This document shows positions 1 through 64,000 of a stretch of DNA of 64,000 nucleotides, in pieces; position 1 is the first letter of the stretch, and each line of letters begins with the position of its first letter. The DNA is taken from contig ML978135.1 of the NCBI GenBank assembly GCA_010015805.1, positions 248,001-312,000 on the forward strand. Reading direction: 5' to 3'. The notes under the pieces were generated by a model. It worked only from the letters and a program-made list of their open reading frames with translations. It was not told the DNA's origin and ran no database searches. Source of the stretch: Rhizodiscina lignyota. Its lineage: Eukaryota. Position numbers and translations under genes: made by a program.

Positions 1-250
1 AGCGAAACCTGGGGAAATGCTTCACGTGCAAGCCAAGCCTCCGCCCGCAGAGCCGCATCGCCGCCACGAAATTTCCGTCTCGTTGCTTTCATCGTGTGTC
101 TCCGCCGTCGATCCTTCCACCTTCCACCGGGTCGCTCCTTTTCGAACACCATACTCTTCTAGCTGAGCGTGAGGCTTGGCTCCGCGCAAGAGTGTTCGAG
201 TGCTGTGAGAGAGCGGTAGAAGGGGTAGAAAGAGTTATTGTTGCTTCAAG

Positions 251-1126
251 ATGAACGCGCCTGATAGGTGAGCTTTTCCTTTCGACACTTGGTGTATCAC
301 ATCCATAAAGATGCAGTTACTACCTCTGTTAGGATTCTCTCCCAGCAGAGCTCTTGTATGCGCATCGCGTCGGGTGACTGGGTCGTTGCTGCCTCACGGT
401 TGAAATGAGCAGTAACACGCGACTTCCCTATTCCAACACACACCACAAACTGTATTTCCTTTGCGCTTTCAGAGTTCACACACCTCTACGATTTCTCTTT
501 CACACTGTCTGCAATGCCTCACATCGCTGAAACCGCGCCTGACAGATTCGAGCTCTTTATTCTCGGCGACGGCGAGAAGAAGGTGACATGGAACCTTGAT
601 ACAAGTAAGGCCACCTTCGAGCACACATCGTTTCCATATACAGCCCTCCTCTGCCGAATATTTGGGATACTGCATTCAGCTTCAAGTTTGAAGCTCCATT
701 GAAGCAGCCAGTTACTCTCCGAGCCATCGGAAGATTGCTGGCGCGTCATGGTGGCTCAGGCTCTTATCACTGCGGCTACTTCTTCTTATGGCAAAACGTA
801 CGGCCGGAGAGGGAGACTGACAAATTACTTTTGCAGGAGTGCCAAACACCGCCATCTTCACCTTCAACAAAGAGGATCACACGCTCGGACACCTCCTCTC
901 CTCCCGACTACACAAGTACAGCTACGTCCAATTCTCGGCATATATCATTCCACATCCGCTTCTACCTTCCTTCGACCTGCGCGTCACGACAGACGGCAGT
1001 GTAAGCCCGAAAGATGCGATCGTCCAGGCGTGCAGGGATATTGTCGGGGAGTTGGACCAGCTGAGTCGGGAGTTCACAAAAGAGTGGGAGTTGAAGAAGA
1101 TTGCAAATACTGAATCTAGGAATTAA
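251..1126 (+). CDS. RPB11: RNA polymerase II subunit RPB11 (3 exons: 251-267, 546-604, 837-1126)
   Basis: Spliced translation MNAPDRFELFILGDGEKKV...RVPNTAIFTFNKEDHTLG...HP...EF is the recognisable RPB11 signature; both introns are GT-AG. Confidence 0.95.
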
Positions 1127-1959
1127 AGTATCTTCTTTGGATCTGGATCTTCTACCGTCGGCACTTGCATTTGAAATGGAGTTTTGGAGATTTGAAAGGC
1201 GGATGGCACTCGGAAATCGGAATGATACTGGAATGAGGCTACACATTCGGTCGGTCGGCGTAAAATGAAATGTATGTCGGACCGTAGCTACAAAAGGCCC
1301 ACTTCTCCCGGGCTATTTTTCCAAGTTCAATAGAATTTGGAATTAAAATGACAGTTCTTGGCTATGCCGCGGTACAGTAAACACTTACTCATCCACCCCT
1401 CCGCTCCATTCCGCCAAGACCTTTTACCGGAACCAGTTCAATAATCTTGTCTGCGATTTTTATCCGTTTCGCTAGATCTCTGAGTTTGAATTACCCGCGT
1501 CCCCTACTTGCCCTATCTGCATCCCGATGCGGCGCCGCGCGGAGAGGCGACGATTAGTCAGTAGGTAGTCTGCTTGGCGAGTACGAGTAGGTGTAGCACG
1601 AGTACGTCTGGCACTTCGCGAAGCTGTCCCTGAACGCCACTCCTGCAACTCGCGGCCCTCCAGCCTCTCGTATTTGCAGCCGCGTCAATCAGAGGCTCTG
1701 AATTGATGACAGTTCTTGCATCGACCTATCCGCAAGTCTCGGCCCTGCCCGATCCTCGCCCCGATCCTCGTTCGTAGAACTGCTAGATGATGCAACTTAA
1801 ACCTCTAGCAGCTTCTTGCCTGTTGCCGAACCAACTTCCAGAATAGCTGAAGGCAACACGGTATAAGTATATAGCTCAATTTCCTGTCTCAATTTCAGTT
1901 TCAGCTGCTAGGCAAGTTTTCGAGTCGCTGCACACTGTTTACTTCACCCGCTCAAGCAA

Positions 1960-3224
1960 ATGCGAGCTCAATTGCTTTCCGTAGCTCTCGTAGCTACCCT
2001 TGTCTCAGCTGAGCCATGGGGTCACCCATCATGGCAGTCGAAAGATTCTTGCATTGAATTCTTCGTATCCGTTCCAGTTGATACGGTGACTTATCCACCT
2101 CTGTTCCCGCCCTTTGCAAATCAGTACGAGGCAACGGAGAATCTCCTTCAATCGACGAGTCGTACTGCTCCTCCTGCGACCGCCGTACTAGGCGAGCCAA
2201 AGAACATAAGCACCACATTCAAAATCAGCGCGAAGTACTGTCCACCAGCTGGTCATGGTTATGGCGAGAGCGTCGACACTGTTCTCCTCCTGACCCATGG
2301 TCTTGGATTCGATAAGAGGTAGGCTTCCCCACGATTCAACTCAAATGCTCCGACTAACGCAAAGTCTAGCTACTGGTCCTTCGAATTCCCACCGGGCGAC
2401 CCATCGAAGTACAGTTTCACCGCGCACGCCACTCCCAAAGGTTTCGCGACACTCTCCTACGACCGCCTGGGCTGCGGCTCCTCGGAACACCTGGACCCTT
2501 ACAACACCATCCAAGCGCAAATCGAGCTTGCAACGCTCATCTCACTTACCAGACTCCTGCGCGAAGGCAAACTGCACCACAGCGTGCCTGTGCCGAAGAA
2601 AGTCGTCCATGTCGGCCACTCCTGGGGCAGCCTTCTGTCCAACGGGCTTGCGTCGGCTGCAGGTGATCTCACTGATGGCATTGTCCTGACTGGCTTCTCG
2701 CACTTGGTGATATACCAGCAGTGGTTCTTGCACAGCACTGGATACCATCTTGCGAGCCTGAATCAGCCGAAGAGATTCGGAAACTTTGAGTCGGGCTATC
2801 TGACATGGGGCGACCAGGTCTATAACCAGTATAGCTTCCTCACTTGGCCATTCTTCGACCCAGGAGTGTTGAAGTTTGCGGAGGACAACAAGTGGCCGTT
2901 TACCGCGGGCGAGTTCTTGACGGGAGGCTTCGTGCCTGTTGTTTCTCCGGGGTTCAAGAAGCCGGTGCTGGTAAGCAGATTGTCATTATACATCGTTAGT
3001 TATGTGTGCTAATGGAGTTGTAGATGATGGTTGCCGAGTTCGATCTCATCTTCTGCGGCGCGAACTGCACGGGTATTGTCTCGGGACCGGCCCACCAGGT
3101 GTTCCCCGATGCCGACCTGCAGATCTATGAGCAGCCGAATACGGGGCATGGTATGAATCTGCATTTCAATGCGACCGGTTGGTATGATGTGGTGTTTGAT
3201 TGGGTTAAGAGTCATGATCTGTAA
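1960..3224 (+). CDS. Secreted alpha/beta-hydrolase (3 exons, approx. 1960-2318, 2370-2970, 3024-3224)
   Basis: Signal peptide MRAQLLSVALVATLVSA; LLTHGLGFDK, YDRLGCG and GHSWG nucleophile elbow; EFDLIFC and GHGMNLH (catalytic His). Confidence 0.85.
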
Positions 3225-3499
3225 GATGATTTGCGTGAGAAGATGGCGGCCGGGGATTCAGCATGCAAGTATGTAATCGCATAGTGTCGTAGTATGATTA
3301 GAGATTTCGATACCAATTGCACATTTCATTCGATTTTGCGATAAGATACACGTCCTTTTGGCTTTTAAAATAAATTCATTGGACGGACATTGTGCTGACT
3401 TGAGTTCATATAATCCGAAACTTCTGGAGTTCCAGCTGATCTAATCTCGAATCTCGATGCCCGATCTTTGCGCAGTTCGCAGGTAACACCTTTTCCATA

Positions 3500-4530
3500 A
3501 TCGTTGGTCTTTCCGAGCTTTGAAGCACACACCAGCAAACCGGCGCCTGGAGTAAGCATTCTCCAATGAGGCGATAATGCTCTCCACCTTCACGTTTCCG
3601 CAAGACGAAGGGATTAACTGCTCCTTCGAACAAACATCTCAGGTCGGTATCAACCGTCCCGGTGGGCCAAGGGCAATGTGATTGCGCATGAGGAGTATCT
3701 TCCTTCCTTCTCCGAAAACAGAAAGGCGTCCACATGAATATAGCCTGCGAAAATGGCTGAGAACGCCCCTCATCTTCCTGAGCGCATTGTTTAATCTGAG
3801 AATACCCCGTCTCAGCTTCTGGCTCTTTTGATCTGTTCCAAGTTTGTTTAATATCTTCCTCAATCTGTTTCGTGATGTTCCACTTATCATCGTTCAAGTT
3901 GCTCTATTCATCATCCTCAACATAGTTCGATGATTTCCCTCTCCTAAATTGTAACGTGATCGGTATATGATGGGAAATTCCAATCGGCTGTCTATGGAAT
4001 TATGATATCCGGGAATCTCCAGCCAATCAGTGACAAAGTTCTTCCAGCTTATTGAATGGAATTGTGGGAGATATTCCAGAATCCAGAAATAAATAATGAC
4101 CTGAATCGTCAGTAACAACATTCGTCGAATTCAAGAGGATACTTGGAACATAATGATGGAATATTAGACTTCATGACTCGTCGTCGCAAGAAGATACCGA
4201 TCCGATAATACTCCCGAAATCTATGGTCTCGTAGTAAGCTAATATCCATCAATAACATCAAGGAAGCGGGCGAGGGCCCGTGGTGCAAACGTTCTGCTTC
4301 GAACTTTGCCACGACTGTCTCCATTAAGAAGCCGCGAACTACGAACTCGCTGTGCTGCGTAATTCCGAACCAGGGGTTCATTGGCCCACCGGAAACGCGT
4401 AAGACTTTGCTGGACGGCGGTAGGCTTTATAGTGTCCACAAGATGGGCTCGGGACCTTTAGGGATGGAGGCAGAGAACTTTGGAACCCATGATGGTGGGC
4501 TTCCAGTGAACCCTGAGTTATAAAAATCTA
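3500..4530 (-). pseudogene. Decayed C-terminal part of a HET-domain-type gene
   Basis: Minus-strand frames give PPSWVPKF (LPSWVP-like), HIALGP...LFEGAVNPFVLRK...YRLIGEC, broken by stops and frameshifts. Limits are approximate. Confidence 0.6.
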
Positions 4531-4708
4531 CCATATTGAATATGCGGAACCCTCCACTCTTGCTAATGCAATACTCAGTTACTTCTCGAAATATGTCCGC
4601 ATGGAGTGTTATATAATCGGGCTTACGTGCATCGGAGTGCGCGGAAATATCCTACTCTTTCTATAGCCTTACTAGACCTGCAAGTCTCTCTATCCACTTC
4701 GACGGGAG

Positions 4709-5813
4709 CTACATTTCAGCATCAATCTGAACTGAGCTTGGAGGCTGTTTCCTGCTGAAATCAGGTTTCACGGTATGCTTCCTCTCTGAAACCCAATCCC
4801 TTATTGCTTGGAAGTCACGACACGTATGAGTGACATCGGAGACGACATAATTCCTTCCCAGACCTGGAAAATATTTCGTCGGAACCGGTGTGATGTCGCC
4901 GGCACACATGATGTATTGACGGATTTGCTCAATGCAGTGGCCTTGGGATTTTCTCAGCAGTGTTCATCATGTCAATAATGTGGCTCACCTTGATGGAGCA
5001 ACTGGTCTTCCGACATCCTGATTGAATAGTATCTTGGAAAGAGCCATTTCCGTATTTCGTGCTGTCACTGTCAGTACCTCTCCGTTCGGATAACATTGAT
5101 TGTCTTACAACGCAGTGCAACGTGTGAAACATGTCAAGCCTTGAACTTTGTAAGCGTTGATCTCAAAGACTTATTCCAGTGAACCAAGAATTACCCTGCC
5201 CGATAGCCACCAGCAGCATAGTTCCAGTACTGATCATATTCGTCTCCCCAATGATCTCTCGCTTCTTCCTCGGTTATCAAGAAGTAACGATCTATGACTG
5301 AGTCAATTTCGCTATCGATCCCTGACATTTTCACATTCCTTGCCTCGTAAAAGATCGTCCCATGCCTCGTCAATCTGCGGGTTCGGAAGGCCAACATATT
5401 TGATCGGATCAGAGTGAGGAACATAAGGAGTACCATCGGCCCTGAATTCGGGGCTTCCAGTAAAAGTAACAAGCGATTTTCTCAATGCCGACTTCGCAGG
5501 CCCTGCTTAAAGTTAGGTTGAACACCTTTCTGCATCGGAAATGCGTACCAAAATCTGTTTCATATTCAGAAATGAGGCCGGCCGATGTACCCTCCAATTG
5601 GGCAGTCGATGTACATTCCAACTGTTTTGGGAACATGTAAAGACCAAGCGCGACGAAAGCGAAGAATATAGTCGAACAAATCCACGGAATAGAGCCTGTC
5701 TCACTCCAGAAGGTCCTTCTCAGTCCATAGTCGAGTTCCTCTGCATGGCTTTGGTGAGCGCTCGACTTTAGTGGGACATACTTCGCTTGCTTGCTCAAGC
5801 GAAGCCAATGCAT
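4709..5813 (-). CDS. UstYa-like / DUF3328 oxidase, copy 1 (6 exons: 5813-5549, 5502-5344, 5291-5195, 5139-5109, 5061-4989, 4941-4709)
   Basis: N-terminal TM helix; YVGLPNPQIDEAWDDLL; GLDMFHTLHCV and HQGHCIEQIRQYIMCAGDITP (two HxxHC motifs); HTCRDF...W tail typical of the family. Confidence 0.92.
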
Positions 5814-6503
5814 AGTTAGACCAGCACGGGATGGGAATTAGATTTGACAAAGTGTAACAACCTTCAGGACGGCAAGTCTCGCAATTCCAGGAGAAATGGC
5901 AGCAAAAGGGCGAAAAGTGCAGGAAAATAGGGTCAGAACGCAGCGTCTTAGTTGTGCGGTTTTTGGTTCGTCGCCTCGCACATCAGTCCGTAGCGAGTAT
6001 AGAGATTACGATGCCACGCCATCATGCGGTGTGTCTGACATGAGAGCGCATCCTGTCAGCCTTCTCCATGTTTTTGGAGCCTTGAAAATCTGCGGGTCAT
6101 AACGGAACTGCTTTCAATTATCAAGTTCCACCGAGTCGGGATCGTTGGCGGCTGGAAAGGCCGTCCGCAATGCCCGAAGATGGAAATGGCAAAGAGCCCG
6201 ACTGTCATTTCATCCTTTCCCAATCTCAATCCCTATCTAGCGGAGCCTCATTTTCAACAGCAAGCACTACCGCTTCATGGTCGCACAATGCTTGAACCTT
6301 TGCTAATGAGGGAAACCCACGTAGTAGGCTCCGCACTATATCATAAAGTATTATTATTATGCAGAGCAAGCGAGTAAAAGGCACCGTAATCGACATTAAA
6401 CTTCTGCTAACGAAGAATCAATCCGAAATCAGATCCTATCAAAGCACAGCCGTCTTCGCAGCCTCCAAACAATGGCTATGCACCATTCTTGCCACCCATG
6501 TTC

Positions 6504-7597
6504 TCAATCGCGTTTCTCATTGCCATCTCTCCATTCCTTAAAGAATTTGTTCCCTGGGAATTTCCACCAGACACTCGTAAGATCCTCCCAAGGGAGTTGA
6601 TCAGCTGGGGGATCATTCAAGATCTTATCAATTTCATCCTTTGAGAGTAACGGGTCAAATGAAGCTGGAATTTGGTGATCTTTCGCCCAGTCCTGAACCT
6701 TCTCAAAATTACGACATGTGTGGCTCGTTGCTATGCGAGGGAATATTCCGGTGGAGATGGGCATATTAACATGCCATGAATTCGGGGATACATCTGCATT
6801 ACACATCAAGGCCTGGCGAAGGGCGTCGATACAATGCTCTACAATTAGAATATGTTAGACTCTTATTCTACGTATGTCACACCAGGAAACTTACCCCAAT
6901 GCCACCAGCCAGTCCAGTTACGATTTATCTGTCCATTCTCAATTCTCCACATATGAGGGTATCTTTCAGGCCAGATTGCTTTCCGAAGGTCGTTCAAACA
7001 ATGTAGCTGATGAAAAACATCTAGCTGCACCAAGTACTGCTTCGTTCCGGGAATATTTAGTGTTGGGTGAGGTAATCTGGCCGCTTCTTTCTCCGAGATT
7101 ACACTATTTCCAACTGGTACAGCAGTTAGTTCTGGGCTAAATCACTTAATTCTCCTCGCTACAGATCTTACAATTATACAATTCCTCCCATAGTCTATCG
7201 GTTTTATTCGTAGGGACTCCCATGTATTTTCCCGTCGTAAAGAATGTAGCATCAAATCTCTGTGGATGATACTCAATCACCGAATTTGCTGGCGCTATGT
7301 CAAAGAATAGAGTTAGCTTATGAACATTTCGAACATCTCTTTCAAGTACTTACACCATATTCCTAGTGTTGGGTCTCTCGTCTGAGTAGGGCGTGTAACA
7401 ATAATGAGAAGAAGAATACAAAGCGTGATGTTTAGGATATATGATAAGACAAGAGGAAGTTTGCAACACCTGGAAGCCGCTTTGGCTGCTTCCTCAGAGC
7501 TGTCATCCTGCAGTAGCGTCTTCTCTTCATCTAGAACTACTTTCTCCTCTGCATCCTCATACGGGTGCTCGACTCGATGATAAGTCCAAGGTGCCAT
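6504..7597 (-). CDS. UstYa-like / DUF3328 oxidase, copy 2 (4 exons: 7597-7354, 7294-7172, 7113-6895, 6838-6504)
   Basis: TM helix then SPANSVIEY; YMGVPTNKTDRLWEELY; LDVFHQLHCLNDLRK; HWEHCIDALRQALMCNADVSP; HTCRNFEKVQDWA. Confidence 0.93.
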
Positions 7598-8060
7598 TGC
7601 TGATAGTCATAGAGCGGAGAAAATCTAAAGAGAAGAAAGTCTAATAAGCACGAATAATCTCTTTTCATCTCTAAAAGCACGATAAGCACAGATCCCCACC
7701 CAGAAATCTCAAATCTCCACTTAACTAGGTTATACTATGGAAAAGCAGTTTCACAATATAACAATACTTAGAATATTATTTAAAACCGAAAAATTGCTCT
7801 TCCAGAAAGGGAATCACGCAACCCTGGTAATCGGGTACGATGGGGTCTATGCAGGGGGTAGTTCGCCCTATAGACCACATTACTTCGACACCACAGATAA
7901 GTCAAATCATAAATCCAGCCGAGTCCAACTATAAAATGAGCTGAGATCAGCTGAGTGCAGCTGTGCAGCTAGGATATGTAATTGTGGAGCTTCTCAGCAT
8001 TTGAACATACGTCTTCAGCGGCTTTTTGGATCGCTCAAGCTCTTCACTCACTACATGCCA

Positions 8061-8069
8061 TTTATATAA
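8061..8069 (+). promoter_or_regulatory. Putative TATA box of the precursor-peptide gene
   Basis: TTTATATAA about 100 nt upstream of ATG 8165, followed by a CA/CT-rich 5' leader. Confidence 0.4.
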
Positions 8070-8164
8070 CCTTCAAACGAATCATCCACATCTTCAGCGA
8101 CTCAATCGTCAGTCTACCACGAGCACACAATTTTCCCATATTTTTCCTCCCCTCAATTTACAAA

Positions 8165-8475
8165 ATGAGACTTGGGTCTTCTTTCTTCCTTGCGGCTCTG
8201 TCCATCATGGCCACAAATGCGGCAGCTCTCCCAAGTTAGTACTATTATAACCGAGTGTCATTAGAAAAAGCCTAACTCCTCATTTTAGGCCCTAATGCAT
8301 TGTCGCAAGATGGGATTGTACTTCCACGCGTAATTGAGCAAGGTATTTGGCTTGCGCTTTTATCAACCTAAAGGATTTCTAACTGAAACTTCTTCTAGTT
8401 CAGCAATCGAAGGAAAAGAGAGCGGAGAATAGTGTCGATAGTACCTCTTTGACAGAGTACGAGGACTATTTTTAG
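8165..8475 (+). CDS. Small secreted Kex2-type precursor peptide, 66 aa, putative RiPP precursor (exons 8165-8234, 8289-8342, 8399-8475)
   Basis: CAAAATG start context. Introns GTTAGT..CTAAC..TAG (54 nt) and GTATTT..CTAAC..TAG (56 nt) join into MRLGSSFFLAALSIMATNAAALPSPNALSQDGIVLPRVIEQVQQSKEKRAENSVDSTSLTEYEDYF*. Confidence 0.82.
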
Positions 8476-9155
8476 GATTAAAGCACAATTGGTCTTGAGA
8501 ACTGAGGATGATTGTTCTGTCGTTCTTAGTGTCCAGTGCAAAGCATAGAGTAGTCCATGGTCTCCGACTGCTTGCGTTAAGATAGAATCAATATGTCTTG
8601 TCTCCTCTTGAAACGGTTCATTCGATGTACCTTCGCCTATTACACCTTGAAGAGGTGACTTTACCATGTGATGAAATGAACGTGGACTTTCAAGGTTACA
8701 ACTTGCGTGTTCCCTAGATAGAGAGCGCAACATGCGGTAGACAGATGGAAAGATCTGCTACAATTAAGACTACACCCCGACAATGCCTGGAATTGACTTC
8801 TTTAACCGACAGGACTTCAACATCAGAACACTTTGGACATAGTTAAAGTTAAGGAACCGGACAATACCATCCTGTGTTTCAAGTGGACCGCCGATTCTCA
8901 CAAGATCCGTCTAACCAATTCGGTTCAGCTGATTTAGTCGTGTGCTTCTTCGGATGCCTCTGTAGGGTTGACCAACGACCGTCCATGTGACTGGAGCAAA
9001 AGAGTGCAGTATAACCGTCTCTCATCAAGTTGGTCCACCAGCGGGATTCGTCTTGGCTGCTATCCTAGCTTCCCCAAATTATGAAATTCAATTCTAAGGT
9101 TTCGATTCCAGCTGAAGTTGTAGGCTGTGAGGCGCGGAATGCGGAATTTACAATT

Positions 9156-9356
9156 GAGCTTCAGAATTGAACAATGAGGCGAAGCTTTAGAATTGAGCAA
9201 TGATTCAATGAGGTAAAAGCTTAGAATTAAGTAATAAGGCGAATGCTTTAGAATTAAGCAATGGTTTAATAAGGCGAAAGCTTCGGGATTGAACAATGAG
9301 GTGAGCAATGACTCAATAAGGCAAAAGCTTTAGGATTAGGTAATAACTCAAAGAGG
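9156..9356. repeat. Degenerate AT-rich tandem repeat (~6 units of AAGCTTYRGAATTRARCAATRA(...)GGCG)
   Basis: Recurrent aagctt(t/c)agaatt(g/a)a(g/a)caat(g/a)a..ggc units whose differences are mostly C/T and G/A. Confidence 0.75.
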
Positions 9357-9623
9357 ACTTCAGAACCGGGCAAGTAAACACTGCCCGAATGATTTCTTTC
9401 ATTCTTATAATAGGACTAGATAAACTACCATTACGGCGATCACAGCACTACAGCAGCACTAGTCTATCCCAATGCTATTATCCCGAAGTCCAACTTTCAA
9501 CAATTTCTTCAAACGCCATAGAACATTCGAAAATATCTAGATGCAATTTATACGTAGGCTGAGATTTAATTCAGTCCCATCGAAGTCTTTGAATTCGAGT
9601 ATGGAGGAAATTCTAAATAGCCC

Positions 9624-10016
9624 TCATCCCTCAACCTTGCAAACAACTTTGACAATGATCTCATCAAAGTTCTTGATAGAGTACGTATAACCAACTTCCT
9701 CAAAATTGAAACTCTCCACAATCTTAGATTCCTCGAAAAAGATTTTGCAAAAGACTTCACCGTGGTCGAGTGCAAGATGCCTAACAACTAGCCCTTTTCC
9801 CTTTACATGGGGAGTGATCTCGCCGTTGTAGGGGATATTGGCATAATAAGGTTTGTCAACGCCGACGATCTCCATGCCGAAAGTCTTCTCCTTCGAATAG
9901 TAGCTGGATCTCTTCTGCAAACCGATGTTTCGGACCTCGTTGATAGCAGTAGGGGTAGCGGTGACCAAGCTTGCAGCCGCGATGAAACTCTGAATGATAA
10001 GAGTATTGAAGTGCAT
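9624..10016 (-). CDS. Small secreted protein (130 aa), effector-like, with KR processing site
   Basis: Intronless ORF; signal peptide MHFNTLIIQSFIAAASLVTA; propeptide ending LQKR; two Cys; TATA-like tract about 150 nt upstream. Confidence 0.75.
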   Translation of the reverse strand: MHFNTLIIQSFIAAASLVTATPTAINEVRNIGLQKRSSYYSKEKTFGMEIVGVDKPYYANIPYNGEITPHVKGKGLVVRHLALDHGEVFCKIFFEESKIVESFNFEEVGYTYSIKNFDEIIVKVVCKVEG

Positions 10017-10649
10017 TTTGATCGATGTTGGATTTGGAGACTTGTTTCAAAGACGTGTGGAAGAGAACGATAGGTTGAAGGATATGCACTTCGTCCACAA
10101 TGAACGACTGGTTTGAGTTATGATGGTAATCGGGATAACTTGAGATGCAAGTCCGTCCTCTCTATATATATTATAGGGAATCAGCATTGGGTAATCTCAG
10201 TTTGGTGTATCGCTCTCGCCGGTCTACAGTATATGTCCACAAAAAGCAATCTTCGGGGGTCTCAGGCAAGTACGAGAAAATGCTCAGTCTGATTGGATTA
10301 ATTGCAGGCATCGCAGAACGACGAGTCGATGACCACGGTTCCGCTTACTCCTGTCCATAAGTAAGACCTTGATCGTCAATACATGAGCATTTAGCGTACT
10401 ACGACGTTAGGACCCAATTGCGCATATAAGAACATATCAAATGGTAAGCATATGGTCTTATGTGAGATTTGGTCGAGTGGATAGATTTGAATATGATATA
10501 CGAATAGGTTTTACTGCAAACGGTAACTACCTATAACTGAATAGAGATATTGGATTATTTGGGATTAGACAGTTAGGCTTGGTACGTTATTTAACGTACG
10601 AGAAAGGCCGAAAAGTTCAAGTCCGTAAAATACAGTGTTCGAGGTTAAC

Positions 10650-10960
10650 TTGACTAAATGCATATAACGTCTATCTAGAGTCGGCGGCGGAGATCTCCAC
10701 GATAACGAAATTGGCGGAGAACAGAGGCATAGTTTTTGGTCTTGAACAGCTGGGAGTCCTTCCCCACTGTCGGACACAGGAGTCTCCGATTTTACAATAT
10801 CACCATCTTCCGTGACCCATGAGTACGAGATAGCCTCGTAGCTGATAGATTCAACGGTTTGGTTCAGTTTGGTTTTTACAAGTTCGCCACAAAGGTCATT
10901 ATCATCGTCATAGCCGTACAGTAAGGACGCGAATTTGGTCAGTGCATTCCAAATGCGTGT
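10650..10960 (-). pseudogene. Decayed N-terminal HET domain remnant
   Basis: LCGELVKTKL...SYEAISYSW, then after a frameshift TKNYASVLRQFRYRGDLRRRL*IDVICI*. This matches the HET motifs YEALSYxW and RxLWIDAICINQ with Trp changed to TAG. Confidence 0.7.
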
Positions 10961-12702
10961 AGCAGCAAGATTGGCGTGTTCCCTGGTCGACGTGCTTGCC
11001 CTAGGGCGGAGCTTGGTTCGTTGTCTTACCTTCCCCTCTGAAATGAGACTTGGGTTGTGCTCGCTCTTCGTCTTCTTCATCGTTGGAGGATGATGCGCTC
11101 TTTCCCCCTGAGCGTCAAAGATGCCTTTGTGAATGCCGTTGGCGTCATCGCACCCTGCGATGTTGAAGTGGTTAAGAATACTGAGAGATTATAGTTAGGG
11201 TAAGTGAATACTTCAAGAGTTGAAGAAAGTAGCGCTGCCACTGCGAGGGGAATTTGGGAAAATGTCCGCCTCAACGTTGAAGTGGAGTTCCCCATTCAGT
11301 GGCCAGAATCTTATCAAGCCGAAGCTATTCGATTGTTCTAGGCTCTTTGAGACTTTGATTGCTTTGAGGCTGTTAGATGGCTCCAAGTCTCTTAATCGCC
11401 CCTTCAGCGTGCAACATCGGGGAAGATAGAACTGGCTCCGTCTTTTACGGCCGACATGCAATCATGCATGGGGAGGTTCAGCTGCCTTGCCTGCACGTCA
11501 GGCTGGCCAACGAGCGATCCCCACTGCGTTGGTGAGCTGCATGTGCAATGGGCGAATCATGCGAAGCTCACCCGCTCCCCTCTACGCTGGCGACAAGGAC
11601 AATGCTCGCTGTCCTAAATACCAGACTACCAGTTGCCTTATTAGACACCACTCATAGACACCTCTTGCCATTTTAAAAATTTGTCATGGGAATCCAGATA
11701 GAAGATGCAATGCATTCCAACAATGTATACCGCGCTCTTTGCTGAAATTGGAAAACTTTCAATTGCCCTAAAGGGTCATATTAGCGACCCAGGGTGGCAG
11801 AGCAATGCCGTCATCGCCTCTTCGAGTCCGAACTGGGTCATTTGCTGTTCGAAGACACGCCTCGGAAGAACAACCGCTAATAACGAAGGAGGAAAGCTTC
11901 TCGGTGTGCCGGCTTCCTGGGGCGAAGCTGGAGGACTTCTTGAATCAGAAGTTTCCGCAAGTCTTGCATTCAATATTCGCGTAAGTTCTCTCATGCCCAT
12001 TCATAAGCGCAATGCGAATGATGATCCTGCTGTAGGTTGAAATGGACCGATATGTATTCAGCATCCCAAAGGACGCAGCATTCACAGACGTAAGCTCCGA
12101 CCGCAAAATAATATTTCACCTCAGGCAAAAGTCAAATAATAAAGGGCATAGCTGACTAAGCGACTGCAAGGGACATTGGACAAGGCTGCATTGCAAGATC
12201 TGAGGGAGGGCGCTGGCGAAAAGGGGCTGAAGAACTCCTCCCCCTCCGGCGCCGCCACATCCTCACCATTGCACGCCCTGTGACCCCATGCCATGATGCC
12301 CAGAGCTGGCGAGGCTCTGCTACTGCACGCTGAATCATTTCTCTCCCGATTATTGTGCGTGAGATCGGTTCTCTGTGAAATGGCCCGACTAGCGTGGTGC
12401 TTGGCAAAGTTTCGTTCACCTGGATCTCATTTTCCGGCTCAAGCCCAGCCTCGCAGCAGCTTTCTCGAGCAAGTGATCTCTGCGCAACCAATCTCACGAG
12501 AGTCACGATACTCTAGCTATGATGGACGAGCAGCTGCCGAGGATAGTAGTGTGGAGGCATAGCGGGTATAAGTAGGTATGCATTGCAAGGATCCGACGCG
12601 CTGGAATTCCATAGGATATTTGTTGCGCGTAGCACATCACCGTGCTGTCGTCTCCCGTCCAGCGCGATTGTCTATTCATCTGGATCGAGCGCTAAAACGA
12701 CA

Positions 12703-15019
12703 ATGACGGACGTGAAGCCGGACGACTCGCACTCCGCGGCAGATGTTGAGCACAGCGAAGTCACGCCGAAGCTGTCGCACGACGTGGAGAAGTCCTCCTC
12801 ACAGGAGAAGCCAGCGGCGACATCTTATATTCCTCAGAGCGACGAGGAATATGACGTGACGTATGTTCATTTTGCTCTTCGCCTTAGTCGGGCGTCTTCC
12901 TGGGCCACGACCAGCTCTCATACCCCAATCAACTAGTACACAAACCACAAGATGTGTAGCTAATTCTTTACAGCCTCAAAACATGGCTAGTTGTCTTTAT
13001 TCTCTCCTGCTCGTACGGCATCTCATTCTGGATCGTGCCTGCCTTGTCCCCAGCAGTTGCGATCGTTGCAACTGAGCTCGGCGATGCTACGAAATCGGCT
13101 TTCTTCGTGTCCACGTATGTTTGCCCTTTAACAGATCAGACAGGATCGGTTCTTAGAGGAGCTCTACTAATTGCTTTACAGTTATCTTATCGCTATCACT
13201 ATAACATTCATGATTTGTGGCGCAAACAGCGACTTATTTGGCCGACGATGGTTCATCGTCGGAGGCAATGTCCTGTTATTTATCGGCTTCATTGTCGGCG
13301 GCACAGCGAAGAGCAATAACGGAATGATTGCTGCTATGGCACTCATCGGCATCGGCGCTGGAAATTCCCAACTGGCGGCCTTTGCCTTGCCAGAACTTCT
13401 GCCAAACAAGTGGAGGCCTGCAGCCGTTGTCATGGCTGATGGCGTTCTGTTTTTCACTGTCCTCATTGGCCCAGTTGCTGGACGCTGGTCCGGCGCCCAC
13501 GGGCACTCGTGGCGATGGTTATTCTATGCCCCGGCAATTGCGGTTTTCGGATCCTTTGTAGGTTTATACCTCTTTTACTACCCACCAAAGCATCCTCGAG
13601 GATTACCGTGGAACCAGGCCCTCCGAGAGCTCGACTATGGCGGCGCCTTGCTGTTCATTACCTCCACCGCTTTGATCCTGACCGGCGTCAACTACACCAC
13701 GATTCGAAAGTCCTCGGACCCGGTAGTCATCGGCCTACTGTGCTCTGGCTTTGGAACTTTAGTTCTTTTCATCCTATATGAAACTTTCATGCCTCTCAAG
13801 CAGCCTCTGACACCAACGCGTGTGTTCACTCGTGGTAAAGGCCGGGAGCTTACCGCACCCTTTGTGGCAGCTTTCGTAGTCACTGTATGTGGAAATTGAG
13901 CAGGACTGTATTTGCACAATAACTGATTGAGACCAGATGTTTTATTATGCGATCAACATTATCTACCCGACAATGATCAATGTCTTCTTCTCAGCTGAAG
14001 GCGATTACAAGTACCAGGCAGTGCTTACTCTCCCGAGCAACCTGGGTCTCATTCTCGGCGCTGTCTTGCTCACGGCCTTCGGCTTAAAGATCGGCCACTG
14101 GCGCTGGACACTCACAGGGAGCGTCTTTATCATGGTATTCTTTGGTGCACTTTTGGGTGTGGGTACACCGGAGCGCAAAGGGTATTTACGATCAGCAGCT
14201 CAATATCGAATTGTACTGACGGTTCTAGGACAATGATCGCGATGGTATTCATTGGCCAGGTCGGCTTCGGCTGGGCACAGTACCTCTCCATCGCTTACGT
14301 ACAGTTCGGATGCGACCAGGTTGAGCTGGGCATTTCTGGCGGCCTTGCAGGTGTGGCGCGTTTCGCCGGCGGTGCTGTGGCTATATCAGTTTACACCGCA
14401 ATCCTCACCAACGTCCAAGGGAACCACATGGCTAAGCTCGTTCCCCCGGCAGCCGAAGCAGCGGGCCTACCCTCTAGTTCAGTCCCTGCTCTAATGGCTG
14501 CTCTGCCATTAGGATCTGCTGCCATTGCCCAGGTTCCAGGGATCACGACTCAGATAGCCTTGGCTGCTGCAAAAGCGTTCCAACAGAGCTATGTTATTGG
14601 CCTGAGGACAACTGCACTATCATCTCTTGCATTTGGTATCCCGGCAATTATTGGTAAGTTCAACCCATCGAGCTTTTGGACAATGCAACTTGGGCAAATC
14701 TTTCAACGACCGCTTTCATTACGCCTGAGGCTGAGAGCTTGAAAAGCTCGAGGCTCTGTTAGAGGCCAAGTTCAAAGTCCTTCTGTGATACAAGCCGGCC
14801 TCCTAGCAACAGTTTCAACGGCTGCTCAGCAGGCTCGTCCGATGGATGGAAGACTGTCCAGTTTGCGTTGATCACAAGCTTGCCCCATCGTTTGATTTGC
14901 AGTATACTGATCCATGAATAGCTTGCATCTGCTGCCAAGACATCGACGAGAAGATGACCAACAAGATTGAGGTCTTCTTGGAGAACGACAAGAATGCCGA
15001 TAAGAACGTTTACCACTAG
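12703..15019 (+). CDS. MFS transporter, TRI12 (fungal trichothecene efflux pump)-like family; multi-exon, last exon 14921-15019
   Basis: SDLFGRRWF, PELLPNKWR, WRWLFY, FYYPPKHPRG, LDYGG motifs; many TM helices; terminal exon CQDIDEKMTNKIEVFLEND. Confidence 0.9.
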
Positions 15020-15305
15020 CATGTCAATAGGGTAGGGTCTCTGCGAATGGAGATGGATATGTACTGTTTGTGTGGAAGCAAATGCTCTTGAAATAGTTCC
15101 CAAGTATGTATGTTATACTGATATTCGATTTGGAATGAGTTCAAACTATCTCGATCCTCCTCCCATGCACCAAGGCAGGGTGGACTGCTTGATGGGGTTG
15201 TTCGTTATCAATATGCCAGTACTCCATGGAGAAGGAGATCTTGCGTTCTAGAGAGCCAGAGACTGCCCCCGATTTACGTATTTGGTCGATGAACGTAAAT
15301 CTTTT

Positions 15306-15540
15306 TCAGACGATATTGAATGTTTGACGAAGGAATTGTGACCGAAACTGCGATTCCAATTCCGGTTTTGTGCGCATATCCCAATGCAACAATTTGCAAA
15401 CGCATTGGCCTACAAGGAGATAACGTGTATCCTGCGCCGATTTTCGCAATACAAAGGGATGCTCAGAGCCCTCAAGTAAATATATTGAATCGTCTACTTG
15501 TGAACGAGGCATACGAACACAGTTTCGGATGATGTGAGGT
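15306..15540 (-). pseudogene. Isolated C-terminal tail of a HET-domain-type gene
   Basis: DDSIYLLEGSEHPFVLRK...YLLVGQC...FNIV* matches the typical terminal motif of HET proteins; no upstream coding continuation is visible. Confidence 0.55.
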
Positions 15541-15825
15541 GGTCAGGCTAGGGTTAGGGTCAGGCAATACGGCTGGAAAAATAGAAAAAGCGATGCCGAA
15601 GGGATTTTTATAGTCGCCTAAGGAACCGCAGCCTTCTTTCCTTAGCACCTCACGTTTATAAACCTTATAACAGCGAGCATTGATCGAACCAGTTTCTCAA
15701 GCGCCGATTACACCTTCTATACAGACTATAGCAACACCAAAAGAAGCACTACAGCAATACTACACAAACACAACACTAAAGCACCCGCTCAGCCATAACC
15801 ACCACGCTCTTAGGCTGTGCCACGT

Positions 15826-16641
15826 CTATTCCTCGATGTACCCATTTCTCTCATCGGAGAAGAATGACATACACTCTTCGACCGTCGGTACCGCCTGTGC
15901 GTCTCTAAGTAAGTTTACCAGCTGGGTCTGCATTGATATAACAGCCTGCTTGTCTACTCGCGAAAGAGCCTCCTCGTCTACCATCCTCTCCACAAACTCG
16001 ACCAGCCCGAGCTCGCACGCCTCATTCGACTCCCAGTCCGCCTCCGGCCGGTTAACCGCACCGAGATCTAGCCCTTCGTTATAGTCGTACCGCCCCAAGT
16101 CTGTTGCCACCGCCTTCAGGAACTCCACCTCCCTGCTGGCCCCATGACGGTAGATCTCACGATCCGTCCCCAAACTGTCGCCAGTGCGCCTCTTGTGCCA
16201 GATCGCAGACTGCGTCTTTAAGCTATGCCGCCCGCTAACTTCCACACTCTCGTCGAGCCGCCACCCCCTATCGACCAGCGCGCTCTTCCGGCGCGCCAGC
16301 AGAGGTAACAGCTCGCTATCGTCCTCACGGTCTCCCATCCTATCCAGGTAGCCGAGCACTCTGCCTAGCCCGTCCGAGGCCTGTAAGTCCAGCCCCACCC
16401 GCCGGCCGACCTCCGTCGCGAACATGCGCGCAACCAAAACGCGACATGCACTGATCTGCGCATCATCCATCATGCTGCCCGACTCCAGCATCTGCACAAA
16501 CTCCGGCACTCCGACGACCTGCAGCGTCTGCACCCACGAGGCCCGTGTACAACCCCCCTCCGACGTCTTGAACGCCTTCGCAACCTCAGCACGAATCGCG
16601 TCCTCCATCTCCGCTACCGTGCCGCGAGTCAGCATGATCAA
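15826..16641 (-). CDS. Hypothetical protein, 271 aa, intronless, no recognisable family
   Basis: Long GC-rich open frame with protein-like composition (acidic, helical-looking). Confidence 0.55.
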   Translation of the reverse strand: MIMLTRGTVAEMEDAIRAEVAKAFKTSEGGCTRASWVQTLQVVGVPEFVQMLESGSMMDDAQISACRVLVARMFATEVGRRVGLDLQASDGLGRVLGYLDRMGDREDDSELLPLLARRKSALVDRGWRLDESVEVSGRHSLKTQSAIWHKRRTGDSLGTDREIYRHGASREVEFLKAVATDLGRYDYNEGLDLGAVNRPEADWESNEACELGLVEFVERMVDEEALSRVDKQAVISMQTQLVNLLRDAQAVPTVEECMSFFSDERNGYIEE

Positions 16642-16704
16642 TTAGCTCCTCTCTTTATTTCCCCCCAGTAGCAAAGGGAAGCTTTTTTCCCAAGATGCCG
16701 GGCG

Positions 16705-16891
16705 GTCGCCCTCTTTAAGTAGAGTCCAGCCATCCATCAGTGTCCAGTTACACGCCTCTCGGCCAACAGCCCTTGTCAGTCACAGATGGCCAACTATGTC
16801 CAGTCGCCCTCCTTAAGTAGAGTCCAGCCAGTCATAAGCCTCTCGGCCAACAACCCTTGTCAGTCACAGATGGCCAACTGTGTCCAGTCGC
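16705..16891. repeat. Tandem duplication, two ~90-100 bp copies
   Basis: gtcgccctcYttaagtagagtccagcca...gcctctcggccaacaRcccttgtcagtcacagatggccaactRtgtccagtcgc starts at 16705 and again at 16803. Confidence 0.9.
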
Positions 16892-17920
16892 AGCTAAGCC
16901 CCAGGGACATCTTCCCTCCGCGCAACAGGGGGGCTATTGCTGTGCAGTCTGCAAGACTACGTTCTTTAGCCGCTGCGCTTATGACTTGCATTACCACTAG
17001 AGAGTGGCAGCGGCCAGCGGCTATAGCACTACTAGGAAGTATAATGTTTAGTTATTCATTAAAGTTATTAATATATCGGAATCTCCGTGTGGCATTATGT
17101 TCGGAATGAATTCAGAAGAATACGACCCGTCTGTGAGATGCGTGGTAGTACTTCTGATTACGATTTGCATCGCAGGAGCAATGGTAAGCTTCGAGAACTT
17201 ACTAGCTTAGACACTTGGCGGAACCCGTCGGAACGATTCCACATTGCAGCACTCTGTATGCCATGATCCTACAAGAGCGTTATAAAGACCCATTTCGGTA
17301 CGAGCGCCTTGCGATAGGTAAAATGTCTGCAGGAGCATGGAAGATTCTATCGAGTCAAGTCGGACGTCCGCTTCAGATAGTGGATATAGAGGCTCGTTGA
17401 ATCGAAATAGCAACAGTTATTTTGTCAGCAAATTCAGCAGGAAAAGGTGTATCCTCGGGGGCAGAGGGAGATCGGACGGTTTGTTCGATGCGACAGTTCG
17501 TTGTTGTTTAGCGACGACCCATTCGCGTTGAACTCAAATTGAAGATGACTTCACGTTTGAATCAAATTTCGATCAAATTCTTGCTTCGTTCGCTTTGTAG
17601 CTGTTTTAATTGGTCTAAATGCTTGATTGGGATGGAGTGTTGATGAATATCAACGTTCACGAATCACCGTTCACGAGTCACCGTTGAAAATGGACGTCTG
17701 GTATTCCCACTTCAGCTTCAAATACTTCGCTCGACGCCTGGAAACTTTCTTCTTCACATTTCCATCTCATTTCATCGAAAGCGCTACATCCACTGCAAAC
17801 GTATAACAATCGAATCTTATCTCAAGTCACCAAACATCATTTCGAGTCACTCTACTCTCATCGCATACTACCTCTACTCATCATATACCACCATCTCAAC
17901 TCATCACACACTTCCTCAGC

Positions 17921-18970
17921 ATGTCTGATAAGGTCTTCGTCAACCTTTCAACCCTTCTATCAGGTTCCTCAGCACGAATCATTGGAGTTGGATCATGCTG
18001 CTCCGTTTGGTCCTCCCCTCATGTGAGCACATCTCAGGTCTTCAAAATCGGAACTGGTCCAAAGCGCAGGGCGCTGCACAGGAGCTTCGGGTTTCAACCA
18101 CGATTGCCTTCTGCTTTTAGCCCTCACGTCGTCAGTCCTCTCAGTCTTGCCTTCTATCCAGGCGGCGATGAACGGTGGACCAGTCGCCTGGATTTCGATT
18201 GGCGCCTCACAGAATTTGATGCTGTTGTGAGCGAGCGGATTCAGCCTTTCAAGCAACCGGTACGAGACCTACTCATCGACCTGTACTGCCCTAAGCAGCT
18301 CCGCGATCTTGTCAGACAGAATCCGCTCAACGAAAACTGCCTCATCCGGCCCTACCTTGGCCGCCGGAAGAACCAAACTGGCCCACCATCCCAATTTCCC
18401 GAGATCGAGCTCTGTGATTTCCCTCTCCATGTGGACCAGATGGAACACCTAGGCCTCCACACTCACGAGTACGCGAGGATCATGGCAGACACCTTGGCCT
18501 ACCTTCATTGGGAGCTCGGGGTCGATGCTAGTGGTCTCGAATTCGTGCTGGCACCTGGAAGGCCACAAGAGGAGGACAACATCATCTCCTCGGACTCTCT
18601 CGGCGAACATGCCGTCTGGATCCTGGACTTCGACGCATTCAACGGCTTCCGACGACTCGACAACAAGGCGGTACCCCTGGCGGTCGCGGCATTCCTCTCC
18701 AATGAGCGGTACTTCCCTCGCCCAGGTCCAGACCCAAAGGACGAAGCGCTCTGGAACACATTCAAACAGCGCTACTTGGAGACGAGCGACTACATCATCA
18801 AAGGCGGCCTAGACGGTTTCATGGGCTTTTGGGGAGGGGAGGAGGAGACATGTTCCCGTCTTCCTCGCCGCGTCATGGTGAGGATCGAGAAGGAAGTCGA
18901 ACGGAGGGAGAAGGAGAGAAGGAGGGACCGGGAGAGCGCGAGAGAGCTAGGTTTCGAACCCCTTGAGTAA
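17921..18970 (+). CDS. DUF3669-domain protein
   Basis: CLIRPYLGRR, FPLHVDQME, MADTLAYLHW..GVDA..EFVLAP, LGEHAVWILDFD and YFPRP...LWNTFKQRY motifs recognised from this fungal family. Confidence 0.8.
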   Translation: MSDKVFVNLSTLLSGSSARIIGVGSCCSVWSSPHVSTSQVFKIGTGPKRRALHRSFGFQPRLPSAFSPHVVSPLSLAFYPGGDERWTSRLDFDWRLTEFDAVVSERIQPFKQPVRDLLIDLYCPKQLRDLVRQNPLNENCLIRPYLGRRKNQTGPPSQFPEIELCDFPLHVDQMEHLGLHTHEYARIMADTLAYLHWELGVDASGLEFVLAPGRPQEEDNIISSDSLGEHAVWILDFDAFNGFRRLDNKAVPLAVAAFLSNERYFPRPGPDPKDEALWNTFKQRYLETSDYIIKGGLDGFMGFWGGEEETCSRLPRRVMVRIEKEVERREKERRRDRESARELGFEPLE

Positions 18971-19329
18971 CTCACTAGTCATTAAATGAAATACCAATCC
19001 GTTGCGCGCCCGACCAACCTGCAACCCAAGCCCCATTTTTGCTGTGCCCCGCCCCGTTGAAGTGTTCCCCAGTAAAGATGTTAATTTCAGTATGTAAGTC
19101 AGCGTTGATCAGTTAAGAGAACTCCACGCACAATCAAACCATCGGCTCTGGCGGAAGTTTGGGTCTTTCTCGCGCATCTGACTTGAGAATCCAAGCTTGA
19201 GGTCTCTGTATCCTGTAACAAACTGGCTCTTTCTGTGAAACACGTCCATTTCCCTAAATTAACACGCATCGTCTACTGAAATTCCGCATATGATCCAACG
19301 ATCCCCCCGCTCTCAAGGCGAACGCGCCT

Positions 19330-21726
19330 TTAAAGCTTTTGACAATTCCGAAATATGTCTTCCATGAACAAGAACATCTCCAATCTGGTTCTCCTAAAGC
19401 GTTTCTGAAACTTTGCTGCTGCCGGTAGTCCATGTAATTGGACTCGAGCGATTGGTGTCGAGAATAAATCGTCTTCCTCGGGCATTGTGATGTATACTGG
19501 ACCCCTACGCGGCACCTGGATAATCTTAATACGCTGATTCTCCACTATTGGATGTCAGGATCCCTTGGGAAAGGCAGAAAGAAGGGTACATACCGCCATC
19601 AGGAAGGTCACACCGTCGCTTACAATGAAGTTTCTTTGGCTGTTGAGCTTGTATACAGTAAGTGAGTACCCACAGCCTCTTCTCATCTTTGCTGATTGAA
19701 ATTGGCAGATGATCTTCAAGCCATTCAACAATGCCTTTTTTATATTTCCCGCTGTTTGATCCGGAGCCCGCATATGACTGCACGGGAGTTGCGAACCGAT
19801 TATTCCTTCCTGCAAAGTGATTTTGCGGCTCTGGCGTCCTGTCGGGTGTGCTGACGGATTCAGACGTTCGAGGCTTAGAATTAAGGGAGGACGGAGTTGT
19901 TGCCCGAGTGCTATCCGCTCTCACTTGAACACTTCGCTCCAGTGGTTTCAACGATCCCGAAGGCAAAATGGCACCGGTAGTGATATGAGGCGTGACAAGA
20001 ACGGCTGCCATTACAGTAACACTAGCATCCAATTGTGAAAGTGAGATACCATATGCAGCCAGTGGCTCGAACATTGCCTTTGGTTTCCAAGGACCCTTGA
20101 CAAGAGATAGCACAGAGATTGTCTCCTCTGGCACAAACGCAGAGCAGACATGGAGACTGGATTTGGACACATTGCGAGGTGCTTGAGGACGCCGTCGGGA
20201 GGTCGGAATGTCAGGTGGCGTTCCAATTCCTGAGTCCGCAGCATCGCTGTTGGTGTCACTCGATCGGCTTTGCCAGGTTGTTTGACTCTTTGGACCCGGC
20301 GGAGGTAACTCCTCTGAATTGGAGCTCATTCGTTTTTGTCGTTTAGCACGCAGTCGTCTGAAGTTGACAAGGCGCTCGGCGACTTCTGTGATCCGGTTTG
20401 CAACTTCTTCCTTGGAGAGGTAGTCACGAACTCCCTTTTCGATGCTATCGATGTACCAGATGTCTGCAGTATCCCATTCGAGGACGCTGAGTGGCGACTC
20501 CGCAATCTCAAACCTGTAGTAAGGCAGAGTCATCTTTTGCTCCGCTGGGGAAGGCTGGGAGAGCTTGGAGAGGTCCTCGACGACTTTGGTATCAAACTCT
20601 CGCGACCAGGGTAATAACGGATCACTATGTGCCTTGCCTATGCCACGATTTCCTGGCCAGAGTGTAGCCAGCGTTCGGCGCAGAGCAGAATCGGCACTGG
20701 AGTTACTTGAGATGGTAGTCGACCGCCTTGGGATGAGATCCTCTCTGATACCGGTTCCAATATTTACAACTGTATTAAACAGTGCAAGTGTGGGTTTGGT
20801 CCTTGTCGAAGACTCTGAATCAAAGAGGGTCTTAATCTCATGTAAGGCCAAAGTGGTTGGGTTGTTTGCCATGACACCACCGTCGATGTATGTATCAGTT
20901 TGAAGCCTGATGGGTCGGAAATACGACGGTGCGGCGCAAGTCGCTCGGGCTACTTGCCAAATTTTCAAATCCGATGATGAAGTCTGATCTGCAGCGGTCC
21001 ATTCCGAATCATGCTTTATTGTCTCTGGCTCCTGATAAGTCCGAAAGATGTGCGGGACACATCCGTATTCGTCCTTCTTTGTGCATGTGATGAGCCTAAA
21101 ACCGTTAATATTAGATTCCGTCAAGCTAAGTATTGAGATTGACCTACGTTTTCGATTGCAGCGAAGGCGCGGACCAGGAGAACTTGTCTGTGTCACGTAG
21201 ACGAGGAGAATAACGACGTATGACCTCTTGAAGCTTGTTCTCCAATTTAGTCGAATCATACTTCGGACGCGCCATTAGTCGATGAAAATTTCGTGGCCTG
21301 CTGAAAATATCGTTTGATAACTGTCTATACGCATCTTTGCATTCGTCGATGCGCATCTTCAGACGTCCGAGCATGATCGCTATCAGCCTACTCAGAAGTC
21401 AGCATGGACAAAGTTACCGAGCGGATCGATAGCAAGTTAGCAACTGACCCTCCCGTCGAAGTTCCAACAATGTAGTTAAAGTAGTCACACGGCAGGAGCT
21501 GCTCTTGTGGCTCCTGTTCTACACCATTCCTCAGCTTCTCAATGCCAGCGATCTCCTTGAACAGAGCTTCAAGGATCAACAGTGTAGAATAGCCTTTAAT
21601 CCCCCCGCCATCTGAAGATTAAAAAGTATTAGTACGGCTCAGACATGTATCTGTGAGGTACCAACCCAAACTAAGGACAGTCTGTTGCTTCCATCCTTCT
21701 TGAATTGTCTCGAGCGACGAAGCCAT
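19330..21726 (-). CDS. Patatin-like phospholipase with long C-terminal extension (multi-exon)
   Basis: LSL/DGGGIKG, GTSTGG (catalytic Ser), LIAIMLGRL, IWQVARATCAAPSYF and DGGVMANNP (catalytic Asp). ATG at 21726; last exon inferred from a GTATGT..CTGAC..TAG intron near 19590-19548. Confidence 0.85.
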
Positions 21727-22315
21727 TGCGCCTTGAAAGAGAGCCGCCTTGTGTAGCCTTGGCGCCTTATTCAAAAATGTTTATTACTCGGCAGAAAATA
21801 CTCGGTAGATTTGCAACTAGGAAGACGGGAGAGATAAAAGGATGATGGAAAGTGGCTTGTTGTTTTGTGTGACCGACTGAGAGGCGCAGCAAGGCAGCTG
21901 AAGAAGTTCTGGGCGTCAAGCGAGCACCTCAGGTGGACTCGTCCGGTCACTGCACTTTCGCATTTTCCCTCGAAACACTGCCACATATGAGTGTTCCGGT
22001 GTAGCACAGAGAGGGTGGTCTTCTGCAGCCTCGCGCTGAATAGGGCCTTCTATTCGCTCAACTGTCCTTCCGCGCGTCATGCAGCTGAGCGACAAACGAA
22101 GACGGATATCCGGCGACAAGGCAAACAAACACGAAAACCCATAACAGACAACTTCAACATTGAAATGACGGCGCGGTGGCTTGATGAGGATGTCAGCTAT
22201 GCCTCCGCATAGCCTGCGCGGCCTCCCGAGGCTGTTTAAAAGTATGCGACGTCTTAATGACAGAATATGAGAGTTCGAACATTCTTCCAACTTTGCAAAT
22301 TGCACGGATTACACG

Positions 22316-23230
22316 ATGGCCACAAGCGCAGGTCAGCCACAGATACCCATGACACCAACCAAGTATCACAATGGCAACTCAGTCTGGCAAACAGCCAAAG
22401 ACATCTATTACACAGATCGTTACCGCTTCAAAGGGTTCGAAGCACTACACGTGCTGAGCGTCCAGTACTATCAGCGTGATCTGTGCCGTTTGGAGCACAA
22501 ATTTGTTTGCAGCGGTGGCATAGATCCCAAAGATGAGGCCGAACAACTGAAAAGTCTTCGTAGTCTGTTGAAAGATTATGGTAAGCCAATCATGTAAAGT
22601 CATAGCAAGCGCCAAACTAACAGAGAGAAAGCTGAGGCGATTTCTCAACTTGAGGCAACAATTCGACGCGACGCAACCCTTCCAAAGGATGAGTGGGCCC
22701 GAAAGGACATCGAGGCTTTCACTGAAGGAATAACAGGACAGGAGAAAGACAACTTTAGCGTAGAACAACACCAATACGAATTACGACCACGAATCACTCT
22801 GGATCCCGTGCGATTGATGCTGCATCGCGCATTTCCAAGAAGCTGGAAATATCCTTTCTACACTGCAACTACCAGAGAGCAAGCCGCAGCCATTGCAAAG
22901 CAGGATGGGCAGCCCTCTGATGCAGGCAGTATAAGCCTTGATAACTTTGAAGGGCCTCCAAAATATGCACCTTCTAGTGTAGTCGATGGGTTCGGAAGGC
23001 TCATCATGGCAGTACTCGGTGGAGCGTCTCTCCTTGTGCCAATGCTCATCATGACGTTCTTTAAATCTCAGACGGCACGTTTGGTGACGGTGTCAGTGGC
23101 CGTTCTTCTATTCGGAATCATACTATCTATCGGCACTCGTGCGTCCAACCAAGAGCTTCTAGCTGCTACAGCGGCTTATACGGCTGTCATGGTTGTTTAC
23201 GTGGGTTCGGCAAACGATACGAATGGATAA
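22316..23230 (+). CDS. DUF6594-like protein with C-terminal transmembrane helices (2 exons)
   Basis: FKGFEALHVLSVQYYQRDLCRLE...LRSLLKDY/AEAI N-terminus; C-terminal TM segments GGASLLVPMLIM...ASNQELLAATAAYTAVMVVYVG. Confidence 0.75.
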
Positions 23231-23552
23231 GGCGAAAAGGTATTGAGATACGGAGTAGACGCTATTTTTGCCTGTTGATTAGTTATTAGCTTGGAATTGA
23301 ACATGTCGAGCTTTCTGAGTTGTATTTATGCGCGTTATTGTTGCAAGCAACATCGTTGTCCAGATTACCTGTATCCTGACGATGGGACTGAAAGGAGAGA
23401 GGCTTGCGGCTCCGAAGTTCTACCGACCGCGCCGACGAGCCCATGTGACATCGCGATGAACTTTTGCTCGACGCGTTTCCACCAACTCCTCACTTCCCCA
23501 ACTCTCGAAACCTTCAGTCAATCGAGGCATCTACTTGGTGGAACTAGACCAG

Positions 23553-25599
23553 ATGGCACCAGAAGACGCTTCCAGCACTGGAGTTAAGCGATCAAGATCG
23601 GAGCTCGAGGAAGACGACCACACGCAAAATGGCGGCGGTATGTTATGAAGAAACCATTTGACATAATGTTTCACTGACTTCCAAGTAGCTGCAGATGATT
23701 CTTCTTCCGACGATGACTTCGGGCCGGCCTTGCCGTCTACTGCTCCGAAGAAAAAGCGGCGGAAACTTCCATACGAGAAGCTCTACATTGCTGCCCTCCC
23801 AACCTCTCCGCGCTACTCGAGATCGCTCATGCACCAGGAGCAGCTTTGCTTCATCACATTTACCCCTCATACAGAGTTTCTGATCACGAGTTCTATTGAT
23901 GGGGTCGTCAAATTCTGGAAGAAAGTGACTGGTGGTGTTGAGTTTGTCAAGGAATTCAAAGCACACAATGGCGAGATCAAGAGTGTGAGCGTCAGTGCAG
24001 ATGGAAGAAGTTTTGCGACTGCAGGAACAGACAAGACCGTCAAGATATTTGATGTCCTTACATTCGACTTGCTTGCGACGCTCAACTTGGATGTCGACCC
24101 CAGATGTGTGTGCTGGGTCCACAATCGTGGAGCTTCACTACCGCTTCTTGCTGTCTCTGGAGGGACAAATTCAACAATCTGGGTTTACGATGGCCGAGGA
24201 GAAAACCAGGAACCACTGCATACCTTGAACAGCATACACCGAAAGCCCGTGACCTTGATGAGTTTCAACAACGAATATGACTGCGTAGTCTCTATTGATA
24301 ATGGTGGCATGATTGAGTATTGGCAGCCTCATGGAGATTTCGAGAAGCCATCGAGCGTATTTGGGATGAAGAGCTCAACGAATCTCTTCGAGTTTAAGAA
24401 GGTAATGATTAGCATGCTCGGGGTAGTTTGAGTACGGCTGCTAATGTTTTACAGGCGAAGTCCGTACCCTCGTCTCTGACCATATCCCCAACCGGACATC
24501 AATTTGCAACATTCTCATTCCCTGATCGAAAAGTCCGCATTTTCGACTTCAAGACGGGCAAGCTTTATCGCACATACGACGAGTCTATCGAAACGATAAC
24601 GGACATGCAACAGACAAGCAGCGGCCTGTTCAAACTCGAGGATGTCGAGTTTGGACGTCGGCTTGCTGTGGAAAAGGAGCTCGACAATCCAGTGGTCCAA
24701 GCGCGTATGAATGTAATCTTTGACGAGACCGGAAACTTCATCTTGTACGGTTCAATAATCGGCACAAAAGTCATCAATACTCTTACGAACCGGGTTGTGA
24801 AGGTGTATGGTAGAGAAGAGTTGTTCAGGCCACTTAATCTTTCGCTCTACCAAGGACAGCCGGAAAAGAAAGGTGTTGTAACAGTGGAAATGGCAGCGAG
24901 CGACAACCCGTTACTGCAGCAGGCAGAAGCGAGAGATGCGATGCTAATTACGACTGGCTCTGGAAAAGTGCGCTTCTACATGTTTACCAACGATGAGGAG
25001 ATCAGCAAATCAACCCGCGACGTGCAAAACGAGAAACCTCGCAATATCAATGCACTGAAACAGGAGCAGGAAAAGAAGGCTGAGACTGGAATGAATGCAA
25101 TCTTGCATACCAGTGAAGGTGATATCCACATTCGCCTGTTCCCGGACGCGGCCCCGAAGACTGTGGAGAACTTCGTTACTCACGCAAAGAATGGATACTA
25201 TAATGGTGTTATCTTCCATCGTGTGATCCGCAAGTTCATGATCCAGACTGGGGATCCCCTTGGTGATGGCACGGGCGGGGAAAGCATATGGGGTGGCGAG
25301 TTTGATGATGAATTCTCCAGTCTAAAACACGACAAGCCGTACACGGTCAGCATGGCAAACGCAGGCCCAAACCAGAACGGCAGCCAGTTCTTCATTACAA
25401 CAGAGAGGACGGTGAGTTTGGCTTCTGAAGTGAAACTTGAATGAATTCTGACTTGTTATAGCCTTGGCTCGACGGCAAACATACAGTATTCGGCCGTGCC
25501 GTGGCAGGTCTGGACGTTATCCATAATATTGAAAATGCCAGAGTGTACAAAGAGAAGCCGAAAGAGGATATCAAGATCATAAACATTGCAATAAGCTGA
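23553..25599 (+). CDS. CYP15: WD40-repeat cyclophilin (PPWD1/Cyp15), 4 exons
   Basis: [23 protein letters not shown] repeats, and cyclophilin motifs [31 protein letters not shown] and [11 protein letters not shown]. Confidence 0.95.
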
Positions 25600-25771
25600 G
25601 CGCCAAATGGATCTGGATACCTTTCGTCGGACAGGGAATGAAGTACTCAATCAAGCTGACAGAACGCCGCAATATGCTGCGCGTCTGGATTGTCAAATGC
25701 AATTTCGGACAATTGAACAGGCAACCTACGTATCTTAGAGCTCATATATCTTCCCATCGACGGGTCTAATT

Positions 25772-26566
25772 CTACTCAATCTCCAGGACCATACTAAACG
25801 TGGATCCGGTTCCTATCGTTATTAATTGCACGGACTTACCTCCAAGCGCATCTCGGTTCTCCATGCACAACCTTGCCATACCATTACCATGCGGGCTCGC
25901 AAGTAGCACTAGGAATTCCTCATTTTCTGGACGGAACGATAGTTGTAGGCCGAGGGGTGCGCCTTGTACGTATGGCGCAATTGCCTCGTTGATCAGCGCT
26001 TCAGTGATGGGGTTATTTATCGCTACGCGGACTACGCGGCGGAGAGATGATGGGTGAAAGGCTACCTGTGACTCCGTCAGTCTATCATTGCTGCTATTGC
26101 ACGCCATAATCCACTGTGCCCATACAACTTGCGACCAATTGTAGGGGCACCAGCGCTCGAGGTTCGACTTCCGTGTGGCTTCGTCGTCGTCGGGATGCAC
26201 CTCGTCGTCGAAATAGCAACGCCGGTTCCAGCACGTACCGATTACGCCGTCCATCATGTCATACTTGTTATGGAATTGTGCGCGGAAAGGGCCGCCATCT
26301 TCGTCAGTCTCGTCGGCGGCTGGGTCGTGCTCACAGCTGTCTATCTCCCAGAAGTACAATGGCTCGCCGGTGGGCGCAATGTGGTACTCGCTAACCTTAT
26401 TATTGAAGACGCTTAGGTCGGTCGTGGGCCGGTCTTGATGCAGGGCGCTGCTCAGTTCAGTTATCAGATTGTTCCAAAGCATAATTCCTTTGTTTCTGTA
26501 TGTATTCCATAGTGCGCTTCTCTCAACTCGTGGTTGTGGCGACATACCACTCATTTCGGCTGCCAT
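25772..26566 (-). CDS. Hypothetical protein (264 aa), paralogous to the C-terminal domain of the upstream gene
   Basis: Open frame; shares WSxxxxxxW and LLASPxGxG..L..xxxxLG motifs with 27132-28336. Confidence 0.7.
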   Translation of the reverse strand: MAAEMSGMSPQPRVERSALWNTYRNKGIMLWNNLITELSSALHQDRPTTDLSVFNNKVSEYHIAPTGEPLYFWEIDSCEHDPAADETDEDGGPFRAQFHNKYDMMDGVIGTCWNRRCYFDDEVHPDDDEATRKSNLERWCPYNWSQVVWAQWIMACNSSNDRLTESQVAFHPSSLRRVVRVAINNPITEALINEAIAPYVQGAPLGLQLSFRPENEEFLVLLASPHGNGMARLCMENRDALGGKSVQLITIGTGSTFSMVLEIE

Positions 26567-27131
26567 TTTTTCAGAATTTGGATACTATATTACGGGATTG
26601 AACAAAACACAGATCGATTTGACGGTATTTCAAGTAGGATGTGGGCTGGTTGACTCTCAAGTCTGTTAGCTGAATAGAACGATCTCATTGTGAGGATGAT
26701 TTCTTTCAGCGCTATATTGAAAGAAAAACAATGAAGTTTGGCTATTTTTGAAAGACAAGTAGAGGTACACAAAGGACTCAAAGAAGTGTTCAAGTGGCAG
26801 ACTCAAGTTTACCACCAATGGGTTGTAAACTTGGAAACTTCTAGGGACTTCATTATATCCAATTGCAACAGTAAGAGGGAAAGCAGCATCTAGTCATTAT
26901 CCTTTATACTTTGTGACCTTTTTGGGATATGCGCCCTTTCTCGGTGTCTCTTTTTCCGCACCGATTGAATCGAGATATCAAAACACCATTTCATTTGCAG
27001 CTTGAAGTTCACGACGACTTCAGTGTTCTGTTCCCCGGCCTGTCCGGCTGATGTCAAGAGACCATGCCTCTCCACTCGCGATCCATTCCAGTACTCCAGC
27101 CCTCATCTCCTGTAGAAAAGCGCCATTCTCT

Positions 27132-28336
27132 TCACATCGCGATGCATCCGCAGAACAGACTCCAGTCTCTAATTCGCTTCTGAGGAGCTACCCTTTCAAC
27201 GAAGAACAAGATGCTTGCAAGCCCTTCCGAGATCTCGCTTCTAAAGACCTTGAAGCCAGTAATTTGCGTGACACCAAGCTGAGCCTTGTGGTTGATAAGG
27301 AACCATGCAGGCCCACGGCCATTCGGGCTCGCCAGAAGTCTTAATGCTTTGTTACCTTGCATGGGATAGTATTTGTTGTCCGGCTCGCCCCACTTCGGCG
27401 GATTTTCGACTATGCTCTTGAGAATGTCGTTGGTGTCATCGTTTGAAACGGCATGGATCAAGAAGTACTTGATATTCATGACCTGAAGCGTGCTCTCATG
27501 GGCCTGATTGTTCCACTCCGGAAATGTAATGTCTGACCAGACCTGCACTGGAGGCCTGACACCCATCAGGTCTAGCTGGGACTGCGATGTCCCACCAGGT
27601 GAGACCGCATGCCGCTGGATAATCATTCCGCCTTGAGGGTTGTAGTTATTGACGTACGAGGCCATGGTGCCTCGCTCCCGACTGCCGTCGGCCTGCCATC
27701 AATCATTAGCCTTCACATCACCATTTCAGCGATAGGGAGAACGACTTTCACAGGGCCTTCGTTGACCCAATTGACAGTTCCATCAGAGCCCCAATTTGGT
27801 GAAATACCAAGAGCTTGAAAGACCGGGCCATACATGCTCACGTCCGAATTCTGCTGTACCTTCCGGTTGGCAGTGGTTCTGTAGGCAACCCATCCATTAC
27901 TTTCGAGCTGTTGAATCGTGCTCCAGTCGCTCTGAATTTTCAAAGTCTCGCCGTATCTGTCCTTGTACGTCTCATCCGGGTCATACGATTTCCGCATCAA
28001 GCATTGAAGCTGCTTTCCTTGTTTGAGATATTCCTTGTCTGCTTTGCTGCTGGTTGATTGGCGACTGTCTAAGATGGACAGGTCCTCAGTCGAAACATTG
28101 AGAGACGAGGTCGACTCTAGAAGTACACCATGATCCACGCCTGGAATGTCGGGGATATTCTGAGCCAGAATCAAGGCGCTGTTGTGTTGTTCGGAGCCAT
28201 TCAGAGGAATACTGCCATTCACGATCGGTGTGGGGGATATTTTTTGAACCCAGGGCGGAAGGAAAATGGAGAGGTAGAGTATCAAGGCAGCCTGAGAAGT
28301 GAACACCACCAATGTACTAATGCGGTTGCGGCGCAT
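27132..28336 (-). CDS. Hypothetical secreted or membrane-anchored protein (2 exons, intron approx. 27750-27693)
   Basis: First ATG at 28336 (the track start is TTG), followed by a hydrophobic segment. A GCTAAT..CAG acceptor joins in frame to the 27132-27665 ORF. Contains LLASPNGRGPAWFLINHKAQLG. Confidence 0.7.
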
Positions 28337-29194
28337 CACTCCAGCAAACCTCGTGGATGGCGATTCTGTCACGATCGTAGTGTTACGCCAAAGTTCCGAA
28401 CTCGCGGGGAAAGAATGTAGACGATCAGGTTTGCGCTTGAAGTTCAATCGTTACGAAAAAGACTGGAGATCTGCACTCAAGGTACTCTGGCTGCTGTAAA
28501 GGAGACACGACTATACATATTCATGTGAGGATTGAGTTTCCGGTTAGAATGACGAGCAAGCTACTGTAGCCACTTTGACGTAGCACGGCACTACCTTACC
28601 TTGCCGCCAGTCGTCGGGTGACGGCATCAGAAAAAGGCGCAGCAAGTTTACTGTGCTCCGCGGATATATGAGCTAGTGATGGCCCCCGGTGTGCGCAAAT
28701 ACTGTGGAAGTGATGCTGAATAGAGAGTTTCATCTTCACTTCACGGTCTTCGAAAATTGAATGGCTAAGGATAGCTGCGAGACAGGTCCGACTTCATTCA
28801 TGCTTTTATCAGTGTAAGGGATCAACATTATAAACAATGCAATGAAATATTGCTCAAGAGAATGCTATGCTCAGCTAGACGAACCCTCCGATGAAAGTGA
28901 AGAAAGGGGAAGAGCCTGACCTGACCTCGAACATCATATGTATCTCGGAAAAATGAAAACCCGGAAAACGCGACTCAGGGGTAAGCGCGTAACGCGTCTT
29001 GCGTCTGTCATGGCGGCGAGATCGGTGATAGACTATCGTAAAATTCAACCTCTTCCACTTAGGTTGATACTTGTTTACAATTTGAGTATCAACGATTTAT
29101 ACATTTCCAGACTATTACTCATTTCTATTGCGCCGACATCGCATATTGCATGTCTGTTTTTGTCGTTTAAAGACTACATCATTGAACTCGAAGG

Positions 29195-30217
29195 ATGGAA
29201 ATGAATGCATATGAGCAGAGACGGGCTGAGCAGATCAAACGAAATCAAAATCTTTTGAAAGAGCTTGGCATTCAGCATGCAGTGGGAAGAAATCTTGTTG
29301 ATGATGACGAGGCAAAGCCTGCGAAAAGACGGAAGCTCTATCGTCCAGTGCAACAGCCCTCTCGCTCTTCGAGACGAATTGCTGCTGCCCCATTTCAGCC
29401 CGATTACAGGAATGATGGAGAATTTGCCACTCGCGAGTCACCAGCCAGGGATCTCAATCGGCCCAGGATGCGGCTCAAAGCACAAAGAGTGAGGCGAAGA
29501 ACTGAGACAAATGATGAGCGTGATTCTTCTCCAGATCCTTTGCACCATTCGCCGTCGCCATTCGAAGATATCACCTTACTTCGCTCTGACTGGTCTTCAT
29601 GGACTCAATCAGCCTCCGTACCCATGCAGAGCACGATAACAGGCGAGTTCGAGTTTGAAGATCACCCAGAATTCACGCCAAACAAGTCGCCAGCTGAGAT
29701 TTTACGAGAAGGCGCTTTCGGAGGATCGTACTTTCGGCCATACAAGTCGAGAGTACTTGGAATCACGATCGATGATGACTGGAAAGAACTCCCAGCGTCG
29801 TGGCTTGAAGGCCTTGACGTGTCCAAGTTCATCACGAGCCCAAGATACGATCCCGACGTCAACAAGTACAAAGTCTCATGTGGTCAGAGCATTGAAGAAT
29901 GGGAAGCGGCCGGCTGGATAGAACATCGCTTCGACGTGCGGGGCTGGTTCCAATGGTATTGTCGATTCTTCCAGGGGCGGCGGTGTGAAGACGATGAGCG
30001 GCAGATAGGTCGCTGGAGAAAATGTGTCGGCGAGACTGGAAGATGGCGGAGGATATTACTCAAGAAATACGTCTCAATGAGCATCCGCGATGTGGCTGAC
30101 GAAGGCCGTGATGAGGATGGGGCTGACGTGAGTCCGGCCGTGCATCAAACATGCCATCACTGGGCATACGAAGTTAGGCAGGACGCTCTTGATCGGTGGT
30201 GGGCAGAAGGGAGATGA
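29195..30217 (+). CDS. Conserved hypothetical protein (FTPNKSP..GAFGGSYFR / RGWFQWYCRF family) with basic N-terminus
   Basis: Intronless 340-aa ORF with conserved-looking W/G-rich C-terminal domain; N-terminal YEQRRAEQIKRNQ..L..LGI and NLS-like KRRK. Confidence 0.8.
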   Translation: MEMNAYEQRRAEQIKRNQNLLKELGIQHAVGRNLVDDDEAKPAKRRKLYRPVQQPSRSSRRIAAAPFQPDYRNDGEFATRESPARDLNRPRMRLKAQRVRRRTETNDERDSSPDPLHHSPSPFEDITLLRSDWSSWTQSASVPMQSTITGEFEFEDHPEFTPNKSPAEILREGAFGGSYFRPYKSRVLGITIDDDWKELPASWLEGLDVSKFITSPRYDPDVNKYKVSCGQSIEEWEAAGWIEHRFDVRGWFQWYCRFFQGRRCEDDERQIGRWRKCVGETGRWRRILLKKYVSMSIRDVADEGRDEDGADVSPAVHQTCHHWAYEVRQDALDRWWAEGR

Positions 30218-30475
30218 ACAACTGAGAACAGGACAACTACCACGTTCACACTTTGGGGCGCCAGCAGTTATGTACTCCTATACAACCACCCGAGGAGACC
30301 TGGTCAACAGGTGGCATCTGTCAATGAGCTCGAAGACGCGGATGATGTGAACTCGTATTTTACTTCGATTTTCACCAAGCAATAAGGGAAAATTGGTATC
30401 TCAGCATAGAAAGAACAGAAACCGCCAAGTAGGAGGTCGTAACAGGTATCAATCAGCGTACACGCTCTGTAGACT

Positions 30476-32119
30476 CTATCCAGCCTTGCCACTTGAACCG
30501 TGTCCATCCTTGACCCTCACTCTCACGCCCTTGGTGTCCCACTTTGGATACGGAACGAGGTAGGCATGCGCCATCTCCACGTCAGAGACGTCGGTCTCGA
30601 AGAGTTCGAATTCAAATGTGCTGAAGACCTTCGCGATTGTAATGTAGAGCTCCGCTTGAGCCAGACTAATCATAATTAGGCTATGTGCAAATAGTGCGGA
30701 ACTGAAGTCACTTACTTCAAACCTAGACACTGCCTGGTCCCTTTGCCGAACGGGACAAAGTATTTATCCAATTCCGGGTGTCCAGTCCACCGCTCAGGTC
30801 GAAATTCTCTTGGATCAGGAAAGATATCCTCATTCATCAGAATATCCACATTAGTCATCGACACTGGTGTATTCCGTGCAATTACATAGTCTCCGTACCT
30901 AAGCTCTGTATCCAGTGCGAGCCGTGGGTTCCTCGTACTGATCCCGTGAGCCAGGCGAACTGCTTCGCGCACGCATCCGTGGAGATATGGGAGATTCTCA
31001 AGCTTGTGCCAGTCGAGCTTGCTCAAGTCGTCGTTCATCCCTGAAGCTTCGATTTCTTTCCGAAGTTTGGAAGCGACTGAGGGATTTGCGGTGATGTGGT
31101 AGCTGGCTACGCTTAAAGCTCGAGATGTTGTAATTAAACCCGCTGCAACGATGAGCTGAGCCTCGTCGCCTAATCTGGTATCACTCTTTTCTGATTCCGG
31201 AAGGTCGCTGTTCAACAACTCATGGAAAATCGTTGGGTGGGTGACGGCCTTGTGTCCTTCGTTGATCCCATCTCTGATTTCTTTGACCTTGCGTGCAAGA
31301 TCGTAACGGAGGCCTACCACTGGTTGCAGGACGGGCTGTACCTTAAGCACGAACCAATCCGGCAACATGTCCAGGATTGGGAAAACCATCGGAAAGTGCA
31401 GAGCGAAATGCCCAACCGTGTATATCGCGATTAATGCCTCGTGTAACGTGTCCTTGAAATCAGGAACTTCTAGTTGACCATAGCTCCTGGCAAAAGCGTA
31501 TTCCGTGATAATGTCTGTCGTCAATGCCATCCACGCGCTATTGAATTCGAGTATTCGCCCATCTTTCTGGTACTCTCCAATCTTTTCGCATAGCGTGTCC
31601 ACCTTGGCACGAATGACGGACTGGAATTCCGATATGCGCTTGTCAGAGAACATGGGCGAGATGGGCTTGCGGCGCATGCGATGGAGATCATGCTGGATGG
31701 TGGAGAAGCTGTCTGACGCGTAGCCGAAGCGCCCAGAGAAGTAGGAGTATTTATCGCGGCGACCAGCTCGCTCGTACAAGGTGTCGTAGTAGTTGGGATC
31801 ATCGATGTGAAGCTCGGAGGGAGTAATGCGGATGATGGGCCCTGATACGCGAGTGTGAGTTGAGTCTGAATATTGGTTTCTTGACTAACTCACCATACTT
31901 CTTATGCAATTCTTGGATATGCCGTGTAAAGTCCCCCTGCTGTATAACGTCGTAGTAGAACTCGTACCAATTGCTGATTGCTGCAAGCTTCGGTCCCGGA
32001 AACTTGGCCAGGGGGTGGAAGAATAGTCGATAGGTGTATAGACATGTGATATAGACTATGAGGACCGGAATGAAAGCTACCAGGAGCTTGAGCGACGAAC
32101 TCCAAAAGTCGGAATTCAT
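30476..32119 (-). CDS. Cytochrome P450 (trichodiene-oxygenase-like fungal P450), 3 exons
   Basis: N-terminal TM, HPLAKFPGP, AAGLITT (I-helix), EAVR (ExxR), PERW and FGKGTRQCLG (haem Cys). Confidence 0.95.
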
Positions 32120-32719
32120 GATGGGCGATCTTCAGGACTGGAGCTGCAAAGAGGATAGGGTAGCAGTCGATGACTGCAGGCGGCACGATGATCTTTAAGC
32201 TCAAGCTTGAAGATGCAACCAGTGCAATGCTAATGCACCCGCGACTGGAGGCTCGGCGGCTTCTACATCGCCTGGACGGAATACGCGCAGCATTTGAAGC
32301 GCGAGTGGAGATCGAACGAGAGCCGACGCTGGGGCCCCAGAAATGCCCCCGCTGAGGGCTTGGTGGAGATCGTCCCATGATGGCCTGCCCCGGTCGCGGC
32401 AGGGTTTCCTCTTGCACGGTCTCGCCTTGAGACTTGCATCTTCGTTTCTGTTTCTTCTGTCCCACGCCTTTGGTTTCTGGTCTCGCTTAAAACGAACCCG
32501 CGCATGCAGCAATCCGTGCGTGTACAATCGATAGGTTAATATACTCCACCAATCGTCAGCAGCAGCACCACAGGAGGATGAGGGGATCACGCCAAATCCG
32601 CACCGGCCCGCCTCCCGCAGAGCAGCCGTCTTTCGCTCCACGATCTCAGATGAACAACTGAACAAGCCACGTACGTTTCCTGTACATTATTTTTGGCGCA
32701 TATATGTGTATGAGCCGCA

Positions 32720-33919
32720 ATGGCTGAAGAGGGTGAGGCCGCCGATCAGCCCATCCTTATCGACTCCGACCGCGATTCGAGTTTCGGCGATAGCGACGTA
32801 GCTTCGGAGACGACTTCGTTGCGCTCATCTGTCTTCAATTATGTGTACGAGAATGGAAGGAGATACCACTCTTACCGCCAAGGGGCATACTGGTATACCA
32901 TACCTGCAGAAAAGCCTGTCGGGGATTGATCTGCTAATGACAGCGTTATTCACAGGGGCCCGAACGACGAGAGAGCTCGTAAGTTCCTGCGATGCTTACC
33001 AGTCTCCAATTGCAACTGAGATCCAATGGACATTCTGTCGCATGTCACTGATAATCCATGTGTACCTTGCAGAGGACAACCTAGACTTATTCCACCACAT
33101 CTACACCCTTACCCTCAGCGGCGCATTGTACCTCGCACCAATCGATGAGAAACCGCAACGAGTCCTCGATATTGGCACTGGTACGGGTATCTGGGCGATA
33201 GATTTCGCAGATGCACACCCGTCCGCGTCAGTCATTGCAACAGATCTCTCTCCCATACAGCCAGATATCGTCCCCCCGAACGTCGAATTCCAAATAGACG
33301 ATTTCACCGCGCCGTGGACTTTTACTCCAGCGAGCTTTGATTTTATACACGCGCGCTCAATATATGGTTCCGTCGCGGACTATCCTGCGCTATATGGCGA
33401 GATCCACAATGCCTTAAAGCCGGGCGGTTGGTTCGAGCAAGCGGAGATCAGCGTAGTGCCCAAGTCCGAAGATGGCAGCATTGCCGGCACATACATGGAG
33501 CGCTGGGGCCCTCTGGCCATCGAGTGCGGTGAAAAGTTTGGCAAGTCGTTCCGGATAGCCGAAGACTCGGAGGAAGAGATGAAGAAAGCAGGGTTTGTAA
33601 ATGTGACATATCGTACGTTCAAGTGGCCGATTGGCACGTGGCCAAGAGATGCAAAATACAAGCAGATTGGCGCGTATAATCGACTTGGTTGGGAAGATGG
33701 AATTGAGGGATGGGCAATGTTCTTGTTTACGAATTACCTTGGCTGGCAAAAAGACGAAGTCCAGGTCCTGATCGCTGGAATTCGCAAGGAATTGAGAGAT
33801 CCAAAGATACACGGTTACCAGCATATGTAAGTCCCACTCGTCGTCTCAGCTTGTGAGTATGGGCTGAATTGGATGTTAGCTCGATATGTTACGGCCAACG
33901 GGCAACTTCGAACGATTAA
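32720..33919 (+). CDS. SAM-dependent methyltransferase, LaeA-like family (exons 32720-32892, 32956-32978, 33073-33826, 33880-33919)
   Basis: YENGRRYH..YWGPNDE, VLDIGTGTGIWA, DLSPIQP, FDFIHAR, LKPGGWFE and WPIGTWP. Confidence 0.92.
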
Positions 33920-34779
33920 ATTAACCTGCACATGTGTTAATAAACATGTTCGCTTCGTCTGTATATGATTAATGGCGCACTCATTGAATTGGGATAGGAG
34001 TAAGAGGCGGTGGTTTTTGATGAGGAATGACTAGTAGCGAACGGTGAACATTCGGGAAAAGATACCTTTACTTTCTAGCGAGGAGATATACTCCGTAATA
34101 AAACGTCCATGTACGTTTTGCAATGTCATTAAGTGAAAATGTTTGAGTGCATTCTCCGCGGCATCGTCAATCCTCAGCGTGAGTATCCTTCGATCTGTGG
34201 CTCTGATCATTCTCATTCGCTTCTTTGCTCCGTTTTGGGCAATATCCGGCTTACTGCAGGTCTCGGATGACTTAAGTTGCTCTCGGGATTAGTCATAATT
34301 TTCCAAGATGAATAGACGATCAAGATTTAGTGTGTCGACAGAGGAGTTAAATGCCCACATCACCGGTCCTAATACGGCAGTGCACTTTACAACGCAAGGA
34401 AGGGTGATGATGTTCTAAAACTTTGCGCTAGTGCGTGTTGGCTCTAAATTAAGCTTATTGCGCCTCAAGGCTATTCCTGAAGTGGCTAGTTCAAGTCTTG
34501 GCTAAAAATTACCACGTCTCCTTTTCTCTCGCCACCGCTGCGGCAGGTCCTTATCCTCGATACTGATGACACTTGCATATATCTAATCTTCTCCTGACTT
34601 TCCGTTAGAACATAGTGTTGGACTCGTGCAAGTAGAGACCATCGAGCAAACGTTGCTGTTTCAACTATGAACAGCCACAGTCAGCACGAGCGACTCTCTT
34701 AAGATGTTGACTAACCTCTCACATCTCTCGTTTTCTATATGTACTATCCAACTTTCGTACCTAACTGTCTACTATCGTA

Positions 34780-36565
34780 ATGCCATATCGCGGGAAGCGT
34801 AGTGGAAGCTGTTCGGTATGCCGACAACGCAAGATCGGCTGCGGGAGACAGAGGCCGTCTTGTATCCAATGCAGGAAATCAGGGTGGACATGTACGGGCT
34901 ATCCGGACGATGTCGACGTCAACTTCTGCGATGAGACCGAATTCGTTATTCGAAAGGTGGAACGGCAGACACGAAAGAATCTGCAACCACCAACACCATC
35001 ACCATCTCGACCTTCAACGCCCGCACCGGAATTCCAACTTCCTCAGATATCAGATCGCGGCCTAGCGTTCTTCATACACATGAACATTTTCCGCCCAGAG
35101 GCAGACAAACCATACATGGTTGTCGGCGGCCAGGGGCCGTACGAGTTCTTTCCGGATCTGTTTCGAGAAGCCAAGCCCGATGGACTAATGGTGAATTGCA
35201 TGATCGCCGTGGGACTGGCGAGTTTGGCCAATGCAGGAAACTCTCCAGACTGGATGAAGCAGGCATGGAGATTCTATGGCAAGGCTCTGGGTCACTTGAG
35301 AGAGGCGACGAGTGACCCTGCTAAAGCCAAGGCCGATGAGACTCTGGTTGCTACGGGCATGCTGTGGATGTTTGATGTATGTCAAATGATGGCAGAGAGG
35401 TGTGAGTGCTCGCTTACCCGAATCGCAGATGACAAGTGGCTCGACGGTCTCGTTTATCAAAGTCGACAGTCCGCTCGCAAAAATGACAAGCGTCCACATT
35501 CTTGCATTGGGCCGCTTAATCAGCTTGCGCGGCCCTGAACAGTTTCGCACATCCATTGGTCGGCGGATTTATTTGAACATGAGGCGACTCATCCTCTATC
35601 ACCCGCCCACTCAACTGTGGAGTTCGAGTTCCTCGCCTACGAACGATTCAAGCGACACCTCACACATCGAATCGAAGATTGACCCTGCACTGTCACCTCC
35701 AGAGCAGGAAAGTCCGGCGTTACTAGCAAAAAAGCGACTGCCAAATCCGCAGAGACCCATGGCATATCCTACCGAAGTCTGGGCCTCTTGGGCAGAGCCG
35801 TATATAACGGAGGAGGAACGACCCAGCAATACTCTAATGACCGCGGTGGAACGTATAGCAAAAATGCGCGATCGCTTCAAAAACGAGAATATGAGTTGTC
35901 CATTCCAGATGATGGCTCTGCTTCAACCGATCGATGATATGATGGATGAGTTTCAGAGAGCCCTGACATCCTACTATGGCCCGACTTCTCATCCTCTAAC
36001 CCCTACTCGACAGCAGGATATGGATAGCTTCTACCCAGAGTATGATACGTACTTCGACCGATGGTCAGCATCGACGTGGCTTTATTATCACTTCGAGCGC
36101 GCACAGGCACACCATGATATCCTGGACAAAGTTCTCGAATTGAACCCTGTTCACCACCAAGAGATATTCATTCAGTGCCTAAACGCAATCCAACGCTGCA
36201 CCGCGGCCATCGTACGAGCCGTCCCGTTCTTCCTCGGCTGGAACGAACGCAGGATAAGAGATGTGGCTGATGATGAAAATAGCGATAGATCAGGGCCGCT
36301 CCAACAGGCTCATTCAATGTCAGGCGGTCATGCCCTCATTTATCAGCTCTACAAAGCCGCACAATTTCGACCGACCTGCAACGCACAGAGAGTGTGGATT
36401 GTTAAACAGGTCGACAAGCTCGCAAAACTCTTGGGTAACTGCTATGGCATTACGATGGCCGCGGTGCTGAAGGACTACAATGAAAAGAATATTGGAGATT
36501 TCATGTTGGATTGCGACGCGTCGCCAAGTGACCCTGTGTGGGACCCGGAGCAAGAGAGCCCCTGA
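34780..36565 (+). CDS. Zn(II)2Cys6 transcription factor (one intron, approx. 35377-35428)
   Basis: CSVCRQRKIGCGRQRPSCIQCRKSGWTC binuclear cluster, followed by a fungal TF helical region. Confidence 0.88.
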
Positions 36566-37417
36566 CTCTCTCGACACGTCAATACGCGACGTTCAGACAC
36601 GGACGCTCAAATGCCCTCTCAAGGATAAAACTTTCTACGGAGATATCAGTATTCTCAAGTGCGTCGAATTTGCAGCAAAGTCCTAAAGCCCGTTTATGTG
36701 CGCCAGGATATCGCCGACGGCCATGCTTTCTTAACACCGACTCGGATCAACCCGTCCGCTAGATGAACTCAATTGACAATAGGCCCATCGAGCCAAGTAC
36801 TGCAGCTGGGCGGACGTAAAATTAGCTGCAAAGGCCGGCATTAAACTATTTCGAGTGTCTCTAGCTGAGCTCTGTGCAACTTTTGATTGCGCATGCTTCC
36901 AACAACCCGTGCGACCAAGCTGCAAAAGCGAGCCAATCAGAATTGAAAGATCGATCAGATTATCGGTGGCGTCTTCATCGGTACTCCCGACCGACACTCG
37001 GTGATTGAGATCTTTCCTTTTATTTTCTGGGCCCTGAGTCGCCGTTTCCATCTGGGAGAACGTTGTCGCCGAACATGATGTGTGCGACCGGAAAAGTAGT
37101 GGCATTTTGAGGTGGAGCTACGCTATGGAGGCCCTACGGAGATAGACAAATGCCACTAGTACAAAGTCCGAAGTTCTACGCAGTCCTGACGACAACTTTA
37201 GATGAACTGTATATGCTGAATGAAAGGAAAGATATATAGGCTCGTCCTCTCGATCAATTGCCCCCAGATCAGTGTTTAGACATCAGTAACCGATATCTTC
37301 AAAGCTTCAATCTACTGAATGTTCAATTAGACCTTACTTATGAATCAAGTCCGTGGACTGCTTCACAAAGTCAACCCTTCCCTCACAAACGCCGCCAAAC
37401 ACCATACCCATTCCAAC

Positions 37418-38411
37418 ATGAGCAAGACTCTCGTCGTATTTGGCGCCACTGGCAACCAAGGTGGCTCCCTTGTTGATTACGTCCTCAACGACCGACAATT
37501 TTCCAAGGAATTCAAAGTTCGCGGCCTGACCCGCAATCCATCCGGTTCTAAAGGACAAGCTTTGGCGAACAAAGGTGCCGAAGTTGCGAGGCTTGACTAC
37601 GATGATCCCGCGACCATCAAGGAGGCCGTGAAGGGCGCTCACACCGTCTTCGCGATGACCAACACAAGTTCGTCTTCCAGAGCTCCAGCTCTTAAGCATT
37701 ACATATGTTGCTGACAGTCTGATAGTCTACGACCGCGCAACAAGAACCAAAGAGATCGACCAGGGCAAGGCCATAGGCGACGCGTGTGTCGAAGCGGGCG
37801 TCAAATACCTCTTATTCAGCACAAGTCAGCGCGTCGACAAGATCTCGAACGGCAAGCTCCAGAATGTCACACACTTCACCTTCAAAGCCCGCATCGAGGA
37901 CTATATCCGCACCCTACCGATCAAATCTTCCTTCTACTCACCGGGCTCGTTCATGCAGAACTTCCTAGGCAACCAGAAGCCCAAGCCGAGTCCCAGCGGT
38001 GACGGAAGCTATGCGGTCTCCTGCATCTACCCGGAGAGTACAGAAGTGCCTCTCATCGATATCGACGACACAGGCAAGTTTATCGGTGCCATACTCGCCG
38101 ATCCCGATAAGTACGAAGGCAAGGTCCTCTCTGCTGCAGATAAGCTGTATAACTACTCGGAGATTGTCTCAACGCTGAGCAAGGCCACTGGAAAGAATGT
38201 GGTGTATAAACAGCTGCCAGTGGAAGTCTTCAAAAGCTCCATGCCGCCGGGGTTTAACGTGGAGTTGGTTGAGATGTTCCAGCTGTTTGGCGACTATGGT
38301 TACTACGGTGAAGGCCAGAAGGAGAAGGTGGAATGGTCGGCAAATCAGGCGAGAGGGAAGTTGACATCGCTGGAGGAGTTCTTCAAGAAGCATCCTTTGA
38401 CGTTGGAATAA
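37418..38411 (+). CDS. NmrA-like NAD(P)-binding protein (2 exons)
   Basis: LVVFGATGNQGGS, VRGLTRNP, GAHTVFAMT, HFTFKARIEDYIR and PLIDIDDTGKF. Confidence 0.92.
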
Positions 38412-39032
38412 TACCTCGCGAGGGAGATTGCATGGTAATGATCCGGCGTTTGACTTGTGGCAATGATACTGCAGCTCGTTAGTTGATCCAGATACAATCA
38501 ACAGCTTTCGCTACTGAAACAGCAGAGTGAATGCAAGAATGAGGTGATGACTTCAGCTCTGCATGAAGCAAGTAAGAAGTGAGTCGTTTTCGCTTCTTGA
38601 TCTCAAATGCCGAGTTAGTGTTCTGGAGACGTAGAGCAATAGTGACAAATGATAAACAGAGATGAACTTCTTCGGACATGGAAGATATATCATATATGTG
38701 CCACCAATCGGAAAGATTGCTATGAACGCATCACCCACACAAGCGCTCAAATGTTCCCTCTGCGTCTTTCCATCTAATCCAAGTGCATTGCTAATATCCA
38801 TCCCCAGCTCTACCAACCATTTTTCGTTCTCTCTTCTACTACGAATTTTCCCACGGCGAGGCAGAACCGCGTCCGCTCATGTTGTCATGGTAGGGCCATT
38901 GGATTGAGTGGAAACTGAGGATGAATTTCCGGTTACGGGTGCTTGCATTACAGGGAATTCACCGACAACCGCCGGTTAGGAGCATCCGATTCCAGACGTT
39001 TTAACGCCAGAATAGTGCAGGGCCGAGATTAT

Positions 39033-40841
39033 TTATTCGCCCGAGCTGGATGGAACTCTACTGACTGGTTTCTGCACACCAGGACGGTCGGCGAATTTCA
39101 TCATGCGGAGGCCAGTGCGGAACGAAGGTCCAGTCATGTTCTGAATTTCACCGGTCCAAGCGAGCTCTCTTTCCAATCCGTGCTGGCGGAAGTGTTGCCG
39201 AGCGGCCCAAGTGGGATACGTCGTGCACTGGCAGGCAAGCATCCCAAGCTCAGTCTTGTGAGAGTACTCCATGGATTGGCATATAAACCGTGCCAATCTA
39301 TTTGCCTCACTCCTGACGAATTCGATTGATGGCCACTTTGCATCGCTTGGAGAGCTTCTCAGAGCTTGCACGGGTAGTTGGTATTGGTGCATTGCAATGG
39401 ACTCTGAGAGCCCCTGTTGGTGGGCAGACCAAGTAACTGACGTACAGTCTTCATCATCCATGATATCATGCATGCTTGGAACCTTCTCAAGGTTGTTCTG
39501 CATAAGGGTGTACAGCTGGTCGATTGCATCCAAGCATTGCAGCATGACAGACCAGCCAAATGTTAAAAGTATCACCTTGTTCAAGCCTGCAAATTCCAAG
39601 GAGAACGGGAAGACTTTGTCAGACGGGGACGTATCTGCAGGGTTGCAGACAGTCGACGGAACTGCCGTGTAGAGGGGTGTCTCCGAAGACACTCTAAGGT
39701 CTTCATTCCAGAAATATAGCCTCACCAGAGCAGTAGCAAACGACCGAATCAAGTTGGAGCCCCACTGCAACAAGACGTCTTTTCGGGGAGTCGAGCTGAG
39801 AAGATCAGCTTCTTCGAGAAGCACCGGGACGTCCGCGATCATCTCCATAAGGACCTCGAAAAAATCATTTGAGAATTTTACCGATGCAATTTGGTTCCAT
39901 TCGATTACCGAGAGAAACGTTGCTCGCCGATTTGTGAGGCCGTCAAGAACCTGAGGTGCCAACATCAGTAAGGGTCGCATGCGTTTGGGGAAAAGGTAGG
40001 ATGAATAAGGGAAACACTCACGCATATCGTCCTGAGCCGAGAAACCAAATGGTGCCACATAGAGCTCGAGGTCATAGCGGCCTTAGAATTCCGTAGCCTG
40101 AGGAGCTCGCTGATCCCACCAGCGTGCGCCCGCCAGCCCGTGTCCTGCGGACACAGAAAGATCTCGCATGTTGACAATACAATAATCGTTGCCAAGGTCT
40201 CGTCGCAGGCTTTTGTGTCAGGGTTCTCGAGGTCGGTGCAAAGATGGGTAATAGCTGTGTTATACAGCTGCAAGCCTTGTCCGAGAGTAGCATTGCCCGA
40301 GCCAGTGACGTACAGCAGCGACATAGCGAATGCCAAAAGCGCAACATCCAAGGCCTGGCTTGGACCGGACAAATCGGCCGCTCCATAAATCCACGAATAG
40401 GCGGTATGCTTCAGATGATACTCAGTATTCGGCTCGCGTGGTAGGTAGAGTCTCTTGATCAGGTCCACCGCGCGGCGTCGAAAGTTGATACCATTCTTGG
40501 AAGACTCGACGAGATCCTGTATCACCGTCTCCAGCTCTGGCTCCGCAGAATGCGTTACCAGGGGTTCGCTTCGAGAATTCTGAAATTTAAGATCCGATAG
40601 GACGGATACGGCAGTCAAAGAGACGTTTTCAGGCGTTCGGTTCACGAAAACCAGGTTCTTCTCATAGCCGCCACATTTAATGTTCGCCTTTGTACATCGA
40701 AGACATGCCGGCCGGCGAAGGTCACACTATTCCATAATTTAGCATCTTGTACGATTTTAAAATTTCATCTCTACACCATACCTTGACCCGTCGCCGACGA
40801 CAGTCATGACAAGCCTGAGATTTTCCAGCGACTCCAACCAT
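39033..40841 (-). CDS. Zn(II)2Cys6 transcription factor (3 exons)
   Basis: Spliced N-terminus MVGVAGKSQACHDCRRRRVK/CDLRRPACLRCTKANIKCGGY, continuing into the ORFs at 39965-40645 and 39033-40058. Confidence 0.88.
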
Positions 40842-41654
40842 TTTGATCTGAAGAATGCAGCAAAAGAAGCGACTCTAACATGGTTTCCATAAGAGGGTGC
40901 CGAGCCTCGGGCAGTAGGCTCACCAGTTAGTCAGGAGAATTTGAAGGACAGTGCAGGAGGCGTTGGTGCACGGGGCATACGAGGAACGTGTGGCCGACAG
41001 TGGATCGCCAGGTGGAGTTGCGATTTCAGCTTCGAGTCGCTGACAAATTATCCCAGATCTCTTGGCAGTATCTCTTGGCTCTCCACGGCTCCACGGGAGT
41101 CGGTGTTGGCTCTTGTTCCGCACACACCCGTATCAGGGCATTTCCACTCTCGGTATCATCCTTCGAGGTCCGCATTAAATCGCATCTCAAAGACTGTAAT
41201 AATATGTATAATTTAGCGGATCTCGCCCTTTATGACTCTTTTATGTCGCCTGGAGCCAGCAACTTAATTCTTACTATAACTAGTGGGCCACCGTCATGTC
41301 ATCACAGAGCCTGTTTTTCTGCGGCGACCTCCTTTAGTATCAATTCTCGAGACGGAGGCTCCACTACCCGAGGTTTGGTGAATCCGAAAGGACGCCGCTA
41401 CGCGCCACGCCGCAATTTTAACAGTGCGGGCTTATACTTCTCCGTACAATTGATTTAAAGATTGACGAGTTAGGTATCAATTTTCAAAGGGATGCTCAAC
41501 TTAATGACTACGGTGATTGTCTCGCCCGATAATCCAAACGTCCCCTCAAATCGCTTCCTCAGGTGTCCAGCTCTGCGCCCGACGGTATAAAGTAGTGGCG
41601 CCGACGCTCCTGTGAGAACCACATCGTCTTGCATACATAGCGATCTTGGCAACA

Positions 41655-43261
41655 ATGGCTTCAACTTCGATTGACAAAGAGCTAAAAATACCGGCCACGG
41701 TAACGCCAAGCCATATACCATCAAGTAATCACTCTGTCTCATCACAAGAGCCCCTTGATAAAGCGGCAGGACAGAGCGCAAGCCGTGGGAACGACGCCGA
41801 TCCAGACACCAAAGATCTCGAGGCTGCACCGGATCAGCCTGAAAAAACAGCGACGCCCAACGCCCAAGCCACGGAGTTTGGCCCGCCCCCAGACGGAGGA
41901 TGGGAGGCATGGCTAGTAGTAGCTGGAGGTTTCTGCACAATCTTTGCTAGCTTTGGTTGGATCAACTGTCAGCTCCCTTTCCAGAAGTATTCAATTGTTC
42001 ATGTCTTGATCTAACAAGATCCGCACAGGTATCGGCGTATTTCAGGACTACTATGAGTTCCACCAATTGAGCAACTTCTCCCCAAGCACGATTGCATGGA
42101 TTCCGTCAACAGAGTCGTTCATGCTCTTCTTCTGGGTATGCCAACCAAATATCTCGTATGCCCCAACGCCGCCGACTAGCACTGACTCGTGGATCAGGGA
42201 CCTGTAGCTGGCAAGATGGCTGATGATCTAGGTCCCCGATGGCCGCTTCTTCTGGGATCTGTTTTGCACATATTCGGACTTATGATGACCTCGATATCTG
42301 ACAAATACTATCAGATATTCCTGGCTCAAAGTGTCTGTAGTGCCATTGGATGTAGCTTTCTGTTCTATCCAAGTGAGTGAAGGTTTGTAAATGGAACTGT
42401 AGGACTGAGTTAACAATGTCAGCAATTGCCGCCTGTGGGACGTGGTTCCTCAAACATCGTGCTCTCGCATTCGGTATCATGGTCTCTGGCTCCAGCCTTG
42501 GTGGCGTGACACTTCCAATTATGGTCAATCATCTAGTTGTGCGCATCGGGTTTGGATGGGCCATGCGAAGTACAGCGTTCCTGCTTCTCGGGCTGCTTAT
42601 CTTCGGTAATCTTGCTGTTAAATCCCGGCTTCCCCCAGCGCGGCGACCTATAAGTCTAATGGACTTTATTTCACCGTTTGCCGAAGTACCATTCTTGCTG
42701 TTAGCTATCGGAGGCTTTTTCGCATACTTTGGCGGCTTTCTGCCATTCAACTACATCATCGTCCAAGGCAAAGCGGAGGGCATGTCGAACAACCTGTCTG
42801 GCTACCTGGTTCCAATCGTAAATGCGGCAAGCACCTTCGGCCGAATTATCCCGGGACACCTTGGAGATAAATACGGAGTTTTTAACGTTATGATTGTGTT
42901 CACAGCGTTCGGTGGCATTTTATGCCTGGCGCTTTGGCTACCTGCTGCATCTAGCGCACCCCTTATAGTTTTTGCCGCGCTATACGGCTTCGCGTCCGGT
43001 ACTACACTTTCGATTATCCCAGCCCTGGTAGCGCAGATATCCGATATACGGAAACTGGGAGTTCGGAATGGAACGCTCTACGCTTTCACCTCTTTTGGAG
43101 TTCTGACAGGGAGTCCGATTGCGGGGGCAATTGTTAACAACCAACATGGGGGTTTCTCAGGATTGAAGATATTTGGCGGCATTACCCTTCTTCTGTCAGC
43201 CGTGTTTGTTATCTTTTCTAGAACGGTTCAAGTGGGTATGAAAGCGAAGGTCAAGATTTAA
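41655..43261 (+). CDS. MFS monocarboxylate-porter-like transporter (MCH family), multi-exon
   Basis: PPDGGWEAWLVVAGGF, GVFQDYY, WFLKHRALAFGIMVSGSSLGG, GFGWAMR and GRIIPGHLGDKYG. Confidence 0.92.
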
Positions 43262-44672
43262 GATAGACCAGGTAGACGTAGACATTTTGCTTTTGACCTG
43301 GGTCCGTTTATGTTCTGCCCCTAGCCGGCGGCTCTTGAATTTACACTGGGTCAGTCCCTCATCCCATGGGATGAATAAAATCACCGAGTACCATGTTTGG
43401 CTTGTTACAAAATTTTGATCCTCAGCAGTCATTAGGAACAGGTCAGCCTGATTATGCACATTTTCATGTGCTCTTTCGAGTCCCTCTCAACATCACGAAC
43501 TCAATTGAAAATTATGTCACCGATGTGTGCCAGAGCTTCAGGAATATCTCTGCTTACTGGGAAATTTCTACAACAACAGGCTCTTCAATGTCCAACAAGC
43601 AGAAACCCCGCAGATTACTCCTTGCCACCTTGGTTGCTGCTTGTTATAGCGGCAAACTTACAGCACGAACCTTTTTGGGAAGGCATGGAGTAGCTATAGA
43701 TCGCTGAGATCAGGATATTGTCTCAGCTAAGCGAAGGACGGCTCATGTAATCGTACACAAGCCGAACCATCTTTGAATGAAAGTGTTATTCTTTTTGATA
43801 GTTAATAACTATTAGAGACTCAAAGCAACCTTACCACTAAATTCTAATAGTATGGAATTCTTCAACAAGGTAGCGAGAACGGCCCCAAGATCTCTCCGAG
43901 GCACTGTTTATCCCACGGCTCAGTTCTGCGACCAACGATGAGGCGATATCATCGATTAAAAGGTATTCGGTCGCCCATTAGATGTGTTCATCTCTCTCTA
44001 ACTACTGTCTCTCAGACCGAACCCGTGGGCTGCACTCTTAACATATGTGCTAAACTTCCGAAGGACGACCATATTCTTCTCTGCGCTGTCAAGCAGTTGG
44101 ATGGCATTGTCGCTGTGACCCTGTGACTGACCTATCTGACACAAGACTTTGGATCGGAGCCGCTTCAAATACGTAGTGAGATGATTGAGACAGGATCATG
44201 GTCGAGGAAGAAGGCACTCGCAGCGGCAACAATAAACGTATTCGTGATGTCGTCGGCCAGTTCGAACGTGAAAGGAAACTATAATGATAGGGGTGACTAT
44301 GATACCCTCTAATGGTATCTACAGGGAGCCGGGGAATATCACAATGCCTTTGGTGACAGGGCATGGTTACTATGCCCTGCCAACTATCATTATGAAAGGT
44401 CTTGATTCTCGTGAGCGAGCGAGGCTTGCAGCAACATTACTCTTCTGTGACAACGAGAAACAAATTCTCCAAGTCAGGCTGGGCAAAGCTGCTCCTCGAT
44501 AATCTCAAATTAGATCATCGGCAATGAAGTACATTTCGAGTAAGTCTCTGTGTTTGTGGATCAGAAACATTTGCTCTTTCCAAGCTCAAAAGCAACCAAA
44601 AGACATGGAGCAAAAGCCCACTAACTAAATTAAAGTTCGCGCTAGTTTCAAATTACGATACTCGATCATCTC

Positions 44673-45740
44673 TCATTTCACTCGCAGCGCTTTCTTCAAT
44701 TTGTTGAGCCCTCCACTTTGCCGTGCCCAACGGTCAATCAACCACATTGGGAGAAGTAGGTGGATGAGGTAGATCTTGAATGCTCCGTACCCTCGTCGGA
44801 TATAACGGGTATATCGCCACCTCGATAAGAGTACAGCGATCGTGCTCCTCGTCACCGCGAATCGATCATGGCCTTTCGAGCCGGACAGGGAACCTGACAT
44901 CACCTTCTCGGCCTGCTCCCGAATGGGAAGGTACGCAGAAGTTGGAGGCAGTTGGACGTGTTGACCACCCTCCTTGTTCTCGAAGAATTTTGTTCTAATT
45001 GAGCTTGTAATGAGAGCAACGACCTGTAACCATAGCGTGAGTAACCTCGTCACGTAGACTAATAAAAAATTTAGGTACCTTGATGTCGAAAGGTGAGAGT
45101 TCGACTCGCATGTTGTCAGTCAAACTAGTCACTGCCGCTTTGGAGCTGTTGTATATGCTCATAAATGGCCGATTGAACCCTTGAATACCGGCAATGCTGG
45201 ATTGATTTACCACCGTTCCTACCTCTGGAGTCAGAAAGAAGTTAAAGAGCAATCTGCAAGTTTTTTACCTTTAGCGGCCCTTAGCAAGGGGAAAAATGCT
45301 TGAGTGACGGCGAGGACACCCCATACATTGACGTCGTATTGCTTCTTCGCCTTCTCGATGTCGGCGTCCATCAATGGCATGTAGTAGCCATAGCCCGCAT
45401 TGTCTGCCAGGAAAAGTCATATCGTCAATGGATGACTCTGCGGTCCGTTGAACCCTTGGAATTAAACCAACGTACTTATCAGAAAGTCCAATTTCCCATC
45501 TGTAATCTTCTCCACCTGCTGAACTGCCGCAGCAATTGATTCGGCGGACGTCACGTCCAACTCCACGTGCACCAAAGATGCCCCATATTTCTCATCGTCT
45601 CCGTGCAGATAGTCCAGCAGCTTGATATCGACGGCCGTCGCGATCACGTTTACTTTACGCTTGAGGAATGCGTCAACTTCGGCGTCTCCCATGCCACCGG
45701 CACTGACGCCGGTGACGAGAGCCCATTTCGTTCCTGCCAT
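44673..45740 (-). CDS. Short-chain dehydrogenase/reductase (AYR1 / acyl-DHAP reductase-like), multi-exon
   Basis: ALVTGVSAGGMG, LDVTS, NNAG, YDVNVWG, YNSSK (YxxxK) and RVELSPFDIKV. Confidence 0.88.
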
Positions 45741-45951
45741 TGTAAAGTATAATCAGACATATTGATCCGCAAAACTCTAATGTATATATGAGCTGCGGTC
45801 GGTTACTACCCGCGGACAAGCCCCACATGCAAGATGCGGGGTGCGATTGGGGAGGACGCTTGAGAGTTTCCGGGCTATAGATTTAGTCACCGAGACTAAG
45901 CTTCCTTCTCAATATACCTAACACGACTAGTTTCTAAGCTTCCTAGCTTTT

Positions 45952-46147
45952 AAGCGTCTACAGTAACAGCGAGGTTGTTCTTCCACATAATCGAGAGCAT
46001 CTCTGAAAGCTCGATTAAACATATACCAGATAGTACTTATTTAAAACACTCAGTACCAGTGTATATAATTTATATTAACTTAGGAGGATATACATCCTCG
46101 CGATTCGATATATTGCAGCTACGACTCGACATTTTTGTCACCCACTT
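45952..46147 (+). repeat. Dispersed ~190-bp repeat, copy A (probable transposon relic)
   Basis: Aligns collinearly with 55418-55611, e.g. acataatcgagaRcatctctgaaagctcgattaaaYatata...tttttgtcacYcactt. Confidence 0.85.
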
Positions 46148-46932
46148 GGTAGGTAAGGATCCTCCTCTGCTAATCGTAAGGACCACCTAGAGGCTCCAGA
46201 CGAGTTCTTGAATCGTTTCCCTTCGATTCTTTACACATCCACTACCAAAAGCTGAATGTCATTATCGTCGTCGTTTTGAGCCATCTTGTATGAACTGTAT
46301 CTTTGCTCATGCCGAACAGAGCACCTGTGAGGCACAGTATGATATTGCAGAAGGAAGTGAAAGATCATAGAGGTCGACACAACACGCGACGATTGAGGCT
46401 CAAGTGGGGGTGTGTGCGCATCTCTTATTTCACCGGCGAAGAGCTTGGTCAAGGTTCAGTCTGATCTGCATCACACGAAACCAGATTGGTCATGTCTGTC
46501 CGCTCGCGCTCTATCCAGTATCAGATACGATAGACGAATTGAGGAGTGGCAGGCAGGGGGCATGCCACGCGTCCGGCTCAAACCAGCCATTGGACTGCAG
46601 GACTCACGAAGCGACCTGCCGAACTCGTGCTGAAAAATCATAACACCATCTAGCAGCTGAGTGCTCGATGGCTTGCATCAATGGCTTGCATGAATGAGGG
46701 GGTTGTGCCAATGAGTCCAACTCGCGACCAGCCTTCTCGTGCCCATCAGCCAGGCTCGCGATGGCGACAGATGATGCATGATTGGCGGCAGTTGGGGCGT
46801 TCCAGAGGCTCTATGGATGCTCTTCTATAACTACTTCCTGCCTGCAGCCTTGTCAGGTATTTACTCCGTAGTCCCCGGCGCACTCTCCCCTTACCTTTCA
46901 GCTTCGCCGCATGGCATTGTCCGTCCGTGGCA

Positions 46933-49900
46933 ATGGAAAACAACTTACATTTTTCCAATGAGGCTCTACAGGAGCTCCTCCTGAAGCTCTCACATGATAC
47001 AGTAAATGGACAGGGATTGGCATCTCAATCTTTCAACTCGCGTATCGGTCTCCGCCCCGAGAGCGAAAAGCATGATCTCGGACCGTTTAGTTACGATGAC
47101 ATCCCGCGGGACGGCCAATGGATACGAGTCCTGAAAATCTTACCGAGTTCCCGGAACAATCCTCAAGTTGAATGCGAGATCATTGAAACACAATTGGATT
47201 CACCGACCCGGGAGTACCAACGATATGAAGCCTTATCTTGGTGTTGGGGTCAGGGACCTGAAACAGGCCATGTTGGCATCAGAAAGAATGGAAAGCTTTA
47301 TGCAAAGCCCGCTAAGCTGGACCTCGTCAGAGCGCTCCTTGTGCTTCGGAACACCAAAAAGGACCGCTACCTTTGGGTTGATCAAATTTGTATCAACCAG
47401 GCAAACACAGCCGAAAAGAATCATCAAGTTGAGATGATGGCCGAAATCTATGGAAAAGCAGCTCGTGTGTGCGTCTGGTTGGGCGAGCGAGATAACACCA
47501 GCCACCTGGCGCTAACCTTCATCCGCGATGAGGTGCTGAAGCTGCAGCAATTCGATGACCTCTGCGAACGGGAAGGGAATTCGCATAAGTGGAAAGCCCT
47601 TCTCGATCTAATGCAACGCCCCTGGTTCCACCGCAGATGGGTTGTTCAAGAGATATCTCTCGCTCAAAGTGCACTTATGTACTGCGGCCCAGATCGAATA
47701 TCGTGGAAGAAGTTTTCAATCGCCGTGGAGCTCTTTGTAGAGGTTGAAACAGCTACACATCGACTTTCGGAAGTAATGAAGAGGGATCGCAAGTTTCACC
47801 ACATACCCGGCTGGTTCGAACACGTTTCTCAACTCGGAGCAAGTCTTTTAGTAGATGCCACTGGAAGGCTCTTCCGTGATCATAAATCACAATACTTAAG
47901 CTCACAAACTATTCCGACTCATCGCGCCAAGCGCGTATATGACTCTGATAAGGAAGATTTGACCGAGTCCGATCATGAGTATTCTGAGGACGAATTGGTC
48001 GATCCTTATATGACCGGTTTGGACACCCAGAATTCAGATATGGATGAAGAGGTACAATCAACTCGAGCGAACCAAGAGGTTGATTTCTACGATCCTGTTG
48101 TTGAGGGTACCGTAACTGTGAAAGGCCAACCACTGCTAAGTTTGGAATATCTCGTTTCCAGCTTATCGATCTTTGATGTAACCAAGGCCCACGATACGAT
48201 TTATGCGCTCCTTGCGATTGCAAGAGATACGACTCCGCGAGCAACAACGAGTATGGATTGGGAAGATCACACTCAAGCTGCATTGGAGAGGTTTACGCAA
48301 AAGAAACGCTATAAAGTTGACTACAGCCAAGAATATGTCGACATTTGTCAATATTTCATTCAATTCTGCATTGATCGATCTCTTCAAAAGGATCCTAGCC
48401 GTGCTCTCGATGTTATCCTCAGACCTTGGGCCGTCGAAGAGTCTAAAGTGCGGGAGAACTGGTTAGAAGAGCGACGAAAGGAAGAAGAGGAGAGAAAGAG
48501 GAAGAAGAGGTTAGAGGCTAAGATTCAAATCAACAAGAATAGGTCGCTATATACTGCGCCTAATCCCAAGCCCTGGGAAGACGAGAACCCGAATCTCTCC
48601 AGGCATGCTCACATCGAAATACGGCGGAAAGAGTACGTTCCTCTGCCATCATGGGTACCACAGCTCTCCCGCGCGCCGTTTGCAATGTCACAAGCGGCAG
48701 GTGTATCTGGAGAGAAGGTTGGACGGGCAAATGCGGACCCGCTGGTGGGATTGCCGAATCAGTTCCAGAGAAGTTACGCTGCTGCTGAGACCAAGAAACT
48801 GGACACGAAAGCATTCAAGTTCCGAAAGCGGATGGGTGAGAAGCTGAACTACTTCAGCATGTTCGTCAAAGGGTTCGTCTTGGACGAAATCAGCGAAGTA
48901 AAGGATGCATCGCAATCAGGTAGCATTCCGTCGGAGTGGGCCGATTTCGCACATTGGTATGGAGCAAAAGGCGATCCCCCTGATGCCTTCTGGAGGACGC
49001 TTGTTGGAGATAGAGGGCGGGACGGCAAGAATCCTCCTGTTTACTATTCACGAGCTTGTAGAGAATCGTTCGAGAAAGGTGGTTATCTGTCTGGATCTGT
49101 CAGCACGTCGGATCTAATTCGGAACGAGAGAGTCTCCGTGATTGCCCAATTTTGTTGGAGAGTCCAGGCGGTGATCTGGAAAAGAGCACTGGCTAAAACC
49201 AAGTCGAATCGACTGGCATTGGTCAGTCCAGGTGTTCAGCCAGGTGATTTGGTTTGCGTTTTATACGGTTGTAGTGTTCCAGTCATATTGCACAAAAGTC
49301 AACGGAAAGATGACAAGGTGGTGGATCGAGAGGTGCAACTGGAAAAGGAGTACCTGCAGCAACGAATGGTTCAATGCGCTCGCAACTGGTTCAAGCGCAC
49401 TGAATACTACCGGAAGAAGAGAGAACAGGGGAAGTGGAAGTATCAGGTATGGGATATGAGAAAGCGTCTGGAATTTAATACAGAGAGGAAGTCGGAGACT
49501 TGGCAAGAGCACTGGAAAATTAATAGGCTGAACTACAAGACTCGGGGTGATTTAGCTGGGCGAGAACACTTCTTTCCGGAATCAAGAGACCAGCCTCCCC
49601 CGGAAGTGAGTGCCTTCATTTTAGCTTCGAGGAAACGTCTCGTGGTAGAAGCACAGCGCCTACTCCGAGCTTCAAGGGGTCGACTACTTACCGAAGTGGA
49701 ACGCTACATGCGGCTTTCTCGGGCTGAAGTGGAGACATTGATTGACGCACTGCGGAACAAATGGTTACCAGAGGAGAAAGCGCGTGACAAGACTATCCCT
49801 GAAGTTAATGGGGAATCACAGACTAAGATTCCGAAGAGCAATGACGTTGCTGACGAACCTGCGACTCCGAAAGCTAATGACGATGCTGAAAAGGTCGTAG

Positions 49901-50649
49901 AAATGAGTGATGAGAAGTACAATGAAATTGTGAGTTATATGCACCGGCGAATATGGTATGAGCGTTTTGTACGATTGTGCGAATTTGAGGAATGGAAAGA
50001 ATGGACGAGAAAAGGAGGCAAGAAACTCCAGCTCGATAGCGCCATACATCAGCACCTGCAAGAAATTCCCTGGGCTACCGCTTCTTCGGCAAACATCACA
50101 CAAGGAACGACTACTCCACTGGAGACGTACAATGTGAATTCGGGGAAACCCAATGGCGTAGCCGCTCCTGTAAAGGAATCCGAACGCAAAAAGCAGGACG
50201 AGTGGACAACGCCTGGTATCGACTGGGCAAAGTTTGAGCTGCAACTGCGATATGCAAGGAAATGGAGAAATGTTGTAAAGCATAATCGAGATGCTATGAG
50301 GAAACAAATTGAGAAAGAGCTGCTCCAGCAGTCCGCGCGGTTACGTCACGAAAGGGGATGGATAGATCGACCAAAAGATGTAAAAGAATGTATTGTGCCA
50401 GAGACGGAACTTATCAGGGACGAGGAAACTGGCAAGGAGAGGGAGAAGCTCACAAAGGATGGGGCAGAGAAGGTCGAGCTAGAATGGACTAAAGGGATTA
50501 AGGAGTCTCTTGGGAACAGTGGATATTACTATTACAAGCTGCTTGGGGATTGTTATTTGCACCAAATGATGGACGGGGAAGCTATGGCAAGACAGAATGG
50601 CCAACCTAATGGCGCGTGGATTCCTTCTGAAGTCTTTGAGATAAGATAG
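46933..50649 (+). CDS. HET-domain (heterokaryon incompatibility) protein, ~1238 aa, intronless
   Basis: IRVLKILP, YEALSWCWG, YLWVDQICINQ...EKNHQVEMMAEIY..A..V.VWLG, RPWFHRRWVVQE, LPSWVP and YKLLGDCYLHQMMDGEA. Confidence 0.93.
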   Translation: MENNLHFSNEALQELLLKLSHDTVNGQGLASQSFNSRIGLRPESEKHDLGPFSYDDIPRDGQWIRVLKILPSSRNNPQVECEIIETQLDSPTREYQRYEALSWCWGQGPETGHVGIRKNGKLYAKPAKLDLVRALLVLRNTKKDRYLWVDQICINQANTAEKNHQVEMMAEIYGKAARVCVWLGERDNTSHLALTFIRDEVLKLQQFDDLCEREGNSHKWKALLDLMQRPWFHRRWVVQEISLAQSALMYCGPDRISWKKFSIAVELFVEVETATHRLSEVMKRDRKFHHIPGWFEHVSQLGASLLVDATGRLFRDHKSQYLSSQTIPTHRAKRVYDSDKEDLTESDHEYSEDELVDPYMTGLDTQNSDMDEEVQSTRANQEVDFYDPVVEGTVTVKGQPLLSLEYLVSSLSIFDVTKAHDTIYALLAIARDTTPRATTSMDWEDHTQAALERFTQKKRYKVDYSQEYVDICQYFIQFCIDRSLQKDPSRALDVILRPWAVEESKVRENWLEERRKEEEERKRKKRLEAKIQINKNRSLYTAPNPKPWEDENPNLSRHAHIEIRRKEYVPLPSWVPQLSRAPFAMSQAAGVSGEKVGRANADPLVGLPNQFQRSYAAAETKKLDTKAFKFRKRMGEKLNYFSMFVKGFVLDEISEVKDASQSGSIPSEWADFAHWYGAKGDPPDAFWRTLVGDRGRDGKNPPVYYSRACRESFEKGGYLSGSVSTSDLIRNERVSVIAQFCWRVQAVIWKRALAKTKSNRLALVSPGVQPGDLVCVLYGCSVPVILHKSQRKDDKVVDREVQLEKEYLQQRMVQCARNWFKRTEYYRKKREQGKWKYQVWDMRKRLEFNTERKSETWQEHWKINRLNYKTRGDLAGREHFFPESRDQPPPEVSAFILASRKRLVVEAQRLLRASRGRLLTEVERYMRLSRAEVETLIDALRNKWLPEEKARDKTIPEVNGESQTKIPKSNDVADEPATPKANDDAEKVVEMSDEKYNEIVSYMHRRIWYERFVRLCEFEEWKEWTRKGGKKLQLDSAIHQHLQEIPWATASSANITQGTTTPLETYNVNSGKPNGVAAPVKESERKKQDEWTTPGIDWAKFELQLRYARKWRNVVKHNRDAMRKQIEKELLQQSARLRHERGWIDRPKDVKECIVPETELIRDEETGKEREKLTKDGAEKVELEWTKGIKESLGNSGYYYYKLLGDCYLHQMMDGEAMARQNGQPNGAWIPSEVFEIR

Positions 50650-51549
50650 AGCAGCTTATAACAGGCATCTTATATAACATGCCGCCAATGTGCTGCACTC
50701 ATCGAAGGCGGGGCGAACGTGTCGCTGGCAAGTGTTCGCGTTGCCGTGTACGGGGATTAGTATACAAACTCGCGTGTAAACATATGAAAGCTACCAAGTT
50801 AGCACGAGCGTGTTGAATAGATTCCGGAAGGAACTAAGTCAAAGCTTAACACATAGTAGACTTTTACAGCGTGTATATCGTAGTAGAACCGGGATATATC
50901 TCCGTGAGTACTCCGCAATCTATCCATAGACTCCATATACAATCAAACGAAAGCTTGATATATGAGTGGATAAGTAGGATTAATACTAAAATACTTGGTG
51001 AATATAGACTGACGAGGAGCCAGCGAGGCGAACATGATGTATCTTCTACTGTACTACACCTTGTGTATCATTGAACTTTAAGCTAGAGTACTTGGAAGTA
51101 TCTCCTCCGATGTCGCATTTAGCCAGAATCCTTCAGAGATCTTTCCAAGAAATAACTTAGCATACTTGCCCGCAATTGAAGAATAGCGCTCAGATTTGGT
51201 AAAATGTATTACTCGCGGCCAGTTTAAGCGTGCGGAGGATGATTACCACGAGAGCCGTGGTTGACTTGGTACAAGTTTAGCCTGTGCGCGGGTTGACGAT
51301 CACCGACAGCACCGCACTTCTCCTCCATTTACATCACTCACGGCCCTGAAAATCTTCCCCCGCCCTCGCAGCGTTACATGAAATGGAGCCTTTACGAAGC
51401 TTTCAAGGGCATTCTTGCCTTATTGAGCTCTTTAGAAGTATCCACTGTACCTGCAGAGCAACGTTGCTGATCCACGACGTGGTTATATACAATGGCCGAC
51501 GAGACTTGTATCTGCAGCAGATTGGTGACTTACCTCTCCCGTTGGCACC

Positions 51550-54450
51550 ATGGCTTTGAGATGGCCTTTCCTGGTGGCTCTTACTTGTTTCACGATCTTT
51601 ACGACTGTCATTGATGCTTGGGTCTTTCCAGCTGCTTCTCCAAAGTACCCAACAACGAAACTCCAAAATCAACGTCATGGCTCCTCTGCGAATGACAGAC
51701 ACCTTGATCAGCTCGTTGCTAGCATGTCAATTCCGGAGCTTGTCCTTCAGGTACATCTCATGTTCGCAGATGCAATCCTTGGGCCATATTCGGACTTTGG
51801 TCTATACAACTTCACAATGCAGTACAGCCCGGGTGCGGCTATTGGTGTCATGCATGATTGGTATCCCATCAATAAGTCTCACTTTAACGACATGCAACGG
51901 TTCCAACTGGACCATGCCCGCTTGAAGGTTCCGATGATGCACTATGGAGAATGCTTGCACGGCGTCGGTTCCTTCAAGCAATCGATATTCCCCCAGAACA
52001 TTGGTATGTCGGCATCGTTTGATACCGACATCGTTCACAGAGTCGGACGCGCCATAGGTACGGAAGCAAGATCTGTCGGAATTCACGCTTGTCTTTCTCC
52101 AGTGCTCGATCTGGGAAAGGATCCACGATGGGGCCGGGTGCAAGAGGCATGGGGCGAAGACTTTGTCTTGACAACGCACATGGGTGTCGCTTATGCCTCT
52201 GGACTTTCCAAAAATGGCTCATGGTCGGATACCGATGCGGTTGCACCAGTAATGAAGCATTTTGCTGCCCATGGAAGCCCTCAAGGTGGCGAGAATGCTG
52301 CCCCTTTCATGGGTCACGGTAATCGCCAGGTTCTAGAAGAGATGTTAATTCCTTTCCGGGCTGTCGTGGAGCTTGGAGGTGCAAGAGGTGTCATGATGGG
52401 TTACAATGAAGTTGACGATGTGCCAAATTCAGTCAACCCCATGATGTATGACGCACTGGAGCAGTGGGGCTTTGATGGATTCGTCACGGCAGACGATACG
52501 GGTATGCGTCAACTTCAGACAGGTCACATGGTTGCCAACTCTCCAGCCGATGCCATTCGACAGTGGTGGCAGGCCGGTGGCATGGTTCAGTACTATGATT
52601 ATCCCCTGCAAACATACGTAGAGGTAAGGAAGCGAATTTCTGTGGATTATATTGCTTAAGCTGACTTCAAATAGTCTGCGACTGGGCTGATCGGGAATGG
52701 CTCACTATCAAAAGCCACATTACAATCTCACGTGCGAAGAATACTCGGTGTGAAGCAAGACCTTGGCTTGTTCCAGAATCCATACATTCCAGAAGACATC
52801 GACCCGATAGCCATAACCAGATCGAACATACCGCTAACGTTAGAGGCGGCACACAAGAGTATTGTGCTGCTTGAGAACCGAAACTCGACCCTGCCCTTGA
52901 AGCCGCAAAACTTGAAGCGAGTTGCATTGATTGGACCTTTCTCTGACATTTTCAATTTCGGAGACTATAGTGGTCAATTCGGAACGTATCCGATCTACAA
53001 CGCAACGACAATTAGGCAGGCAATGAGTGCATATGTGAAAACGAATGCGTCTTCCTTGGAGCTCGTGTCCAGCTGGGGATCGAATTCGTACGACTATAAC
53101 GGCCAATATGCGATTCCTCCTTATCTTCTCTCGGCAAACGGGACAACTGGCGGCCTTCTCGCGACGTATTATGCAGACACCAACTTCAGTATCCCTCTTG
53201 TCCGAAAGATCGAGACTCCTGCTCGCGACTGGGGTATTTATCCTCCACCTGGGCTCCCGAGTAACAATTTCAGTGTCACTTGGGAAGGGTCACTTACAGT
53301 CCCTGTTGACGCAGACGTTGATGGATGGATCGGTGTGGCTGTATCTTCCAATACTACTGCCAAACTCTATGTCGACGGAAAGCTCGTTTCAACTTCACCA
53401 CTGACCGCTGCTGGTAACTTGCTCGGCAACATTCCCGGGCTCACGTTCGTTAATAATAACGGAACTCAACCTCCCGTTGGGAGCGCGGCATTCAAATTTA
53501 CGAAAGGGGCCACACATCGGATCAGAATTGAATATCAAGCATACAATACGTACCAAAAGATCGAGAATCAGAGCTCGCTCAATGCCGAGATTGTGTTCTT
53601 CTGGAATCTGGTTGACTCAAAGGACCCTATTCAGCAAGCGGTCGATCTTGCTAAAACCGCTGATGTCGTTGTGCTTGCGGTCGGTGCAGGCTGGAACAGT
53701 GACGGAGAAGGAGGTGATAAGGCTGATCTCAAACTCGGGAGCAACCAGACTGCCCTTGCAGACGCAATCTTCGCTATTGGCAAACCTGTCGTCATGGTTC
53801 TGGAAGGTGGCAGGCCGTTTGCCCTACCGGAATATTACGAACAAGCTGCAGCGGTTATATCTGCATTCTTCCCTGGCCAGCAAGGTGGGCAGGCAATATC
53901 CGACGTTCTATTTGGTCAATTTAATCCAGGCGGTCGTATCCCACTCTCGGTCCCGGTCGATGCGGGTCAGCTCCCAGTGTTTTACAATTATAAGAATACG
54001 GCGAAGCCAAACGACTATGTCGATCTCAGCCAATGGCCACAGTACTCGTTCGGCTACGGCATCTCGTACACGACATTTGAAGTAAGCAACTTCAAGGCAT
54101 CTTCGACTAGTGGCAGCAGCAAATTCAAGGCCGGCGACACAATCACTTTCTCCGTGGATGTGAACAATAACGGCACGATGGCGGGTAGTTACGTTGCGCA
54201 AGTATATCTCCTGCAAAGGGTCTCTTCGATCACTCGCCCGGTCAAGCAGCTCGCCGCATTTACTAGAGTCTATCTCGACGCTGGGAGGTCAGCGACTGCA
54301 ACGATGGACTTGGAGGTAAATCGCTTCCTACCGATCCTGAACAGGCAGTATGAATGGGAGCTGGAGACTGGAGACTACACGTTCGCGTTGCTTGAGAATT
54401 CCGCCCACGATGTGAGCACCACTACGAATGTTACGTTAACAAGCGTCTGA
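51550..54450 (+). CDS. Secreted glycoside hydrolase family 3 (beta-glucosidase/xylosidase-like) with PA14 and Fn3-like domains, 2 exons
   Basis: Signal peptide; ECLHG, DPRWGRVQEAWGED, KHFAAHG, GFVTADD; PA14-like insert; NPGGRIP, YSFGYGISYTTF and QVYL..RPVKQL. Confidence 0.95.
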
Positions 54451-54511
54451 GTAGCGTTCCGCGATGTACAGCTCTAGAAATATACGGTAGCGTTCGAGAT
54501 TCATGAGAGGT

Positions 54512-55108
54512 CTATTTGATATCCTTGACTCCAATCACTGTGGCGAATGCATCACCCAACTCTCTCAGGCTCATTTCCACAACCTCTTTCGCCGTTGCTC
54601 CGGGAATGTTCCTGTCACCAATGGCTTCCTTTGCCAGCAATACGTCGTAGCCCCTCTCTGCTGCCTGCCTTGCTGTAGTCGACACGCAGACGTGCGCCAT
54701 ATACCCGGTCAATACCACCTTCTTTCCCGCATCTCCCCTCTTCTTTAATATCTCGTCCAGCTGAGTTCCGGAGAAACTACCCGGGTGCTGTTTCACTACC
54801 ACGGCTTCGCTACCCTTGGGTGTGAGCTCGTCAAATTCCTTTGCCAGCGGCGTGTCCGGCGTAAAGACTGGTGCTCCCGAGGGTACTTGATGAACGATGT
54901 GAACAACGTTTCCGCTGGTGGGATCAGCAGCGCGATATGTGTCGAGGAGTGAGGATATTGCGGCCCGAGTAGAGTCGACATTTTCGGTTTTCAGCTGTCC
55001 GTCTGCGTACTCGTTTTGCGCGTCAATGATCAGTAGGGTCGAATCACTGGGTGATGCTGTAGACGGAGGGACCCCGACCAGTTCACGAAATGATTTTGCG
55101 TCCGACAT
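54512..55108 (-). CDS. Isochorismatase-like cysteine hydrolase
   Basis: [16 protein letters not shown] and [15 protein letters not shown] (D-K-C triad). Confidence 0.93.
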
Positions 55109-55417
55109 GTTACAGAATAGCGTTAATGGACTTCGCAGGGTATCTGGAGTGAAGGATTGCAGTACCGTCTCGTCTGTGGCGTCACAAGAAGTTGCGGAGA
55201 AGACGGAGGTTTTATCCTTTTAGGTCGAGTAGCGGGGTGCGGAGGGCGGATTGTTACCGCATTCTAAATCGTCACTAATCGTGTCCATTAAATTGCGCAA
55301 GCGATGGGCTTCGTACGAGGTGCCTTGGCAGCAATTACTTTACGTACCAGGACCAGGGTACCTTAGTAGTTAATACGGAGTGGCACAGGGTGACAAAGTA
55401 GTTGAGCCCGAGTGACC

Positions 55418-55611
55418 GAGCGCCCGCAGTAACAGCAAGATTTATTCTCCTACATAATCGAGAACATCTCTGAAAGCTCGATTAAATATATACTAGATAG
55501 TATTTATCTAAATACGCAGCTTCAGTATGTATAATCTGTTCAACTTCTGAGGATATGTATCCGCGCGGTTCGACATACTGCAGCCACAACTCAACTTTTT
55601 GTCACTCACTT
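55418..55611 (+). repeat. Dispersed ~190-bp repeat, copy B
   Basis: Same-orientation match to 45952-46147; differences are predominantly transitions. Confidence 0.85.
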
Positions 55612-55751
55612 TGACCAGATGCGCAATAATTCCCTCGATTTGAAAGCGCGCTATATAGTGGGTATTTAGTGCTCTGTCGATCACCTCAATCACACAATTC
55701 TTGTAGCAAATTTGCCTTGCTTTCTAATTATCTTCGTATAGACTAGCAATC

Positions 55752-57637
55752 TCAATGCTCTCCGTATATGGTGGCAATTTTAGGCCCAGGGTACATTTTC
55801 AAGCCCCAAGCCAGCCACCAAATTCCAGTCAAGGTAATGACACCGACCAAAATCACGCTATTGTAATTCATAGCCTGTACGGTGACAGGCAGGACATACG
55901 CTGTCCGGTCATTAGCAGATAAACGGCACATCCATAACGCGATGAAACTTACGGAAGCAGAAGAAGATGTTGAAGAATACGATGAACAGCACCGTCAAGC
56001 CATTGACCAGAAACCCAGCTTTGCCCATCCAGAACGGCCCTGGGGGGATATTCTTCCTACCCGAAAGGAGGTGTGGAGCAATAGCTAGGGCATATGACGT
56101 TGTGCTGAGGATGATGAAAGAGCCGGCGAGATCCTGAAATGCAGTCTTCGAGCCTAGGGCGATGGCTCCGAGGCCGGTACAAAGCACAGCTGTCGACAGT
56201 CAGTATGCGCAACACTTCCACAGAAGAGCCAAGACATCGTACCGCATAGCAACGTCGCCGAAATGGGGCAGCTGAGGGTCTCGTGCACATAAGAGAATAT
56301 GTGAGGGAATGGCGTAGCGTTGTCGCGAGCCAGGGCCCACCAAATACGGCTGACCTGGAGCAGGGAGTCAGCTTAGTGCCATAAGCAACGGTCAAAATAA
56401 CGTACCATTAGAAGGGTGCTGATCGTGCAGACCAGTAATGACAGAAAGACGATGAACAACAGCCCAAAGGTGCCGCCTTTGTCGCCGGTAGCTTGGTTAT
56501 AGATTGCAGCGAGTGGGAAAGAGCCCGGCCAACTAAGGACGGCGTCGAGATCGCTAATCGCGTATGAGATCGTGATGCCGTAAAGGAATGCCACTGGACA
56601 TGGACTCTATTAGTGGATGACTCAGCTCGGCATAATTCTGGCAGCTCACCAAGAACGCCTAGTCCGACCTGGACGAAAATCCCTTTCGGCAAATCCCTCT
56701 TCGGGCGCGGGAGCTCTTCAGCCATATGCGTAATTGCGTCGGGAGTACCTATAGTAAATGCGCCGTTTAGGACACCAGTTAAGAATGCAACACCACCGCT
56801 CCAGCCAGTTTGGTTATCAAAGTCCTTCCAGACAAACGCATTACTGGCATGAGTCTTCGGCATCGCTGCGACCACGATAATGGTGACAAGCCCGCCAGCA
56901 ATTACGAGGAATGTTCCAACATGTTGCAGCGTCGGCATGAAACGATTACAGAATATAACGAAGGCACAAGCGCTCCAGGTTATCAAAACAAATGCAACAA
57001 ACACGTGCCATGGGTGGATGACCAAGTCTGGGTGAAAGACTGCGTACATCTGGACAGAGGCATTCGATACGATCTGGACGATGGAGGCAAGGTCGAATAT
57101 CCAGCCAGCGAAGTTGACAAAGCCGGTGAAGAAACCCAGGATACGACCAAATCGAGGGCCACCAGCCACTGAAGCCCAGTGATACACACCTCCGGCACTG
57201 GGGATTGCTGATGCTAGCTGCTCTTGATTAGTACCTGAGGATGCTTGGCAAGAAGAAGAACATACCTCTGCAATACTGGCTCCAATGAAAGCATAGTAGA
57301 ACCCGGCTGTCAAGAGTTCATACAGTATTCCAGGCGGACCTCCGTTGACTATTGCAGGTATTAGCATGAACCTCGGTCTTGCAGGAAAGACAGTCATACA
57401 AATGGAGATGGTGATTGAACCACCCAGGGCAATCCAGGCATTGTCGATCGTCAATGCAAGACCGCAAAGGTGCAGGATGTTGAAATGTCTCTTCAACTGA
57501 TCTTTATGGCCGGACGCATTCAGAGCAATGCCGTGATCGATACTCGCAATTGTCTCCCGCCTCTTCTCGTACTCTTCTTCCACGCTTCTTTTATTCTCAT
57601 TCTGAGAGGCCGTGACACCATTCTCACTTTCCGACAT
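55752..57637 (-). CDS. Amino acid/choline permease (APC superfamily, HNM1-like), multi-exon
   Basis: NASGHKDQLKRHF, AELASAIPSAGGVYHWA, GTPDAITHMAEE, WALARDNATPF and MNYNSVIL; stop at 55752-55754. Confidence 0.92.
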
Positions 57638-58479
57638 TTTTCGTTGACGTCAGCTTGTTCTGGCCCCTGTTACGTTTACATATGTGAAGAGGCTCAGCTC
57701 AAAGCCCGGCAGTTATCCTGAACGCTGGCGCTGGCAATGTCGGTCAGGGCGCCTTTCTGGTTCCAATCTCGTGCTCTCTTCGACGAGCTCCGCGAAAGCA
57801 ATGAAGAGGGAAGAGCAGAATACTAACTTCGAGACATGAATTGAAATAATAGTGGAGCTTGCGCACCCCAAGAGCATCCAGACGCGGCACGAGGGCGCGC
57901 CATCTCAGATTGCAGCCGTACCGCGTTCTACGCGTAACGCGAGTATTCCGATGCGCTGTGATAAGGGTAGGGTGAGTGGACATTTTTCGATTCGACGTTG
58001 TAAGACGCTCACCTAAGAGCCCGATAAACATGTCTAGTCTAACTATTTCTGGAAGGTGGTGATTGCTTTTCCATACATGTCACGTGAGTGGAATATTTCC
58101 TGACGCGAATACCTTCAATATGTAGCTTAGAGTTTACACGATCCAGAGTTCAAATCGAATTATAGGTCAAGCTTGCCTTTCATTATCGAAGAGATGACAA
58201 CGTGTGTGTGAGAAGCCTTTGATAGAATACCAAGGTGATCCAGAGTAGGGGAGACGCGACAGTTCCGCATACGACATTAGACATCGCGTATTTGGAATAA
58301 TGGGCAATCTCACAGCATTTTATGTGTGCAACGATAGGGTATAACGCTCTCTTCCGACTGGATGTACTCTCACAAATCATAATCATAACTTCAAGAATCA
58401 ACGTCCCATAACGCCATTTCCAATCCATAGGGCGCTTCTCCACCTTCGTCAGCGACCGAGTGGGGCGTGCTCATGCGAT

Positions 58480-59009
58480 CTAAGTGCGAGGCGCTCGCAT
58501 GTTTGCTCTGACGCGAGCCACCAGCTCTTCTTTGGTCGACGAATCGCCCGGAAAGAGGTTTCTCTAAAGCAGCACACATGTATGTTAGCTTGGTACCCCG
58601 CAGTAATATATCGGTCGCAATACTCTTCCTCTTCGGGAAAGAGGTAGACTGGTGAATACTTCATATTGGAAACCAATGCTGGCGGAGAGCGAAGTAGATC
58701 TGTGGGAAAGCGCATACCTTATTCAGCCAGCGGCGCAAGTCATTCTCTGACCATGTCTCTGGTTCTTCGAAACTCAGCGCGTGAGGAGAGTCCTTAGGGA
58801 GGCGATATACAAACCTCCTTTGGGATCTTCTTCCTCCGGGAACATGCTGTTTGAACCCCATATGGCCCAAGCCGCCGTTGCAGCGACAATACCAGCGAAC
58901 CCAAGAAACGCGTTCTATGCACATGTCAGAAATTTGACGTTCGAAGACAGTTAGAAATATTGACCCTGGAAGCTCGCGACTGAATTGCGCGGTCGATGGG
59001 AGTAGGCAT
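58480..59009 (-). CDS. Small conserved single-TM fungal protein (4 exons)
   Basis: Spliced: MPTPIDRAIQSR.../NAFLGFAGIVAATAAWAIWGSNSMFPEEEDPKG/EPETWSENDLRRWLNK/RNLFPGDSSTKEELVARVRANMRAPRT*. Resembles a small conserved Pezizomycotina family; first donor site uncertain. Confidence 0.75.
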
Positions 59010-59356
59010 CTTTGCTTGTTTGAAGAGTTGATATTTCCAAGACGTGTCTGAAGCTCGATATTCAGGTTGGCGTCTACTTTTGATGTCGTTCGCTGTTAAT
59101 GGGAAAAAATATTGGAGGTATTAAGGCCAGGTGTCTTCGTTTGCTGCCTGTATAGAATGTGACGTCGCTCCCGCCTTGATACCCCTGTACAGATATGTGG
59201 CGCGGGTGGCTAGTATTGTACCGCTTCTAACCAATCTTGGCCTAGCCCATCCGCAACCGAGTTTGAACTTCACTGCGCACAATCTCCGTCAAAATCGTGC
59301 AGCGACAACAACCTCGAGTCAATTTCACCAACGACACCGCACTCGACTCGCCCAAC

Positions 59357-59739
59357 ATGCCTCGCGAAGTCCAAGATATCAAGAATTTCATCGAGATCTG
59401 CAGGCGCAAGGATGCGAAGTGTACGTGCCTCTCTACAATTTGATTCAAACCAAAAAGCTAACGTTGAGCCTCAAAACAGCTGCGGTGATCAAGAAGAACC
59501 CTCGCTCCAACACCTTCAAGTTTAAAGTCCGATGCCACCGCTATCTCTATACCCTCGTGCTGAAGGACTCGGATAAGGCGGAGAAGCTGAAGCAGAGCTT
59601 GCCTCCCGGTACGTTTCAGACTTATCGCTTCCTCATAGAAGGGTAAAGCAGGATATTACTTGGTTAACACAGGTCTCCTTAAACAGGTCTCACAATCACG
59701 GACGTCAAAAAGAGGAACCCGAAAGGGAAGAGAGAGTAA
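59357..59739 (+). CDS. RPL38: 60S ribosomal protein L38 (3 exons)
   Basis: [21 protein letters not shown]...[31 protein letters not shown]. Confidence 0.96.
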
Positions 59740-60010
59740 AAAGAGACTCTAGCGAATATGGAACGGGCAAGTGGAGGCAGTGGCAGAGGATTTGAGGAGG
59801 CAAGGACTGCCGTCACAATGGGCGGATTAAGCTGCATCAAGCAAGAACTCATGGATTAGCGGTGGTGCATAAGGTTGCAAACCGCTCAGGATATGCATTC
59901 AACGGTGCTGCATAGGGTTCTGATTTCGGCAGCATTTTGCGGAATTCAAAGTGAATGAATTTCTGATTGCTTCTGTCCTCTGTCCATTCCTATGGTCCAC
60001 ACGTCCATAC

Positions 60011-61137
60011 TCATTTGACTCTAAACTTGAACTCGTCCCTCCGATCCAGATATAGGACTTTGTCGCTCAGACCGGCATCTTCCATCACCTTTTTAAAGTC
60101 GCTCAACGGTGAAAGGAAGACGTCATAATCACTACGAAGCACGACGATTAGTTTTCCATGGTTGGACGGTCGCAGCACAAACTTACTCGAAATGAATTGG
60201 AATCGTCAGATCCGGACTGATGAGCCGCACGAGCTCAATACCCTGCTTGGCGTCCATGGTCACCATCAGAAGTGGCATCTTGGGTCCTGGTAAGGTTGTC
60301 CCGCCAAGGTGGATAAGCATTAGATCAATTCCTTTATTCTTATAACGTTCAGGAATCTCTTTGAGCTCGTCCACAAACAGGGTATCACCGGAGATGTAGA
60401 TTCTACGACTCGTTAGCGTTACACTCTCGGGGACCATTGGATATCATATACCGGTAGCCGCTCTGGAAACTATCTTCGCCTTGGCCGCTGGGAATGTATC
60501 CGAGCTCAAGCATCCACCCATTTGTCGGAGGAACGGCATGCAAGAGATCATTTGCTTTATCCACAGGCCCAGGAGGAACATGTTTCCCCGGCATTCCTGT
60601 GACCTTGATCGAAAGCTGTTTGTTTCCCTCCGCAGCGCCATCTTTGATGTCAATAAAGCAGCTGTCGAAGAAGTCCAGATCCGTAACTGCTGTGAACTCA
60701 TCCTCTCCCTTCTTCGTCGGCGCCGTGAGACACGATTTTGCGTGTGGCGTCGTGATGATGGGTAGATCCCTCCTGAGTTCGTCTTCAACGATCTGGTCGA
60801 AATGGTCTCCGTGGTAATGGCTAAGCAGCACTAAATCAATGTGTGGAAGGTCATGCAAGTCAATGGCAGGATCTTTAAGTCGTACACCGGACACGCCAGG
60901 TCCGAGGTGTACGTGATCTCCAGCGTGAAGGAAGTTTGGATCAGTCAGAAGGCGGATGCCCTGCCAGGACAGGATTGTCGTCGCATTGCCAATGAACATG
61001 AGTTGAGCATCTTCGGAACCATCACTACCTTTCGGATGGACCTTAGTCTCCTTCGCCCCTACCAGAGACGTGGGAGGATGGAGGTGCTTGCGGGTTGGAG
61101 GTTGAGGATTGTTTGGATCGAGAGTGAGATGCTTCAT
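60011..61137 (-). CDS. Metallo-beta-lactamase-fold hydrolase (3 exons)
   Basis: LLTDPNF, LLSHYHGDHFD (HxHxDH), IYISGDT and IPIHF.DYDVF. Confidence 0.9.
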
Positions 61138-62347
61138 CGTTTGGGATTGTTATGGCTGTAATTTAACACCAGAACTATAATAAACGTTCAGGAGAGAGAT
61201 TTGATTGTGAATTATAGATCCTGGAACTGGCATGAAGGGGCTTTTACAGCAGGATAACGTCACCACTTTGTAAAGCTGGAGAACCCTCCATTCTCGTCCT
61301 TACCTTATACCTTCGTCGCTCCATAGCTTTAGTAGAGCCTCTCGCGCGAGAACATGAACCTCCGTACTATTCCATCCTATTTCATCGCTTTCTGGGAATG
61401 GGGCTGCACGAGCGGCACAGATTCCTTGCCCTAGTTGGTGCCTCATCCTTTTGCATATCCATCCAGGGTTGCTTCCCACTTGTTTCCCCACATTGTTCGA
61501 ATAAAAATTCCGCGAGAAGCCGTAAGCAAGTGCGCGAGAGAGGAAGCTAAGATATCTTAAGCTTAAGACAGTGCCTTGGATATGGCGCTGGTTTGGATCG
61601 TCGATGTCGATCAGAGGTACATACAATCTGGATTGAACGAAGACGACGCGCGAGAGGCGCGAGAGGCAGACGCGTCGGTTCAGTCAGCACTCGGCGCCGG
61701 ACTAAGTACCCTAGGGATCACCCATCGTTAAGTATTTTAGCATTAATCCCGCTTGCCCACTCGTAGATCAAGCCTTCGTTCAAATGCAGAGTCTATGTAG
61801 AATATGTACCAACTTTGAAAGTCCAATGAGACAAAAGGTGTAGTGACAGTAGAAGATGTTCCCCGAACTGTTGAACTGATTGTGTGATGCCCTCAATAAT
61901 ACCTCCTAAGATATGCGCTTATCGTAGTCCTTCAATAAACGTCTAACCGATCCATAGCGATCCAAACACTGAACGCCTGCATTTGTTGCCATTGTACGCG
62001 GAATGCCAACGGCATAGACAGCCACAGTACTCTCAAGCGTACTATCATATCTGGACACACCTTCGTATCTTGGACATACATATGAAGTTCTCGATGTCTA
62101 GTTGAGCAATGGTTCTTTTCCGTCAGGGTCTGATGGTTGCTCAACCATATTCCCGCAGGCCCAAAGACTTTGTTCTGCTAATCTATCGCAGAACGCTGGA
62201 GTTCGTTTTTATAATCTGCAAAGTTTTCCATGCTCTGCACATGCACATCACTCAAGCATGTATACGGTTATACTCGGAGGGAGAACTTGCATAATTCTAG
62301 GTCTTGAGGAAATGTGCAAGGGAATAGTGCTAGTCTACCACAGGGAA

Positions 62348-64000
62348 TCAACTCATAGGGACGAAAATATTGCCATCTACATCGTAAGCAGCATCTTCAG
62401 GAACCACAACCTGCCCTACCAAGTCGTCATTGTCCATGCTCAAGGCCCCGCGCATCGACTCGACCATTTGATGGTACTGCACCACTACTTCCCTCACAGT
62501 GCCATTCTGCGACACCACACAGTGACGGATACCCGCGGTATCACCGCCGTCCATCTGCCAAGCTACCGCGTGACCAGTAGCTCCGAAAGCCCAAATGACA
62601 GGTCCGACATCACGTGACTGATTGATAGCGAGATCCACGATGCCGTCGTCCAGCTCGTCGATGATGGTACCGCGAATGTATAGAGGCCAGAGTGAATTTG
62701 AATCCGAGTCAGACTGTGACGGCGTAGGTGAGTCGTCCGGAGCCTCGGGATTGTCAGAGTGATACGGCCACCATCTCTGCCAGGCATTGGGACCGCTGTC
62801 TTCACCAGCCGGCCAGAATGGCATGCTATCCACACCGACGACGTCACCATCAACGCTTTGTTCCGTCCGAGAAAAGCGGAAAGTATCGGCAGGAACGCAG
62901 TAGAGTACGACGGCACCACCATAGGCAGCCACAATTCTTGGTCCATACCTCAGATTGCAGGTGGCGCAGTATAGACGTGGAACTTTTTCAACACCTGGCG
63001 GCGACGGGAAAATGATCTTGCGGAGGAGTTTCGTCCGCCCGCCCAACGGTGCGTCGGTACCGAGACACAGAAAGCCGGTAATTGGATCCGTGAACAGGAC
63101 GTGGAAGCCGTCGGAGAGAGGCACAGCGCGGTAGTGGTCATAATGTGAGACGGTGACTGCAGCGACTGGCTGCCGGGTGGAGTCGAAGCCAAAACCACCC
63201 CAAAGTGTACTCAACCATGCTTGACTGGTGCTGTAACTTCTCCTCAAGATCGGGTGGGCGGCACTTGAGATCAACCGCAGCTTCTTCGTAGAATCCACTC
63301 CAACACGCGGTGGCAGAAAGTATAAGTAGTCCGACGGCTCAGTAAGTGGAAACCAGCGATTAAGCGACTGCCCTGATAGGGCATCTACCCAGTGCAGCTC
63401 AATGCCAGCGGAGCACCCAAAGGCCACGCAGCGACGTTGAGGGCAAATTGCAACACTGCGCGGCGGGTCGTCTTCGGAACACAGATGGCGATAGATGCTA
63501 CGATTGCCAAGTTCGAGAGGAACGGTCGAGGAAGCTTCCGACGAAGTCGGATCGAACTTTCGGAACTGAGGCTGCTCGGTAGGAAGAGGAATCCTTCCAG
63601 AATTGAACCGCATGTTCCACTCCGTGTTGATCCAGTTCTGCTCGTACATCTGCACGTCGCTCGCATCGTCTAGCTGGTGTTGTCTAGTCCCGTTCCTCGC
63701 GGCAACGGAGTCGAAGGCAGGTGGTGTAACTGTCTCGAGCAACACGGACGGCTTATCGTCGTACTGATCCCTTCCTACTTGCATGTCGCAGACTATTCCC
63801 ATCCGTCCGTCCAGCAGAGCAGCCACAGCAAATCTGCAGGAGGATGCATCCATGCCCATCGCCAGTACCCGTCTAGGGCACACGATAGTTGTCAACGGCC
63901 TGATGCTGTTTCCTTCCAATGCGTAAACGTAAATGATGCCGGCTTCGGCGACCATCAAGAACTCGCCGCAGACACTGACTGTAAACACAAGTCCGGAGGA
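62348..64000 (-). CDS. Conserved fungal protein, probably F-box family with beta-propeller-like region; 5' end beyond window
   Basis: Open frame to the window edge; CSEDDPPRSVAICPQRRCVAFGC.AGIELHWVD block recognised from fungal F-box proteins. The F-box itself is not in the window. Confidence 0.7.
   Translation of the reverse strand, partial: SSGLVFTVSVCGEFLMVAEAGIIYVYALEGNSIRPLTTIVCPRRVLAMGMDASSCRFAVAALLDGRMGIVCDMQVGRDQYDDKPSVLLETVTPPAFDSVAARNGTRQHQLDDASDVQMYEQNWINTEWNMRFNSGRIPLPTEQPQFRKFDPTSSEASSTVPLELGNRSIYRHLCSEDDPPRSVAICPQRRCVAFGCSAGIELHWVDALSGQSLNRWFPLTEPSDYLYFLPPRVGVDSTKKLRLISSAAHPILRRSYSTSQAWLSTLWGGFGFDSTRQPVAAVTVSHYDHYRAVPLSDGFHVLFTDPITGFLCLGTDAPLGGRTKLLRKIIFPSPPGVEKVPRLYCATCNLRYGPRIVAAYGGAVVLYCVPADTFRFSRTEQSVDGDVVGVDSMPFWPAGEDSGPNAWQRWWPYHSDNPEAPDDSPTPSQSDSDSNSLWPLYIRGTIIDELDDGIVDLAINQSRDVGPVIWAFGATGHAVAWQMDGGDTAGIRHCVVSQNGTVREVVVQYHQMVESMRGALSMDNDDLVGQVVVPEDAAYDVDGNIFVPMS

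Follow-up and report, generated by a model that had tools for sequence, protein, structure and literature searches.

In the asperipin-2a pathway, the DUF3328 (UstYa) enzyme AprY makes Tyr-based side-chain macrocycles by itself and with no tyrosinase, as described in the accessible portions of PMC7329392 and PMC12435403, and its gene, the one DUF3328 gene of the pathway, accompanies that of AprA, a multi-repeat Kex2 precursor (PMC7329392). Ustiloxin formation uses a DUF3328 pair, UstYa and UstYb, with UstA, a signal-peptide, Kex2-processed precursor that holds a Tyr-containing core (accessible portions of PMC7329392 and PMC12048977). That core is highly repeated (YAIG/YVIG), and the pathway also requires the tyrosinase UstQ, a methyltransferase and other tailoring enzymes. 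DUF3328 enzymes, the RiPP cyclase AprY included, are reported in the available text of PMC12435403 to depend on copper and O2 and to form disulfide-linked dimers that have a domain in the lumen; HxxHC(x)nHxxHC is their copper-binding motif. The cyclochlorotine enzymes (CctR and relatives) act on a non-ribosomal cyclic peptide. All characterised dikaritin precursors are multi-core as they are described in the accessible portions of PMC7329392 and PMC12048977. Of 9399 DUF3328 genes in a kingdom-wide survey, only 31.8% had a repeat precursor no more than 15 genes away (PMC7329392, accessible portion), and UstYa clusters lacking a repeat precursor are reported in the available part of a 2025 survey of lichen fungi.

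The locus described here lies in a window of 64 kb (the whole stretch of DNA analysed) and consists of two DUF3328 genes, G1 and G2, and a small gene for a candidate precursor, together spanning about 3.8 kb (Table 1). It is probably a reduced, single-core member of a dikaritin-type family, in which a Kex2-processed precursor is combined with UstYa enzymes and the chemistry is uncharacterised. A sequence-only reading had proposed a new RiPP system at this position; that novelty is not borne out, and the locus appears instead to be a reduced form of a Kex2-repeat/UstYa family that already exists. Like asperipin-2a, to which it is likened by description and not by sequence, it would be a small dikaritin cluster without a tyrosinase; unlike it, the locus has a second DUF3328 gene and just one core. 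The DUF3328 pair, the signal-like, presumably Kex2-processed candidate precursor and its Tyr-containing unit are shared with ustiloxin, whereas the tyrosinase, methyltransferase, other tailoring enzymes and repeated core of that pathway were not found here. G1 and G2 share enzyme family and motif with the cyclochlorotine enzymes, but the window has no NRPS. With regard to class, the locus has DUF3328 proteins with two HxxHC motifs, as dikaritins do in the summary available from PMC12048977, and lacks a tyrosinase and methyltransferase in the cluster, which later definitions do not demand according to the same text. Its precursor, having a signal-like N-terminus, one KR and a single unit, departs from the dikaritin precursor of that summary, and also from the KEP pattern of secreted repeats separated by KR or RR that is given in the accessible portion of PMC7329392.

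Table 1. Features of the locus and its surroundings; positions are those of the window.
Feature	Position	Strand	Remarks
G1, UstYa/DUF3328 oxidase gene	4709..5813	-	6 exons, 285 aa
G1 exons	5813-5549, 5502-5344, 5291-5195, 5139-5109, 5061-4989, 4941-4709	-	spliced model
G1 GC-AG intron, donor GCAAGG	5292..5343	-	52 nt; homologue alignment and L003 intron
G2, UstYa/DUF3328 oxidase gene	6504..7597	-	4 exons, 306 aa
G2 exons	7597-7354, 7294-7172, 7113-6895, 6838-6504	-	spliced model
Divergent intergenic spacer, G2/small gene	7598..8164	.	567 bp, ATG to ATG
TATATAA	8063-8069
Small gene, candidate precursor	8165..8475	+	3 exons, 66 codons and stop
Small-gene exons	8165-8234, 8289-8342, 8399-8475	+	spliced model, 66 aa
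Contiguous ORF used as query	8383-8472		30 aa
Sole dibasic site, Lys48-Arg49	8416..8421	+	presumed Kex2 cut
Single candidate core/recognition unit AENSVDSTSLTEYEDYF	8422..8472	+	17 aa, after KR
Secreted alpha/beta-hydrolase	1912-3012
Secreted ORF	9627-10016	-	130 aa, set aside as alternative precursor
TRI12-type MFS pump	13171-14742

Both oxidase genes, which had been read as intact DUF3328 genes with these same motif pairs, stand up to the Pfam search that had been suggested for them. PF11807 was searched on eight exon-level ORF pieces with the gathering score of 25 bits as cut-off; five of the eight were matched, four of them above 25 bits, namely the last exon of G1 (53.8 bits) and three exon pieces of G2 (65.9, 57.4 and 28.4 bits). 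In the spliced models G1 carries HTLHC and HQGHC, and G2 carries HQLHC and HWEHC, so that the paired copper-binding motif is present in both. A hydrophobic N-terminal stretch, a putative anchor, is visible by eye in G1, and the G2 model too shows a hydrophobic stretch by eye. G2 has the C-terminal extension FPGNKFFKEW that is typical of its clade and is 49–54% identical to the proteins P0001–P0004. In the tree it forms the sister branch of an 11-row G2 clade with support of 89/70, which is below the starred level, while G1 groups with L003_1500 and P0007–P0014 in a clade that is starred (95/98). The UniRef label of the public G1 model is cyclochlorotine biosynthesis.

The G1 frame can be read as intact only on accepting its GC-AG intron, for which comparison with homologues argues. 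The public model P0006, identical to G1 (100%) across the last exon, misses this intron of 52 nt. When the intron is removed, the score against P0008 is 231 bits, versus 173 for P0006, and against P0007 it is 224 bits, again versus 173. The spliced G1 aligns with homologues through ...AWDDLLR/DRYFLITEEEA, and the G1-like gene of the metagenome locus L003 has a GT-AG intron at the identical codon and phase.

The small gene has the anatomy of a gene. The three-exon, 66-residue model on the strand opposite to the oxidases, with a start 567 bp from the G2 ATG, was reproduced by splice modelling. Its product has a signal-like N-terminus (by eye), is acidic, and contains no cysteine, including in a pro-region of 43 residues. 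The introns are 54 and 56 nt long, each with GT, a CTAAC branch site and YAG. On the plus strand of the 64-kb window five such intron-like sites occur, two of them inside the 311 bp of the small gene; window-wide the number (11) does not exceed that of shuffles (10.8). The GC content drops from 0.473 in the exons to 0.345 in the introns, as it does in G2 (0.45 versus 0.364), and G1 likewise matches the small gene in this contrast and in intron lengths. A TATA sequence lies upstream, and the start context by inspection is CAAAATG. The first intron is in phase 1 and directly follows the signal-like peptide, as in L003 and L004. That Kex2 cuts at the Lys-Arg is presumed from the dikaritin and KEP literature (PMC7329392, accessible portion). 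The unit that follows, AENSVDSTSLTEYEDYF, has a pI of about 4.05 and an unmodified mass of 1970 Da, and ends in YEDYF. No second copy of the core was found in any frame of the 64-kb window, nor any decayed extra unit downstream of the small gene. The 30-residue contiguous ORF gave no match among 1.84 billion representative proteins, self included, which is a weak test with so short a query; since there is no self-match in that set, the small gene is without public annotation.

A metagenome scan seeded only with G2-clade enzyme motifs returned seven loci. L006 and L007 are near-identical and extend only about 500 bp upstream, with no precursor there, and L005 is without its 5′ side; these three were counted as uninformative. 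The independent informative loci are L001/L002 (counted as one organism), L003 and L004, and in 3/3 of them a G2-clade UstYa gene stands head-to-head with a repeat precursor that has a signal peptide and KR-flanked units. The spacers are 500 bp in L003, 594 bp in L004 and 1198 bp in L002, compared with 567 bp here, where the small gene occupies the slot held by the precursor in the relatives. The metagenome precursors comprise a signal peptide, KR and at least four units of VD[EA]IS.ALY..W. Three annotated hypothetical proteins, P0015 of Rhypophila, P0016 of Xylariales sp. and P0017 of Colletotrichum truncatum, belong to the same family with two units each. As the number of units varies among the relatives from two to at least four, a single unit would be the next step down. 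L003 has the same trio as here, its precursor lying between one G1-clade and one G2-clade UstYa gene; the G1-like gene is found beyond the precursor there, opposite to the side that G1 takes here, so that conservation is confined to the arrangement of G2 and precursor. The earlier statement that the two oxidases are head-to-head with the precursor applies to G2 alone; G1 and G2 form a tandem pair on the minus strand. The relatives differ from the window in that their units are near-identical and end in Trp, whereas the single, diverged unit of the window ends in Tyr-Phe, and in that they carry further tailoring genes: at least six UstYa paralogues in L003, and two P450s and one Sulfotransfer_4 in L002. 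No description of the family was found by motif strings in searchable full texts or in three, possibly truncated, supplements of PMC7329392; its chemistry is perhaps a Tyr-Trp link.

The peptide itself resembles the family weakly. After the KR it keeps the unit spacing V0-D1-S4-Y8-aromatic11, while the family-invariant positions (E/A-I, L and W, from six other organisms) are not kept. Its ungapped PSSM score was reached by 301/20000 shuffles, a nominal p of about 0.015, and at 52 of 73863 six-frame positions. With an HMM of eight family units, run against the six-frame window, the peptide came out at about rank 42 among 2852 ORFs (E = 57), which is not significant; with one of 17 units from six organisms it ranked 93rd (E = 130), the alignment covering no more than 'SVD', so the unit profile does not match. 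In Smith-Waterman comparisons of the part after the signal, the score was equalled by 35/500 shuffles for L002, 27/500 for L003 and 191–328/500 for P0015–P0017, none of them significant; the full-length comparisons with L002, L003 and P0015 were nominal (4–9/500 shuffles) and are probably driven by the signal peptides. By these measures homology with the family is not statistically established. The earlier picture of UstYa oxidases with an adjacent secreted, Kex2-cleaved precursor is supported in part, independent evidence for it coming from the arrangement in the 3/3 informative loci.

We consider a reduced dikaritin-type pathway the probable reading; that it is a working single-core pathway, with one unrepeated C-terminal core, two copper UstYa oxidases and no tyrosinase, we rate as slightly less likely than not. 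On the probable reading, and if the small gene is expressed and its product is the substrate of the oxidases, the putative signal peptide would direct the prepropeptide of 66 residues into the ER. Within the lumen of the secretory pathway, its C-terminal unit could have side chains oxidised first by G2 and then by G1, two putatively membrane-anchored UstYa enzymes that would bind two coppers through their paired HxxHC motifs and would use O2. The most likely chemistry would be a cross-link from Tyr61 to the residue two or three further on (Asp63 or Tyr64), and the second step might be another cross-link, a hydroxylation or a desaturation. Kex2 cutting after Lys48-Arg49 would then release a modified acidic peptide of at most 17 residues, which may be secreted, possibly by the TRI12-type MFS pump 4.7 kb from the candidate cluster. 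The reduced dikaritin-type reading is supported by the surroundings: neither an NRPS nor a PKS was found in the 64-kb window, and the Rpb11 housekeeping gene, at about 0.5–1.1 kb of the window, forms a boundary on the left. The absence of a tyrosinase, an S41 peptidase and an adjacent methyltransferase, noted earlier, holds for the 75 ORFs of 65 aa or more in 1–17 kb; the long ORFs of the window as a whole include no tyrosinase either, and the closest methyltransferase lies at 32.8 kb.

Alternatively, the small gene may be real yet unrelated to the oxidases, encoding a small acidic peptide or pro-protein of the ordinary secreted kind, while the substrate of G1 and G2 is encoded elsewhere, either as a precursor in trans or as a non-ribosomal peptide like that of the cyclochlorotine DUF3328 enzymes. 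The missing significant similarity to the family units would agree with this, as would the low share of DUF3328 genes near a repeat precursor (31.8%) and the modification of NRPS products by DUF3328 enzymes (accessible portion of PMC12435403); moreover, the window covers just 4.7 kb to the left of G1 and offers a view of 64 kb of the genome. We nevertheless consider it unlikely, given that a precursor fills the head-to-head slot beside G2-clade genes in 3/3 informative loci, that a folded secreted protein would not be expected to have a cysteine-free pro-region of 43 residues, a lone KR and a tail rich in Tyr, and that the window is without an NRPS and bounded on its left side by a housekeeping gene.

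A decaying relic, in which a formerly multi-unit precursor is reduced to a single diverged unit no longer recognised by the oxidases and no product is made, would account for the loss of residues invariant in six other organisms, and HET-type genes do lie nearby. Such decay is improbable, however: frames are open and splice signals and all HxxHC residues intact in the three genes, the downstream DNA holds no remnants of further units, and the position of G2 as a diverged sister of its own clade fits co-divergence of enzyme and substrate. It is more doubtful still, and indeed very improbable, that the three-exon gene is a modelling artefact made of a chance signal-like ORF extended through chance GT..AG pairs. 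The lack of public annotation and the absence of a window-wide excess of intron-like sites would suit an artefact. Yet two CTAAC-bearing sites fall within 311 bp, their lengths and GC drop match G1 and G2, the frame stays open over both junctions, the gene begins in a favourable context behind a TATA box, and its position is the one that the precursor takes in the relatives.

Mining tools look for Kex2 repeats. If the single-core pathway is true, repeat-based genome mining would miss such precursors systematically, and part of the roughly two-thirds of DUF3328 genes without a nearby repeat precursor may have hidden, unannotated, intron-split single-core partners. The locus is a concrete, minimal three-gene test case for precursors missed in this way, with the multi-copy relatives indicating the position where the precursor is to be expected. 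It also points to the VD[EA]IS.ALY..W precursor family, an uncharacterised one with two dedicated UstYa clades.

Comparison of the region upstream of G1 with the spacer of G2 and the small gene gave no common promoter k-mers or CGG..CCG sites beyond chance. The secreted alpha/beta-hydrolase on the left has only sub-threshold matches to proline-iminopeptidase. The 130-residue secreted ORF on the minus strand was considered as an alternative precursor and set aside; it is annotated as a hypothetical small secreted protein, and its look-alike clusters are hypothetical proteins of Ascomycota. A HET-domain gene is also present in the neighbourhood, with further HET-like ORFs judged by eye, and HET genes are typical of variable genome regions.

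The small gene proposed as precursor and the oxidase gene G2 stand head-to-head, with 567 bp between their ATGs, and the same arrangement recurs in relatives. A metagenome contig scan seeded with G2-clade enzyme motifs alone gave seven loci (L001–L007), which were placed by tblastn and a tree. In all three independent loci with enough upstream DNA (L001/L002, L003 and L004), a typical Kex2-repeat precursor gene faces the G2-like gene head-to-head. L005, whose 5′ side is missing, and L006/L007, with only about 500 bp upstream and no precursor there, were left out as uninformative. The locus is probably a reduced dikaritin-type pathway, that is, one for a Kex2-processed, UstYa-modified fungal RiPP. 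It is judged a variant of an existing precursor/UstYa family, a candidate single-core minimal member of a chemically uncharacterised group, rather than the new fungal RiPP system first proposed. The case so far is one of position; the peptide has no significant sequence similarity.

Together with the public proteins P0001–P0004, the G2-like genes of L001/L002, L003, L004, L005 and L006/L007 make up a single 11-row clade, and G2 of the window is its sister (support 89/70, not starred). G1 groups with a second L003 UstYa gene and the public proteins P0007–P0014 in a clade that is starred (95/98); the L003 precursor is flanked by this G1-like gene and the G2-like gene. The layout of the L002 precursor follows an exon-duplication route to a multi-core precursor. 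Two-unit annotated members of the family occur in Rhypophila, a Xylariales species and Colletotrichum truncatum (P0015–P0017), and no description of the VD[EA]IS.ALY..W precursor family was found in the searchable literature. At least six UstYa paralogues lie in 10.6 kb around the single precursor of L003 (1-10607). A third UstYa clade (L003_10122, L002_11397, L005_1046; support 99/98) is common to the L002 and L003 clusters and absent from the window. Upstream of the L002 precursor (1094-7012, plus strand) are two cytochrome P450 genes and one Sulfotransfer_4 gene, which might serve the multi-copy relatives as additional tailoring enzymes.

Features of the window and precursors of the metagenome loci
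Feature	Positions	Strand	Remarks
Rpb11, housekeeping gene	821-1126		left of G1
Secreted alpha/beta-hydrolase (Abhydrolase_6, Abhydrolase_1)	1912-3012	+	1.7 kb beyond G1
G1	exons 5813-5549, 5502-5344, 5291-5195, 5139-5109, 5061-4989, 4941-4709	-	spliced model; 285 aa; HTLHC + HQGHC
GC-AG intron of G1	5292-5343	-	52 nt; missed by public model P0006
G2	exons 7597-7354, 7294-7172, 7113-6895, 6838-6504	-	spliced model; 306 aa; HQLHC + HWEHC
Small gene	exons 8165-8234, 8289-8342, 8399-8475	+	66 codons
Sole Lys-Arg of small gene	8416-8421	+	translation of spliced model
Minisatellite	9157-9301		between small gene and next ORF; period 61, 2.4 copies, 77% matches
Annotated small secreted protein	9627-10016	-	130 aa; right of small gene
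HET-like ORF	10568-11188	-	HET-type YEAISYSW start by eye; without Pfam match
TRI12-type MFS pump	13171-14742		right of small gene
HET-domain ORF	46831-50649	+	1272 aa
L001/L002 precursor (one organism)			120 aa; four units, each in its own exon; KR-EASVDEISAGLYTEWPRSVPEA; spacer 1198 bp
L002 precursor	7450-8027	-	introns 52-58 nt, same place in Lys-Arg codons of every unit
L003 precursor			122 aa; four units; KR-ETTVDEISEALYASWGLPDKK; spacer 500 bp
L004 precursor			truncated by contig end; four or more units; ASIDEISEALYASWKEPKNKR; spacer 594 bp

Spliced models bear out the two DUF3328 genes with the HxxHC motifs described earlier, as well as the three-exon gene on the opposite strand. The oxidases are not head-to-head with each other; both G1 and G2 are read from the minus strand, in tandem, and the head-to-head partner of the small gene is G2. 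The HMMER check proposed for both enzymes was carried out on exon-level ORF pieces against PF11807 (UstYa; cut-off 25 bits). Five of the eight pieces matched, four of them above the cut-off (G1, 53.8 bits; G2, 65.9, 57.4 and 28.4 bits). The public protein P0006, whose label Rhizodiscina lignyota places the window in a dothideomycete fungus, is 100% identical to G1 across the last exon, yet it overlooks the GC-AG intron and is out of frame for about 55 residues. With this intron, the conserved ...AW..L..(R/G)-RYFLITE.EA stretch of G1 aligns to homologues, and the scores rise from 173 to 231 bits to P0008 and from 173 to 224 bits to P0007. A GT-AG intron that matches it in codon and phase is present in the G1-like gene of L003. 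Among proteins of 204-2000 aa, the best match to the last exon of G2 was 54%, with none at 100%; G2 may be unannotated or have a far shorter public model, whereas that of G1 was found.

It is very unlikely that the small gene is an artefact of modelling. Both introns (54 and 56 nt) carry GT, a CTAAC branch site and YAG, and two of the five such intron-like sites on the plus strand of the 64 kb window fall inside it; window-wide, such sites show no excess (11 vs 10.8 in shuffles). GC is 0.473 in its exons vs 0.345 in its introns, compared with 0.45 vs 0.364 for G2. The start codon stands in the context CAAAATG, with a TATATAA some 100 nt upstream. Public annotation lacks the gene, as its exon-3 ORF (30 aa) matched none, itself included, of 1.84 billion representative proteins. 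CTAAC, rare in the window (25 on the plus and 33 on the minus strand vs about 62 expected by length alone), is the branch site of all three G2 introns, G1 intron 1 and both small-gene introns.

From N- to C-terminus, the product has a signal-like start (by eye), a cysteine-free pro-region, one Lys-Arg and an acidic tail of 17 residues, AENSVDSTSLTEYEDYF. By position it is a member of the precursor family, but by sequence membership is not established. Behind KR it reads V-D-x-x-S-x3-Y-x2-aromatic, in register with the family units, and intron 1 is in phase 1 directly after the signal peptide, as in L003 and L004, which is a weak sign of kinship. The E/A-I, L and W invariant in six organisms are replaced, the ungapped profile score is equalled by 301 of 20000 shuffles and 52 of 73863 six-frame window positions, unit HMMs miss the peptide (E = 57; E = 130 at rank 93), and Smith-Waterman scores of its post-signal part are not significant. 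A small secreted peptide without relation to the oxidases is an unlikely reading, and a decaying relic is less likely still. No further unit copies, intact or decayed, occur anywhere in the window, and the small gene is therefore truly single-core.

The locus would work like a dikaritin pathway. Asperipin-2a, likewise without tyrosinase, is nearest in economy and ustiloxin in having a UstYa pair. The classical definition is failed on repeats, tyrosinase and methyltransferase; a later one, in passages of PMC12048977, asks only for a two-HxxHC DUF3328 enzyme, and single-core precursors are speculated there for clusters without repeats. A kingdom-wide survey, as excerpted from PMC7329392, places a repeat precursor near only 31.8% of 9399 DUF3328 genes. 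According to passages of PMC12435403, DUF3328 enzymes were recently shown to be membrane-anchored, disulfide-linked dimers that hold two coppers through their HxxHC(x)nHxxHC motif and depend on O2 and electrons; similar behaviour is reported for AprY, the asperipin cyclase. From this biochemistry a path is proposed for G1 and G2 acting on the peptide, in which the enzymes, motifs and gene arrangement are observed and we infer all other steps. The prepropeptide would enter the ER, and its Tyr-containing tail would be oxidised in the secretory lumen by G2 and then G1, the likeliest first reaction being a cross-link of Tyr61 to Asp63 or Tyr64. Kex2 would cleave behind KR, and a modified acidic peptide of at most 17 residues would be exported. 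The idea that single-core precursors lie hidden could be tested neatly and cheaply by experiment on this locus.

Pfam scans covered 22 + 18 long ORFs window-wide and, within 1-17 kb, 75 ORFs with a length of 65 aa or more; none of these is an NRPS, a PKS, a tyrosinase or an S41 peptidase by this test. The closest P450 is at 30.7 kb and the closest methyltransferase at 32.8 kb, in agreement with the earlier remark that no tyrosinase, S41 peptidase or methyltransferase is adjacent. Any cluster is bounded on the left by Rpb11; between it and G1 lie the alpha/beta-hydrolase and ORFs without assignment. The hydrolase as a trimming peptidase is possible but unsupported, with proline-iminopeptidase matches only sub-threshold and the nearest solved chains named just 'Hydrolase'. 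In the annotated small secreted protein to the right of the small gene, KR and a Tyr-rich stretch come after a signal-like N-terminus; the ESM Atlas contains exactly this sequence, and similar proteins are hypothetical small secreted proteins of Ascomycota.

Follow-up and report, generated by a model that had tools for sequence, protein, structure and literature searches.

A predicted single-core peptide precursor beside two UstYa/DUF3328 genes in Rhizodiscina lignyota and its V-D-x6-Y relatives

Introduction

Can a fungal peptide precursor carrying one core, rather than a series of repeats, be the substrate of UstYa/DUF3328 enzymes? The question is raised by a short, unrepeated secreted frame adjoining two UstYa/DUF3328 genes in Rhizodiscina lignyota, within a 64,000-nucleotide stretch of contig ML978135.1 (positions 248,001 to 312,000), which is called the window below. 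KEPs are defined by at least three tandem repeats of at least eight residues (PMC7329392), and a lichen survey of 2025 raised a single core as a possibility for precursor-less DUF3328 clusters (PMC12048977).

Results

The precursor gene

Splice modelling gave a three-exon gene for a predicted secreted precursor of 66 residues (Table 1). Its N-terminus, judged by hydropathy, reaches a value of 2.42 over residues 7-16 and includes an Ala-rich cleavage region. The translation bore out the preliminary description of a single KR followed by an acidic, Ser/Thr-rich tail of 17 residues with its aromatic residues confined to the last five positions: the KR at residues 48-49 is the sole dibasic site of the precursor, the tail contains five Asp/Glu, five Ser/Thr and no Lys/Arg residues, and the only aromatic residues of the post-signal chain are Y62, Y65 and F66. 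The gene models likewise agreed with the description of a single-copy precursor without repeats beside UstYa genes. No internal repeat was found in the precursor (the best eight-residue self-match had three of eight residues in common), no further core-like text was found downstream on the plus strand (8476-11500), and exon 3 retrieved only itself from its own genome (one of one candidate). Under the rule of at least three repeats (PMC7329392), repeat-based (KEP) mining would miss this precursor, as had been anticipated.

Seven splice models of the precursor were compared, three of which give the Y-E-D-Y-F tail, three another tail and one an early stop. The preferred model uses the first AG past the branch site and the donor with the best context (AAG/GT); the intron-2 donor has no G at +5. 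When the script was checked on a gene from a relative, its model and the annotated product had 72 of 73 residues in common. A single DNA run spans 4600-8700 with zero differences and may be the source of this very sequence. Judged from the sequence, the feature at 8399-8475 is real and is the predicted last exon of a single-core precursor. Downstream of the gene, a degenerate AT-rich tandem repeat with a unit of about 30-40 bases was spotted by eye on the plus strand (9130-9350).

Table 1. Features of the precursor locus (positions in the window)
Feature	Position	Strand	Remarks
UstYa/DUF3328 gene Y2	4709..5813	-	6 exons (one GC-AG intron), 285 aa, HxxHC at 179 and 207
UstYa/DUF3328 gene Y1	6504..7597	-	4 exons, 306 aa, membrane helix 49-67, HxxHC at 157 and 194
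Y1 C-terminal extension, subgroup marker	6507..6674	-	alignment beyond the Pfam domain
Spacer between Y1 start and precursor start	7598..8164		567 nt, divergent starts; layout shared by kin
Precursor exon 1	8165..8234	+	ATG at 8165; predicted signal peptide (residue 1 to about 21), then the first part of the pro region
Precursor intron 1	8235..8288	+	54 nt, GT-AG, branch-like site; predicted splicing
Precursor exon 2	8289..8342	+	pro region
Precursor intron 2	8343..8398	+	56 nt, GT-AG; branch site 8379, first AG 8398; predicted splicing
Precursor exon 3	8399..8475	+	last part of the pro region, then KR and the tail of 17 residues; stop 8473-8475
KR, predicted Kex2 site	8416..8421	+	residues 48-49
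Putative recognition segment	8434..8457	+	positions 1-8 of the family register, with V, D and S unchanged and 4 and 8 substituted; putative role
Putative core	8458..8472	+	Y62 (family Tyr), E63, D64, Y65 (family Trp position), F66; putative role

The neighbouring enzyme genes and their surroundings

Y1 and Y2 both match PF11807 above the cut-off and are intact, each with an N-terminal hydrophobic helix and two HxxHC motifs. The spacer of 567 nt is probably a shared promoter of Y1 and the precursor. The best relative of Y2 adjoins the precursor of a kin locus, L079, with 43-61% identity by exon. The Pfam scan covered 101 open frames from positions 1-16,000 of the window and the preceding 10 kb, a design in which short exons could be missed, and identified an alpha/beta hydrolase, transporters, a transcription factor, a nitronate monooxygenase and an RNA polymerase subunit. 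With the same proviso for short exons, none of the 101 frames matched a tyrosinase, methyltransferase, P450, peptidase, NRPS or PKS family, and no reductase was seen near the window locus.

Two further candidates were set aside. RIP damage is unsupported as an explanation, the composite RIP index being below zero in every interval ending at or before 16,000. Tyrosine sulfation occurs in plant DY peptides; sulfation of the tail was dropped because the scanned region contains no sulfotransferase.

A second secreted gene lies at 9624-10016 on the minus strand. The encoded protein, of 130 residues, carries a KR site and belongs to no Pfam family; it resembles small proteins of ascomycetes in unnamed families, and the kin loci yielded no match to it. 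A secreted alpha/beta hydrolase, also without a match in the kin loci, is encoded at 1960-3224 on the plus strand, about 1.5 kb past Y2, and is a possible trimming enzyme. Broken-up frames without a Pfam hit lie at 3409-4381 and 10565-11295 (minus strand); by motif, they resemble the remains of heterokaryon-incompatibility genes. The segment 3409-3903 resembles 15399-15602 at 32%. The genome (33.4 Mb, 33 contigs) gave 76 UstYa exon matches among 90 candidates. In crude models of its other UstYa loci (L034, L036, L042, L056, L062, L064 and L065; L038, L054, L055 and L067), ordinary repeat precursors were seen, and several of the loci have short unrepeated secreted frames with Cys or dibasic sites.

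A subgroup of UstYa enzymes with a C-terminal tail

The last exon of Y1, used as a query, retrieved 771 proteins. The best matches, the annotated ones among them coming from Thozetella, Scedosporium, Coniochaeta, Parachaetomium, Pseudocercospora and Cadophora, aligned past the Pfam domain by way of a common C-terminal tail. This tail was matched in 10 of the 150 listed proteins and in 20 of the 27 metagenome loci; in its own genome, the Y1 tail matched itself only. A word-based search for the Y1 last exon among longer proteins yielded none in 55 candidates.

The tree estimated for this subgroup has 28 rows, with L093 excluded as short and near-identical loci omitted. It comprises two loosely supported branches, with Y1 unplaced at the end of a long terminal branch. 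Tail identity to Y1 was 67% for L069 and L070, 50-52% for L073-L075 and 29-38% for the others. All the precursors of W type, defined in the next section, were associated with the more distant enzyme branch (29-38% identity on the tail, versus 50-67% on the nearer one). The sole precursor seen on the nearer branch, that of L075, is divergent: it departs from the W motif and keeps V-D-x6-Y. The precursors of the nearest enzyme relatives, L069 and L070, fall off the contig ends, and no precursor was found at L095 or at L074, which is covered over 13 kb. When a kin enzyme dimer was modelled in complex with its own kin peptide, without alignments, the median was 0.27 against a mark of 0.34.

The 13-kb locus L074 contains three UstYa genes, one of them for a subgroup enzyme that matches the Coniochaeta protein without a difference in the part that aligns. 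The N-terminal region of UstYa enzymes at L080, L082, L086 and L087 includes V-D-x-x-W-x-x-L-Y, which scores 12-15 bits on the precursor profile and may be either a chance helix pattern or mimicry.

The V-D-x6-Y precursor family

The metagenome scan gave the 27 loci, 15 of which have at least 2 kb of upstream sequence, the other 12 being too short to tell. A precursor in divergent orientation was present in 13 of these 15 loci, 12 with V-D-x-[ILV]-S-x-x-L-Y-x-x-W cores (W type) and one with V-D-x6-Y cores; when near-identical loci were merged, a precursor was found in 8 of 10. The kin cores lie 1.0-2.9 kb from the matched exon, and the corresponding distance in the window is 1.6 kb. A scan for small secreted genes that was blind to the motif gave clean models at L071/72, L076/77, L079 and L081/82, a frame over the L083-85 repeats aside, and the precursors at these four sets of loci have V-D-x-x-S-x-x-x-Y-x-x-W in common. 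Those of L076/77 and L081/82 are single-core, and L078 has one core and no modelled start; four cores are present at L071, L079, L083 and L090, and L075 has at least three cores keeping only V-D-x6-Y. Across 17 distinct kin cores, V1, D2, S5, L8, Y9 and W12 are invariant and position 4 is aliphatic in all 17, with V, D and S fixed by the selection pattern and L8 and the aliphatic residue free to vary.

A profile search identified eight proteins among 140 candidates. Among the eight are four annotated single-core relatives, of 72-76 residues, from Cladosporium sp., Parachaetomium inaequale, Aspergillus piperis and Penicillium viridicatum; the Cladosporium protein and the L076 model agree in 72 of 73 residues. 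None of the 7,998 scored proteins longer than 91 residues was returned by the precursor profile, which also did not return the known four-core kin. An Atlas search with a kin precursor gave a best score of 0.82, at most a lead.

These relatives bear on the expectation that a C-terminal Tyr pair would be kept while the propeptide drifts. The first Tyr is indeed kept; the second is not, its place being taken by Trp in seven of eight independent precursors and by Ala in L075. The stretch just upstream of the Tyr, far from drifting, is the conserved part in the kin.

Kin clusters on long contigs mostly have four to six UstYa genes, together with other conserved genes absent from the window, which holds the smallest cluster seen in the V-D-x6-Y family: two enzymes and one 17-residue peptide. 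Four kin clusters share a conserved frame, about 250 residues long and outside any Pfam family, at L090:4686-5561, L082:5586-6461, L083:5779-6693 (minus) and L079:4724-5485 (plus), with 27-57% identity, and ankyrin genes recur at L077, L082, L083, L086 and L090; the window has neither.

Several relatives have features of their own. The four-core precursor of L071 (5900-6480, minus) and L072 has one exon per core, and the L071/L072 cluster includes three P450 frames and a sulfotransferase. The single-core precursors at L081:908-1183 (minus) and in P0160, P0162, P0165 and P0166 end in W-C-T-P and have a second Cys between basic sites of the pro region; their product could, on this arrangement, be two-chained and disulfide-linked. 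P0167 (MCJ1408174.1, Ptychographa xylographoides) is annotated as UstYa-like and has two family cores at its C-terminus, its enzyme part being without the His-x-Cys-Arg stretch that usually comes last; a wrongly joined gene model is the probable cause, the alternative being a true fusion of enzyme and core.

Fit of the window peptide to the family

Placed in the family register, the window peptide has V1, D2, S5 and Y9 after a dibasic site, with Thr, Glu and Tyr for the aliphatic residue 4, Leu 8 and Trp 12 of the W-type branch. At least four of the six invariant columns were recovered in 0.6% of 100,000 shuffles of the tail (P ~0.006), and the V-D-S-Y-aromatic pattern (aromatic at position 12) in 0.024% of 200,000. 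A pattern allowing any aromatic residue at both sites, written with the window peptide already known, had 33 matches in 200 kb of kin loci, all with Tyr and Trp. It had one match in the 64-kb window, the peptide itself, and two in 370 kb elsewhere in the genome, a control in which 36 of the 37 stretches were chosen around UstYa hits. On such sequence comparisons, the family match of the window peptide is more than chance.

A profile built from kin only, and representing the W-type branch only, gave the window peptide 2.2 bits, versus 23.7-44.3 bits for left-out kin. At 2.2 bits, the peptide ranked ninth of 71,349 window positions, and 81 of 410,593 control positions scored as high; on a 12-column profile, with the four leading columns off, it scored -0.7 bits and ranked 112th of 82,045. 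No relative with YxxY was found in the pattern scan of kin loci or in the profile searches of proteins. Because its score lies far below the range of the members, the window peptide appears to be an outlying member of the family, in which it is placed by enzyme subgroup, gene layout and register jointly, and not by sequence alone.

Discussion

The scheme that we consider reasonably probable, taken as a whole, is that the window encodes a functional RiPP precursor with a single core, belonging to a dikaritin-like pathway with Kex2 release and copper-dependent ring closure. The signal peptide would take the precursor into the ER, and, following known KEP processing, a Kex2 cut after K48-R49 would release the acidic 17-residue peptide. 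Y1, as a membrane-anchored, copper-dependent enzyme, would then recognise V-D-x-x-S and close a ring over Y62-E-D-Y65. Y2 may contribute a further oxidation or ring, and the N-terminal part of the peptide would be removed by peptidases of the host. The DUF3328 enzymes CctR, ApnU and AprY depend on copper and oxygen, and enzymes of this type are luminal, dimeric and mostly target sp3 C-H bonds (PMC12435403). From the pattern of a conserved stretch and, after it, two invariant aromatic residues spaced by variable ones, we infer a recognition segment and a core of four or five residues.

The bond across Y-E-D-Y is probably, by analogy, an ether from a tyrosine oxygen to a beta-carbon rather than a biaryl link, the favoured form being an alkyl-aryl ether between Y65 and Y62 in which the oxygen of one Tyr would join the beta-carbon of the other; we are less sure of the exact bond than of the scheme. 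This form is favoured because, in asperipin-2a, two core Tyr stand three residues apart and the Tyr-to-beta-carbon ethers are made with no tyrosinase (PMC6514808), and because DUF3328 enzymes prefer sp3 C-H bonds. Given the same precedent (PMC6514808), the biaryl or diaryl ether envisaged in the preliminary description is less likely. We propose, much more tentatively, that the UstYa subgroup with the C-terminal tail may read a helical V-D-x-x-S-x-x-L and link Tyr to the Trp three residues on, that the window may have switched to Tyr-Tyr, and that single-core and multi-core forms may interconvert across several ascomycete classes. No Tyr-Trp cross-link in fungal RiPPs was described in the literature searched.

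Among known systems, the asperipin-2a cluster of Aspergillus flavus (aprA, aprY, aprT, aprR) resembles the window in being small and in having a signal-bearing, Kex2-type precursor and a DUF3328 cyclase with no tyrosinase. However, AprA is repeated and served by one enzyme, whereas the window has one core in an acidic unit of 17 residues, two enzymes, an enzyme of the extension subgroup and no reductase nearby. The ustiloxin (ustA, ustYa/Yb, ustQ) and phomopsin (phomA) systems share with the window a signal peptide, KR, two UstYa-family genes and a core Tyr, but they have 16 and 8 repeats, respectively, with ED before a Y-x-I core, and require a tyrosinase and a methyltransferase, none of which was found at the window locus. 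KEPs (Umemura 2020, PMC7329392) have in common with it an ER signal, a dibasic site and a DUF3328 neighbour; the window precursor and the single-core kin do not conform to the KEP repeat rule, whereas the four-core kin at L071, L079, L083 and L090 look KEP-like and may already have been catalogued as such. Set against a broad, DUF3328-defined dikaritin, the window has the UstYa neighbour and, within putative core boundaries, the core Tyr, but a single core in place of several. The lichen DUF3328 clans R1 and R2 (PMC12048977) also consist of UstY clusters without a repeated precursor; the authors of that survey identified no precursor, whereas single-core precursors and a motif were located here. 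The plant split burpitides ArbA2/ArbB2 (PMC12186524) resemble our proposal in their copper enzyme, upstream recognition sequence and short aromatic core, with one unit being enough, but they are made by the BURP enzyme family of another kingdom, and the likeness is an analogy only.

The locus might alternatively be a decaying relic, left without a product after a larger cluster shrank and the recognition segment drifted. Such decay would be consistent with the low profile score and the three lost family positions, with a cluster of just two UstYa genes that lacks both an ankyrin gene and the conserved partner of 250 residues, and with the long terminal branch of Y1. We nonetheless consider it unlikely: none of the three frames is broken, the splice signals and all four HxxHC motifs are preserved, the composite RIP index stays below zero over 1-16,000, and the nearer-branch precursor of L075 is likewise off the W motif and yet has V-D-x6-Y.

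That the tail is a linear secreted signalling or effector peptide, with both UstYa enzymes serving another substrate, is in our view distinctly unlikely. The enzyme subgroup is linked with V-D-x6-Y precursors in 13 of the 15 informative loci, which argues against separate roles, even though a DUF3328 neighbour is missing from most KEPs and linear KEPs occur (PMC7329392). Non-ribosomal peptides are a further substrate of DUF3328 tailoring (PMC12435403), but no NRPS or PKS domain was present in the 101 frames around the locus. The second secreted gene (9624-10016) could be cited for such a reading, but its product is of the unnamed small ascomycete kind and has no counterpart in the kin loci.

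The preliminary description likened E-D-Y to the element of UstA and PhomA, which would here guide a Tyr-Tyr diaryl ether or biaryl ring. E-D-Y is present, the UstA cores have ED and KR flanks (PMC6514808), and a Y65 in the place of the kin Trp suits aromatic-aromatic coupling as well as aromatic-to-beta-carbon coupling. This likeness does not hold in the family, however: ED falls on the variable positions 10-11 and occurs in none of the 17 distinct kin cores. A UstA-style reading would leave a core of only the two residues after ED, with no Y-x-I, whereas the UstA core is Y-A-I-G (PMC6514808). With, in addition, no tyrosinase in the scanned region, when ustiloxin and phomopsin require one, and with the Tyr side chains of asperipin-2a bonded to beta-carbons (PMC6514808), we regard this reading as very improbable. 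A gene-model artefact, in which another donor or acceptor is used and the tail is untranslated, would fit the loss of the tail in four of the seven splice models and the missing +5 G at the intron-2 donor, but is highly improbable given the first AG after the branch site, the AAG/GT donor, a family register improbable in an untranslated frame and a script that was right at 72 of 73 residues for a kin gene.

Neither the V-D-x6-Y motif family nor a natural single-core DUF3328 precursor was described in the mainly open-access literature searched, and a full-text search with five short motifs returned three papers, all unrelated by title. The single-core variant follows the dikaritin scheme. Repeat number has been reported to tune yield (PMC10512285), and the surprise is limited because the scheme is retained and this effect was already on record. 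What makes the finding valuable is the family more than the Y-E-D-Y-F tail. Fungal RiPP mining presumes repeats (at least three, PMC7329392), and searches that require them miss part of the V-D-x6-Y family, for which the window and its kin provide named single-core examples and a searchable motif. Two enzymes and one 17-residue peptide make a simple system for a copper-enzyme assay, which could reveal how DUF3328 enzymes recognise their substrates and whether Tyr is joined to Trp or to another Tyr. If single-core and multi-core forms do interconvert as tentatively proposed, many 'orphan' UstYa clusters may have short single-core substrates that repeat mining has skipped.
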